Below are positions 1-64,000 of a stretch of DNA of 64,000 nucleotides, piece after piece. The stretch covers positions 365,552 to 429,551 of the forward strand of contig MU619237.1 in assembly GCA_025201805.1 (NCBI GenBank), in the 5' to 3' direction. The notes beneath the pieces are model-generated. The model saw only the letters and a list, made by a program, of their open reading frames with translations. It searched no databases and was not told the DNA's origin. The DNA is from Parasitella parasitica NRRL 2501. Taxonomy: Eukaryota > Fungi > Mucoromycota. A program made the translations under genes and the position numbers. Position 1 is the stretch's first letter, and each line of letters starts with the position of its first letter.

Positions 1-901
1 TCTTTTTGTTGGTGGTGCTGGTGGTGGTGGTGGCCGTGGTGGTGGCCGTGGAACTATTCTTTGCAAATGACGATGCTGGTGATGAAGTAGCTGGTTGCTT
101 GTGCAGAGCAAGCTTTTGACTCTCAGCAGCCATGCGAAGCAATCTTGCTTGCGCTACTTTTTCTTGCTGGAGTTTGATAGTTTCATTTTCGTCGTCCTGT
201 TCATCCTCCAATTCTGATTCATCGCTAGCCAATAATTGGTCGTGCTTTCGCTTCAAAAATGATGGTTTTGCGTCTTTTTCGGCAGGGCCGAACGGCGGAG
301 GCATGTTGTATTTGTTCATGAGATGAAGCACTTGGGTATAAAATCGAGGGACAGTAGCGATGGCATGTGTAATGTTTGTTAAAATATCAGGTGTTGGGTC
401 GGGATAGTAGTACGTTAGCTGAGGGTTGGGTGGATAGAGTAGGCCGTGCGGAGCAGATACAGGCTCTGCGGCCGGTGTCTCCTGCTCTATCGCAAGCTGC
501 TGAGGAGGAATAGAGCTGCGCTGTCTGTTTGGATCAGGCCTCGCGTACTCTACAGTTATTTGCTTGTAAAATAAGCCAAAATCAATCTTTTTCAGCATGT
601 CGAATGCCTGCTCGGCAATGCTTCGATTTGGAAAGTCTAGAAACACAAAGCCAACCTGTTTCGATGGGTTATCTTGGACTGGGGTCCTTGTAGCGCTGGA
701 TTTGCGTGCTTACCATGGCCTGACTCTGCATAAATCGAATGTCGATTGGTCTGTACGGCCTAAAGTATTTCTCTCGTAACTCTGTGGATGTGGTTATAAA
801 GCTGGGCAAATGCTTGACGATGATCGTGGTAATAGTGTCCTATGCAACCATCAGGATCGCTTCGAATAGTGCTCGTTTATTTGCTACATTACACAGTTCA
901 T
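1..901 (-). CDS. RNPC3: RNA-binding protein, U11/U12 snRNP 65K (RNPC3/RBM40)-like; runs off the window's left edge
   Basis: Spliced minus-strand frame MNC|DTITTIIVKHLP...|VGFVFLDF (RRM), then PPNPQLTYYYPDP..ILTNITHAIATVPRFYTQVLHLMNKYNMPPPF, the linker motif typical of RNPC3. Confidence 0.75.
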
Positions 902-1055
902 TTTCGTCAATACGAGTTGTAGAAAAGAGGTTTGATGAAGGTGTTCTCCCAATAGTCACAGTACACATCCACACACAAAAGAGCAAAAATATTTTTCGTC
1001 TTGTTTTGTCCCAACCGCATTGTTTAATTTCATTTATCGAAAGCCCATCTTTACA

Positions 1056-1714
1056 ATGAGATTGAATGAAGACACAGTACTTGCAAGTATTCTGTCTGCA
1101 AAAGCTGAGCAGGTTGCATTCTGACGTGTCAATTAGATAGGAGAGAAGGTTGCTCTGGTGCCTTATAAACCTGAACATGTACCCAGATATCACGAATGGA
1201 TGAAGTCACCTTTCCTGCAGGAGATGACTGCATCCGAGCCATTGACACTGGAAGAAGAATATGAGATGCAGAAATCATGGCATCAAGATGAAGAGAGTAA
1301 GGCCTTCGTTTGCTAGCCTCAAACCACTAAAGAAAGAAAGAAAGAAAAAAGAAAAGCCAACATCCTGTATAGAGCTTACGTTCATTATCACTAGTTTACC
1401 CAATAGTGACAATAGGTCGCTCCAGAATATACCAGAGAGCGAAATCAAAGACCACACTGGTAAAACGCAGTAATATGCTGATCTTTTTTTTTTCGCAAAT
1501 GATTCACCTATTCAGCAATGATTTAGTCATGGTTGGCGATGTAAACATTTTTCTTAACGATCAAGACCAGGATAAAACATTTGGAGAGATTGAAGTTATG
1601 GTTGCCGAGCCTGATTACAGAAGAACCGGCCGAGGAAGAGAAGCATTGGCAATAATCATGGGATATGGTAACCACACACTAAAATGTATCTATCAACGCA
1701 ATACTAACGACAAC

Positions 1715-1766
<52 letters not shown>

Positions 1767-2071
1767 CTTTACAAGTGATAGGATTAAAGACATTCCATGC
1801 AAAGATATCACTGAAAAATAGCCCTAGCATCAACTTGTTCCAGTCAAAATTTGGCTTTTATGAAATTGCTGTCTCCCAAGTTTTCCAAGAAATCACGTTA
1901 GAGTGGACGCTCTTGGCACCCTCAGACACAGTAAAAGTAGACGAGTTTGGTAATCAAATAGAAGCTTATGGGTCCAAGGCAACGCCGGAACAGCACAACA
2001 CAATTCTGTCGATGCATAAGGCTCTGACAGAATATTGGCACAAGACTGTGAAAACAAGCAGCTTTGAATGA
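1056..2071 (+). CDS. NAT9: GNAT N-acetyltransferase 9-like (multi-exon)
   Basis: MRLNEDTVL|IGEKVALVPYKPEHVPRYHEWMKSPFLQEMTASEPLTLEEEYEMQKSW...MVGDVNIFL...GEIEVMVAEPDYRRTGRGREA. Confidence 0.9.
1718..1764. repeat. (AC)n microsatellite in a NAT9 intron
   Basis: Pure AC run. Confidence 0.95.
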
Positions 2072-2095
2072 TTCCAATAAAATTGATGATTTATT

Positions 2096-2943
2096 TTACC
2101 AATACCCATGCTGTGGCTCTTGTTGCTCATTACTGCTGGGAATCTTCATCTGCTTTAACCACCATTCAGGCGAAACGCGTACTTTATCAAAGGACAGCAC
2201 AGCCGATGATTCATCTTGAAGACACAAGACATCCAATTCGCTTTTGTGCTGTTCATAGTTTGATTTGAATTGATCGACTAGCTGTAACATGTCTTTATCT
2301 CGTAGTTTCGCTGTGAGCTTGTACTGAATTTTGAAGTCTATTCCCATGACAGTCGATCCCGACTCGTCTTTACCTGACGACAAGATAGTTCGATTGTTCA
2401 TGATGGCTGCGCCAGCGTGAATCACATGTTGCAATCTTCGATTGGTAGATATCTGGGCAAAATAGGCTACGATGTCCACATTTGTCTTGATTTTGTCGAG
2501 TAATACAATGGACCTCTCGCTCTGAGTGGCAGATTCGATCGCATCTAGTCCATCGTCGTCGATAGGGTACAGATTGAATTCCAGCTCAAGCGTATACGGG
2601 TTAATCCTCGAAAAGTCACTTAGCAATAGCAGTTCGGTGGGGAACGGAAAGGAGGAATTCGCTTGGTCAGAGGGGTATGATTTAGCTAGAACGTCAATCT
2701 ATGTACATATAGAACCTCTGGTTAGATACATAAAAACATACACATTGAGGATTTTCATTGCATACGTACATGAATTCTCCAGCCGTCCGATTTTACATTG
2801 TGATCAACTCGTTCACCGAGTAAAGTTGATAAGCGATAGGAAAACCAGCTATTTAGTCTTGCTACTGTGATGATATCGTTGGTGTCAAGGTTATCCAGGA
2901 TATTGTACAGGATTTCTAAAGGTAAGCTTGATAATTTATACAT
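2096..2943 (-). CDS. F-box-like domain protein (2 exons)
   Basis: N-terminus MYKLSSLPLEILYNILDNLDTNDIITVARLNSWF fits the F-box pattern; spliced to ORF 2096-2626. Confidence 0.7.
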
Positions 2944-3162
2944 ATTCGAACGAGTATAAAAAAAGAGAGAAAAGTGAAAAAAAAAAAAAAACTCGCTAGT
3001 TTTATCCATGCAATCGTCAAACACCTGATTCATGCAGAACCAGTGTATTTTATAGGACAAGCGAAAATCAAGAGAAAACATTATCTTTTTTTTTTTACAT
3101 GTGAAATCTTAAGACAGATAGCATTGTCTGTATTTTTTATATATGTGTACACATAGAACAAG

Positions 3163-3316
3163 CTAATGGGAATTTTTTGGGTCTGACGGATGATGATGAG
3201 GATGATGGTGATGCTGCTGTTGCTGTTGTTGTTGATATATAGGCAAAAGATTACTGCCAGAGCTGTGATGTTGCTGCAGAGGAAGCGGCGGAGGAGGGAG
3301 AGGATATGGCTGCATT

Positions 3317-3347
<31 letters not shown>

Positions 3348-3691
3348 AATGGTGCTGTTGCGGATGGTATGGCTGCTGTTCAACTGATCGAGACAACATT
3401 GATGTACTGTCGCCAGTATTCGTTGAGAGTCCAATCTGAGATTTGCTGCTTGACGATGAAGACATGGGATATATTGATTGATTATTGTCACTGCTGACAC
3501 TATGGCTATTTGCGTCATTTGGAATTGGAGTTTGTGGGCGCGCATCGGGCGGTGTGATAGACCCACCTCTGTGTTGTTGTTGTTGTTGCTGCTGCTGGTG
3601 AGGGTGGTGGTGATGTGATGACATTGGGTTAGAATTCAATGCAGGATGAATAGTAGGCTCTTTGCTCCTGCTATTACTGTCATCATTATTA

Positions 3692-3730
<39 letters not shown>

Positions 3731-5260
3731 GGGTCTGCGCTGTTACGGCCTATTGGCGAATGCTGCTGCGGATCAAAAGTAAAAGACATGTTGGGTGCAT
3801 TGAAACTAGGGGTACTAGGCGAATCGGTTGCCATGGTGTAGTTGTCCTGATACGAAGGGTTGACATAGTTGGTCAGAGAAGTATCCAAAGCCATGTTGTT
3901 TTCAAACGAATAAACAAACGCTGCTGCCGGTTGCTGCAGTTGCTGCTGGTGTCTTGCCTGGCTCATGGCGGCTGCCGGTATACTGTTGCTTCGGTGGTTG
4001 TTGGTAGGATAAGACGACGAATGACCGATAAGAGGCAGACCGTCATGTTGCATGGGTGATTCGGGAGTGAGTCTGTGGTCGTCATTCAAGGCAAACTGTC
4101 TTCCTTTGCCTTTCTTGGCCTGCTTTCTGATGGGCTCGCCAACAGAGTGGTCTTCGGAGAGCGTGCGGGTTCTGTGTTGAGTTTTCAATAGTTGAGTTTC
4201 ATGGAGTTGGCGTTGGTTGTGTATCTTGATAAAATAAAGCTGCTTTGGGATTTCCACAGAAACGTAACCTTTGGGCGCCGTATCTGCTTTTGATGCTGGT
4301 GTAGAAAAAGATCGTCGGTTGTGAGTACTGTCGGTGGCAGATGATGCGCTTTCTTCGTCGTTGCCATTGGCGTCTTTGTAAACGTGAGGAGCAGGGAATG
4401 TCTGCGGGTCGATTTGAACAGTTTCACATATGGATTGAAACAGCATGAGCAACTCTTGCTTTACAAACTGAAACAGGTCATCGTTCCCAGCAGTTGCCAT
4501 ACAGACTCTGCTCCAAAGGTCGCTCAGTTGGTGTGTTCTGTCAATCGAGTCTCGTAGCTTGATTTTTTGGCGTTCTTCTGAAAGTCGATTGTAGAATCGG
4601 CGTTCATTCCAATGGATATTAGGAAACTGATCTCGCACACGTCCCCTAATGTCCTGAGTCGTCATGCGAAGGCGAGCCAAGTCGCGAATGAGATCCGTCA
4701 CCTCTTTGGGCCATGAGCGTTCAATGTCTTCAGGACGCATCAACTCATGATTGTGCTTTCCGGCTTCAGGATTAAGCGACTTTCGAAACTCCCATTTGCT
4801 TTGCTCATTTTCGTAGAGAACCACTCTCCACCGACAATCGCATCTCTTTGAAGGCCTCTTTCGTTGTGGGTTCGATTTCGGGTTACGCAGAGAATCAGGT
4901 AAACCCTCTCGAGAACAATAGACATAAATGTTCTACAAAAAAAAGACTAAGTGAGATTTATGTATCAAAGCGCATTGCGAGATTGCAATCTTACTCTATG
5001 GGTGCTAGCTTCTTGTTTTACGGTAAATCCAAATTCTGCGCATAGGTCTCTGCATCGCTCAATAGCTACGGCGCTTTGGTCAAACTTCATACCGATCAAT
5101 CGCTCGTAAAATGGCTCCAACTATGATACAGTCAGGTACGGTTATTTCATTGCATGTGCGTTTCTACAATTACCAAAAGAGCTTGCTCATTCTGTTGTTG
5201 TAAAGATAGATTTCCTCCATGCGCTGTTGCTGCTACTGCTTGTAAGGCCTTTTTTGTCAT
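3163..5260 (-). CDS. FAR1/WRKY-GCM1-type zinc-finger putative transcription factor with a Q/H/N-rich low-complexity tail
   Basis: EFGFTVK...YVYCSREG...RKRPSKRCDCRWRVVLY...KHNHEL across three exons; poly-N, poly-Q and His-Pro tracts C-terminally. Confidence 0.7.
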
Positions 5261-6039
5261 TTAAACTGGTATTTGCTTTTTCTATTGCATTTGTGAACAC
5301 AAATATCAAGTAGCAGAGCATAGAAGCATCGACTTACGGTAAGAAACTGATAGTGGGGGAAAGAGAGAAAGAGTCGATCTAATAATTTTGGTATTCTGTC
5401 CCTGGGCTCTTTTTTTTTGTTTTTTTTGTTTTTATTTTTTTTATCTACTGGCGATGTTTGGTTACGAAATGTGAATTACTACTGCCTGCCTTGTTGATTC
5501 AATGTGTGCTTGAACTATAGGGTGGGAAATATAGAATAATCAAAAGAAGGAAAGAAAGAAGATGAAGTTCTAATCTACCTTTTTCTCCCCTTTGTTTAAT
5601 GCGCTTATTTTTATTTCTCTTTTTTTTTTTTTTTTTTTTTTTTCTTGTGAAGCCCATTACATGTATCTTTGATAACCTTTTAATGAAACATTACCAATAG
5701 CAAATGGTTGTAATAGATCTCAATTTTGTGCTACCACATCCTCCCCACTCTAAACTAACCCCCTGTCCCGCCTCGTAAGAAAAGCTGCCTCCATTAACCT
5801 GTTTTAATTGGCAGTGTTCTTGTTTTGCCCATCAATTGATTTACGGCTAGCCGCAATCAACTCGTACAATAGGAAATATGATCTTTTCAAAGTGTGCGTA
5901 CATTTTGTTTGAGATGTGAATCCGCGAGAAGAATTCTGCTAACTTCAAATTTGACTTGTATACAAAAAGTGATTTCATTTGCCTTGATCTAACAATTTGT
6001 ACCGCAAACTTCAAAGCCATTTTTTTTTTTTTTTTTTTT

Positions 6040-6234
6040 NNNNNNNNNNNNNNNNNNNNNNNNNNNNNNNNNNNNNNNNNNNNNNNNNNNNNNNNNNNNN
6101 NNNNNNNNNNNNNNNNNNNNNNNNNNNNNNNNNNNNNNNNNNNNNNNNNNNNNNNNNNNNNNNNNNNNNNNNNNNNNNNNNNNNNNNNNNNNNNNNNNNN
6201 NNNNNNNNNNNNNNNNNNNNNNNNNNNNNNNNNN
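6040..6234. other. Assembly gap (Ns) flanked by homopolymers
   Basis: N run; further gaps at about 8502-8536, 13208-13232 and 27568-27607. Confidence 0.99.
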
Positions 6235-6471
6235 AAAAAAAAAAAAAAAAGGTTCCTATATTATGAAACACCATTAATTGCTTATTTTCTACAGATGACA
6301 AAATATTTATATTAAAATCTGTCAAATTTACTGAAATGATGGAACGCCATGTGCAAGCATTGAACAGTGGTATTGGTTCAAGCAGTCATCTCCGCTGCGA
6401 AATTTTCACCATTTCGACTTTTTGCTTATCACACACACACACCTTTGCTTCTTCATATTTTGTCCCTAGCA

Positions 6472-6933
6472 ATGTTAGATACACCCTCACATAATCTTCT
6501 GTACTCATTGCTAGGACTTTCCCACTCTTCGCCAAAATTCAAAGAATTAATACCCGCTGATTTGGAGCCGTCAATCACAAAACTATCCAATTACATTTAT
6601 CACGCCTATAAACCTTTAGGCATTTCGCTATGCTTCATTCCAAAGAAAGACGATTTGATCTTGGATGCAATTGACATTTACAATGGCAGAACGCCAGACG
6701 AATTTTCACCGTGTACTATTAATAATTTACCCTGCAAATTACACAGCACCATGCAAGCACATGAAATTGTCTCAAACTTGGGCGAGCCAGATCGTAAAGG
6801 CGGAGGAGGTCAGAGTAGGCTGCCCTGTTGGATTGAATACAAGTTTTCAGAAAGCTCAGGCATCCTGATCCAGCTGCACGGATTTGAGTGGGAAGACCGG
6901 GAAATGGGCTGGACGAGTTTTGTATTATTCTAA
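6472..6933 (+). CDS. Hypothetical protein (153 aa, intronless)
   Basis: Clean ORF from ATG 6472 with globular composition and a LGEPDRKGGG..CWIEY motif reminiscent of uncharacterised fungal proteins. Confidence 0.7.
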   Translation: MLDTPSHNLLYSLLGLSHSSPKFKELIPADLEPSITKLSNYIYHAYKPLGISLCFIPKKDDLILDAIDIYNGRTPDEFSPCTINNLPCKLHSTMQAHEIVSNLGEPDRKGGGGQSRLPCWIEYKFSESSGILIQLHGFEWEDREMGWTSFVLF

Positions 6934-7270
6934 TCACGTATTAGATTAGATGATGGTAAAAATTGCAATAGAATTTGCATTGTATTCCTATAATTCATCA
7001 AGATTAAACACTTTGAAGTTTACGCAACAACTATTTAATGTGTTTCTTATCATTTAATTAAAAAGTTGAATCAAGTGACACGATGGAGTAAAATATGTAA
7101 CAGATAAACTGTTTGTAATAATTAACGGGGACAATTTCGTCTAGTAAAAAGATTTATGATGGATATTTATGATAACCGTGTTGGTTTTTTATTAAATTGA
7201 AACATGTTAAAAAAAAAAAAAAAGACTTGAATGACTATAGCTATGATGTGAACGAAAGTGTTGCTTGAAT

Positions 7271-8939
7271 TTATACGGTAATCACGATGTTTTCAGTTTT
7301 TTTTGTACTGTCACTACTATCGCTACTGCCTCTGCCACTGCCACTGCCACTGCCACTGATTTCATTCTTTGACGCGGCTTGGCGATCAGACACAGCACTC
7401 TCAGCATCGTCAAACCAATTATTTTCAAATACAACCTGGTTTGTACCCTCATTGAAAGAACTAGATGTGTCAGACAATGCTTGTTGCGAGGCGCTTTGTT
7501 GCCTGCCATATTCAGCTGCACTGCCTAACAGCACTCTTCTTGATATTCCACGGGCGTCAAAGTAAACCAGCATTCCCGCAAGGTTTCCACCACTGCCTAC
7601 AGTTTTTTCTGCCATGTAGCCAGCATCTGCGCCGTATTTTTTATGAATCATGTGCGTAATGCTATCCCGAGATGACACCAGCACCATCGAAGCAGCTGAA
7701 GCTACCCCACCGACAATCTTTACAGCAGCCTGCAGCGCCGAAATGCCAAAGTGTCGCGACGCATTTTGCATTGGCTCTCTTGACTGCATCAATTGATCAC
7801 TGTAGACCAACTCGTTGACCTTGGAGACGGCGGTTGATACCGCCATATCCACGAGTCCGGCGGCCACGTTGGTGGCTTTACTTGTTGTGTTGTAGGCAAC
7901 CTCAAAGACTCTTCTCTCTTGCTCGCTCAGTTTGATGGGCGACTTGTTGGGCTCAATCTTATCCTCGATCATTCTTCCGCCGCTATTATTCAGTGTATTC
8001 TTTAAGCCGTCAAACGCATGACAAAAAAAAAAAAAAAAAGCTTACCTTGTAATACCTTGGGCGAGCGCCTGGCCAGCTAAAACCAACGCATGAGCAATCC
8101 AATCGGAACCCGTAACCATGGCATTGCCCGTCTGATAAAGTAATTTGACTTTTCTGACTTTGGACGGATCCAGTGTTTCCTAGCAGAGAGCATATGGCCA
8201 TTAACGTTTTTTTTTCTTTTTTTTTTTCTTTTAATTACTCGCATATACCTGGGGAGACAATTCATCAATATAAACTGGCAATTTCTGACCTCTGTCGTCT
8301 TCATGCAAAGAAATAAAGTCATCTTCATCCAAGATGCTTTCAGACTCGGTGCGATCCAATTGGACATTATCAGCAATGACCTGACTTACTTGGCATGACA
8401 CAGGGTCGATCATGGCCAGCGTATTTTTCATTTGATGTCGATTCTCGTATTTGATAAAATAAGCAAGTACGTCTTGCAGCTCAGTAAAAGCGAGATCGTC
8501 ANNNNNNNNNNNNNNNNNNNNNNNNNNNNNNNNNNNAAAAAAAAAAAAAGAAAAAGAGGCATAAGCAGATGTTAGAGAGATAAATTGCTAGTGCTGCGTA
8601 TAGCATAACAAAGCATGTGTACCTGCAATTGATTCTCCATAAGCCACCTTGGGCTCGAGGAAAGATAAGTGTACGTTCGTCTTGCAACCAAGCCTTGGAC
8701 CTAGAAACTAGGACGATGGCTGCCTTTTCTTGGTCGTAGTCATTGTAAAATCTCAGCATCAAGATCTGCTGCTCTGCGTTGGGGTCTGACGTTATGTAAG
8801 CGGCCAAGTGTCCGTCGTCAATATGGACTAATGTACCCTCATCAAACAATGATACAGAAACTCTATCTACGAGGCAAATGCGGGCTAATGATTGAAAGTC
8901 GATTTGATCGGCAGAAGGTGTGATTGGTAAAACTGTCAT
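7271..8939 (-). CDS. Senescence/spartin-associated domain protein (3 exons)
   Basis: ORFs 8499-8939, ~8050-8500 and 7271-7990 joined; C-terminal LVSSRDSITHMIHKKYGADAGYMAEK resembles the senescence-domain 'V.HKYG..A' motif. Confidence 0.7.
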
Positions 8940-9092
8940 TTTCTGTTTGTGGTTTTATGAAAGAAAAAAGGGAGGCTATAGCGCATCAACAACATACGCA
9001 GTTTTTATTTTGATAAATTAAGGATTTCTTGGCGGGGGTTGTTTTGTAGCATGAAAGTTGATCATCTTTTATTCGCTTGATTAGGTATTGTT

Positions 9093-12000
9093 TTAAATCT
9101 GGCATTGGCATGTACAATTGCTGACAGGACAAGTGGAATGCTTTTGGAACCAATCAAACATATGAACAGCATGTCCTCCATGACGGCACGATTGGCACCA
9201 AGTAAACCAGAGATCAAAACCTGCAGGATCGACTAATTTTTTTAAAGCGCTATTAGAATATTGGCACAGAAAACAAATGGCCGCCTACTACCTTTATGGG
9301 TATCATTTGCGATTATTGTTTGTCTCAATTGGTCTATAGGGGTCCCCATATGTAGCAGACATAAAGAACATCGAGGCAACGGTTTTTTGCAGCTCGAGCA
9401 TACAGACGTCTACGGTGCAATAATTCACATGTTAAAAGAAAAAAAAAACTGGTTTTCGCTAATTTTTTACCTTTTGTTTCCCAGATGCCCGCCCCCCAGG
9501 ATTGCTTGTTTGGACATTCATGCGCTTTCCCTCTCTATTTCGAGCATTTTGTATAACTAGACTATGGCCCAATGATTGTGCGCAGAAATTACACCGGACA
9601 TAGACCTGGGGAGGAGCAATTTCGCTTGCAATCATTCGTTTCCCGCGTTGAATGTCAAATTTGGCCCGTGCGTTCCACAACTGCCATCTGTCCATCAATA
9701 AGCGATAGCTTATCACAAATACATCATGTCAATATTTTGGCGCCTTTGCATGAAAAAAAAAAAAACTACCCACTTACGTTTCTACCCAATCGTCAACGCG
9801 GCTATCCTTGAATCTCTTGGGAACAACGTAACTCATGATTAAACTAACGGTTTGTACGTCTCCGTATATGTCCAGCGCCTTTTCTAGCAGATCGACGCCA
9901 ATGTGAGTTAAACCTGTAACTACGATGCCCTCTACATCTCCCTCTTGCACCAATTTATCCAGCGTTCGATTCAAATAGACAGACATGTCATCGTCGCTCA
10001 AAACACGCAATGCTATCGCCATCCGCTCTCTAAGCGGTAAGCCTGGTTCATCCAATATTCTATACCAATCGTTTGAGGCAATGTAGGCGAAAATAGCACG
10101 CAAATAGGGTCTTTCCGCCATATCGCTACTCAAAGATTCGCAAATATCCTTCCAAGTGTCGTTGGTGTTGGTGCCGCCTGCCTGATAGCTTGCCAAAATA
10201 GCTGACACCAGCTTGCGTTGTTGCTCTGACAAAAGCCTGTTAATGGAAACATGCATTGCCAATGGCGAAATTGGGAACTACCTTCTTTTTGATCTCTTCC
10301 TCTTGCGCTGCTTAAAGCTTTGATGGCTCGTTTAGGAGCACCATAGAATAAAGCCAGACCAGCAGCCTTATCGTATTCTCCCCGAGATTCCAGACTAGAA
10401 CGTTTTACGTCAGCAATAAATTGCAAACAACCCAACGACCACCACTTACTCTACCAACAGTCTCTCAAATCCCTTGGCATCAAACCCAAATCCACACGCA
10501 GAGAGAGCTACGTTTCTTTGCGCTGATTTGGCAGTATCCACCATTGGTAAATAATTGCTCATGTCATTCAGCTTGTCCGTCAAAGGGGATGCACCATCAT
10601 TTTCTCTTGATTTTGCTGGACTAGAGGATGGACGAGGCGTCTTTGACAAACTACTGCCATTTCTTGGCGAGGAAGAAGCAGGAGAGGACGATTTGCCATT
10701 GCGTCCCTGATGGCCCGTCCAGATCCCATAAACACCGTGAAAACTGTAGTCTACATTTCCAATTTTCGACAACTTGCTAGATATTTGATCAGCAAACTTC
10801 ATCCAGGTCCACACCTCCCTCAATTTGCGGTCTTTAGTAACGATGCCAAAGTTTTTTGCAGCCTTATAAAGAGAAAGGCGTGAGTCATTTATGCGCATTA
10901 CCCACATGTCATCACCTCATTGATTACTGTACATCCATTGAATAGCCTTGCAGCACTCTCTTTCTCATTACCACCGAGATATCCTTGTCTAGCTCTGCCG
11001 CCAGTGCGGTGTCTCGGCACATTGTAATTGTAGTCTGTCTCGGCAATAGCTGCTCTCTGGTGTCGCTCTGGTAGATTGCTTGATCTGCGTCTTCTGTAGC
11101 ATTGTTACCGTCGTCGAGCTGTACACTGGCTAGTTTTTTATCGAGTTTCGAGTCCACAAACGCTGGGAGGTAGGACAAGAGTCCCTTTTTGCCCGTCATG
11201 ACCATACCGCCAGAGGGCTGCCATGATATTTGGCATGCTTCTTGGACTTTGACTGATTCAAATTTACCGTCTGTGTGTATTGCCAGTATATTGTCAGAGA
11301 CTGACTTTGAAGGGCTCAATGAATATGGAATAAACGTAAACGATGCAAACTTTTTGACGCTGGATCTAGTTTTCCGACTTTTCCATAACACGGGGATGCT
11401 CAGTTCATCCTCATCGCCATGGCTTGCAGCAAGCGTCTGTAGCGCTGTGTGGGACGCACTGCGTTCCAACTTTTGCAGGGCTGACGTTTGTTGTGAGTGC
11501 TGCGGCAGTTGCGTTGAAGTAGATGCGGTTGAGGATTTCTGCACTGACGAGTTGACAGCGGACTGCAGAGAACAGGTTTCCTGTATATCCCATAGGTCGA
11601 TATGCGTTGCGTCCTTTGTAAGCGAGGCCAGAAATCCAGGCTGCGTCTGCGAAAATACAATCTTGGACAGACTGTTTTTGTTTTCTGCATTCAATGTCAG
11701 GATGGCGTCGTTGTTTTTACGGATGTCCCATAGTTTGATGATGCCCTCTTCGGTGTAAGATGCAACTCGGTATGAAGAGAAGGGATCGACGACAATGCCG
11801 TGTACTGCCTTGGTGGCAAACTGTAGTGGGCTTGAGCTAGCATCCGCTCGAACATCGTACACACGCAAATACTTGTTGCCCATCCCAGCAACCAACAGCG
11901 GTGCGTTGGCATGCTCTGACCACGCACACGATGAGATTGCCTCTGAGGAGCCATACTGTCTAACAGGTCCTTGGTCTCTAGAGCTCGATCCAGGTGTTGA

Positions 12001-12725
12001 AATTGGCGGCATATCGCTCGATCTTGGTCTATCTATGTCAAAATTATCTCTATTGTCTATTCTCCATTGGTTTGCTATCGTCGACCGAGACTCGTGCTGA
12101 GAATGGCCTCTAGTAACACCACCACCACCACCACCACCACCGCCACCACCAAATGTCGCTGTGGGTGTCTGAGCTCCTGTGGGTGTATTGCAATAGCTAT
12201 CAATGGATCGAGTGACATCCCAAACCAACAAACAAGGATCGTTGCGCACTTTGTCCAAGCCTGCTGCTAATAAATGGGGATGGGTTTTGGAGAATGATAC
12301 GACATTGCTTGAGCGAGATAGTTTGACTCCTAACGAAGGATATTGCTTCTGTTGCTGTTGGTGCTGCTGTTGGTGCTGCTGCTGCTGCTGTTGGCGTATT
12401 AGATTAGAGCTGCTGCTGCTATTCTCGCTGTTGCTATAGATAGTGGCTTTTCCTTGTGTAGGTGTATCAATGCCATCTGAATTCGGATAATCTGTCAATG
12501 AATGTTCTTGCATACGAACAAGGAGCGTCCTGCCAGTGGTTAAGCCGACAGCAACCAGGTCAGAGCAATTCGGATCCGGAGACCAATCCGCACACTAAGA
12601 AAAAAAAAAGAAGAAGAAGAAGGTTATTCAATTTGCTTTCATTAAAGCCAGAATAATGTACCATCATGAGTGTGATGTCAGGGATGGTTGATATGTAGCG
12701 TGCTCTTCCTAGCGAGTCGTGAGTC

Positions 12726-12788
<63 letters not shown>

Positions 12789-12932
12789 TGTTAATATAAA
12801 CAACTATAGACGGTTTCGAGACTATCCTACTTCTGGAACCCATTCGTATAATTTCAGTTCTGTGCCTCCAGCGAGAAACTGGTTTTGTCCTTTGTGAGGT
12901 GACCATATAATCGATCGTGGAACTACAACCAT
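9093..12932 (-). CDS. MIOS: GATOR2/SEACAT subunit MIOS (Sea4), WD40 repeats plus C-terminal RING/zinc ribbon
   Basis: [19 protein letters not shown]; WD40 repeats; [15 protein letters not shown]; YGDVQTVSL; VYVRCNFC; C-terminal [34 protein letters not shown]. Confidence 0.93.
12727..12789. repeat. (AAT)n microsatellite in MIOS intron 1
   Basis: About 20 AAT units. Confidence 0.95.
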
Positions 12933-13172
12933 GGAGAATTATTATGGAGAAAGAAATGGCTTTTTGGATTGAAGGACGGACGTCCCGTTTTATAATGATC
13001 AAGTCTGATGATCGCTGGGCACGATTCGAGTGCCGATGGCAATGATGATGACTCCTACTGCAACACTTGACGATGCATTTCCTTGAAGGAATTTTTACCT
13101 GAGGGTGGGGTGCTTGGCTTGAGATGTCTGAACTGCTTTGGCCATTCTAAATGACCATTGGAATACCCTGGC

Positions 13173-13207
<35 letters not shown>

Positions 13208-13374
13208 NNNNNNNNNNNNNNNNNNNNNNNNNACCTTCGCGGCAATGAACATGCCATGATGTATCGCATTTGATGCAAATTCCATATTCACATTATTTTT
13301 AATAACCGCATTGCGTGCTCTCTCTCTGTGTCTCTCTCTTTTTTTTTTTCCACATAATAAAACATCCAACCATT

Positions 13375-16266
13375 ATGCCACCCATACGGCAATTAGACGA
13401 CGCATTCCTCTCGAGTCTCTTGGAAAAACAAGTCTACCCAGAACTCAAGTCAAACATAGACTCGGAATCATTGGTAAGCATCCTCAAAAAACTTAACTCT
13501 GCCTCGGACGCGCTGCAGCAAGAGCTCTTTGAGCAAGTCCACAGCAATTTTGACGACTTTTCTGCTGGGTACAACTCTAGCCAAGAGCTGCATTCCAGGG
13601 TGCTGGATCTGGTCAGGCAGACATCTCACACGCAGCAGCAACTGACAACCACGCAAACGCATGTCGAGCAGACCGTCGAGAGATACCAGCATGTTTTGGA
13701 AGAGTCGCACAGGAACAAGAGCAAGATTGACGTACTGGAGCACATTGAGCAAGTGCTGCAGATTATGGAATCCATAGACGCAGAGCTAGGCCAGTATAAC
13801 TATGTGGATGCAGCTCAGCATGTACTGCAGCTAGCTGCTACTTTGAACGAGTGGAGAAACGCCGATGCTAGAGTGATCCAAATGATCAATGAACGGATAC
13901 AGCAATTGAAGCAATCGCTCGTGCTCGGTCTTCAGGATGGAATTCATACAGCGATAAAGTACAATCCCGGATCGATTCGTATTCTGGAAACATACCAGCC
14001 ATCCACAGCGTCGAACAAACAGGTACACACTCGAGACGTCTTACAAAGTCTGTATCAGCTGGGGTTGCTGCCTGAAGAATTGATGGCTGTGCAGCGCTCC
14101 ATTTTCAACAACATCTTTGGCTTTTATTTCCAACGTACCAGCTGCACGCTTCAGATCGACTCGGTACAAGTGGAGAATGAAGGGAGCGGAGGAGTTTTGC
14201 AGGTCATTCCTGCCGCAGACAGTGACAACGAAGGCCATGTCGATCCGGTTCTAATGCTGCAGCACATGGAAGCCATATTTGGATTCATCTACAGGTACGC
14301 ATTTGGAAGCACAGACGCTGCACCCAACGACAGAGAAATGAAGCTCCTGTTTGGAAACCTGTTCCTGCCAGATTTGAGCGACCTGATGATAGCACAGAGT
14401 ATTGCGCCTGCCGTTCCCTCTTCGAAATACAACCTGGCAGAATTCGACCGTGTCGCACAGGCCGTAAACCAATTCGAGAGCCACTGCAGAGACATTTACG
14501 GATTCCAGGTACAAGATGCAGCATTAGGCTTGTATGTCAAGAACATCGACCTGCACTATGCCAAGAAACGACGCAACCGCATCCTGCTGGAAGGCAGAAA
14601 AGTGATGATGCGACGACTGTACGATACAGACATGGTCAGCGTAAAGGAAGACGACGGACACACCTACCACTATCAGATCACACAAACGCCACAGCTCTTG
14701 TCTGTGCTTGTATCCGATACGCTGTCTGAAGGCTCTGATATGTTAAAGTCGCACCCTATATCAGCATCAACACTAACAGACGGCATTCAGGATTTACTGG
14801 ACATGTACCGCTCGATAATGCCAAGCTTTCACCGCAGCCAGTACTTGGCCAGCGCATGCAATTCGCTTGTATTCAGAAACGACTGTCTGTGGCTAGCTAA
14901 TCAATTGGCGACTACGACTGCATTGAAACCGGAAGCATCTCTGTTTCCACAGCTGAAAGCAGGGCTTGGAGAGACTGCTAAGCGCTTACGGCAGCTTGGT
15001 AAGACTTGGCATGAATTAACCATGATGCAAAGAGCACAACAAATCCAATCTGTGCTGGACGCTTTGGACGGGTTCTCTGGGATGGCTGAAAATTTAAAGT
15101 TCCAGCAAGACTGCGACAGAGCTATTGCTCGAGTGCTCGAGTTGGTGGGGTCCTTTGCTGCAGAGACAAGACCTGTGATCGACGAGACTCTATTTTTGGA
15201 TATGCTTGGCCGTATTGCAGACAGTGTTCTAGCAAGGCTGATCAGTGACATTGAAGAGTTGGTGGACATTGGAGCGGAAGAGTCGCATATCATCGCACGC
15301 GCGTTAAACAGCCTTGCTCAGCTTGTCAATGCCTTTGATTTACCGGGAAGAGATGCAACGGAGGGGTTTGTAGCTGATCTGGTCCCTAGCTGGCAAAAGT
15401 TTTGGCTAGTCAAGGACATCTTGGAAATGAACATGCGTGAAATCATGGAGTCTTTCCGCTGCGGTGATTTGCACATGTTTGAGAAATCAGAGTTGGTTGG
15501 ACTTCTATGCTCGCTTTTTGCAGACACGGAACTACGAGAATCAAACATTCAGGAGATTAAAACTGGTATATCACCATCACAACCTTACCCAAATGCAGGA
15601 CAACGAGCACGAGAAGCAGTAGCTGCAGCACCAGTGCAACCGCAGCACTCGCCATCACCTACTGCAGCTCGCACCCACGCTACATTGTCCACACCTCATA
15701 GTACGCTGGAATATACGCCAGGTGATGATGAAACGATTGAAGAATCAGGCTGGGGCGACGATGACGATATCGATTTCTTTGCAGATGACGGTTTGGGTAA
15801 AGACAATCCTGTGTCACAGACCTCTTTGGAACCATCGCCAAATTTAGACTATGATGTGGACATTATGGTAGATGATACAGTAACAATTGAAGCAGAAGGA
15901 GGAGGAGGCTGGGGAGATGCAGATGAGGACATATTTGATAATGACGCACTTTTAGTCAAAAAGGATGTCGCCGGGGACGAATGCATTGCTGACCCTGCTG
16001 CCAAGAAGGACAACAACCAAGAAACAGCTTGTCGGGCATCTCGGACGAGCCTTCCTATATCCGGTATCAGTAGCCCAACTTTGTCCAACATCAGCGCCAC
16101 TACTAGTATGGGTAATACTACCACTGCCATAGGTACTACCGACACTGCTACAGGTGCTACTAACGCTGCCACTCTTTTATCCGCACCTGCGTTGAATCTA
16201 GACGCAGAAGACGGTGAAGGATGGGGCTGGAATGACCAAGACGACGATGATTTGTTCAAGGCCTAG
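13375..16266 (+). CDS. ZW10/Dsl1-family tethering/kinetochore protein (intronless, ~963 aa)
   Basis: Helical-bundle protein with FRNDCLWLA, DIGAEESH, VPSWQKF..ILEMNMREI..F..ELVGLLCSLFADTELR, typical of the ZW10 C-terminus. Confidence 0.85.
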   Translation: MPPIRQLDDAFLSSLLEKQVYPELKSNIDSESLVSILKKLNSASDALQQELFEQVHSNFDDFSAGYNSSQELHSRVLDLVRQTSHTQQQLTTTQTHVEQTVERYQHVLEESHRNKSKIDVLEHIEQVLQIMESIDAELGQYNYVDAAQHVLQLAATLNEWRNADARVIQMINERIQQLKQSLVLGLQDGIHTAIKYNPGSIRILETYQPSTASNKQVHTRDVLQSLYQLGLLPEELMAVQRSIFNNIFGFYFQRTSCTLQIDSVQVENEGSGGVLQVIPAADSDNEGHVDPVLMLQHMEAIFGFIYRYAFGSTDAAPNDREMKLLFGNLFLPDLSDLMIAQSIAPAVPSSKYNLAEFDRVAQAVNQFESHCRDIYGFQVQDAALGLYVKNIDLHYAKKRRNRILLEGRKVMMRRLYDTDMVSVKEDDGHTYHYQITQTPQLLSVLVSDTLSEGSDMLKSHPISASTLTDGIQDLLDMYRSIMPSFHRSQYLASACNSLVFRNDCLWLANQLATTTALKPEASLFPQLKAGLGETAKRLRQLGKTWHELTMMQRAQQIQSVLDALDGFSGMAENLKFQQDCDRAIARVLELVGSFAAETRPVIDETLFLDMLGRIADSVLARLISDIEELVDIGAEESHIIARALNSLAQLVNAFDLPGRDATEGFVADLVPSWQKFWLVKDILEMNMREIMESFRCGDLHMFEKSELVGLLCSLFADTELRESNIQEIKTGISPSQPYPNAGQRAREAVAAAPVQPQHSPSPTAARTHATLSTPHSTLEYTPGDDETIEESGWGDDDDIDFFADDGLGKDNPVSQTSLEPSPNLDYDVDIMVDDTVTIEAEGGGGWGDADEDIFDNDALLVKKDVAGDECIADPAAKKDNNQETACRASRTSLPISGISSPTLSNISATTSMGNTTTAIGTTDTATGATNAATLLSAPALNLDAEDGEGWGWNDQDDDDLFKA

Positions 16267-16604
16267 TAATAAAATACTGTTTTATAACGGGTTTTATTTG
16301 TTTGTATCATATATTGTTGAATTTGTTGTAGTATAAATGTTGTAGCTATTTCAAGCGTACAATGCATAATTTACTGGTAGGATAATTTACAATTTAAACT
16401 TTGTCATGTGTGTGGGGCAGGAAGAGGATAAAATGTACGAATATAGTATATATAGGAGTTAGGTGCGCTAAATTCTATAATAGTCAGACATTCGAATTGT
16501 CAGGATTAGAGTTAGGGTTAGGATTCAGGATAGTGTTTATATTTTTATATACATGCATAAGGTGATGTTCTTTTTTTTTTTTTTCTTTTTTTTGTTGTTG
16601 TTTG

Positions 16605-17380
16605 TTATAAAGATCTGGTATGAATCTTTTCATGGCGTTTCATGTCATATTTCCGAGCGAAAGGGCGCGCGCAATGGCTGCATAAGAATGATTTTGGTCT
16701 ATGGGGGTTGTGTGTAAGCATATGTTCTACAAGATTGTGCTTGCGTTTTGATCTATATTGAACAAACATCGTCTGATTAGTAAGAAAAAAAAAATAGTGG
16801 CAATGTATTTGTTTGCTACATACCTATGGCTACACACAGGGCAGATGTGTCTTTTGTCGGTCAAGGTGGTAGTCTTTCTCTTCTTTTTGCTGCAATCGAG
16901 TCCATTGGGGACTGCAGGGAACAGCGAGTCGACGAAGACTGGGTCTGGCTGATGACAATACATGTAGCTGTTGCTGCTGGTGCTACTGAAGCACTCTGAT
17001 AGCTGAGGAGACAAGTTTGATGAATAGTACATGGCAGAGCTGCTGCCAATGTCAGCATTCATTGAGAAGGTAGGGGAGGCATTGGCCACAGTAAAGTCAG
17101 GTACGTTATAAGACGCAATTGAGAAATTATCGTCTTGCAAGACATTGCTATAGTCGTTGGATGGGAGCGTTGGCTTTAAATCTTGCTTGATGTCGGCATC
17201 AATCTGCTTGTATTGGCATTGGTATTGGTATTGGTATTGATATTGGTATTGGTATTGGCATTGCAAATATTGATATGCGCTTGCATTAGCGTCAAAGAAG
17301 CAACTAGACATCAATGGGCCATTGCTGTCGTTATTGGCAGCAAGCAACTGATTGTAATATAGCATATAGGAGTTATCCAT
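16605..17380 (-). CDS. C2H2 zinc-finger transcription factor (2 exons)
   Basis: HICPVCSHR|SKRKHNLVEHMLTH..FLCSHCARPFARKYDMKRHEKIH; YQ dipeptide repeat in the N-terminal region. Confidence 0.88.
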
Positions 17381-17403
17381 TTTTTATTTGTTTTATTATT
17401 CAG

Positions 17404-17589
17404 AAAAAAAAAAAAAAAAGAGGCGCAAAAAAGAAAAGTTAGAGATTGGAAAGGAAGAGAGTGGTGTCTGCGATAGTATTTATACTATTTCCTGAAAAAA
17501 AAAAAAAAAAAAAGAGGCGCAAAAAAGAAAAGTTAGAGATTGGAAAGGAAGAGAGTGGTGTCTGCGATAGTATTTATACTATTTCCTGA
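17404..17589. repeat. Tandem duplication of a ~90-bp unit (poly-A + gaggcgc...tttcctg) upstream of the C2H2 gene
   Basis: Two identical copies, each preceded by an A-run. Confidence 0.9.
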
Positions 17590-18034
17590 TTCAATGTGTA
17601 CAAACAGACAGACAAGCAGACAAGCAGACAAGCTGATAGACAGACCAAACTCACACAACCTACTATTAAACCCCGTTTTCAGGTAAAATCGACCGAAAAA
17701 GTATGCAGGATTATGCGTTCACTACTGTTTAAAAAAGCATGGCATGTCACTAAGAGACCAAGGAGGCTTTTATTTCATTATCTGTAATGTATTAGTAATA
17801 GGGTTTCGAGAATTTTATTTTTATAAAAAAAAAGTCTATTTTTACATTAGTATCCCCTTTCTGAATTCTACTGCTTGCTGCTGCTGTATTGTTGATTTGC
17901 TGCTAATGCTGCTTGTTGCTGTGCACCTGAGAGGGTGGATGTAGGTAGAAAAACTTTATTTAGATTTGAGTCATACTAAAAATAAAGTTTTCCCTTCTCC
18001 TCTTCTCCTTCTGCGTGCTTCCACACACGACAGA

Positions 18035-19300
18035 ATGCTCAAATGCTCATTGGCAAACGTCACCCTTATTTCCTCATTTAGAGGATCAGGACATGAGCTA
18101 CTAATAGCAAGACGCTTCTTGTCGTATAAACCTGTTGCATTCTACTCTCTCAAGCGCTTCAGTCTGCCGAGGGTGAACGAGCTGAAATCAAAGCTTCTGC
18201 TCGATCTCAAGAAATTTGATGTCAAGGGCAGGATATACCTTGCTCCAGAAAGTGGGATTGGTGGCATCAACTGTCAGATGGAGGCGCCCATCTCACAAAT
18301 TGAAATGGTGAAATCATACTTTGCGAGCTCAACTGACTTTGGGCCAGTTCAATTCAACGACGGCATGCAAGACACGTCTCGACCCAATTTCAGTAAATTA
18401 CGTGTACTGGTCAAGAAAAATGTAAATTATTAAATATATACATATATAAACGGACAAACATATAACCATTTTCTAGCTGGTTGCAGTTAGGAAGAATGAT
18501 TGTATGACAGCACAAGACCTGGATTTGCAGCCCAATCATCTGACTCCTGAGGATTGGCATAAAGAGCTCTCGGCAAGGAAGCAGGACATTGTGTTATTGG
18601 ACATGCGCAACCGATACGAGTAGTAAGTGTAAACAAATTTGCTGCGGGCTTGGCTTGTTTACATGGCTAAGCCAACTTTTTTTTTTTTTTTTTTTTTTTT
18701 TTGCGACATAGTGATGTCGGTCATTTCGACCATGCCATCAAGATGAACGTGGATACGTTCAGACAAGGCCTGGATCTGCTAGATGAACTGTCCGCCGATA
18801 AACCAAAGGACCACGAGATCTACATGTACTGCACCGGCGGCATTCGATGTTCTGTGGCCGGCGCTTATCTGAGAAACAAAGGATACCAACATGTCAAAAT
18901 GGTAACCGCAGCTGCATGTGCTTAGTAATCGAGCCAATGTCCCTTTTTGACTCATTTTTGTATTTATCGGTTGTAGTTACAAGGTGGCGTCACTGCATAT
19001 GGCCATTATGTGAGAAACAATGTCCCCTCCTTGTTCAAAGGAAAGAACTTTACCTTTGATGGCAGAAGAGGAGAGCCGATTACTGACCATGTGCTTACGC
19101 AATGCTATCACTGTGGAAATCAATGCGACCATATTACCAACTGTGCCAATACTAAATGCCATTTGCTGCTTGTTCAGTGCGAACAATGTCGATCCAAAAT
19201 GCACCATACATGTAGCTCGCATTGTCAAAGCGTATTGCACGGCAAAGAAGAATACAAGTTTGATTACGACTACCACAGACAAGTATCAGAAGCATGGTAA
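18035..19300 (+). CDS. Rhodanese-domain UPF0176/TrhO (TSTD2-like) protein, probably mitochondrial
   Basis: KGRIYLA..GGINCQ, LLDMRNRYE|.DVGHF, IYMYCTGGIRC, LQGGV, FKGKNFTFDGR, C-terminal Cys cluster. Confidence 0.9.
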
Positions 19301-19414
19301 CACAACGCATTAAATTGAACAATGGTATGATTGGATGAAAATAAACAAAGTAACCTGTGTAAATTCTTTTTGCTCTTTTTCATTCTTCTTGTACATTACT
19401 ACTTGCTGTCCACC

Positions 19415-21392
19415 ATGTCCATCTTGAGAGACTCTCGCTCTCCACAAGTACCGTCCCGTTCACCGTTCCGCATCAGAGACTCGCAATCAAAGAAACAGCC
19501 CGACCATGGTATGTATCTTTTTCAAAATGCCAAGGCGATCCAGTATTAAGTATCCATAGTAGATCGCTGGAGTTTTACTGTGGAATTAGTGAATATGTGG
19601 AACATAAAACCTGACCATGGCCTATACAGCATGGACAGCGCTAAAAAACAGCACCAGCCGCATCAGCAACGGCAGCAACAGCAACAGCAACAGCACCCGG
19701 ACACCATGCTCTCCTCGAGCCATTTGCTAACACAATTATTGATCTCACAAGCGATACTTGATTCGAACGATTACGAAATTCTAACATTCGACACACTCGA
19801 CAAATTAACAAAGGTGATACAAATATATTACGTAAATCCTAGTACTGTTTTAACCTAATATATTTTATGGTACGTAGGAGCTTTCGCAAATCCAGGATCA
19901 ATCAGCAAACATAGCCAAGAATATACAGCTCGAAAATAGGATCGCTTCCATCTCCAAGTCGCTAGAGAACGTAAGCTTGAAAAACAGCCGAAATTCAGTC
20001 ATCTATCTTCAGCATCAACGGCAGCACAACAAAGACAAAATCAAGTCCATGTCGAAGCAACTCGAAAACCTGAAAAATAGGCAAATCGAGATCAGGAAAA
20101 CGATACTACAGCACACAGCCGCTACGCTGAACAAAGGGATCCACAGCATCGAAAACCAAACACTGCTCCGACAAAGCAACCACAGCTCGGCATTGAATCA
20201 AGTGACCAACAGGGTCAATCAACTCTATTCAGCATATATCTCACTACCCTCAACATCAGCAGCAGCAGCAGCGTCACCAGATACCCTACACAAACTCTCC
20301 CAATTGGACATGCTGCTGTCTGGAAGACCATCAGAAGAAGACGGCTTTGTAGCTGATCAGAACAAATTGCAGCTGCTGGCCATCCGAATACAAACAGACC
20401 AGCTTGTGGCAAAGATGATTGACATGGAACTCTTCACCACAAAACTGCTATCTCGTATATCCTCATTCCCTCAGCGCCAGATGGCTTTGAAAATGGAATT
20501 AATGCAGTATCAATCCGAATCGCTCGAAATCCGCATTTGGGAGAAAAAGCAGCAAAGAGACGTGGACGCAGACAGCCTATCACAGGCCATGGCCCGCCAG
20601 CAAAGCGGTCGTGGCAGCCACGAGCTGTCCGTCGGCGAAATCAAGCAGCGCTATCAAAAGCAGCTGGATGAGCAGGCACGATTTTACGAGGCAGATTTAT
20701 CCAAGCAAAATGCACTGCTGCAGCGTAGCACCCAAACGCAGCGACAGTTGGAATCATCTTGCAACCAGCTGAGTTCTGAAAAATCAGAGCTGGATAGACT
20801 AGTGCAAGAAAAATCTCGGCAGATTGACCAGCAAGACAATGAAATGAGCAGGCTGAATCACGAGCTACGGAATCTGCACCATCCTCCTCCTCAATTAAAA
20901 TCCAAGATACCAAGCCATGACGACAATGCTGACGGCCTGCACATTGAGGCAGAGAAAATACGGCTAAAAAAACACTTTGAAAACAGAGAATCTCGCTGGA
21001 CGTCCCACACTACCATGATGGAAGACGGCTTCGACCAACTGCTGGACAATTTCGACAAACTGACAAACTCGGCGATAGAATTCGACTCGCATCGCATGCG
21101 ATATGACAGGAGAATTGACGATCTACATAAAAGTATCAGCAATTTGGAGCTGCAGCTATACGATGAGAAAATCAAGAAAATTGGATACGAGGCAGGACAT
21201 GAGCAGGCACCAACGACTGTCTCGCTTCGCAAAGAATTCAGAATCTTGGTTGCAGATATCAAAAGGACACACCAGCTGAGGATGGAGAGAGAAGCCGAGG
21301 AGATTAGACGTCTGCAGCTGCAGCTGCAAGAACTGCAAAATACAAATACCAAATCATATAAATATCAACATAGCATGGCAACTCAAACCTAA
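19415..21392 (+). CDS. Uds1 (up-regulated during septation) domain coiled-coil protein (3 exons)
   Basis: LLISQAILDSNDYEILTFDTLDKL and KTILQHTAATL motifs; long coiled coil; C-terminal TTVSLRKEFRILV. Confidence 0.75.
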
Positions 21393-22860
21393 TAATATAC
21401 TAAATGCATCTACCACCGGCCGCTCGATGCGAATCTCTATCATATTAAACATTCTTGATATACAAATGTTTGTAATGCACTATCTTCTCGTGTTATGTTA
21501 TACTTTTACCAATGGAACGATTGAAATATTTCATTTTTGTGAGGCATTGCTATTCATATAAAGATGAAAAAAAAAAAAAAAAAGCAGCCTCTGGTTTATC
21601 CCCTTTTTTTTTTTGCTTTTTTTCTAGGTTGGATTTGATTAAAGTACATTTATTAAATATTCAATTTTACATCTATTGATATACTTTGCAAACAAGTAAT
21701 GTGTCTATATTTTGGCATCAGCATTATCTAGATTGGTGATCGCACAATGTCTCGCCGTTAAGACCATGGTTACCAATTACTCACCTGAAGGCATTTTGTA
21801 ATCTCCATGTATCGTATCAGGCCAAAGAAAAGAACAAAACGATTATTTAAACTCAGCACTTTCTTGGTTGATTTTCCGTGTTTTTTTTTGACAAAAATAA
21901 ATTTTTCAAGTTCGATAGCTACTTGAATATTACCGATAAACTTATTTTACTAACTGGATGAGATTTTCGTGCTTCTTACCTGTATAATGGTGGTATTTAT
22001 GCATCTGTAGCCTGCTTGTATATTGCACGCTCCGATTTTGAAGTTTTGTTTTCCGGAAAAGCTTAAAAAAAAAAGTTGTCGTTCACCATATATCAGGTTT
22101 AAAAAGTATACAAGTGTCAAGCTGCCCTTGCAAAAGCTGTATCAAAAGGTTTCTTAAAGCCCAATGTATCTTTTGATGCCATTTTTCTCCTGTTTGAATT
22201 TGGTTTAATATGTCTATTCTGCATTATTCTTTTGTTTTCCCTTGTTTTCACGCTTGAAACGCACTTTTAATTTAGGCCCATTTTGCGAAAATGCTCGTAA
22301 AAAAAAATTTAATTAGATTGTTGCACCTATAAAAATTGTGAAGAATAGCTGGCCAAGTTTGCTTAATACCGAGAGGCAAAATGATTTGATGTACTAAAAT
22401 TGATAAATTCGATTCAATTTACATTTATAACCCATTACTAAACGGTATAAATACCAATTAGCAACAATAAGAGCATGTATTTAACATATAAAACTAAAAC
22501 AGATATCTCTTCCTTTCTTTTTCAAACTGCTGTGCTATACAAGTCTTTGAGTGTGTGCTCTGATTATAAACAATTTCAACATTGTTTCAAGTTACTGAGG
22601 CAAATCTATACCATAAATCTGCTAGCAAGTAAACACGTCATTAGTACATATGTCAATGCATAGCTTTGAACTAGAGTTTCAAAAAGGAAATTAATAAAGC
22701 AGCCAACAGGCGGTGACTGACACCAATGTCATTTTACCTGTACCGTACGGTATTATTGATGGACTGTTTGTTTGGGAGGGGGACCCTCTTCTGTAGGGGT
22801 GCAAAAACGTTTCCTTTTTTTCTCTTCTTGTACCCAAACACTATTACACTTTCTTTTGAC

Positions 22861-23346
22861 ATGAACGACTATTCTTCAAACTACAGCCTCGGTGGTGATG
22901 CCGTAAGTGTTTATTGAGATATGGAAGCAGAAGCTAGAGGAGAAAGGGGGATTTTTCTGCCGTGATATAGGCTTCTCAAATGTGACAAGGGGATACCACT
23001 TTATTGACATGGTGGTTTTGACATTTTTAGGGTAACAAGAAGCAAGAAGTTATGGACCAAGTTCGTTCTGAACTCGCTTTAGCCAACGCTCAAGAGCTTA
23101 TCAACGTGAGTATTTATATACAGGCTATCTGCATTCAGCTTGACTAATTAGCTGTATGACATACATATATAGAAAATCAACGAAAAGTGTTATTTAAAGT
23201 GTGTCCCCAAGCCTGGCGCCCGTCTTGAATCTGGCGAACAAGCTTGTCTCTCCAAGTGTATGGATCGTTATATGGAAGCCTGGAACGTTGTTTCTCGTGC
23301 TTATGTTGCTAGACTCCAGCGTGAATCGCAAGGTGGTAACCTCTAA
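22861..23346 (+). CDS. TIM13: Mitochondrial intermembrane chaperone Tim13 (3 exons)
   Basis: [19 protein letters not shown]|[15 protein letters not shown]...[23 protein letters not shown], with twin CX3C motifs. Confidence 0.95.
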
Positions 23347-24490
23347 TTTCATCTTTTCCCCACCACCACCACCACCACCCCTTTTTTTTTCTTTTCAAAC
23401 TAGAAACAAAAAATAGTGCCGCATATATGTTATTTTTTTCTGTGTATTTTACTTCAAAATTGTATAAAAAAGATTTTCCTCTGTGGTGAGATCCTGAAAT
23501 ATTTGGTCTTTATAACTTGGAAAGAACTTCTCCAGCACGACATCGAGAGCATTTAGCAAGCCACTTGGCATTCGAAAGATACTGTAGTGACAACCATTTA
23601 TTTGTCGTGGAAATGGGCACCAGAGATAACGTCCTTCTTACACGATGCATTTGGTTAGTTTTACAAAGAAAAAAACCTTTGACTAATACATGCGTTTTGT
23701 ATTTTCACCACTATTATAGAAACTTTCCGAGCAGAAAATCAAGTACCCGAAAGACATTAGTTGATGCTCATTTTTAGAGGATGTAAGCAAACAAAAAGTC
23801 AATGATGCGAGCATAATTCAAGTTGTAATTTTCGAAAAAAAAAAAAAAGTTTATTCAAAAAAAATATATTACGGAAGACAGATGCTATTCTTTCGAACTT
23901 ACAGAAATCTAAAATATCAAGATTATATTAGTATATGTGAAATATATCATAATCGAGGAGATAAAAATGGAAAAATGATAACATTTCAGAGATTGTTCAC
24001 CTTGGTAAAACCCACATCTCTAAAATAAGATTGCGAACTCGGAATATGCTTCGATTCGGGACCAAAAAAAGTTTTCCATCATGTCATGTTATCATTTTAC
24101 CATCATCATCCTCACTGATGATTCGAGTTACGTACCTTTTCAACTAATTGTAGAAGAAAGAAAAAAAATTTTCACTTTAGACACATTTTTCAAAGCCTTT
24201 TTATCTTTAATTGCATCGTGACTAGAACATATTAATGTCACAACTAAAAATTTTGCTGGTATTATGTAAGGAACATCTGTCAAAAATCGAAGGAAACCCG
24301 TCATCCCATGAAGCTCCAAGATCCTGCTGCCATGTACTGTATGATACGCTACATGATAAATTTACCCGTCATTTCATGTTATTGCAAAAGGCGGGAGAGG
24401 GGGGGGGGGGGAGGAAGCAGGTTATAGTTAGTTAGTTTTTTTATTTTAAGTGAGTTTTTGATTGTGCGTGTATATAATTATGTCTCTTTT

Positions 24491-27010
24491 TCAAAGATGC
24501 CCAAGAGTATCGACGAGGCTATTGACCTGATCAACATTAGGAATATAAAAGTGTGCTTCAGTTTGCTTCTTTCCGACAGTGGATGTGATAGCTTGCGGGA
24601 TTTCATTCAGAAGCGAAAAAACAACCTCATCAGTCTTGCCATCGCCAATACACAAAATAAAGTCAATTGTGGGAAGATCCAGGTCCTTGAGAATGTTACG
24701 GACAGCAGTAGACTTGTCAATTGAAGAGGGACGAAGCTCTAAAGTCTTGTTACCGAGAACAATGGAAAGAGCCATATGGCTCAGCAACTTTTCTAGATTG
24801 ACCTGCAACTCTGTCGCTTGCCACGAGCCAAATTCAGGATCGGCATTGCGATAGTGCCATGTCAAGTTGATCTCCTTTTCTTCGATGAACGAACCAGGCG
24901 TACGTTCGGTATAATGCTGGAAGAGCGGGCGGATGGTTTCTTTCCAGCTAGGATCAACTTGCTCCACAAGGCAGTACCACTTGTTGTCCTCCTCCTTGAT
25001 CAGCTTACCTTCGTTGGATGCTGCGACAGGATTGATTTTGTCGCGAATGTTGGCAGGATGTTTGTAGAAACAGCCATGCTCGGCAGAAAGACCTACACCT
25101 GTTGATTCAAACCAGCTGTCCAAATGGTGACGGGAACGGCCAGACAAAATGTAAACGTATGTGTCAGGTTGCTCGGCCAATGTCTTTAAATGGCCCAACA
25201 CAGTTTGGGAAGGCTTTGCAAACTCGGGCAACTTATGAGTGGTAGTCAGCGTACCGTCATAATCGAGCAAAACCAGCTTCTTCTTGCCAGCAGCCCTGGC
25301 CTTGGCGATCACGGCCTTGGAGTCTAGTTGAGGAATAGACATACGTTGGCCAAACTCCTCGCTTACACGTCTAAGCTCATTGACAAAACTGACGCCCCAA
25401 TAGGCAGCAGTATACTTGGTAACATAGCGATACAGCTTTTGGTGGTTGGCCTTGCGAATGTCATCGGGCATGGTAACAGCCTCATGGATTGCATTAGCCA
25501 GCTCTTCCGTGTTCCAGGGGTTCACAATGATGGAGCCATTCAACGATTGGGCGGCACCGGCAAATTCAGAGAGGATCAAAACACCATGCTTCTCTTGCTG
25601 AGAAGAAATGTACTCGTAAGAGACCAGATTCATGCCATCACGAGTGGAAGAAACGAGACAGACGTCAGCAGCAGCGTAAAGAGCAACCAGCTCATCAAAA
25701 GGAATGGAGCGATGCATAAAGTGGATAGGCACAAATTCAACAGTGCCGTATTGACCATTGATACGTCCCACCAGCTCATTGATGGTGCTTCTCAGCTGCT
25801 GATACTCTTCGACATCTTCACGAGACGGAATAGCGAGTTGAACAAGCACGACCTTACCGACCCATTCAGGATGCTGGCTGAGGAAAACCTCCATAGCGTG
25901 CATCTTTTGGGGAACACCCTTGATGTAATCAAGACGATCTACACCTACAATCACCTTGCAATCACCGAATCTATTCTTTAGCTGCTGGATACGGTTTTGG
26001 ATCTTGTCCTCCTTCAAGGCATCCGTGAACTTTTCGGGGTCTATGCCGATCGGGAAAGTGCCGACGTGGATATATCGTCCTTCGAATTCAACGCCGTTTG
26101 GCATCGTAGACAGGCCCAGGATGCGGGTGCATGAAGACAGGAAATGACGAGCGTAGTCATAGGTGTGGAAGCCCAGTAGATCACTTTCCAGAACGCCCAA
26201 TAAAATCTCTTTGCGCACAGGCAAAATTCTGTCTATTTGTTAGCACATCACTATTGACCAATTAACGACATAACTGCTGGTTTTTTTTCATATTTACCTG
26301 TAAATTTCACTGCTAGGGAAGGGAGTGTGCAGAAACCAGCCGATCTTGACGTTTTTCTTGGTCATCTTTCTAAGCAGAGAAGGCAGCAGCATTAAATGGT
26401 AATCCTGGATCCAAACAAGATCGCCATCTTGGACAATCTTTGCAATCGCTTCGGCAAATAAACCATTGACCTTTTGATACGCTTCCCACCATTCCTCGTT
26501 GAAAGAAATTTCTCCCGGGTGGTAATGGAAAAGAGGCCAAAGAATACTAGGAAAAGACAGACATTAGATGTCTGGGGGGGACGCGTGTATAAATACGCTT
26601 ATATACACAAAAAGAAAGAAGGAAAAAGCTTACCTATTTGAGAAACCGTTGTAATGCAAATCAGCCAAATCGTTGTCGACAAAAACGGGCATGGTTGAGG
26701 TTTCATTCAGTAGTCTTTCTTCAAGACCCTTTTTGTCTTCAGCGGGGACATTCAAACCTTAAAAAATGCAGAGCATGTAAATTACAAGCAAACAGCTAGA
26801 ATTTGAACTAAACGTACCAGGCCAGCCAATCCAGGTAAACGACATCATTTTCTTCAGTCCACTCAATCCAGTAACCAGCCCACCAGAAGACATTTTGAAG
26901 TCGTATTGGCCTGTCTTTTGATCCTTGTTCACAGTGACAGGCAGTCTGTTGGAAACAACCAACAAACGAAGATTTTTGTCGTTTTTAGCTACTGTGTTAT
27001 CTGCAGACAT
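24491..27010 (-). CDS. TPS1: Trehalose-6-phosphate synthase with a fused HAD phosphatase domain
   Basis: VSNRLP, SSGGLV, HYNGFSNSILWPLFHY, HTPFPSSEIY, DRLDYIKGVPQK, RDGMNLVSYEY; C-terminal LLDYDGTL, LSGR, LSAEHG, CIGDGKTDE. Confidence 0.93.
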
Positions 27011-28358
27011 GTCTGAAAAAAAAATCGGTTGAGTTGTGTGTATGGGAAGGGCCGTGTTGTTGTGACCAGAAAACTCACCTATTGTTTTGGTTTTTTTTCA
27101 ATTGTATGTACAAGAGAAGAAGAGAAAAGAAAAAAGCAATGCACTTTTTTTTTGAGTTTTTAATCCTAAAAGATAGGATCATTTGATAAAAAAGCAGGTA
27201 TTCAGAATGATTATTTCATTGGATGGCCGTTTCAAATAATGACATATTGAGAGACGAAATTTCTATATTGAAGCGTGGTGTAGGGGTCTTCATAATCGGC
27301 TATTTAAAATACGTTTTGTTGCATTGACGATACAATTACGTATTGATCAAGGTCGTTGTATCCATTATAAAGACGAGTTTTTGCACTATGGCAAAAGCGA
27401 GGAACTACAACTTGAGAAAGTAATCTGATGACCGAAAAGAGCCCGTGTCGAGTCATTTTATTATTCCATTGATAAACCCAAAAGCTGTCTGCGTAAACGT
27501 CGACATGTATTACACAACCAATTTTTATTTTATTTTTTTCGGTTTCGGAACTACTTTTTTTTTTTTTNNNNNNNNNNNNNNNNNNNNNNNNNNNNNNNNN
27601 NNNNNNNGAATCCCTCTAGAATAAAGTACTTCCCAGAACGTTTTGACATGGCAAAATGGCCAAGTGCCTGAACAACGAAAATAAAGAGGGAAAGATCCAA
27701 CACCGAGGAATAAAGCGTGGTGAACAAAAATTCCTCGACAGTGAAACTATTCACGGCAAAGTCTGTGCTATTATGGCTCTTCAGCAGGGCAGCCAAAGTG
27801 TTTCTCAATGGCGTCGCCGGAATTTTTAGCCTTAACAGGAGTACAGTTATATATTCATCGTGTGATTCCAGCTTTTCGGGCAATCGTGTCTGGTGCTTTT
27901 GAAAGCGTTGTCAAAGTAAATGAGGAGCAATGCTTTTTCTTTGACACTCAAATTTATTGGTGTGCAATGTCAGCAGAGCCAGAGACATATATGGCGCAAA
28001 AGATAAAAAAAGAAACGTGCACAGCTTGATTTAAATAGGATTACCTACTGATATCGTCATCTATCTGTTTAGCTAATCAATAAATGTATATCATTATAGA
28101 TCAAGCCATCTTGTGGAACATCAAACAAAAAAAAGCAATTCCCGTTCCTAAGCATGTCTACATACGTAACCAGCCTGAGGATTCAAGGTGCATCTCTCGA
28201 ATAAAAGATGATGGTGCCAATCCAGCACGGCAGCTTGCCCTTGTATTACAGGAAATGGAGTTCCAACTGCTTCATTGTTGCATTCTTCGAGGGTTAAGCC
28301 ACTATAATTATGTAACTTTTTTTTTTCTTTTTTTTTTTTTATAGTAGATGGTACAGAT

Positions 28359-29435
28359 ATGTCTGAACAACCTGCTGAAAAACGACCAGGACCTGATACC
28401 GAGCATAGTAAGCCGGTAAAAAAGCAAAAGAAAGACAGTGATACCATCCCAATTCTTCGCGGTCGCTTCAAACAAAGATGGTTGACAAAGCACTCCCACT
28501 TGCTAAAGCGCTCAAATGATGCTAGTGGTATTTTGGTATCTTGCAATGTTAATGCGGAAACTCGGGCTCTGGGCCAAGTTTCTACCTGTTTGGAGCATTA
28601 CATTACAAAGCTATTTCCTGATCATTCAAGCACTTGGGTTAGATTTGAGGGCAAGCTTGATATTGATCAGATCGATTTTGAAAAGCAAGAAGAGGAGGAT
28701 GAAGAACAAAAAGAAATCGAAAAATCAGTTGAAAAAGAGCGCAAGGAAAAGAAATTTCAAGCCGTCGATGCTGCTTGTGGTGGGATTGTGTTTTATAGAT
28801 TTAGAATCAATGTCAAACCTACAGATTTCGTGCTCACGTTGATGGGCAAGTTTGAATACTTTAGACGTTTCCTGCATAGACTATTAACACCTATCCGCAC
28901 ATATTATAGAGTACATTAAGCAATTGCCTGACAAAGAAAAGGCACAAGAATTGGGAAAGCTTCGCCATTGTTCTGTAATGTGAATTCGATAATTTTGAGC
29001 AATTTCAGCATGTATTGACACGGTTTACATTTATGCAGAGATGGATTCCCTTGGACTATATTTGTCCTGCTACCACAGAACGAATTAGCTCCTGCTTTGA
29101 ACGAGTCAAGGCAGATTTTTTTGATACGAAGGGGGAGACAACAGATGAGACAGTAGCAATTATGACTGAAATCCGTAACAACATCATGATCAGCAAGGAG
29201 GAAATCATCCAAACAGTTGCTCCACTCATACCACCAAAATACAAGTAAATCGTTTGACCAATGAACAAAGAGTCATAATCCCACTAACACGTTTATTTGG
29301 TTGTTTAGAGTCAATCTCAAACAACCTACCTATGTGATCTTGGTCACTGTTTTCAAGAGTGCGTGTGGAATTGCAGTGTTGAAAGATTATTACGAGAAAA
29401 AGAAATACAATCTAGTGGCCTACTGCCAACAATAG
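28359..29435 (+). CDS. THUMP-domain protein (Tan1/THUMPD1-like; 4 exons)
   Basis: GILVSCN, FQAVDAAC, RFTFMQRWIPLDYIC, IRNN, KVNLKQPTYVILVTVFKSACGIAVLKDYYEKKKYNL. Confidence 0.85.
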
Positions 29436-30343
29436 CTGCACTCGATAAGCTTTTCTGACAGAGTTGAAACAGACCATAGAGTATCCATTCTATTAATCGT
29501 CATTAGAACACGCCGTATATATATATATATATGCATATATAAAAGAAACCTCTTGTGCCTCAATCAACTCTTGAATAGTAATCACGTCTTCTATCAGTTC
29601 TTCATTTTGCAAAAGAAACGAGCGAAATACGCCGGGCAAAACCCCACATTCGATCTTGGGTGTCTTCCAAATATATCTACCATCGACTACGAACCGAACA
29701 GCAATGTTCGTGATGCTTGTTTCCGTAACATTCCCCTCCTTATTCCATAACACGACATCAAAAGGCTCGTGTGCAGGTGCATGCCAATCGCAGTGCGTTC
29801 TTTCCCTCGAAAGATTATACATATCACGTCGGGTTGTCTTGTGCACAACAAATGGATCATTTGTTGCTAAATCGAAAGGTTTAGTGTCCAAAACAATGCT
29901 GACGTTAGTGGTTGAAGCAGCAGCCTCCTCTAGGGATTCATAGGAGGATACGGGCGTTGGCAATTGTGTGTGCTCTACTGTTATATTTGAGTCTGTGTCC
30001 ACTAGCAATCTCACCTAGTGGTGTGCGTGTCAGCAAGATAATTTGGAAATGGTAATCAATTTGTATGTATTACACGTTGGTAGGCTCCATTCTTTGGCAC
30101 GTTACTGTTCAAGTGATCAATAATGGCTTGAGTTGACAAGTTTTTCTGAAACAAAGTTGAATCCAGCTTCTGAAAGTCTTCGATAGCATTTTGAAGCCTG
30201 CGTAAATGTTGTTCTAAGAGATAAAATCCTACCCCAGCAAATATTAACCATTTTCGTTCCTTTGTGTGTGTGTGTGTAGTATTCATACCATTGTCAGGTT
30301 CGTATAAAATCGTCTCTAACAATTCAAAGCTACTGTTGCTCAT
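29412..30343 (-). CDS. Class IV aminotransferase-fold protein, aminodeoxychorismate lyase (Abz2-like)
   Basis: FELLETILY, YLLEQHLRRL, HKTTRRDMY, VVLWNKEGNVTETSITN, WKTPKIECGVLPGVFR, CFNSVR. Confidence 0.85.
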
Positions 30344-31457
30344 TTGTGAAAAAAAGAATGTCTGCAAAATTCAAAATCGCCTATTTAATAGGAATTGTTT
30401 GCCAAATAGACCATAAAAACACTTGAAATAACACTAAAACGTATAATTTTTTGCAGTTAAACTTATTTTATAACTGCATTTGACTTTTCTGGATCTCTTT
30501 CTTGCATTTAATAGGCATTGTTGCACTGTTTGGAACCCGTTTAGAATATAGAACCTTGATTCTACACTTACCGCGGTATTTGAAATCCTACGTTTCATGA
30601 TTCCATGAAAAACTGGCAAAATATGAAGACTTGTCAAGTACTCTGTAAAACATATAGTAAGTATCCTATGTCTACTAATAAAAGTTGGCACCAAATTTGA
30701 TGCTCTTTCTGGTAAGGTAGTTTTTGTAGCTTTTTTTGTGCAAAAAAGTGCTCTATCAAAGAATTTTCAAAATTAGGTTTTTCGCAAATAAGTTTAGTTT
30801 TTATATTATGAAATTTTTGTTTTATATTTTGGAATGATAGCCGGCTTCAACAGCTATGTTTTCTGTGGTTTTGCGGATTCGTAGCTATGTTTTTCGTCGA
30901 ACAACAACAACTTTTTCCTAAAAACGAATTTCGGGTCGACCAATGGTAAGGCCTGAAGCGTCTTTTTTTGATGAAAAATCAACCATTTTTTTTGTCTGTA
31001 AAAACTACCTAGATATATTAAACTAGTAAAAATAGCACGATTGCACTTAGAAACTAGTGTTTGGAAAGCCCTCTATCTCGAGATAATGGTTGATTTATGT
31101 GCCTGATCACAATGCTGAAACTCAATTCTCAACAGCAGACATCTGCTGCAAAAGGTGCTTTTTTTTTTGTGGGAAAAAAATGCTGTTATAAAACACAATT
31201 GATTATTGTATTCTGCTGATCCTTTTAATTTTTAAGGAGCATTTTACTTTGCGCAAGACTATACATTTGATAAAATTATGCATTTTTACTGCCATGCTGT
31301 TTGAATAACCGATTGTTCGGATTGTTTGGTGACTTTTTAGGCAGCCAAAGGAGAGGAAAAAAAAAAGGGGGGTGGGGGTGAAGGCGCAAGGAATACAGTG
31401 AATCCAAGCAAGCGTAGTCGATGAATCCTCCTCTTTTTCGTACATCCGATCATTAAT

Positions 31458-32484
31458 ATGGTATGTAATGTCATGGCAAATCTACAAAATCAACTGTAAT
31501 ATGATGTATGGGTTCGATGGATAGATGGATGTGTGGATGTATGGATGTGTGGATGTGGGAAGGGAGGGCCTATACGGACAGACAGACCAGGCAGATAGAT
31601 AGGACTGCTCGCACCATACATCATAACAGTGTACAGATTGAAGCACTATGGATAATTTCGTATTAAATACATGTTGCATGCTATAGGCTCCCACCAAGAA
31701 GACCACTGGTAAGAAGGTTGCTCCTTCTCCTTATGCTGTCAAGGGAAAGCAAACTGGCAAGACTGCTGCCAACCCTTTGATTGAAAAGACCCCCAAGAAC
31801 TTTGGTGTCGGTCAAGATGTCCAACCCAAGCGCGATGTCTCTCGCTTTGTCAAGTGGCCCCACTATGTTAAGCTTCAACGCCAAAAGAAGATCATCTACC
31901 AACGTCTCAAGGTCCCTCCTGCTCTTAACCAATTCACTCAAGTTTTGGACAAGAACACTGCTACCCAAGTCTTCAAGTTGATGCACAAGTACAGACCTGA
32001 ATCCAAGAACGAGAAGCGCAATCGTCTCCGCGCTGCTGCCCTTGCCAAGTCTGAGAAGAAGGAAGTTGCCAAGACTGACAAGCCCGTTGTCATCAAGTAT
32101 GGTATCAACCACATCACTGCTTTGGTTGAAGCCAAGAAGGCTCAATTGGTCGTCATTGCTGACGATGTTGACCCTATTGAGTTGGTTCTCTGGCTCCCCG
32201 CTCTCTGCCGTAAGATGGGCGTCCCTTACTGTATCATCAAGGGTAAAGCCCGTCTCGGTACTCTCGTCCACAAGAAGACTGCCACTGCTCTTGCTTTGAC
32301 CGAAGTCTCCGAAGCTGATAAGGCCGAGTTAGCTACTATTGTCTCTGCTGTCAACACCAACTTTACTGAGAAGTGGGAGGATGTCCGTCGTCACTGGGGT
32401 GGTGGCATCATGGGTCCCAAGTCCAACGCCAAGATGGCCAAGCGTGCTGCCATTGCTGCCAAGGAAATCGCTGCTCGTCAATAA
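31458..32484 (+). CDS. RPL8: 60S ribosomal protein eL8 (L7a/L8); ATG-only first exon plus 226-nt intron
   Basis: [30 protein letters not shown]...[28 protein letters not shown]; strong codon bias. Confidence 0.98.
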
Positions 32485-32892
32485 ATTCTTTCGCTGTTTC
32501 TTTGAATTCAGTCATGTTATGATTTAGTAGCCTATCTATTAATTATCATTGCAATAAAATCTATACTCTATATATGATGTTGATTGCTGTATCATGCAAA
32601 TAAACCCGGAATTTAGCCGGAATTTTGACGTGCCAGAATCAAAGTAATTGAAAACAACATATGGCATATATATGTATAATTCTGAAACGAGGTAAAAAGT
32701 GGATCAAGCTCCCATTTATCCTTTTTTCTTTTCACTGTTCTCCTTTTTTTCTTGTTTTTTTTCCCTCTTGGGTATGCGTCTCCTCTTCGTCTGCTCTCCT
32801 TTTTCACAAAATAATAGTAACAATAATAAGTCGCCATTCTACAAAAAAAAAAAAAAAACCCTTATCCCTTCTTCCCCTTTTGTACAATTTAT

Positions 32893-33350
32893 ATGATTCA
32901 AGATAAAAACCAATCTGAAAGAAATAGTGGGGCATCGTATTCAGCTGTTGGCATTTCAAGTGGTGGCATTGTCAGCCGAGCTGTAACTGCAGCAACAGCC
33001 AATAGTCTGGAACGAAGGTCAACCCAATCATCTTTAGGAAGACGAGCTTCAAAGCAATATTCTGTATCGGTATTTTATTCAATCGCCACTGAACAAGATG
33101 TTGAAATCGAAGATGAACTCGCAAACGGTACAGTACATTACCCATATAATGTCATGAATACAAACATGTCGTTGATATTCGTGTAGTACAAAAAACCTTA
33201 CGTGAATTAAAAAACAACATTTCAACGCAATCGAAAAATAACTTTTTGTTGGAAAGAGATGTGCGATTTCTGGATTCCCGAATAGCATTGCTGATTCAAA
33301 ACCGAATGGCACTAGACGAGGTATATATACATGGAGACAGAGACAGAGAC

Positions 33351-33389
<39 letters not shown>

Positions 33390-35889
33390 TCTGCGTAGGG
33401 TTAAAGTCTTAATAAGAGAGACGCTGATAACTACTGTATATAGACAAAACATCAGAGCGAGTGCACAAACCAATTGGAAGACCACGCCGACATTTCTTCA
33501 GATCAATTTTCTGGTAATCACAAATTTCAGCATTATGGCAATCTCTTCTTTTTGCTACAAAGCGAGCCTCGCTACATCGCCTCACTCTGTCGGCTGGTGA
33601 ACCTATCAGAAATTGATACGCTACTACAAACTGTCATGTTTACACTATATGGCAATCAATACGAAAGCAGAGAAGAGAATCTGCTGTTGACTATGTTTCA
33701 GGTACGCAATTTGCTTTACGAGCTGCTGCAAGACAAGTCCTCACTGCGCATTGTTATAATGTACTTATTTAGAATGTACTGGCCGCTCAGTTCGAGGGAG
33801 CAACTGAATTTGGCTCGTTACTTCGAGCAAACACGCCTGTATCTCGCATGCTGACAACATACACCAGAAGAGGCCCGGGTCAGACTTATTTGAAAGCTGT
33901 GCTATCGAAAAAAATCAACGAACTGATCGACCAAAACGATCTGAATCTACAGATAAACCCTCTAAAAGTGTATGACGAGGTAATTGAAGAAAAGTGTAGA
34001 CTGGGCACTTTACCGCCTGGATTTATGAAGAGTGTTACTCCTGAATATGCGGCTGAAAACAGCGATGTGCAAGCAATTATTCGACCAAGACTAGAGAAGC
34101 TAATTGAAATTGCAAATGGCTTTCTGTCAACCATTATTGAGTCGCTGGAGAGTATCCCATACGGCATCCGCTGGATCTGCAAACAGATTAGATCGCTCAC
34201 CAAAAGAAAGTATCCACATGCCACAGACAGCGCCATATCTTCTCTGATAGGCGGTTTCTTCTTTCTTCGCTTCATCAACCCTGCCATCGTCACCCCACAA
34301 GCATACATGTTGATCGACTCTAATCCTGGCCCAAATCCAAGAACCACACTAACGCTGATTGCCAAAATGCTACAGAATATAGCCAACAAGCCTACGTACG
34401 CCAAAGAATCCTACATGGTACCAACAAATCCCTTTGTCGAAACAAATAAACAGCGGCTGCAGCTTTTTCTAGATGATATTTGCAAAGTTAGTGATTTTTA
34501 CGAATCATTGGAGATGGATCAATACATGGCACTTTCACGCAAAGACATTTCCATCAACATTACACTCAATGAAATGTTTAGCATGCATCTGCTACTAGAT
34601 CAGCATGTTCAGAAGCTTGCGCCTGAGCCTACACATAGACTACGCATTCTGCTGCAAGATCTGGGGCCTGTGCCAAAGCAAGTGCCTCGCAATTTAAATC
34701 GACTCATCCAACTGCCGCTGTACAGTCGTTGGGAGACAACGCCAATGATGGATGGACTGCTGCAACGACAACCACAGCAACAGAAGACAAAGGAGGAGGA
34801 AGAGGCTGAAGAGCAGCAGCAAGATACAAGCATTGCTTTTACCTCACCCGAGAACAGCATTACGCAGAACGACATTGTATATATGGAGACCAAATCAATA
34901 TTTGTGCAAATCTTAAGGTCATTACCACACACACAAAAACTGCGTACATCCAACGGCGTTTTGTTTGATTTATTGCGCATTTCAGAAGCAGCAGGCTCTG
35001 CAAAGGATCCTCAATTGGCAATCAAAGGCAGCAAGGTACGAACCATGTTAAAAGAACTGGAAGAATCTGGTATTGTGAGTCGGCGTAATGACTACGCATT
35101 CTTGGTGCAGGAAATCAAGCAAGAGTTGATTCATTTGGGCGATCTCAAAGACCGTGTGATTCTAGAGATAAAGTCTTTGGAGCAGGTATTCAAGACAATC
35201 CAGGACCACAACGACTATCTCCAGAGCCAGCTGGGGACTTACAAGGCCTATTTGCAGAACGTAAGAATGCAAAGTGCTGGTGGACCAAATGACCAGAGAG
35301 TACTTGACAGCAATAATACCTCCAATACACCAGCTTTAATTCGCCAAAACCAGCAACATCCATTCAGCGATACTACAAACACAGCAATAAAAAGAAACGC
35401 TGCAGCTTCAACACCAGTAAAAAGTAGTAACAATAAAAAAAAGCCAACTGGGCCTTTCAAATTCACACATCAACAGCTAGAAAAGGATGGCGTTATTGTC
35501 GAGTCTGAGGTACCAGAATCCCGGAAAGCTAATATATTCTTAATGATACAATCGCCTATCACCGGCACCTTTATTATATCTTTGCATTACAAAGGAAGAG
35601 AGAAACCTATACTAGAAATTGACTTGAAACTGGATGATCTTCTGGAAAAGGTAGTAGCGGATGTGAGACTTGGCAAATGTTGATTAATCACTAACCGAAT
35701 GCGCATTATTAACAGCAAAAAGAAAAGATAAAATATCTTGATCTTGAGTATGTGAAACTAAGCATAAGCAAGATTTTACAACTATTGAATAAATCGTTCA
35801 AAGGAAGAAGCAGCAGGTATTTTTACATACATCAATTACAAGAAAAATATGTTCTGATAGATTTTTACTCTAGACTTGGCTTTTTTTAA
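32893..35889 (+). CDS. Ras GTPase-activating protein (RasGAP + RasGAP_C; S. pombe Gap1-like)
   Basis: [74 protein letters not shown]. Confidence 0.92.
33333..33388. repeat. (GAGACA)n/(GA)n microsatellite in a RasGAP intron
   Basis: Seen directly. Confidence 0.9.
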
Positions 35890-36266
35890 TTAAAACTAAT
35901 TTTAATATACCTCTTTTTTATTTTCGACCATGTAACTACTTGTCTTTATATATAATATACCATTTCGTTACGGCTTTTGAAGATCTCCAACGTATTGTGT
36001 CATTTGCGCTCATAATCACATCATGTTTAAAAATTCAGGAACGGAGTATCCCTGAAGGATTCTTGGTTGCCATACATAATGGCTCAAAGAAATCTACTGA
36101 AATATTTAGGTTATCCACATTTTTTTACTTGCATTAGACGTTCTTATTTGTGGAGTAATTCATGCAAGCATTTCCTTGCATCAAGTGAGAATTCCCGCTA
36201 TTTAAAAGCAAGAAGCGGTGACAACCAGCTTCTTTTTTCTTTCCCCTTTCTTATTTCTTGAGCAGA

Positions 36267-37396
36267 ATGGATACCACTCAATATGCTGAAATATGGTCAA
36301 TAGTGTCAAATATTTTAGGTTGGGTAAGTAGAGTCTTTCTTACTATATTAGTTAATATGCTAATGAACGTAATCATCTTTAACGCAAATCAGAGCTACTT
36401 TTTGGCTTGGTCTTTTAGTTTTTACCCTCAGGTCATTTTGAACTGGCAAAGAAAAAGGTTCTTGGTTTGCACAAATTACAGAATATCAACTAATATTTTA
36501 CCAATGTATGATAGTGTGCAAGGATTGTCGATTGATTTTTTGAGCTATAATGTCCTTGGATTTTTTTGTTATTGGGTAAGTTGGCAATGTAAGCGAGCAT
36601 AAGCCTGATTTTAACAGGTGGTCACTAGGTTTTTAATATGTCGTTTTTCTTCAGTAAAGAGATACAAGATGAATGTAATGACAAAATCAACAAACCATCG
36701 CATTGATTTACAATTTTTTTTTATTTTTTATTTTTTCATTAGACAAGCAGAGGAATCAGTCAAAAGACAACCTTGTGCGTTTCAATGATGTCATGTTTGC
36801 CAGCCATGCTCTCTTGATATCGTTGTTCACATTATTCCAGACATTCTATTACAAAGTAAGTGTTGCATGCGTTAAAAAATATTCATCCATATGAATTTTA
36901 ACGCCCTGTTCCGTTGCAGAAAGACAGCACTCAAATATTATCTAGAATTGCCAAATATTTCATCATTTCATCCTTAATAGGCGCAATTGGAGCAGTCTTT
37001 ACAGTCCTTTGGAATTATGCAATGTGGATCGACTTGATGTATTATTTAAGTTACATCAAATTGATAATTAGCTTGATCAAGTATATGCCTCAAGTCTGGA
37101 TAAACTTCAAGCGTAAATCAACAATTGGATGGAGCATCCACAATATACTACTAGTTGGTTTTACAAAATTGGCAGGCCAGGTCATTCTTGTTATTGATCG
37201 CTTGAAATAGGACTGCACAGGTGGCGTACTATCCATTACTCAACTACTGCTAGACGCTTACTTGAGTGGCGACTGGAGTGGCGTTGTTGGAGTAAGTGGC
37301 CCATTGCCAATGCATCTAAATGTCAGATTACTAACTGTAAAATTGACGTCTAGAATCCTGTTAAATTGTATGTTGAGACTTCATTTGTACATGATT

Positions 37397-37483
<87 letters not shown>

Positions 37484-37694
37484 AAGATTGTCGTCTGAAA
37501 AAAAATATAGGGGTTTAGGTTTGCAATCAATTGCATTTGACGTTGTCTTTATTGTGCAGCATTATATACTCTACAGGGCTCGTCCAGATACAAAATTGCA
37601 CACTGTTGATGAAGAACGAAGACGCCTGATCATCGAAGGTGGTGTGCCTCATATTGACGGAGACGAAGACGAAGAATTTCCGGGAATAAATTAA
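36267..37694 (+). CDS. Cystinosin/Ers1 PQ-loop lysosomal cystine transporter (many short exons)
   Basis: [85 protein letters not shown]. Confidence 0.92.
37399..37480. repeat. ~80-nt poly(T) tract in a cystinosin intron
   Basis: Seen directly; length may be an assembly artefact. Confidence 0.9.
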
Positions 37695-37765
37695 GGCTTG
37701 TTTTTTCTTTGAATAAAACACCCCTTTTTCGTCACGCTCTTTATTCCCCACATATTTCAGGAAAC

Positions 37766-38893
37766 ATGTCCTTTTTCCAAGACTTCAAATGCTGGATTAC
37801 AGTATGGGTACTTACATTTGCATTCTCTTTTCCAAAAGCTGAATACCCTCGCCTTGCTATTCATTATCTACAAATGTTCTTCTATCGATCCCGTTCAGAC
37901 TGGAAACATAAAGAAGAGCGCGGTTATTGGATAGCAGAAGACTTGAAGCGAAATGCAAAGAGAGAAGCTATGAATGATAGGATATCAGAAGCGAACGTCA
38001 TAATCTTATGGATTCCCGGTAAAAAAAAAAAAATTGGACATGTGCTCCCCCCCCCCCTCCCCTCAGTAAGCTGCACAGAACTTATATACCGTGTTTCCAG
38101 GTGGTGGATTCCGTTTTGATTTAGGAAAACTGTATACACCCACTTTTGCAACATGGATCCGCGCACTGGAAGCAGACAAGGGGATCAAAAGCATGATATT
38201 TGTTGCAGAGTACGGTAGGCGGCGACAGTAGAGTTGTATAACGGACTATTCATCTGTTGCGTAGATCACGGCCCTGAACATTTGTTTCCTACCGCTGTCA
38301 ATCAAATAGCTGAAACCTATAGCTGGTTGACCAACACATTAAATATTGATCCCAAGAAAATCATCATTGGGGCAGATGATGCTGGTGCTGCGATTGCGCT
38401 AGATACCTTATTTGTCAAAATACCTGCACAGCAAAGACCAGCAGGCATGATTTGTGCATCGCCGTATATAGGATTAGAAGCTGGTGGCGAATCGTGGCGT
38501 GCAAATTTAGGCCAAGATATTATCAATGAAAACTCGGTTATTCGCATGGAGCTTGCCTACATGAGCCCAGAAAAGGATGACGATGATAATGAATCAGACA
38601 ATGGAAAAACTGAGATTGGGCCTTTTACGTATTTGAGTCACAATGCCCAAATGGGATCGTTTTTGCCAGCACGCATGCTCTTCTTCCTGGGCGGTAAAGA
38701 AGTCTTGTTAGATGACGGTGGATTTTTGGCTTCTAAAGCAAGAAGTTCAGGTGTCCAGGCTGTTGTTGTTCAGGAGCCTTCGGGTGTTCATCTCTGGTCC
38801 ATGCTGCCTGATATATTTATCAAAGATCAATCAGTAAAGCAGTTCATGCTTGACAGATTTGTTGAGTTTATCGCAAACACAATCAAAGGTTGA
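37766..38893 (+). CDS. Alpha/beta-hydrolase fold (HSL/abhydrolase_3-like) protein with a non-canonical nucleophile elbow
   Basis: IILWIPGGGF, EY.HGPEHLFP, IIIGADDAGAAIAL, SPY, GGKEVLLDD, GVHLW. Confidence 0.8.
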
Positions 38894-39031
38894 GTAAAAA
38901 TCGTCACATTGTGTGCAAATGTATGAAGCAAATACTAATAAAAATGATATGTTCTCTAAACCCTTTGATCCCTTTTCGACTTTGGCACTTGTAAATAAGT
39001 AATCTTTCTTGGGTTGTCTCGATTATCAACC

Positions 39032-40407
39032 ATGTTTCAATCAAAACTTGCAAGATTTTCGGGCTTTATGGCTCTTCAGCCAAGAGTGTCTCAAATTTCT
39101 CATTTACCCAGGGTCATCCATGTTTGTTCAGCAGTATCACTTAGGCAGGCATCCACTAACAGGTATACTAAGGGTCGAGTGGAGCTTGACCGAACAACCG
39201 AATTGAATCCAGCTCAAACTAAAGGTCGTCGATATGTTGAAGTGGACTCGTCATTCGCTAAAGCCAACAGATATACATATGCTATGCCAAATGACATCTA
39301 TGTTGCTTCCGAAAAGGTCACCAAAATTTTGGAAATTGGTACAGTCGACGATGCTGCAGATTATATCAGAGCGCTCCCGATTTATTTACAATCGCCCGTT
39401 GTATGGAACCAACTTATCGGCCACTGTGCAAAGTATGGCAGAGCTAATTATGCAGAGCATTTCTTTTCACAGGTAAAAAAAACTTGGGGATCCATTTTTT
39501 TTTTATTACAAGTAATTAATATTTCTTTTAGATGAGGAAGCGTGGCCTTAAACCAAACGAACACACATTTAGCCATATGCTGGTAGCATATTTTAAAAGC
39601 ACATCACCTCGATCCATTCAATTCGCTGAGGCATGGCTCAGAAAGATGAAAGACTTTAATTTTGATCCAGCGCCGATCCACATTAACAATTTGATGCGAG
39701 TTTATAATCAATCAGGACGTCCTGAAAAGACCATAGACCTTTTGAAGCAAATATCCACCAGTGGTAAAATACTTCCTGACGCTGTTACTTACAGCATTGC
39801 ACTTCAAGCATGCCCACAATTACCATCTTATGTCAACAGTGAAGAAGTGCGACACATCTGGCACGATATACTAAGCCGTATTGACAAAAAACAGCCCCGT
39901 CAATCAACTACATTATTGTCTCAAAAAGCAGCCGATATTATCTGGAAAGAAGACGCGATTCGTCACGACAAGACAAAAGATAGTGAACTGGAAATAGATG
40001 ACTCTCTGGTGGTAGCTCTTTTGAGATCCGTAACACAGACTGCAGCTACTGAAAGAGATGTATTAACTGGGATTGAGGCTATTGAGAAGCTTTATTCATT
40101 GTGCCCTCCACGAGCTGGTGAACTTATGAAGAAAAATGGCATATCAAATCAAAATAGACAGCCTGGATTTGGATTTCAGCCATCAGTCAAAGTATTAGAT
40201 GCAATCTTACGGTTTTCAGGTGGTTTGAGAGAATTCAAATTGGGTAAAGAATACTTTGATTTGGCGTTACAGCAGTTTCCTCGATTAAAACCCGACAAGT
40301 ATGTGAAAGATGCCTATGCTTGGATCGAAACCCAAATACAAAAAGGACACCAGTTAGGGAAGAGACGCTACAGCAAAAAACCACAACAGCTGCATAGAAA
40401 AGGTTAA
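39032..40407 (+). CDS. Pentatricopeptide-repeat protein, probably mitochondrial (2 exons)
   Basis: VVWNQLIGHCAKYGRANYAEHFFSQMRKRGLKPNEHTFSHML; PDAVTYSIALQAC; Arg/Ser-rich N-terminus. Confidence 0.9.
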
Positions 40408-40518
40408 GTTTGTAGATATCACCGTTTTTGTATATGTATATATTTCGTAAAAATAAATTACACCATATGAATGCTCAATTCATGTTAAAATGGCACTTTA
40501 AAATATATAAAGTAAACT

Positions 40519-41266
40519 TTGGACAAAAAGAAGTTAGTTTCAGACAATGAAGAAATTCAAGTGCATGACTTAACTGATCATTGTTCCCTCAGATAGAAGC
40601 CTGGCTATCATCGGGAGGCGGTTAGAGTGGTGTTTTTTTCTTCTTGAGGGGACAGCAGTATGCTTAGAAGACTGGTTCAAGGTCTGGAAATGGCAGACTG
40701 CTTATCCATACAGCTGTTCATGACAACACTCAAATTCAACAACGCTGTCCTTAATTATGGGAGGGCTCCAAAGGTTTTTAGTCAAGACAAGTTGTTAAAA
40801 GTCCACGGCATTTGACTATGTGATACTTGGCTCGTCAACATGGTCAAGAATTTTGGATCTTCAGAAAAGTTCCCCTGCTCTCCAAATTTACAATGAGGAT
40901 ACATCGATGATGTCCAGTGCTTATCAGTTTGATAAACAGGAAAGCTCTGCTTCATAAGCATCCTTTATATACCATTCCCCGGTATAGGCTCATGAAACCC
41001 TACATTGCCCGTCGAGCAGTACACATAGACAGCCTGGTGTCCAATTACTTTCTATTGATAGTCGATGGGGAGTTTCAGCTTCCAAAAAGAAGGGCCTATT
41101 AGCCTTGTTCAAGTCCCTTCACGGCGATAATCTTTTCATTGTGCAGAAAATACACAAAAGTAGGACCTTGGTAGAGCATGTCGCGCTGCCAAATATTTAT
41201 TCTCTTGCAACAGAACCAAAATCAACTGCTATTGATGCGTTGAAAAGATTAAAATTAATCAGATAA
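40519..41266 (+). pseudogene. Putative decayed WD40-repeat gene
   Basis: Plus-strand fragments broken by stops and frameshifts: DKKKLVSDNEEIQVHDL, YHREAVRVVFFSS*GD, CLEDWFKVWKW, SQDKLLKVHGI*, ILGSSTWSRILDL, VQLLSIDSRWGVSASKK. Confidence 0.45.
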
Positions 41267-43018
41267 AGAGTATTATTTAAAAATGGGTCAATTAAGAAGG
41301 CTCATATACTATTCAATCTGGGGCAATTTATGTGAGAATAAGGTGTTAGATGAAGAGATCAGAGTAAATAGGATAATGGATTGTGGTATCTATCGAGAGC
41401 GACATGCCATGGTCTGGTCTGGAACGGATAAAGCCTTAATTTGACATTTGACTTTTGCTGTTTAGAAATGATGCATCAGATATTATAGTCCATATACAAT
41501 TGGCTACGTACGGTGATTTATCAGAAAAAGAAATCACCCAAATAAAATGGTTGTGAAATAATCAGGTAAGGTCTCGTTTATTACATGGAAAATATGATTG
41601 TATATTTATTGTCCTCGAACGTGTCATGATAAATTAACAATATTATGGAGCATGATAGACTGAAATATGTTCTTGGATTGTGTTCAGTGTTGAATTTACT
41701 TGAGTTTGGCTCCGGTTGGAAAATTGACACATCAGTCTCTATTTATACCGTAATAGAATAACTGGTGAAATTTAACCTTATCAGATCTGATCAGGAACGG
41801 TTGCCATGGCAACAGGGCTGAAAATATTAATAACCACTGGATTTCATGGTATTCAGGATTCTATTTAGCAACAAGATCATGAACATATATCCAAGCGACC
41901 ATGTACCTATTAATTTGATAAGCTAATGTGGACACTTGTAAAACGTACAAAAGCTACAATTAATCCCATTTATGATACTGAGGACGAAGTTCATTGACAA
42001 TGCGCCCTAATTGTTCCTGTAGTAACTTTAGAGTGAGATCACTCTACGATGTATGTGGTTACTTTGGATAAGAAAGATCAAAGGCTTTTGAATAATCTGC
42101 TTCAAACTAAACTGGACACATACAACACAAGTGCATTGCGAGATAAAACATTTAATGTATGAGGAAGGATAGAATAAACCAGTTGTGCAAGCACTCGCAT
42201 GCATTATAATACTATGATTTTTGGTTGTTCAATGTAGAATGTAGACAGCTGTATGCAAATCGCACACAAGGTCATAGATCTTACAAGTCGGAAAGACTTG
42301 CCTGTGTTCGTCTTTACTGTAAAACTCTATCGTTTCTATAGTTGCTCCGAATCAACCAAATTGGCTTGTGAGACCTAATTATCAAATATCGTATATATCC
42401 GTTAGTGACATGTAACCGATAACTAAAAACCTTTCTAATTGTATCATGCAAAGTGTTATGTTGCGCTCAAGTTTTTTTTTATAACCAGCATATACATCTA
42501 CAAAATATTTATCATGAACTTGTGGATGAACGAGAAAACTGCGGTTATGGCTTCAGCTTGGATGGCAATGCAATGATGGCTCAAAACCAGTCATTTAGTT
42601 TTTCTTTATCAATATGTTACTTTATGCCAACAAAACACATTTAACGACCAATTGCCAAGAGGTCTCTAATTCAATGACTAAGATCGGGCACTCTGTTACA
42701 GGTGCATTCAAAATTTGATTCAAATCCATATAAATTATACAGTTATTTTCAAATTTGGGTTGATTACTAATTTTGATACGTAATGGGGCTTTTCTCAAGT
42801 GATCTCAAGCACAATAAACGCCATCCATCAAGATGACAAATCAATTGGATTGGCAAAGAATTATTTAATCAACCGCCATTTTGCGAATAATCAAGGGGTC
42901 AAATACAACATCTACTTTCTCTCATTTGCAACACTAAAATCAACTGCAAAACTCAAATCATCGAGTTCTACTTATTTATATAGCCAAAAAAAACAAAAGA
43001 ACTGATATAACGAATAGA

Positions 43019-44602
43019 ATGCTTTCTGTAAAACCAATTTATGATTACCTTGTTATTGGAGGTGGCTCTGGCGGCCTTGCTTCTGCTCGCCGTGCTAGTG
43101 GTATCCACGGTGCCAAAGTAGCGCTTATCGAAGCTCAACACCGTCTCGGTGGCACTTGTGTCAACGTAGGCTGTGTTCCTAAAAAAGTTATGTGGAATGC
43201 TGCATCCATTGCTGAATCTCTTCGTGATGCCAAGTCTTATGGGTTTGGTGATCATGAACCTGTCAAGTTCGATTGGCAATTCTTCAAAGAAAAGCGTGAT
43301 GCTTATGTCAAGCGTCTCAATGGCATCTATGAACGAAATCTGGGCAATGATAAAGTTGAACATATTCAAGGCCATGCTAGTTTTGTTAATAACAACACTG
43401 TCCGGGTCCAAACATCAGAAACTGAGTCAATTGAAGTTCAAGCAAAAAAGATTTTGATTGCTACAGGTAAGTTTTTTTTTAGCCAAGAAAACAGAGAGGG
43501 CATATCTAACATTGTGTCAAGGTGGTCATCCTTTGATCCCTGATATCCCAGGAGCTGAGCATGGCATTGACTCTGATGGCTTTTTTGAACTCGAACACCA
43601 ACCCAAGAGAGTTGCTGTCATCGGTACCGGCTACATTGGCATTGAATTGGCAGGCATTTTCAACACTTTAGGAACAAAGACAACTGTTTTCTCTCGTACA
43701 AAAAAGATTCTTCGTAGCTTCGACAGCATCATCCGCGACAACTTGTTGAAAGAGATGCAGGCTGTAGGCGTTGATTTTGCTTTTGATTCCAGTGTTCAGG
43801 CGTTAGTACGAGAGGGAAAAACTGGACCTATTACCGTTCAATATAAATCTGATGGTAACTCTGCTTCTTTGGAGGTGGATACTGTTGTTTGGGCTATTGG
43901 CCGTTTGCCCAACCTCAAGAAGCTCAATTTGGAGGCAGCTCATGTAACTTTAAATGACAAGGGCTATATCGAAGTTGATGATTATCAGAATACAAAGTCT
44001 GATGGTGTATACGCTTTGGGCGATGTCTGCGGTAAAGCCGAATTAACTCCTGGTAAGTGTGCCCATTGACGAGATCTTTTAAGCACTACTAAATTTGATG
44101 TATTGCAATAGTTGCTATTGCTGCTGGTCGCAAGTTGTCTGATCGTCTCTTTGGCGGTGAGCAATTTAAGGATTCCAAGCTTGATTACGATAATATCCCT
44201 ACTGTTGTTTTCTCTCATCCTACTGCCGGCACTATTGGTTATACTGAAGATGAAGCTCGTGAAAAGTTTGGTAATGAAAATGTCAAGACTTATACCAGTA
44301 AATTTACCAACATGTATTTTGCTATGCTTGAACACAAGGAGCCTACTGCTTATAAGCTTGTCTGTGCCGGTGCTGATGAAAAAGTCGTCGGTGTTCACAT
44401 TTTGGGCAGAGGAAGTGATGAGATCCTTCAAGGTTTTGGCGTTGCCGTTCGTATGGGTGCTACCAAGGCTAACTTTGATGCCTGCGTTGCTATTCACCCC
44501 TCTGCTGCTGAAGAATTGGTAAGTTTTTAATACAACTCATTTATTTCAACCATTTCAAAAAAAAAAAAATCTAATGCAATCCTGTAGGTTACCATGCGTT
44601 AA
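43019..44602 (+). CDS. glrA: Glutathione reductase (sex-locus-linked glrA)
   Basis: [21 protein letters not shown] redox disulfide, [31 protein letters not shown]; 4 exons. Confidence 0.96.
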
Positions 44603-45209
44603 AGAAATGTTCATGTAGAATAGTAGAAATAAACAATGTATTCTATAGATGTTGAGAGTGGTTCATCAGGCAACAATAGCCTAACAACATGATTACATAA
44701 GATAATATCATGGCATCAAGTTATTATCTATAACAAAAAGCGTGTTGTTCATTTCTCTTGAACTGAAATATACCTAGATTTTGGTTTTTTTTTGTGATAG
44801 TGGTTTGCAAAAATGATGATGGAATACATAGCACAGAAGAGGGAATTGGTTTTATGTTGGAAATAGAGTGAACTATGAATCGTGTTATCATTGAAACGAG
44901 CTTTTGGTATTGAAAATGAGCATAAGCAATAAATTTTGATCAATAGAGCTAAATTTAAAATATCTTTTCTCTTATAATCAGAAGATTCTGGACATTATAA
45001 GCTGAAAAAACCTATAATAGCTTGTCAAACAAATTTGGTGTTGAAAGTAAGATTGACTTGGTCTAGAAGTATACTATACGCTTGTATTTAGTGATTCTTA
45101 CTGTATTCGTCGTGTTAATTTTGACTCAATCGTATATACCATCTCGACCATTGACATTTTGCAATGTATGTCTTGTATATCTAGTTAGTTGAAAACGTTC
45201 ATACGAAAA

Positions 45210-45425
45210 TGACTGAGTGTTCCAACAAATGTCTTTGCTTGCCTAAAAGATATCCAAGAGTACGAAAGCACCATCCTGGTATAACACAAATTCATAGCTA
45301 CGCGAGCTATCAGTCCTTATTAGCACGAAAAATGTTGGTGGAAGAGACTAAAAACCGCAAATCATGGAAAAAATAAGAGATCAAATGTTTAGAAAATTGT
45401 ATCCTTTGTGTAAACGAAAGGCCTC
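45210..45425 (+). pseudogene. Possible heavily decayed HMG-box remnant (sexP-like?)
   Basis: Frameshifted fragments in HMG order: (C)PTNVF / YPRVRKHHPGITQ / ATRAISPY* / EETKNRK / MEKIRDQMFRKLYPL; requires several frameshifts. Confidence 0.3.
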
Positions 45426-45881
45426 ATTAGCAGCACATGAAATGAAACCTTGAGCGGTTTTATTCGTTCATCGATAGGTTCCTCGTTGTGCTTTGATATT
45501 CTCATTACTATAACAATGTGTAAAGATCGACTCGAGACTTGTTGAATCATACTGTTAAATGTAAATAATAACACTGATTGAACTAGATGGAAAGAGGTAA
45601 TATTATTGATATCTTAGAGATAAAATAAAATGGGAAATTTACATGGGATAAATTGGACAACTCAAAAAGCATAACCCGTACTTTTATGTAAAATTGAAGA
45701 TCATTTTGTTTATCATAAGAGGGTTCGCTTTTTCAAGACAGTGGTATCATCACCGCCCACAATACTTTTAGGCCACATTTACCAAGCTATAAATTTTGCT
45801 CTTGCAAGAGTATGTAAAGTAAATGTCAGGATCAGATACTCCATAAAAAACACTTGAAATATTGCTAAATTGGCTTGATTC

Positions 45882-45939
45882 AATAGTTTGACAATATTGC
45901 TTTTCATACAAAAAAAAAAAAAATAGTTTGACAATATTG
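45882..45939 (+). repeat. 18-bp direct repeat flanking a short poly(A)-ended insert (possible retro-insertion footprint)
   Basis: AATAGTTTGACAATATTG at 45882-45899 and 45922-45939 around cttttcatac(A)12. Confidence 0.6.
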
Positions 45940-46642
45940 ACGAAAAGAAATTATTTCCATGGGATTTTGCATGTTGATGTCAACCCTAATTTTTGTCTCA
46001 AGATATTTGGTTTGAATACCTCGATATGATAAAATTCAACTTATCGATCCAGGTGTAACACTTTTTACCAAGGCATATTTCAGGACATGCCATTTAATTG
46101 GTGTTAAGTTTACATTTGCTTTTTGAGAAGCGTTTTTCTTTGATATTCTAAAAACCAACATCATCACTATCGCTAAGCGATTTGAATAAAAAAAAACTAA
46201 AGCTAAAAATCAATATGATAAAGCGAATAAATTAAAAATATTTTGTCTTAGCACTGTAGAACTTTATTCATGCAGCTACACTTGTAAAAGCTCGAAATGT
46301 TGATCTGATGCAAATTGAGTCGATTTCAGACCCAACACAATGCTTCTTTTTGAAGGCTGTACCACTGGGTAGTTTAAGAATGCATGAACCACATTTGTGG
46401 ACAAAGCAATCAGGGTAACCGAGGGTTCCTTGATGACTGCACCTCCTCCCTATGTTCTTTTTTTCTGAATCCAGGGCCACTCTTCTTTTTCCATAAAAGT
46501 CTATAAACCGAAACTTGATTTTTATCCATATATGGGTAAAGACCGGAACTCGTTTGTTTTTCTTTACCCCTGAAACTCGGACCAACTTAACTAAACAACG
46601 TAACTTTTATTTCTTCAAATCATGGCATACACAGAAGGTGTA

Positions 46643-49600
46643 TTACTTCAAGGGAGCTTGGCAGACAGGACATTTTTTCCCTTCAGGACGCAAGACAAGA
46701 CGTCTGATAATTCCACATTCTGAATCCAAGGTATGTCCACATGGTAACTTACAGCTCAAAGGTTTGATACAAGAGCCGCATGGTTCACAACAACGGCGCA
46801 TACACTGATGATTGCACTCGAGGAACTTCTCGCACTGCTGCTTGCAGCGGTATTCATTATGATCATAAGGATGGCATTTCAAAGTACACTGAAAAATAAA
46901 CAATTAGAGATGATTGTCATCAGCTTAATTTACCCTTACTCTGTGTCCACAAGGTAACAGTTCATTACACTGCTGTTGGCAGCCACCTTCTTCCACAGTT
47001 GTGAAATCAACGGGCCATTGAACCTGCGTAGGTTGGCCATGTTTTTGGCACTTGAGAACCAGTTTAGTGCCAACCATATTTTCATTCTGATCTTCAAGGT
47101 TGCCAATTATTTCATTCCACAAGTCGCTTCTTTCACACAGAAGTCTTGCATTGCCAAGAATGTAGAAGCCCTACATGTATAGCGATATTGAGCAATCTAT
47201 CGTTATATGGACACACGCATCATACTTACATGTTTTGCTCTGGATAAAGAAACACAAACACGATTGACAACCTTCAAGAAACCAATTTGGCCAGCTGCAT
47301 TGCTTCTTACCAGGGAAAGAATGATGATTTTGTTTTCTTCACCTTGGTAGCCATCCACACTACTGACTTGGATCAGCTCTGGATCCATATCTGGTCTTCT
47401 TTCATCTCGAAGGGCTCGCTTGATCATGGTCTTTTGGCCTGAATACATTGTAATGATTGTGATTTCCTGTGGTTGATATCCTTGCAAAAGCAGATACACT
47501 GCTAATTTGGCTGCCATTTTGGCTTCATGTTCATTGACCTTGGATGCAGACTCGCTCATATTGGTTTCGTCTTCATTATGAGCCAAAAAGAATAGCGATT
47601 GATCCATTCCACGAATGGGAGGATATGTCAGCACATCAGGATGGTCCATAAGAGGAGGGTCCTTGTAAATTGGGTTGATGAGAGAACGAATTTCAGGACG
47701 CATTCGTCTTTGATGAGACAAGCGCGTGAACGGAAAGTCGTTCATGACTAGACGCTCAAACAGCGAGACACCTAGTGCATGGTTTTCGGCCAATTCATGA
47801 ACTGCTGTTGATGGTCTTAATTGCTGGTGATCACTAGTAGATATCATGTATTAGTGCCTACATCTCGTATCAATCCCAAGCTACTCACCCGATCAATATA
47901 AGGTGCTCCAAGGAATTGGTCAGTGCAGATATAATGTGAGATTCCAACATTTCAGCTGCTTCTTCCACAACCATGACTCTAGGACGCATTTCCTCTAGCA
48001 AATCGTGGTATTTGGCCTGCATTGGTTTAGACAACGTTATGTGTGATCAAATGGGGTACTTACTGCAGCTGTACTTGTCATGCCAACAACTCTGTTCTGC
48101 CTGCAAATCCTTGCTTCAAAATCGGCTATAACTCTTCGAATACTTTGCGATTTCTCGTAGTACTGCCTCATGAGAGCGTTCAGCTTGGCTTCCAATGCGG
48201 CATTTCTCTGATCTATCCACATTTTGTGTGCCTTAAGGCGTACAGGCAGGGGCCACATCGACAAGTCGTCATCCTTCATCCAGCGCTCCAACGAGTGATT
48301 GTGGCTATCCTGCTCCAGCACAGCTTCGTCAATATTGTCGTCGAAAAAGTTGAATTTGGTTGATTCAAAGGTGTTTGTGGTTTTCATTTTACTATAATTG
48401 ACAATCTTTCTTTCAGGGCGCTCACCAGGAGCGACTTCGGTTTGTCTTTTGTAGTTTTTACCGATCTGAATAAACGGATATTTGGTTTCTGGCTGATCAT
48501 CGCCTTGAAAGCCTATGATGACTTCTTGAAGCTCTTCTTCTTCGATCATATCTCGCTCGTCAGTTGTATCGTCAAACACCAAGCCCTTTTCTTGTTCAAG
48601 AATACTTTGCTTCAAATCATCAGCTAGCGATGACATTTCTCCAGCATCATCAACATAATCAATCGCATCCTTCAGCCATCCTTCAACAGGGTTGATGGTC
48701 TTTTCCTTTACGGAGCTCACTGTATTAGGATTTCCACCAGCCCAATCATTATTTGCGCCTTTGTTGCTGGTTCTACCTTTACTGGGATGTGGCTTCTGTC
48801 TGTTGTTATTTCTGTTATTTCTACTGTTGACAGGCGCTTTGGGCTTGACTGGCTCTGAGCTGACAACCCATTCGTCATCAGAGTCGTCAGCGACATGATA
48901 GTCATTGAGACTAGTCGCTGCTGCAACAGGTTTGCTCTTTTCCCGTTCGCCTGCTCTTTTTAATGAATCGATCTGCTTGGGTCTCAGTCCTTTGATGCTC
49001 TCTATGTATTCAATTGTGACGCATGGCTCCTCATATAATTCGATGATTGTTTCCCTGATTGCCTTTACAAGGCCATCGCGGTCTCGATACAAGCGGGCTA
49101 TTCCACGGGGCCGGTCATGCTCCTTCTTCAATTCATACAAAGTGTGTTCTTTCAGCAGTTCAGATTTTGACCTTCCACCTACACGGACGATTTTAGTGGT
49201 GTAATCCAGAATGTGTTCTAAAAATTGATCGAGAGCTTTTGCAATCGAATTTGAGTTAATCGGTTGGATATCGCAAGTTTGGCACTAGCAGATCTTACCA
49301 TGATTTGTCTGGCAAATACAAACAATGGGGCCCATAGAATTATCGAAATTGTTCAAGAGTACTCGCATGGCATAAGTGCCAACAAAAGTCTTACCAGTAC
49401 CCGGAGGTCCTTGCACGATCGACAAATTATGTGATAGAATGGTTCTCAAAGCATCCATCTGGGTGCGATCCATGCCAGTGTTGTAGCTGGGCCATTCTTC
49501 CAGGATATTCACTGGCCAGCGATCGCGACGTATGTTTCTTGACTGGACGTTAATGTCGTAGACATTTTTCTGTGCGGCGTAGTGAGGCACAAGAACTTCG

Positions 49601-50817
49601 TTTGACAGCTTTACCAAATAATCAGAAAAGGGCAACTGATCCGCTTTGACGTTTTTAAAGACGTTGAGCACATGACGGTATGCTTCAAAATAGCCGTCTG
49701 TGGCTTCAATCATGACATAGGTGTCATTCTCGGTTAAGGATGGATCTCCAAAACCCAACGGCTGTTCGTCGTCATCCCTTTCAAGATAAATGTCCACTAA
49801 ATACTCGAAGCGATTTGGTCCACGCATTGGCTCGTCTCCTCTGTTGACGATAGTAGCAACCTTAAGATCCTTTTCAAAATGATCCTTGGAGAGCAGCACT
49901 AACGTACCAGGCATCAATCTCTTGGACTGCTGCCAGTTCACACGAACATAGTAAGGTAACCGAAAGCTGACTCTGTATAAGGGCTGGCGCGTACCAAATA
50001 CAATTGCGTTCAAATGAACCTATACGCATGTAAGAAAGCGAAGGTTTTGCTACAAGTTGGCTGCTACTTACATGCTCGTACAAGCGGTATGGTCTTTGTT
50101 GAGATACTTGCTCCATCGAAATGCCAGCATCATCATTGATGTTGGTATCATTGAAGACTTCCTTGTATCCTTTCACGGCTTTCTGCAGAGGTATCAAGAA
50201 GTCTTGGCGCATCAATTCAAAATGGGTATACAAATACTGGTCAGTGCTGTCGTATGGTTGTTTGACACGGTTTACAGGGACGTCCGGAAACGGGTCTCTG
50301 TAATTGCGTTGATCCCACTCATTGGGATCTCGAAGCTCTTCAGCTATCACAATTTGTTCAAAGTTTGGAATAATGTCCTGTCCACGGAAGGCCGTATAGT
50401 CTGTCACTTTTGAGAATATTGGTGCGTCCTCAATATCCATATTCAGTCGGAAAGTCGTCGTAGCCTCTGGTTCTCGCGTGCTAAACTTGTCTTGTACGTA
50501 ACCATGGTCTTCTTGTCCTTGCTCATTCCAGACGGCTTGCGTCTCGGGAGAACCTCCCCAACCTCGTTGCGAGTCAACTGCCCAGCTCTGAGATGGAGCA
50601 ACGTTTCCAAAATCAAACTTTGAGCGTGCAGGTGGCGGTCTCCTGCTAGGAGTTATCTCAAATTCATTTGTAAGGTTATTAAAATTGGCGGTAACGACAT
50701 TTGGTCCACTTGTGCTATGTGTTTACATTGGTCAGAATCACGCCTTCATTATCAATAGCTCTTTTATTACAATTGTGAATCCCAGTCGCTTTTGGTGCTG
50801 TTGTTATAGCGAGACAT
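46643..50817 (-). CDS. rnhA: SF1 Upf1-like RNA helicase with NFX1-type zinc fingers (ZNFX1/Sad-3-like); sex-locus-flanking rnhA
   Basis: QGPPGTGKT, CQTNHALDQFLE, VVGMTSTAA, VEEAAE, IGDHQQLRP, SLFERL, QRRMRPEI, VDGYQGEENKIIILSLVRSN, NRVCVSLSRAK; C-terminal CGH.C..CH repeats; about 8 exons. Confidence 0.93.
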
Positions 50818-50890
50818 TGTTTTGAAACACTAAAGAAAAGCTAAAATACAGAAACTAAAGTCTTGGATGAACTATGACCGGCATTTAATT

Positions 50891-51472
50891 TTATTTTTCA
50901 ACGTTAATCCATAAATCTATTATGGTACGAAAATCGATGTTAGCTCCATCAATTATTAAGTGTGCATCATCAACACTAGATGAAGGTAAAGTAGGATTTG
51001 ATAATTCTTTTACTATATAATCAAATGGTTCAACTGGAGATACCGGTTTGTTCATGCAATCTGTCATTTCAATCTGTGTGTGAGATGTAGAAATCTCGTC
51101 ACTGGATGAGCTTGATGATTCAATTACTTGAATGCTTGTTTTTTTAGTTTTTGATCGTGGAAGTCGCTTTTTCTTCGTAATAGGATTGAATTTGTAAAGC
51201 GGATGTAATTTTTTGTGCTGTATGCTCTTTTCTTCGGCAACTCGGCTCCACTGTCTTTTTTCATATTCTGACATTAGTTTCCAAGCATCCCTTGCCATAC
51301 GTGATATATCACACTGCTTTTCTTGCTGGTTCATGACATCGCGAAATTTAGAATTAAAGTAGGTCCGGAAACAAAGGAATGAGTTTGATGGACGTTTAAT
51401 TTTCTCTTTAGTGGGTCCAGTCTTCTGGGATTCTGAAAGAATGTCTTCAGCAGTAGTGATAACTATCTTCAT
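50891..51472 (-). CDS. sexM: Mating-type HMG-box transcription factor, most likely SexM (193 aa, intronless)
   Basis: KIKRPSNSFLCFR..DISRMARDAWKLMSEYEKRQW..AEEKSIQHKKLHPLYKFNP plus a basic tail; lies between rnhA and tptA/algA. The short length, N-terminal HMG box and YxFxP ending favour sexM over sexP. Confidence 0.85.
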   Translation of the reverse strand: MKIVITTAEDILSESQKTGPTKEKIKRPSNSFLCFRTYFNSKFRDVMNQQEKQCDISRMARDAWKLMSEYEKRQWSRVAEEKSIQHKKLHPLYKFNPITKKKRLPRSKTKKTSIQVIESSSSSSDEISTSHTQIEMTDCMNKPVSPVEPFDYIVKELSNPTLPSSSVDDAHLIIDGANIDFRTIIDLWINVEK

Positions 51473-52326
51473 TTTTCTCAAGGATATAATTGTAGGAGGA
51501 AAGAAAAATGCCCTAATTTGACTCAGGCACGGATGATTTATATTTTCCAAAACAATGAAAACGGAAAGTGCAGCCAGGAGTTACACGGAGGGGTGGCATC
51601 ATATCAATGCTTCGGCATGATCTACTATACTACTCAAATTTTAAAAAAAATCGTGTTACCTCCTCTAATGAAAAAGAGGATTGCAGAGTTTAAACCCATT
51701 TTGGATAGTATAGAATCTTTTCAAACAAAAAATGTGCAATCTTCATTGTTGAGCTCCTGAAAAATTTAAAGAATCTATAGGTAATCACTTCACTTAAGAT
51801 ATTGAGATTAAGAGTTGTTGAAAGTAATTTCAGGGACTGTTCGTAGTAAGGGCTTAGTAATAATCCCATTATTTTGCTAATAATAAATCTTGTTATTAGA
51901 TCATTACTACTATATATCAGCCAGCTATTAGACACATACCTTTACAATACATATCATTTCTAAAGTTCTGTCCTTACATGAGATTGTATCGCCTTTCATT
52001 TAGGGAAAACGAGTCTATAACATTTGCTCAAGGAATAAATAAATATCCAAGCAATACTTCTTATCAACCCAGTTTTCAAAAAATAACGAAGACTATTACA
52101 GAATAGCACTTTTCTCACCTTGGCATAAGTGATGTGCCGAGCCTTCGAAATCAACCACAGGAAGATGCTGCAATAGTTCCACAATCAACATTGGCCTGGT
52201 ACAACAAGAATCAACCCGTTGTACCTATCAGAGCCACGAGCCTACAGCAAAGATAAAAAAAAAAAGGCCACCTTCATCTAACAAATATAAAAAATCCAGA
52301 AATACAGAAAGAATTATCGATATATC

Positions 52327-52800
52327 ATGCTACCGATTTGAAATGCAGTTTGGAATTAGGTACTTGGAGGCCAACATTTTGTGCCATCTCGATAATCTTA
52401 TTTTCAATTGCTGCATGCGGTATATATTAAACTGCTTTACAAACAACATTGATAAATACATTGCTAACGCCTTTTGATTCAAAGTAAATCTTACAATGGT
52501 ATTATCTAGCCTGGCTGCTTTTGGTGCTATATTATTGCAGTAGTCAAATCGAGTACTGTTTTCTGGACTCAGCATAATGCCTGGAGATTCGGGTCTAGTA
52601 CTTCGATATTTAATTCGTAGTATAGTATTAATGTATATAGGCTTTTGCGCCATTGTTCGTTATTACAATATTCTACAACCTTACGTTCAAAACCTGTTCA
52701 TACAGAGAGTGTCCATGTCTGCATTATTACTTATGCTGGATGTCGTCCTCGCCTACTCTTTTATTTTTTCGTATGATATTGTTGGGTTACCCTATTGATC
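52327..52800 (+). pseudogene. tptA: Pseudogenised triose-phosphate-transporter-family gene (psi-tptA), divergent from the sex gene
   Basis: 52391: DNLIFNCCMRYILNCFTNNIDKYIANAF*FKVNLTMVLSSLAAF/WCYII, matching the family pattern C..WY.SS.LTNN..K.I...F.YP.TLT..QF. After an AG acceptor, 52641: AFAPLFVITIFYNLTF.../VSMSALLLMLDVVLAYSFIFSYDIVGL, matching AL.PLFTV..Y....Y.SL.PLTLGV.LACSF. In-frame stops, frameshifts, and the expected syntenic position. Confidence 0.75.
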
Positions 52801-53279
52801 TTCCAACAGCCGTCAAATAGAGATGGTCAAAAAGACTACACCAAGACTTGCTTCCATACAGTTGTATGAACTTGTATCAAAACTAACTTGGAGTAACCAA
52901 TGAATCTTGGTCTCACGCCTTCTATTTTGTGGCTATTAAAAAGTTATAGATTCAAATATTGGCTTCTAAATCCAGATCAGACAAAAATGAGACTGAAATC
53001 AAAAGCCATGCAATGGGGAGCAAACTTGATGGCGGTTGCGATGTAGAAAAATATTACCAAGACGTGAGATACGAGGCTGACGATATATAATCTTGCGTTC
53101 AATAATCTAACCTGGCCATTGGTGCTGTACATTGTGCTCTTTGACAGATATCCCAAAATTGTTTCAAGGTTAAACCTGAAGGTTTCAAACGTCATATTTA
53201 ATAAGTCTCAGTGTGTCAGCCTTTGTTATCAATTTTTTTCTTCCCACTTTTTCGATTAAAATTAAATTAGAATAGAACA

Positions 53280-54678
53280 ATGGGACCGAGGAAGCCAGAA
53301 GTTGAATACATTTCGTTATCGAAATTACAAGCCCAAAAACGAGCAGAACCAACCGAAAAGACAAGGGAGGCTTACAAGTGCTTGGAAAAGTTAGCAAACA
53401 ATGCATTGAAAAGTGGGCCATACAGCATCACTTTCGACAAGAAGCAGGCCCATACTGCACCAACAGGCGATATGCGAGATTTCCTTAGTTACGCTCCGTA
53501 AGTTACTCCAAAATGCTCTCAAACGATCGATCTCTAACCTCTTGCTTTATATCTTAGATATTGGTGGCCTGTAAGCTGAGATGATGTTTTCTTTGTGATT
53601 TTGAAAACTGAATAGCGTATTAAAACTTAGGAACATCCCAACGATCGCAACACAAAATACATCCGTAAAGACGGTAAAAAAAATCCAGGTATTACATTGC
53701 AATGCATGTGTCTGACAAGGGGTAGAGCCACTGATAGATGAATTTTTTTTATTATAGACGTAGCGGAAGCAAGAGATCAATGCCAGTTAGAATCCGTCGC
53801 AGAGAGCATACAGTTTTTATGCTTGGGATACTTTTTTTTCAATAACGAAAACTATGCTATTCATGCGGTCTCATTACTGGACTCTTTCTTTGTCAATGAA
53901 AAGACGCGAATGAATCCCAATCTCAATTATGCTCAATTCGTAAGAGGCTCTCAGAATCACTCGCATCGAGGCCGCGGCGAAGGCGTCATTAGCTCCAGAG
54001 CGTAAGAAGCAGGTTATTTGTTTTTTTAGACACATAAAAAAAGCTAAATTAATATTCTCTTTTAGCTTATCCCGCATCGCGAATCTTTTACCGCTTTTAG
54101 ATGCATTCCATGGCTACTATGCATTAAAGCAATATATACACTCTTGGTTCGGCTCATATCTTGAATGGCTCCAGTCGAGTCGTGTCGCGTTAGAGGCTGC
54201 AAAAGCTACAAATAATATCCATACGTGGTATACTGTGCAGGTAGCTGCAATAGAGCAATTCTTGCACCCTGTATCCCCTCAAGTATCCAACGTACTGTAC
54301 ACATTCTTCAAGGAATCCCTGCCAAAGCAAATGGACGCCAAGACAGGCAACCAGCCGCACGAATCAAAGCGAACAAGGCCGCTTCATTATCTCACCTTCA
54401 ACCTGCAAGCCATCGTATTTCTCGCAGAGGTATCCAAGGACGTCGGACTAGATGTTTGTCGTTCCAATGATCTGGTTAAACTAGCGACGTACATCACGAA
54501 ATATGCATCTGACGATAATCAGGACATTACAGAGGCCGTTCGCTGCGTCGAGATCATTGCCAACGGAACTGGCAATCAAGACGAAACCTTTCGATTTTTC
54601 CTTGACAAGGCTTATCATTGCAAATTTGCAGAGAAAATGGGTGGCCCCAAAAACGCGATCCATGTGCTGTGGTCTTGA
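53280..54678 (+). CDS. algA: Alginate-lyase-domain protein (sex-locus-linked algA; about 5 exons)
   Basis: APTGDMRDFLSYAP|YWWP|..YIRKDGKKNP, FFVNEKTRMNPNLNYAQFVRG, NNIHTWY, QPHESKRTRPLHYLTFNL. Confidence 0.88.
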
Positions 54679-54879
54679 AACTACTGTGAATATCGTCAAC
54701 TGTCAATATTTTGATGCAACTTTTAATAAAACCATGCATCAAGGTACGCAAACATTGGAATTATACTTTATTTAGATATATCGTTTTTTTTTTCTTTCTT
54801 TGCTTTCAAATATTATCATACCGTCAACCGACACAATGGTGCCCTTTTTCTCTCATTTTCCTTTACTCAATTTGCTTGG

Positions 54880-57800
54880 ATGAGAGTTGCTATTGACCGC
54901 GGGCTGCCGTGGCTACTCATATTTATATCGTTCATTTCAGTAGGGTAAGTTTTTTTTTGCAGCAAAGGCTCAGAGTAATGTATGTGGTACGACACTGACA
55001 TATGCTGACAGAACCAAGGCAGCAGATGGTAATACGCCCCTTCCATCATCCTCTTTGTCTTTGCGCAATGGGATTGACCAACTGGATTTACCAGTGCTCA
55101 ATGCTGACCAAAATGCGGGAAAGGAGGCTCTCGATGATATATTTGCAATAAATGCCGTTACTGTAACAGCTACAGCAACAGCCAAGGTGTCTTCTACTGT
55201 CACAAGCACCATCAAGTCAACCGTTCCCGCCTCCAGTTCAACCACTGGCACAGTTTCTCCCAAAAGCACTTTGACTGTTGTTGTTTCTACCACTGTGTCA
55301 CAGTCTTCTACATCAAAAACTAGTTCTGCGGCATCTAGTACTTCCAGTAGGAGCACTTTGACAACAGCAACTACAACGACAGCCAAAACGACTTCCAGCT
55401 CTACGTCTTCACCAAGGTCGACGTCAACACCTACGCCAACGCCAACGCCAACGCCTACACCTGAGCCAGTTCCAGATCCAGTTGTTTATCCAACGGAAAT
55501 CGATACTGATTTACTAATCTTTTGCTTAAACAACATTGATCAGACCAGTTGTGCAGATCTCTTCCGCCTAATTCACTTCTTTTTCACTGCAAGGCTCAAT
55601 TCAGATCCGGTTCTCGTGGAGTATCTTTTGGAGATTGGCGTCGATGTGCCTGAAACAGATGTAGTCACTGCGACCTCTACGTCAACATCTAGTGTAAGTT
55701 TCCTCTTGTTTACCTGACGAGCTTGGTATATTCAAACTTTATAATGTGTAGCTCTTCTTTACTGAATACACAACGACTACTGTCAGTACAAACTCAATCG
55801 AAGTTGTCAGATCAACATCCACAGTATACGTAGATTTCGTAAGTACTGGGGAGTGCAAGGAAAAGATACAAGTCTACTAATAGCTGTTGATAGAGCGATG
55901 ATGGCGGCAGTACAGCTGTCGAAACTAATGGACAGATCTCCTGCTCTCCTGCACCTCCCCCCGAAACTGTCACGGCCATTTCGACTCAAGTTTCCACCAG
56001 CACTGCCACTGTTCTGCACGTTTCAACTGCCACTGTAGTGAATCTGGTTACGGTAACACCTGATCCAGCACTAGGCACACTGACCGCCGGTGGGCCTGTT
56101 GAATGTGGTTTGGTTTTGGCTAATACTGCAGTATTCAGCTGTCTGGCTATGATAGCGCAAGTCACTCCACCACCGTTTCCATCTGAATGCAGTGAATTGC
56201 CCGACTACTTGGGTCCCATTGATCCACTGGCAGCATCTTGTTATGCTAGCGAACCTGTAGTAACTGATACTTGTTCTGCCTTACAGATAACTCCTACTAC
56301 TGCCACCTACACAGTAACAGATCCTTCATTCACAAGTACGGTAACCGCTCCTGCTTCAACTGTAACAGCTCCTCCCACCACAATCACCGAGCCTGCTTCC
56401 ACTATCACAGCTACAGAGGTAATTGTTGTTGCTGATCCGCTAGGCCATGATACCTGTGGGTTAATTTTGGGCGGTAACGGCGAGGGTATGTTGGATGGTG
56501 ATGTGGCGTCCTCTTGCTTGTCCAGTTTGTACAGCAGAGTATCGTATCTACCTTATACAACTACACTTGTTCCTTTGACCGAAACAATATTTGCAACTAC
56601 GACCCAAACCGACACATTTACGGCTACCGAAACATCGCTAGATATTCGATTAATTACTGCGTCCATAAGCCATACTGTTACAGAAACAGCCACGGATTTC
56701 GAGACAGAGTATGAGCTGACTACCGCTACCGTCACAGAGCATGATACATCTACAACTACAGCTACTGTAACAACTACAGATACAGCTTATAGGACAGAGC
56801 ATGAACTGACTGTGGCTACCGTAACAAGCACAGAAACTCAGACCAAGACAGACGTGGATATCAGAATAGTTACAGCCACTATCGAATCTACCTTGACTAC
56901 AACTGTGCACGATACTGTCACTAATTTCGCAACGCTGACCAGTACAGACATCAAGACAACTACAGACACAATTACAGCAACAGCAACTACCACAAGTACA
57001 GATCGTTTAACAGATATAGACATCCGACTTGTCACTGCGACGGTGACAACCACATCCATACTGACAGACTATAAGACTATCACTGACTATGCAACTCTTA
57101 CTGCGACAAGTTTCAACACGATAACAGAAACAGCAACAGCCACTGCCACAACTACAGCAACCAATTTTGTAACTAAGGTAGACGTTAGCCTCGTTACTGC
57201 AACCATCAGCGCTACAGCAACAGTGACAGAGAAGGACGTTGTTACCAGTTTAGCAACCATCACAGCAACAGACCTGAGAACTACCACAGACACCATCACA
57301 GCAACATCTACAGTTACTGAAAGAGTCACTGAGACTGAGGTTAGCCTCATCACTGAGACTCTGAGCAGCGTTGCCACTATTGTTGAGTATAATACTGTAA
57401 CTGACGTATCCACAGTTACCAGCAGTGTATTTAGCACCATTACAGACGTCATTACTGATACTTTGACCACCACTCAAGTCAAGACTGAAGTAGACGTTCG
57501 CCTGGTTACCGCCACATTGACCACCACTGCTACCGTTGTCGAGCGTGACACAGTAACTAGTTTGGCGACCATTACAAGCATAAGCACAAGCACAAGCACA
57601 AGCATTGGTACAGTAACAAACACACTCACCGAAACAGCAACGTCTACACAGACTCAAACAAGAGTAGACGTAAGCCTAGTTACTGCCACTATTACAGCAA
57701 CGTCTACAGTTTCAAGTATCGATACTCTCACCGATTATGCAACAGTGACAAGCACAAAATACAGCACATTGACAGATACAATCACATCCACATCCACATC

Positions 57801-60384
57801 AACGTCTACACTCATTAAACATGTCACAGACGTCGATGTTCGTCTGATCACAGCTACTATAAGCACAACAGCCACTATTACTGAGCATGCTGTATCTACT
57901 GAATACGTCCCAGTAACTCAAAGCGGCACTGCAGGCACCATTGCTACTGTAACTATATCAGAGCTGGTCACAACAACGCAGCGTGTAACTGATGTTGATG
58001 TCAGGCTCATTACGGCTACAATGACTACTACAGCCACAGTAACTGATCGTGATATCATTACGCAATTCAATACAATCACCAACACAGCAACAAGCACTAT
58101 CACCTCTACTGCCACTGCTACGACAACTGCTACCGAGCGGGTGACAGATGTAGATGTCCGTCTGGTTACAGCCACGCTGACAACGACAGCCACTTTAACT
58201 CAGCATGAGACTCTCACTGAATTGGCCACGATAACAAGCACTGCAACTACGACTAGTCCTGTCACTATAACCAGCACTGCTACAACCACAACAACTACTC
58301 ATGTCACGGATATAGATGTCAGGCTTGTCACCATAACAAACACCCAAACATCGACTCAGCACGAGACATCCACTGCTTATGCAACGATTACAAACACAGA
58401 GACATCGACTGCAACCAACATTATTACTGATTTCAGCACCATCACATCGACAGCTACTCAGCGTGTGACAGATGTGGACATCCGTTTAGTAACTGCAACA
58501 ATCAGCACTACTTCTACAGTGACAGAGCGTAGCACAGTAACAGACGTCGCTACCGTCACTCGAGATGTAATAGAAACCGCCACCATTACATCGACAATCA
58601 CTGACGTAACTACAGCCATTACCACATCAACAGCTCACATTACAGATGTTTCTGTGAGCTTGGTTACAGCCACCATCCATGATACATTGACAGCTACTGT
58701 GCATGACACTATTACGTTGCATGATACAATAACAGATACTACAACCAACACAGTTACCGCGACAACCACTGCTGTCAAGACTTCTACTCAGTATGTCACC
58801 GAAGTGGATATACGATTGGTCACGGCCACCATCACGACGACAGCTACTGTCACTGACCACAACGTGTCCACCTCTTTAGCCACAGTGACACAGAGCGTCT
58901 TTGAAACAGACTTTGTTACAGAAACTTGGACTACAACAGCAACTACCACATCAACAGATTTACGCACTAGTGTGGATGTCCGTCTTGTTACTGCTATTAT
59001 CAACAACACAATTGTACAAACATCGCTCCAAACGTTTACGTCTTACCTGCCACTTACAATCAACGTGACAGACACTCAAGTATTGACAACAACCACAACA
59101 GCTACTAGCACAGACACTGTGCATGTTACTGATGTAGACGTTCGTCTCGTAACAGCCACAGTTGACAAGACGGATACTGCTACTACAACGACTACGGAAA
59201 CCTCCTTGGGTACATCCACGACAACTGAGTATGTCACTAAAACGGACGAGGTCCATCTGCATATTGGAACAAGCGACCATATTGTGCATCAAAGCGATTT
59301 GACTATAACGTGTATCGGTGAAGACGGCAACGTGGAGATGCATGGCTACGTAACGAATGATTTTGGAGCTACAACCGTCTATTATGGAGACTATGATGAG
59401 GATGGGCATAACCATCACTATCACGGCCATGGAGACTACTACGGAGGAGGTTATTACAACGGGCACCGTTATGGCAAGTACTACGGAAGCAGTGAGGTCT
59501 GCAGCACATTCACTACTATCGATGAAAACGGTAGCCAAGTTACCGTCACTTCGACCGAGATGATTGCTCATACCGATATGCTTGATTATACTTTGGTAAC
59601 AGCAGAAAGCACTACATATGGGGTCGGACAGCAGCTAGTTGTTAGTACAAATATTGACATGTAATAAGGAACAACTTCCATTAACTTGATTTTCTTTAAA
59701 TGCTAGTATAAAACCGTTTGCTCAACGTCAACCAAGAGCCCAACTGCAGAACCCACAGCTGATTTCAGGGATCCATCAATATCAAGCATGGATGTCAATA
59801 ATTTGATCATCAACTGCGAAACTTTGACTGAAACAAAGTCAGAAACGTTTGGCCATTGCTCTGTAAGTTTTTATTATACGTGTATCTAAAGACGAAACGA
59901 CTCATAGCAACTGCTGCGATAGGATGTATTTATGACTTATACATCGTCATTGTGCGAAATCTGCAGTGCTCCTGTTCATGTCACGTCTACTCAAGTACTG
60001 ACGATCCCAGTCATTATGGAAAGCCATGAGGCCAACCACTCCACGAAGCAAGACGATACAGAGGTTGTTTACGTCACGGAAACAGTTGGGGAGCCTGAAG
60101 CAACAGCATATATCGCTTCTAATAGCATCAGTGACACTGAAAATGGCGAGGATACAGAAGTAGTGCATGTCACTGTAACTGCGCAAGGCGAGCCGCTTGA
60201 TATTTCCACAGGACCAGCTACAAGCGGCGGTGACGAGCAAGAACATGCTGCTGCTTCAAAACCAGAAGATTCAGAGGGCCATGTTGTTTTCGCAACTCCA
60301 ACTATTCAATACAACCAAGGCTACTCGGAAGAAGACCCACATCTTTTGTCTGCCACAAAAACTGTCAATGGAGGAGCTGTTTAA
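54880..60384 (+). CDS. Large secreted Thr-rich tandem-repeat protein (mucin/adhesin-like, ~1,700 aa, 6 exons)
   Basis: Signal-peptide-like exon 1 MRVAIDRGLPWLLIFISFISVG; ORFs 55055-55717, 56038-59664 and 59932-60384 joinable by GT-AG introns; about 16 repeats with core T(D/E)VD(V/I)RLVTAT. Confidence 0.85.
56630..59200 (+). repeat. Coding tandem repeat array, period ~50-60 aa (~155-185 bp)
   Basis: Recurrent VD(V/I)(R/S)L(V/I)TAT motif; degenerate at the DNA level. Confidence 0.9.
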
Positions 60385-60562
60385 ATAACTGCTTTTTATG
60401 AGCCCTTGAAAATTTCCAGTTTCTTAGTATTTATACGCAAAATTACCACATCATAACATAATCGCATTACACATTATTTAGAGCAACAGCTTTTTTAAAT
60501 TGACCCATTTTAAAGTGAAAAATTTCGGTGTTTGGATACCTGAGCATTAAGGCTTGGAAAAT

Positions 60563-60608
60563 CGAGAGAGAGAGAAGAAGAGAAAGAGAGAGAGAGAAAG
60601 AGAGAGAC
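60563..60608. repeat. GA-rich microsatellite
   Basis: Seen directly. Confidence 0.85.
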
Positions 60609-61024
60609 AGTATCTAAACTACTGCTGCGTAAACGTCAGTACACAAAATTAAGTTACTTTGTGGTTTAATACACTCAATTTGGCACTAAATTCTTCATAA
60701 CTAATCTGAATCAAATCTAACCACCAACTTGGTGCTGTTTCCCTGTGTAAGGATCAAGTCTCTGAGTTGTTGATTAAATGTAGGCATCTGTTTTCACATG
60801 TTTAATTTGATAGGAGGCCAATACATCTCAACACTCACAAGCAGATTGCCATTTGGATGAAATAGATAAGCTATTCTTGGTTTGAATTTGCTGTAACTTT
60901 GTAAAGCACCTGTTTGTCTTCCATAAATTTGATGACACTTTAGACTAATTGATGGAATAATGATTTTTACTGATATAATATAATATAAAAAAAAAACGAA
61001 TAATCTATAGGTTGCCTAATCGCA

Positions 61025-64000
61025 TCATTTGGATTGGTCTTTTTTTGCCTTGGCAATAGCTAACAGCTCATTGTATTCACCTGAGCGAATACACATTTGT
61101 TGGAATATGCTTCCCTCTTTCGTCATCAAGTCGTACGGAGCATCGAATTCTTTGACTTGGCCTTGATCCAAAACCAAGATGCGGTCGTAGTCAGCAACGG
61201 TACGGATACGATGCGCAATGCAGAGCAAAGCGGAATCTACAAACTCTGTGCGAATGGTTTGCTGGATCTTGTAATCAGTGTCAAAGTCGACAGAAGAAGT
61301 AGCCTCGTCTAAGATAATGAGGGCTGACTTCTTGACAAGAGCACGGGCCAAAGCAATCAATTGTCGTTGACCTTGGGACCAGTTACTGCCATTTTCAGTG
61401 ACCACAGAATCCAGTGAGATTTGATCGCCTGCATCTTGCTGCTCGTTGTTGGCTTCATCGATTAAATGAGACCGTTTCAATGCTGCCCAAAGTTCAATAT
61501 CGTTATGTTGGTCAAACGGATCCAAATTACTGCGAAGAGTGCCCGAAAAGAGAACGGGGTCTTGAGGGATAATTGTTAAACGAGACCGGAGTACATCGAG
61601 CCCTATTGTATGGATATCAACGCCATCAATCTTGATACTACCGCTAGTGGGATCCATGAAACGGAAGATGGAAAGTGCTAGTGTTGATTTACCAGAGCCT
61701 GTGCGACCCACAATGCCAATCTTTTCACGAGGGTTCACCTTGAAGGAAACATTGCGAAGAACAGGAGGGTTTTCGGGGGCATATTGCATCACTAAATCTT
61801 TGACTTCAATAGAACCGTGCTCTGGCCAGTTGGCGTTGGGCTCAGTTTCAGCGATATAGGTTGGGGGTTCTTCTTCCACATCCAAATATTCATGCACTCG
61901 TTCAATGGCATTCATGTTCATTTCGTTCAAGGCATATTGGCGGACAACCCACAGTACATGGTGAGTAAACATTAAAGAATAACTGAGAGACAAACCGGCA
62001 AGCCCAGGATCAACCCAACCGCGAGCTAGAACCAAGACAAATCCAGTACAGAAGCCAACAAAGGCACCCAGGACATCAGCACGGCAATGCAGCCAACGGT
62101 TAGTGGCCCACATCCACAAGAAAGGGCGGTTGTTGCTGTCAATCTTGTTGTGGTTCTCATAGATAAACCTGTATTGTGATCCAAACGCACGGATCGTTGC
62201 AACACCATTGACGCTTTCATTGAATTGAACGTAGATAGGACTGCGGCTGACAGAGTTCAGGCGCTTGAGATCGCGAGAAGTTCGAAGATAATACGAGCCA
62301 ATAGCAAAGAAAACAATGGCAATAACAACACCAGGAATCAGAAAGGCAGGCGTAATCGCAGACACCAGCATGATAACGCACAGCGTAGCAACAATGGAAT
62401 AGAGTAAGAATGAAAGCGCAGGAGACGTTTCTTGATCAATGGTAGCCAAATCAGAAGAAAATCTGTTGACAATTCTGCCCAAAGGCGTAATATCATAGAA
62501 ACGAACCTTGGCGCGCAAGATACGATTCAGTAGCTCGCTATGAATGCGACGAGATGCCTTTAAAGAGCCGGTAAAGAGGATAAACGTACGAAGCGAGGTC
62601 ATAATCAGTGCAACAATGCCAATCAGAAAGTAGACAGTGAGGTAGTACTTTACATCTACAGGCGCTCTGGTGACATCCAATGCAGTAAAAGCATGGTAGA
62701 TGGGTGCAGTGTACGCATTCATCAAGTTGGTTTGACCCAAGATTGAGAAGGCAGAGTTGTGAGCAGAAAAGACACCGATATTAGAGGTGCCGTTGCTGTG
62801 ATGATCCTCTTGTCCATACGCAGCAGACCACACCTTGATCCAATAATCTTGAGCCAAAACACAGGCTTGAGCAACACCAAAGAGAACGAGAACAACAAGA
62901 AAGAACTTGAAACCTCCTGAAGCGTCGATGTAGGCTTTATAGACGCTCCAGGATACACCACCCTCAGCACGCTCTTCATCCTGTGTTAACTTTCCACCAG
63001 CGGCAGTTTTTTTGCTGAAGTTTTTGGGGACAGCAGGAATAGGACCTTCAACAGCAGCTTCTTCAGCAGTAACCGTCTCTGCTTCCTCAGACCGAGAAAG
63101 TTCGTCACCAAGGACACCCGATTTCAGCAATTCTTTGGGAGAACCCGCATCAACGACCTCGCCATCCTTCAATGCAACAATGTAATCGGCACTAGGGAGA
63201 CACAAGCCAACATGGTGAGTAACCAAGACAATCGTGCGATGCTTCATCAATTCGCCAATCAAGCAGTTTTCATACAAGTGTTTAGCCGTGTGGGCGTCGA
63301 CAGCACTGAGACAATCATCCAAAATGACGGTATTGGCTTGCGAATAAACGGCACGAGCAATAGCAACTCTCTGCTTCTGTCCACCACTCAATGTGATACC
63401 TTTTTCGCCAACTTCTGTAGCATCTCCAAATTCCAAGATATCTAAATCGCGGGTTAATGCGGTCATGTACAGAACAGCTTCATAACGATCCTGGTCAAAC
63501 GGCAGACCAAACAAGATATTGTCGCGGATGCTACAGTTTTGTAGCCAAGCAGTTTGAGCGACATACGCGACGCCGGACACAGCGCCACCCATAGGGCTCG
63601 TCTTGTTGGGGATTGTACGAGGCAGAATAGCATGGCCAGAGATGCAGAAGGTTTCGCCCAACAAACTAGCCAGCAGCGTAGTTTTACCAGATCCAGTGGG
63701 GCCGCATACAATAGAAAGCTTGCCAACGGGGAAGCTCAAGTTGAGGTTTTTGATAGACGGCTTGTTGTAGCTATCCCTTTTGCTATCCCAACTGAAGGTT
63801 GCATTCTCTACAAAGCCAAGAGCGACACCATGACGAGCAGCTTCCAGATTGATTTGAGCAGGAAGCTCAACCTCATCTTCATCCAAAAACTTTTCCACAC
63901 GCTTTATAGATACATTGGCCTGGATGAGGAACGACATCAAAAGCGGAAATTCGTCAATGGCTCCGCGGAAAGTATTGAATAAAGCTAGAGCAGTAAAGGC
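61025..64000 (-). CDS. ABCC/MRP-family ABC transporter (Ybt1/Bpt1-like); 5' part lies outside the window
   Basis: NBD1 GPTGSGKT, LSGGQKQRV, LDDCLSAVD; TMD2; NBD2 GRTGSGKS, WSQGQRQL, LDEATSSVD. Confidence 0.95.
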   Translation of the reverse strand, partial: AFTALALFNTFRGAIDEFPLLMSFLIQANVSIKRVEKFLDEDEVELPAQINLEAARHGVALGFVENATFSWDSKRDSYNKPSIKNLNLSFPVGKLSIVCGPTGSGKTTLLASLLGETFCISGHAILPRTIPNKTSPMGGAVSGVAYVAQTAWLQNCSIRDNILFGLPFDQDRYEAVLYMTALTRDLDILEFGDATEVGEKGITLSGGQKQRVAIARAVYSQANTVILDDCLSAVDAHTAKHLYENCLIGELMKHRTIVLVTHHVGLCLPSADYIVALKDGEVVDAGSPKELLKSGVLGDELSRSEEAETVTAEEAAVEGPIPAVPKNFSKKTAAGGKLTQDEERAEGGVSWSVYKAYIDASGGFKFFLVVLVLFGVAQACVLAQDYWIKVWSAAYGQEDHHSNGTSNIGVFSAHNSAFSILGQTNLMNAYTAPIYHAFTALDVTRAPVDVKYYLTVYFLIGIVALIMTSLRTFILFTGSLKASRRIHSELLNRILRAKVRFYDITPLGRIVNRFSSDLATIDQETSPALSFLLYSIVATLCVIMLVSAITPAFLIPGVVIAIVFFAIGSYYLRTSRDLKRLNSVSRSPIYVQFNESVNGVATIRAFGSQYRFIYENHNKIDSNNRPFLWMWATNRWLHCRADVLGAFVGFCTGFVLVLARGWVDPGLAGLSLSYSLMFTHHVLWVVRQYALNEMNMNAIERVHEYLDVEEEPPTYIAETEPNANWPEHGSIEVKDLVMQYAPENPPVLRNVSFKVNPREKIGIVGRTGSGKSTLALSIFRFMDPTSGSIKIDGVDIHTIGLDVLRSRLTIIPQDPVLFSGTLRSNLDPFDQHNDIELWAALKRSHLIDEANNEQQDAGDQISLDSVVTENGSNWSQGQRQLIALARALVKKSALIILDEATSSVDFDTDYKIQQTIRTEFVDSALLCIAHRIRTVADYDRILVLDQGQVKEFDAPYDLMTKEGSIFQQMCIRSGEYNELLAIAKAKKDQSK

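Follow-up and report, generated by a model that had tools for sequence, protein, structure and literature searches.

The locus described here raises the question of how a Mucorales sex gene came to lie beside a dead tptA gene: by segmental duplication with reciprocal gene loss, an arrangement linked to homothallism, or by local degeneration at the sex locus of a heterothallic fungus. It is part of a stretch of 64,000 nucleotides from Parasitella parasitica NRRL 2501 (contig MU619237.1, positions 365,552 to 429,551), hereafter called the window, in which glrA (+), rnhA (−), sexM (−), a decayed tptA (ψ-tptA, +) and agl, or algA (+), follow each other (Table 1). Our analysis indicates that the locus is very probably the minus (sexM) allele of a heterothallic Mucorales sex locus, with tptA decayed in place and gene X removed. 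Comparison with the order in Mucor (agl-tptA-sex-rnhA-X-glrA) indicates that these two flanking genes are lost in Parasitella.

Table 1. Features of the P. parasitica sex locus and of the related block on contig C21. Positions refer to the window unless the contig is named.
Feature	Position	Strand	Description
glrA, glutathione reductase	43019–44602	+	Pfam Pyr_redox_2, Pyr_redox and Pyr_redox_dim on three large exon ORFs
Spacer glrA–rnhA	44603–46642		no detectable coding relic; position of gene X in Mucor
rnhA, ZNFX1-like helicase with NF-X1-type zinc fingers	46643–50817	−	Pfam ZNFX1, AAA_11 and AAA_12; intact
(−) idiomorph core	50825–52358		1534 bp; 1499 unrelated letters in another strain
sexM CDS	50891–51472	−	193 aa, one HMG box, no CDS intron; Pfam HMG_box E 7.4e-8
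Mosaic right border	52359–52608		inside ψ-tptA; alleles alignable, ~8% diverged, indels
ψ-tptA, decayed triose-phosphate-transporter gene	52391–52789	+	tblastn with sex-linked Mucor TptA
agl (algA), alginate lyase	53280–54678	+	Pfam Alginate_lyase on two exon ORFs; intact
X′	C21:72658–74661		55% identical to Mucor X
TPT′	C21:79444–80482		63% identical to Mucor TptA

The product of sexM is an HMG-box protein, which we take to be a transcription factor predicted to specify the (−) mating type. Its sole match in a word-based search (E 1e-99) was the published SexM of P. parasitica (P0001; UniProt A0A3G1J4X9), to which it is 83% identical in a full-length alignment (17% of residues differ, with a length difference of 7 residues); identity to the SexM proteins of Mucor is 26–28% (E 1e-9 to 1e-11). 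A tree of HMG boxes pairs the protein with P0001 (support 97/96), within a clade that also holds the Mucor SexM proteins (92/90); 15 further HMG boxes from this genome fall outside that clade. The protein thus does not cluster with non-sex HMG proteins, a point that the initial annotation had left to be checked. The gene stands head-to-tail with rnhA, its stop codon 73 bp upstream of the rnhA start codon, in agreement with the original description of an intronless HMG gene directly upstream of a ZNFX1-like helicase. Its minus-strand transcript covers nearly all of the idiomorph core and has 5′ UTR introns at 51877–51939 and 52015–52118; RNA contigs of run X4 cover 50964–51876 and 51987–52148, with depth up to 52348.

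The neighboring genes rnhA, agl and glrA are all intact, and RNA contigs show the first two to be spliced and expressed as well; similarity searches with the spliced genes took single exons as queries. The rnhA contig has three introns (49236–49298, 50018–50069 and 50715–50770, all CT..AC on the + strand) and extends to 50827, the start codon at 50817 being a reading of the sequence. Residues 16–1257 of M. velutinosus RnhA align to this gene at 70–75% identity. In the multi-exon glrA, a short last exon follows an intron at ~44523–44587 (again by reading the sequence), and the gene is 80–95% identical (tblastx) to the M. velutinosus glrA located beyond rnhA. The agl gene comprises five exons, including a micro-exon of 13 nt at 53558–53570, and its mRNA contig (53247–54754) shows GT..AG joints at 53497/53631, 53686/53756 and 54001/54066; the identity of the gene to M. 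velutinosus agl is 62–77% (tblastx). The glutathione reductase reported on one side of the sex gene and the alginate lyase reported on the other are therefore both present.

The genes that accompany the sex gene in Mucorales, rnhA, tptA and usually agl, are found here as well: rnhA adjoins sexM, agl lies 1.8 kb from it, and tptA occupies its canonical place and strand, as a pseudogene only. The order agl-tptA-sexM-rnhA-X-glrA, with the same relative orientations, occurs in M. velutinosus (L061) and in a Logan Mucor contig (L072). The close match to a named P. parasitica SexM and the synteny of rnhA, agl and glrA support the identification, made from the letters alone, of a Mucorales sex locus of the sexM type.

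The evidence for ψ-tptA comes from tblastn searches. With the sex-linked TptA of M. velutinosus as query, four collinear + strand pieces (52391–52522, 52519–52611, 52641–52691 and 52697–52789) were obtained, with scores that in descending order are 46.6, 31.2, 30.8 and 20.8 bits, where the maximum in 100 shuffles was 23.9 bits; TptA exons from two Mucor loci (L061 and L082) gave grouped E-values of 5e-16 and 1e-5. About 125 of ~470 codons can be recognized, corresponding to residues 131–206 of exon 1 and 3–51 of exon 2 in Mucor TptA. The four pieces are spread over three reading frames, with one in-frame TGA, and nothing remains of the intron, of the exon 1 end before it or of the last ~190 codons. 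A weaker trace of the N-terminal part may lie at 52065–52337. The relic is detectable only with sex-linked Mucor TptA as query: the Pfam family TPT (PF03151) had no match in the window at E≤1, nor on ORFs at E≤10, and tblastx with the genome's own TPT paralogues against both gaps returned only noise. These two null results are what one would expect if the similarity had arisen by chance or came from a displaced piece of some other TPT gene, and not from a resident tptA. We nevertheless consider this explanation hardly tenable, since the pieces are collinear, lie on the expected strand and at the site where tptA should be, between sexM and agl, exceed the shuffled maximum in three of four cases, and are reproduced by two different Mucor TptA queries. 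The claim that tptA is dead can thus be upheld; with its frame broken, ψ-tptA is by its sequence a relic and not a member gene of the triose-phosphate transporter family. It is also silent in the contigs of one RNA run (X4), whose depth is 0 over 52349–53136. In some Mucor strains exon 2 of tptA had seemed to be lost, but this turned out to be a gene-calling difference, as the DNA is identical.

In Mucor, the interval between rnhA and glrA holds gene X, which encodes 853–860 aa and belongs to no Pfam family. The initial annotation had marked a relic in the corresponding Parasitella spacer; neither a relic of a coding gene, nor a fossil HMG box (45210–45425), nor a duplicated end of rnhA could be distinguished there from chance. 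The best score of gene X against the spacer in tblastn was 19.2 bits (shuffled median 18.5), the supposed rnhA end reached 18.9 bits, and tblastx of the rnhA–glrA intervals from three relatives against the spacer yielded no match at E≤0.1. HMG proteins scored at best 21.6 bits (E 0.027), a match to the non-box tail of SexM, and the HMG-box part of any query reached ~15–16 bits. Judging from these comparisons, gene X is removed in Parasitella without detectable trace.

The alternative allele of the locus is known from one strain, in a 41 kb DNA contig of runs X5 and X6, whose contigs are identical and may be one data set. This contig matches 49000–50824 of the window with 2 differences, then skips the 1534 bases of the core, for which 1499 letters stand instead. 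In the mosaic border it aligns to 52359–52402 (3 differences) and, after 40 additional letters, to 52399–52462 (6 differences), and has 60 letters in place of bases 52463–52608; over 52609–54900, only 9 differences remain. The flanks thus differ at 2/1825 and 9/2292 positions (99.6–99.9% identity), which places the other strain in the same lineage as the window strain, and unrelated sequence occupies the same site between them, as expected of an idiomorph. On the left, 7 nt separate the idiomorph from the start codon of rnhA; on the right it ends in the mosaic border (to 52608), inside the former tptA. Run X7 had the same share of words as X5 and X6.

The 1499-letter replacement would be the (+) idiomorph and would contain sexP. 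Published idiomorphs of M. circinelloides measure 1495–1811 bp and may include the promoters of tptA and rnhA (PMC3116813), a range into which both alleles fall. The case for (+) is made from the flanks, position and size of the segment, and divergent material does circulate under the species name, as seen in the published SexM (P0001), only 83% identical, and in a second lineage of the same label (run X11), only ~83–85% identical in rnhA and agl. One could therefore take the replacement for a divergent sexM allele or for an unrelated insertion or deletion, from which the mating system could not be read. We regard this as improbable, given flanks so similar that they belong to the same lineage, breakpoints immediately ahead of the rnhA start and within the 5′ region of tptA, and the agreement in size with the Mucor idiomorphs.

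The different allele at the sexM site of another strain, with 99.9% identical flanks, points to a heterothallic idiomorph structure and thus bears on the proposed origin of the locus by recent segmental duplication and reciprocal loss. Under such duplication-derived homothallism, a second segment with sexP and an intact tptA would complement the losses seen here. This idea draws on Syzygites megalocarpus, in whose homothallic loci a gene beside the sex gene is reported to have become a pseudogene (Idnurm 2011, cited in PMC3834313); Parasitella likewise has a decayed flanking gene beside its sex gene, and its TPT and X paralogues occur together on contig C21. In contrast to Syzygites, however, neither a second sex gene nor duplicated flanks were found in the Parasitella genome. 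Within the 32.8 Mb assembly, the variable exon of rnhA and the last exon of agl each occur once, and the suggested second locus, with an intact tptA beside decayed rnhA, algA or glrA, was not encountered with these exons. In the short HMG-box tree, no HMG box from elsewhere in the genome grouped with SexM or with a probable SexP (L062, unlabelled as SexP), and searches of the genome with the latter matched only generic HMG boxes (≤25.5 bits); the absence of a sexP-like gene is thus relative to this probable SexP and this tree.

The block on C21 does not alter this picture. Its genes, in the order X′-iPGM-TPT′, are 90–95% identical, gene for gene, to the same block in M. fragilis, yet only 55–63% identical to the sex-linked copies, and the block must therefore be ancient; C21 had no HMG-box match, so that this is a block without a sex gene. 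We also discarded its TPT gene as a candidate for the 'real' tptA, as it is a conserved non-sex paralogue that adjoins iPGM in Thamnidium and M. fragilis as well. Taken together with the allele at the very same site in another strain, these results make Syzygites-like homothallism an extremely remote prospect. Local degeneration, the second option of the initial annotation, fits better, tptA having decayed in place, with its 5′ half in the border zone where the idiomorph alleles are not identical.

Several other candidates were rejected in the search for a second sex segment or a SexP. A glrA paralogue on contig C143 has unrelated genes as neighbors (a lysine methyltransferase and an OPT transporter), and the HMG gene beside it encodes 744 aa and matches the HMG box twice. 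The HMG gene of M. velutinosus, considered as a SexP, is of the SexM type, and L091 is SexM-like. All Logan Mucor contigs reached via rnhA and tptA exons had a gene of 255/256 aa at the sexM position, and a search for SexP in the protein atlas returned 'MATA-HMG' only.

The losses of tptA and gene X were probably tolerable thanks to the old paralogues TPT′ and X′, side by side on C21, and the sister block may in this way account for the dispensability of both flanking genes. The position of the tptA promoter and 5′ end inside a non-recombining idiomorph may have helped the decay. A more far-reaching scenario, which we offer tentatively and consider rather doubtful, is that the idiomorph captured the promoter and 5′ part of tptA, that decay of the gene followed in both mating types, and that its loss was buffered by TPT′, beside X′ in the sister block. 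The alleles diverge by ~8% at the border inside the relic, compared to 0.1–0.4% in the flanks. If this scenario were true, the neighborhood of the sex locus would once have been duplicated as a whole.

Among known systems, the closest in layout are the M. circinelloides complex (Lee 2008, Li 2011, PMC3116813) and M. velutinosus (L061), which have agl, the tptA position, sexM, rnhA and glrA in the same order and orientations, sexM 60–73 bp upstream of rnhA, and an idiomorph of ~1.5 kb to which the promoters of tptA and rnhA can belong. Parasitella differs from them in that tptA is a pseudogene, gene X is absent and SexM is only ~28% identical. Sex loci without tptA are known from Mucor mucedo and M. 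saturninus, in the order agl/sexP/rnhA (Wetzel 2012, PMC7928374). These share with Parasitella the lack of a working tptA between agl and the sex gene, but Parasitella retains a recognizable relic, which shows that tptA decayed in place. Further, the paralogue identities suggest that the Parasitella lineage is nearer to the M. circinelloides/fragilis group, and its loss of tptA was thus probably independent of that in these two species. Decay in place can accordingly give rise to a sex locus that lacks tptA. The accepted picture of sex determination in Mucorales is unchanged.

[quoted passage not shown] From the sequences compared, the name P. parasitica seems to cover two deep lineages, ~15% apart, a split relevant to the classic studies of mating-type-dependent parasitism between Parasitella and Absidia. 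The divergence of SexM from P0001 fits the ~83–85% nucleotide identity of run X11, which dates from 2014 and carries the same species label.

The window carries a Mucorales sex locus of the sexM type, as the initial annotation had proposed. In a word-based protein search its HMG-box protein, which begins at ATG 51472, had a single match, the 200-aa entry P0001 named 'SexM [Parasitella parasitica]' (E 1e-99). The two are 83% identical along their full length; a SexM sequence of P. parasitica is already present in public protein databases. Identity to Mucor SexM proteins is only 26-28% (E 1e-9 to 1e-11). We computed an HMG-box tree of the window protein, P0001, 15 other boxes found in this genome, four SexM-type proteins of Mucor and two sex-locus HMG genes from relatives. 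The window protein and P0001 were paired (support 97/96), and the pair fell within a clade of the Mucor SexM proteins and the homologue on a metagenome contig, L091 (92/90), away from the other boxes of the genome. The protein therefore groups with SexM and not with non-sex HMG proteins, the outcome that would have refuted the locus call.

Genes were called from open reading frames and Pfam scans in the window (G000:C1:365552-429551, in an assembly of 32.8 Mb and 450 contigs); for spliced models, each exon was a separate query. As residues 16-1257 of M. velutinosus RnhA align along 50710-46646 and splice sites are seen in RNA, rnhA is intact, ending at 46643. A spacer of 2.0 kb separates it from glrA.

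[quoted passage not shown]
Feature	Position	Strand	Evidence and remarks
glrA, glutathione reductase	43019-44602	+	ORF + Pfam
rnhA, ZNFX1/AAA_11/AAA_12 helicase	ends 46643, ATG 50817	-	Pfam, alignment, RNA splice sites
HMG-box ORF (sexM)	50891-51550, ATG at 51472	-	ORF + Pfam
psi-tptA, TptA exon 1 residues 131-176	52391-52522	+	54% identity, 2-codon deletion, in-frame TGA
psi-tptA, TptA exon 1 residues 176-206	52519-52611	+	
psi-tptA, TptA exon 2 residues 3-18	52641-52691	+	
psi-tptA, TptA exon 2 residues 21-51	52697-52789	+	
agl, alginate lyase gene	53280-54678	+	ORF + Pfam

For comparison, four reference loci were reached by searching the variable 367-aa rnhA exon against a representative library and retrieving the encoding contigs. 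The M. velutinosus locus (L061) reads agl(-) tptA(-) sexM(+) rnhA(+) X(+) glrA(-), where X is a gene of 853 aa without a Pfam family, and a Mucor contig from Logan (L072) has the same order, with a 1230-aa ORF beyond agl. The metagenome contig reads sexM-like - rnhA - Cyt-b5 - X - glrA, and a more distant Logan contig (L062) has, upstream of rnhA, a 306-aa HMG gene that is unlike SexM and is probably SexP. Read from the opposite strand, Mucor has glrA > X < rnhA < sexM < tptA > agl >; the window matches this arrangement in order and orientations, but lacks X and a working tptA. The usual order is agl/tptA/sex/rnhA, and M. saturninus and M. mucedo are reported to be without tptA (PMC7928374), so that a sex locus lacking tptA is a known variant; the new details here are the tptA relic, the loss of X, a sister block on another contig and the mapped borders.

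The claim that tptA is dead was confirmed. Pfam TPT had no match in the window and the genome's own TPT paralogues gave only noise there, but with exons of the sex-linked M. velutinosus TptA as queries, collinear plus-strand matches emerged (grouped E-values 5e-16 and 1e-5), which a second Mucor TptA (L082) recovered too. The three top pieces score 46.6, 31.2 and 30.8 bits; in 100 shuffled versions of this 1.7 kb, no score exceeded 23.9 bits. The four pieces occupy three different reading frames. The final ~30 codons of exon 1 and the intron have together shrunk to 30 nt, and in exon 2 the final ~190 codons can no longer be recognised. At 52065-52337 a weak trace (29.6 bits, 23% identity) may represent the N-terminal part. 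Since RNA contig depth is 0 over 52349-53136 (run X4), the pseudogene looks silent, with the proviso that contigs show presence, not absence.

Of the decayed remnants proposed around the locus, tptA is the only one that held up; in the spacer between glrA and rnhA, all searches remained at chance. With the intervals between rnhA and glrA of three relatives as queries, tblastx found no match at E<=0.1, and blastn just two short ones (64 nt, E 1.6e-5; 48 nt, E 2e-4). Both fall within gene X of a relative, but we do not accept them as a relic of X because the protein-level test was at chance (best 19.2 bits, shuffled median 18.5). A fossil HMG box at 45210-45425 was likewise rejected, as the HMG boxes of the queries reach only ~15 bits there; the best match of HMG proteins to the whole spacer (21.6 bits, E 0.027) was to the non-box tail of SexM. 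A duplicated rnhA end scored 18.9 bits, again chance level.

The strongest evidence on the mating system comes from two public DNA runs of another strain, X5 and X6. Both yield one contig of 41,139 nt, with equal length and equal differences, and may be one data set. This contig has 2 differences to the window over 49000-50824, whereupon 50825-52358 (1534 bp, including sexM) is swapped for 1499 letters that are unalignable at 80% identity. There follow a patchy alignment over 52359-52462 (9 differences in 108 nt and a 40-letter insert) and 60 letters in place of 52463-52608, before the sequences become near-identical again over 52609-54900 (9 differences). This is the pattern expected of the opposite idiomorph within the same lineage, and the 1499 letters presumably contain sexP. 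The left border lies 7 nt before the rnhA ATG (50817), the right one inside psi-tptA. Both sizes fit the 1495-1811 bp published for M. circinelloides idiomorphs, where the locus takes in the promoter of tptA and, in one subspecies, that of rnhA as well (PMC3116813). The 3' remnant of psi-tptA (52609-52789) occurs in both alleles, with no more than 3 differences between them, so the pseudogene is not confined to this strain. What the data show is that tptA decayed locally, at the border of the idiomorph, in agreement with the local degeneration offered as one explanation by the initial annotation.

The other explanation, a duplication-derived homothallism as in Syzygites, is not supported. The earlier observation is largely right, and its sexM locus call is right. 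A duplication would predict further copies, and paralogues do exist: a second glrA-like gene on contig C143 (61% identity) has as neighbours an OPT transporter, a lysine methyltransferase and a protein of 744 aa that matches the HMG box twice, and a search with Mucor X hits an open frame of 880 aa on contig C21 (X', 72658-74661, 55% identity) that is 5 kb from TPT' (79444-80482), itself 63% identical to Mucor TptA. This C21 block (72658-80482), X'(-) iPGM(+) TPT'(+), holds paralogues of both genes missing from the Parasitella sex region. We nevertheless reject it as the recent duplicate that the model demands: it is shared with M. fragilis and has no HMG-box match anywhere on C21. Given its collinearity with the M. 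fragilis region (protein identity 90-95%) and the equal distance of Mucor X to X' of Parasitella and of M. fragilis (55%), X/X' and tptA/TPT' are old paralogue pairs, and the block predates the Parasitella-Mucor split; these neighbours also occur together in Thamnidium. Of the rnhA exon and the last agl exon the genome has a single copy each, its only matches to the probable SexP of L062 are generic HMG boxes (at most 25.5 bits), and in the other strain an alternative allele occupies the site itself. The sister block suggests that the sex-locus neighbourhood was once duplicated, anciently, and survival of X' and TPT' might be a reason why both sex-linked copies could be lost.

A 2014 run under the same species label (X11) is only ~83-85% identical to the window in rnhA (308 differences/1822 nt, within 49000-50821) and agl (152 differences/1038 nt, within 53273-54793), with zero alignment between 50822 and 53272. 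This divergence and the 83% identity of SexM to P0001 suggest that two deeply separated lineages go under the label P. parasitica.

Beyond agl, two Thr/Ser/Val-rich ORFs (55055-55717 and 56038-59664, +) have a positional counterpart in the 1230-aa ORF adjoining agl in Mucor (L072 809-4501); judged by position, their place beside the sex region looks conserved and not peculiar to this genome. On L062 (1-4940, Logan SRR25833176), a homologue of the ORF at 55055-55717 sits 1.8 kb upstream of the 306-aa HMG gene, with no TptA trace between them; agl was not found with two agl exons as the only queries, and this would be another reduced sex-locus flank. In five Logan runs of one frequently sequenced relative (L064-L068), no called HMG gene precedes the rnhA homologue (48% identity in the variable exon); upstream of it is a 404-652-aa ORF without a Pfam family. 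A second M. velutinosus contig with agl-tptA-sexM-rnhA next to a Ty3-type retrotransposon (L063, JASEJX010000022.1, 31 kb), where rnhA is broken into two gene models, is probably assembly redundancy.

Run X4 is RNA, as seen from adapter ends and spliced joints. Its rnhA contig reaches up to 50827, with three introns in the stretch examined. The sexM transcript extends from 50964 to ~52348 on the minus strand, spanning almost the entire idiomorph and running antisense across the possible N-terminal tptA trace; its 5' UTR appears long, with two introns (51877-51939 and 52015-52118, CT..AC on the plus strand). The agl contig (53247-54754) has four introns and includes a micro-exon of 13 nt (53558-53570, +), recognised from 13 unplaced letters of the RNA contig that match exactly within an intron.

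Follow-up and report, generated by a model that had tools for sequence, protein, structure and literature searches.

The triplet of tptA, the sex gene and rnhA is the textbook mark of the Mucorales sex locus and serves to find sex loci in new genomes. Its member tptA belongs to the triose-phosphate-transporter (TPT) family, is found next to the sex gene in most Mucorales, and encodes a ten-helix transporter composed of two five-helix halves. In the genome of Parasitella parasitica NRRL 2501, sexM and the alginate lyase gene agl are separated by a spacer of about 1.8 kb without a long ORF, and the question raised by this locus is what became of tptA. The window analysed here is a stretch of 64,000 nucleotides of contig 1 of the genome (365552-429551), and all window coordinates count from its start. 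An initial annotation, made from the letters alone, had proposed a tptA pseudogene beside the sex gene, and the tblastn, genome-wide, nhmmer and frameshift-aware searches described below agree with that proposal. With a probability of roughly 0.93, the sex-locus tptA survives as a unitary pseudogene at its original site, window 52065-52789 (+).

The gene order in the window is rnhA and sexM, both on the minus strand, followed by the tptA relic and agl, both on the plus strand. Synteny with Mucor circinelloides is collinear on both flanks, and protein identities to this species are 75-94% for the rnhA exons and 73-78% for the agl exons. The 5′ untranslated region of rnhA holds a 56-nt intron (50715-50770, minus strand), with a CT..AC joint in RNA contigs. 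A giant Thr/Val-rich repeat ORF lies downstream of agl (55463-60036, plus strand). It is syntenic with a 1752-aa gene located at the same position in M. circinelloides (L017 13317-18866), and is thus a conserved sex-locus neighbour and not a Parasitella novelty.

Reference proteins for the search were chosen by gene context. The second exon of a TPT gene on contig 21 was used as the query and recovered two groups of Mucorales proteins, which were sorted in this way; those with an HMG gene divergent upstream and agl downstream were taken as true TptA. The proteins from Helicostylum (P0040) and Blakeslea (P0028) are encoded divergently from the adjoining HMG-box gene, the order in Blakeslea (L016) being glrA (+), a further gene (-), rnhA (-), HMG (-), TptA (+) and agl (+). 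TptA of M. circinelloides (P0126), found in a second search, lies in the order rnhA (-), sex (-), tptA (+), agl (+) in both mating-type alleles (L017 and L018). Proteins from M. fragilis (P0003) and Thamnidium (P0009) were dropped as TptA references, both genes being located beside iPGM and hence paralogs.

Each of four context-verified TptA orthologs has a sole significant tblastn match in the whole 64-kb window, at 52391/52400-52789 (+), with E values from 1.8e-10 to 4.3e-7. One paralog protein gives 1.5e-4 and two others nothing, and with ORFs of the TPT paralogs of this genome as queries the matches to the window stay at noise level, so that the search calls for true orthologs. A six-frame search of the whole genome with P0126 found contig 1 positions 417942-418343 (window 52391-52792; E 2.5e-8), with an internal TGA and TAG. 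At the DNA level, an nhmmer profile of three functional tptA genes matches only 52294-52554 (E 7.9e-17) and 52629-52793 (E 3.9e-7), and blastn of the M. circinelloides gene against the relic gives 64.5% identity over 231 nt (E 4e-19) in the first transmembrane block. Frameshift-aware protein-to-DNA alignment of P0126 with 51551-53279 scores 232, compared with a mean of 45 (sd 7, maximum 61; z 28) for 60 dinucleotide shuffles and 48 for the reverse complement. The Pfam TPT model (PF03151) has no match in the window at E values up to 10 in a six-frame genome scan that did find the paralogs, and the ORF pieces yield no TPT match, only sub-threshold noise. The family assignment therefore rests on close orthologs and not on a curated model, and annotation pipelines and synteny-based sex-locus searches will miss the relic because Pfam is blind to it.

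Relic coordinates were mapped onto the 461 residues of M. circinelloides TptA, and the frameshift-aware alignment spans residues 5-270 (Table 1). The two blocks described in the initial annotation stand, but the relic is larger than was stated there, as it begins near 52065 with a recognisable N-terminal hydrophilic region. Taken by itself, this region scores 59-74, which none of 100 shuffles reaches (mean 30, sd 4). No ATG is present at the expected place, about 52053. Further downstream, the frame of 52328 reads ...NLIFNCCMRYILNCFTNNIDKYIANAF*FKVNLT..., where the asterisk is the TGA already noticed at 52475, and 24 of the 45 residues of the first transmembrane block are identical to Mucor TptA.

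Table 1. Features of the sex-locus region of the window. Residue numbers refer to M. circinelloides TptA; an asterisk within a peptide denotes a stop codon.
Feature	Position	Strand	Basis and remarks
rnhA, RNA helicase gene (ZNFX1/AAA_11/AAA_12)	46634..50827	(-)	collinear with M. circinelloides rnhA; covered by RNA contigs
(-) idiomorph, 1534 bp	50825..52358	(.)	1499 other letters instead in the X5/X6 allele
sexM CDS, HMG box	50891..51472	(-)	HMG-box ORF 50891-51550; match to published P. parasitica SexM
Spliced 5′ leader of sexM	51473..52278	(-)	RNA contigs; exons to 51876, 51940-52014, 52119 to at least 52278
Relic, N-terminal hydrophilic region, residues 5-97	52065..52340	(+)	frameshift-aware alignment; inside (-) idiomorph
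Relic, residues 98-121	52342..52389	(+)	after +1 shift at 52341; TAG at 52357; idiomorph boundary 52358/52359 inside
Diverged transition zone	52359..52608	(.)	52359-52462 diverged, 40 extra letters; 52463-52608 (146 nt) replaced by 60 letters
Relic, first transmembrane block, residues 122-166, DNLIFNCCMRYILNCFTNNIDKYIANAF*FKVNLT	52391..52516	(+)	TGA 52475-52477
Relic, rest of exon 1, residues 167-197, FWCYIIAVVKSS...	52519..52611	(+)	third frame; frameshift-aware alignment
Collapsed exon 1 end and intron remnant	52612..52640	(+)	residues 203-217 (GHVFSSIAISRVPVS region, 15 residues) missing
Relic, exon 2 start, residues 222-270, AFAPLFVITIFYNLTFK then RVSMSALLLMLDVVLAYSFIFSYDIVGL	52641..52789	(+)	frameshift 52695-52696; nhmmer E 3.9e-7
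457 bp in place of TptA residues 271-461	52790..53246	(.)	no tptA similarity; single-copy in genome
agl, alginate lyase gene	53247..54754	(+)	ATG 53280; transcript contig starts at 53247; RNA contigs confirm the GT..AG introns

The three functional tptA genes are composed of two exons, with a single intron exactly between VSLVHTIK and ALAPLF. A middle exon, which the initial annotation had been unable to recognise, is therefore nonexistent, and the part that was missed is the remainder of exon 1, in another frame. The intron remnant in the relic is about 25 nt of stop-rich sequence that has lost its donor side and ends in AG at 52639-52640. Directly after this AG, exon 2 opens with GCT TTT GCG CCA TTG TTC (AFAPLF), as had been read from the sequence, and since this is the intron position shared by the functional genes, the AG is the conserved acceptor. 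Exon 2 is divided into two sub-blocks, 52641-52694 (residues 222-239, the AFAPLF block) and 52697-52789 (residues 240-270, 15 of 31 identical), and the ...VVLAYSFIFSYDIVGL block stops at 52789.

In addition to the missing start codon, the relic carries at least four in-frame stops, which include a TAG at 52104 and a TAA at 52254 in the N-terminal region and others at 52357 and 52475, as well as five frameshifts and a 15-residue (45-nt) deletion. Stops and frameshifts had thus been rightly reported, as had the failure to recognise the C-terminal half. For the 190 C-terminal residues, frameshift-aware alignment of four TptA proteins with 52790-53279 gives scores that 13-74 of 100 shuffles equal, and the nhmmer tptA profile matches nothing in this interval. 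The 457 bp that occupy this place are single-copy in the genome and so do not represent an inserted repeat of recognisable type; their sole resemblance to the tptA-agl spacer of M. circinelloides is a weak one, at 53177-53243. Relative to Mucor, about 360 nt are missing. A continuous ORF over both five-helix halves is absent from the relic, and given the stops, frameshifts, deletions and absent C-terminal half, a ten-helix transporter cannot be encoded.

Amino-acid identity between the relic and Mucor TptA is about 42% over 232 codons, compared with 73-94% for the neighbouring genes, and 47 of the 89 residues that are invariant in the three functional TptA proteins are changed. Identities to Mucor at codon positions 1, 2 and 3 are 0.61, 0.72 and 0.39 in the relic and about 0.76, 0.90 and 0.45 among the functional genes. 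A faded coding signature persists, to which the protein-guided alignment itself contributes in part. Of the first and second codon positions without variation among the functional genes, 31% differ in the relic, corresponding to a Jukes-Cantor distance of about 0.40. The GC content of the relic (0.35-0.37) is at the intergenic level, coding sequence having 0.42-0.46. Judged by divergence, constraint is relaxed in the relic relative to its neighbours.

Further copies of the locus were available as assembled contigs, and 5,501 letters of the window were compared with them. Runs X5 (organism A) and X6 (organism B) contain the same 41,139-nt contig, which represents another allele of the locus. 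The two runs show identical differences and may stem from a single strain submitted under two labels, from mislabelling or from a co-culture; they are therefore treated as one source of data. The 1499-letter segment that takes the place of the (-) idiomorph in this allele is presumably the sexP idiomorph. The rnhA transcript contig ends (50827) at the left edge of the (-) idiomorph (50825), while the other idiomorph boundary, at 52358/52359, cuts through the relic, the 5′ part of which is inside the (-) idiomorph. Beyond the transition zone, the two alleles differ at 11 sites over 52609-55500, 3 of them within the relic (52609-52789). As the opposite allele carries the same broken 3′ part, tptA is dead in both mating types, and it died long before the flanks of the two alleles diverged from each other (by about 0.4%).

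Run X4 was taken as RNA by its behaviour, its contigs being joined at GT..AG across the agl introns and carrying terminal adapters; they cover agl (from 53247), rnhA and sexM. None extends over 52392-53246 and no sense transcript of the relic was found among them, though contigs cannot prove silence. The 5′ leader of sexM is long and spliced, with two introns at 51877-51939 and 52015-52118 that read CT..AC on the plus strand (GT..AG on the minus strand), and its first exon is antisense to the N-terminal part of the relic. Antisense leader contigs cover 51987-52278. It is conceivable, though doubtful, that sexM has co-opted the 5′ third of the relic for its promoter and first untranslated exon, and that this use preserves the relic and fixes the idiomorph boundary. 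The minus-strand first exon (52119 to at least 52278) is located inside the relic N-terminal region and the mating-type-specific segment ends just past it, at 52358, in line with such a takeover; however, the transcript data come from one run labelled RNA by guess, contigs cannot show a start site, and an unspliced contig over 51987-52148 is also present. A takeover would in any case not conflict with the pseudogene reading, to which it adds only a secondary use.

In M. circinelloides the idiomorph boundary is in the tptA promoter (PMC3116813), and both mating-type alleles encode identical TptA. In Parasitella, the boundary of the mating-type-specific segment would have come to lie inside the former coding sequence after the death of tptA. 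We tentatively suggest, as one possible course, that the dead gene was invaded for about 300 nt by an expanding non-recombining segment and that the (-) allele recruited the DNA as the first exon of the sexM leader and its promoter. If true, the relic would mark a dated step of sex-locus expansion, and the death of a flanking gene would free the idiomorph boundary from the constraint that had pinned it.

The pseudogene reading further requires that the stretch is the original gene and not a secondary TPT copy, such as a duplicate or retrocopy of the contig-21 gene or a transposed piece. The possible source is an intact two-exon TPT paralog beside iPGM on contig 21 (79414-80485, plus strand; L004), which has its intron at the same position as in tptA and predicts a protein with about 62% identity to TptA. 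However, the product of this paralog scores only 96 on the relic, against 232 for Mucor TptA. The same separation is seen more widely, as TptA-clade proteins score 130-232 and paralog-clade proteins, including that of Parasitella itself, 82-107, such that every TptA-clade protein scores above every paralog-clade protein. In a maximum-likelihood tree, for which the relic was translated across its breaks, each stop and shift becoming an X, it joins TptA of M. circinelloides, M. ambiguus and M. velutinosus within the TptA clade with an SH-aLRT of 100, although the relic branch is extremely long and the placement is less certain than this value suggests. The TPT paralogs form a separate clade (SH-aLRT 100), in which that of Parasitella groups with those of M. 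plumbeus, M. fragilis and M. circinelloides, mirroring the placement of the relic. The TptA-specific motifs NCCMWY and TNNxGK are kept, where the paralogs have CCFMWY and SSNTAK, and the intron remnant with its acceptor argues against a retrocopy. Position and orientation are also exactly ancestral: the relic lies between the sex gene and agl and is divergent from the sex gene, as the initial annotation had remarked for Mucor and as is the case in both M. circinelloides alleles and in Blakeslea. Orthology of the stretch to the sex-locus tptA, and not to the TPT paralog, is supported by these comparisons, and a secondary copy is very unlikely.

The contig-21 protein, of a housekeeping type, has an annotated P. 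parasitica counterpart with 100% identity, whereas the window SexM is 82% identical to the published Parasitella parasitica SexM over its full length, with a 7-residue indel. The contrast suggests either that sexM evolves fast or that the species name covers divergent lineages.

Neither the Pfam TPT six-frame scan nor the P0126 search found an intact tptA-clade copy elsewhere in the genome, a possibility that the initial annotation had left to be checked; the only intact relative is the contig-21 paralog, at an iPGM-linked locus that is conserved in M. fragilis and Thamnidium. This paralog is likely to be a functional back-up for the lost gene, and the loss of tptA would have been tolerated because the paralog covers the transport function. 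Reciprocal loss of tptA and the paralog was considered and rejected, as M. circinelloides, M. ambiguus and M. velutinosus have both.

That tptA is in fact intact here and only looks broken through faults of sequencing or assembly is highly improbable. Homopolymer-rich AT DNA is error-prone and the lesions have been seen again in independent data at the contig level, not in reads, but errors would have to account for at least four stops, five frameshifts, the 45-nt deletion, the collapse of the intron and the absence of the 570-nt 3′ half, together with substitutions at more than half of the invariant residues (47/89). The contig from run X3, which may be the source sample of the assembly, is identical over the whole 5.5-kb stretch, and the X5/X6 contig is a different allele with the same 3′ lesions. 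A chance likeness of AT-rich, hydrophobic-looking intergenic DNA to a membrane protein can be dismissed, since, although there is no Pfam TPT match and short hydrophobic matches to unrelated ORFs do occur, it is rejected by four statistics (tblastn, frameshift-aware score, genome-wide search and nhmmer), 0 of 60 shuffles reach even one third of the score, and the blocks follow one another collinearly, with correct order and strand, at the syntenic site.

The remnant is therefore best read as the sex-locus tptA itself, which is lost here by decay in place and not by rearrangement, much as had been surmised for this core sex-locus gene. Since the neighbouring genes are unaffected and the decay took place on the spot, the loss in at least this lineage is a pseudogenisation. 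The literature searched contains no earlier description of a tptA remnant or of the Parasitella sex locus, though a prior description is possible. Absence of tptA is already known from M. mucedo, M. saturninus and some Rhizopus, and the mode of loss is not described in the literature searched. A pseudogene is an ordinary kind of object, and secondary interest attaches to the overlapping idiomorph boundary and sexM leader. The relic opens the questions of whether similar relics are present in other species without tptA, whether tptA is dispensable by way of the paralog, and whether the boundary moves once constraint ends.

The closest known system is tptA of M. circinelloides, which is both the best-scoring relative and the tree sister of the relic. 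The two share their neighbours and orientation, the order continuing beyond agl into the giant repeat-protein gene, as well as the intron position. They differ in that the M. circinelloides gene is intact (461 aa, two exons) with an idiomorph that ends upstream of its ATG, whereas the relic is broken and without its 3′ half, and the Parasitella idiomorph ends about 300 nt into the former coding sequence. The contig-21 paralog (SLY41-like, P0002) belongs to the same Pfam TPT family as tptA and has the same intron position, but, unlike the relic, it is intact, occupies a different locus, which Mucor and Thamnidium have conserved, and falls into a clade of its own.

The usual order at the locus is agl/tptA/sex/rnhA, and M. 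saturninus is without tptA (PMC7928374). M. mucedo is likewise given as lacking the gene in the passage of that paper that cites Wetzel et al. 2012. Parasitella shares the agl/sex/rnhA order of these two species, in which agl is followed by the sex gene without a functional tptA in between. The statements on M. mucedo and M. saturninus record the absence and mention no remnant, whereas Parasitella keeps a relic. The paralog tree puts M. mucedo and M. saturninus together with Thamnidium and Pilaira, and Parasitella together with M. circinelloides, M. fragilis and M. plumbeus. As tptA is kept both by Thamnidium and by M. circinelloides, at least two independent losses are implied, and on this phylogenetic evidence the loss in Parasitella appears to be independent of that in M. 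mucedo and M. saturninus.

The sex loci of Rhizopus microsporus and R. stolonifer are also without a flanking tptA (PMC5982828). Parasitella is like Rhizopus in showing that the tptA-sex-rnhA triplet is not universal. However, the Rhizopus flank holds glrA and a BTB-domain gene, which points to rearrangement, while in Parasitella the flank is unchanged and the gene has decayed in place.
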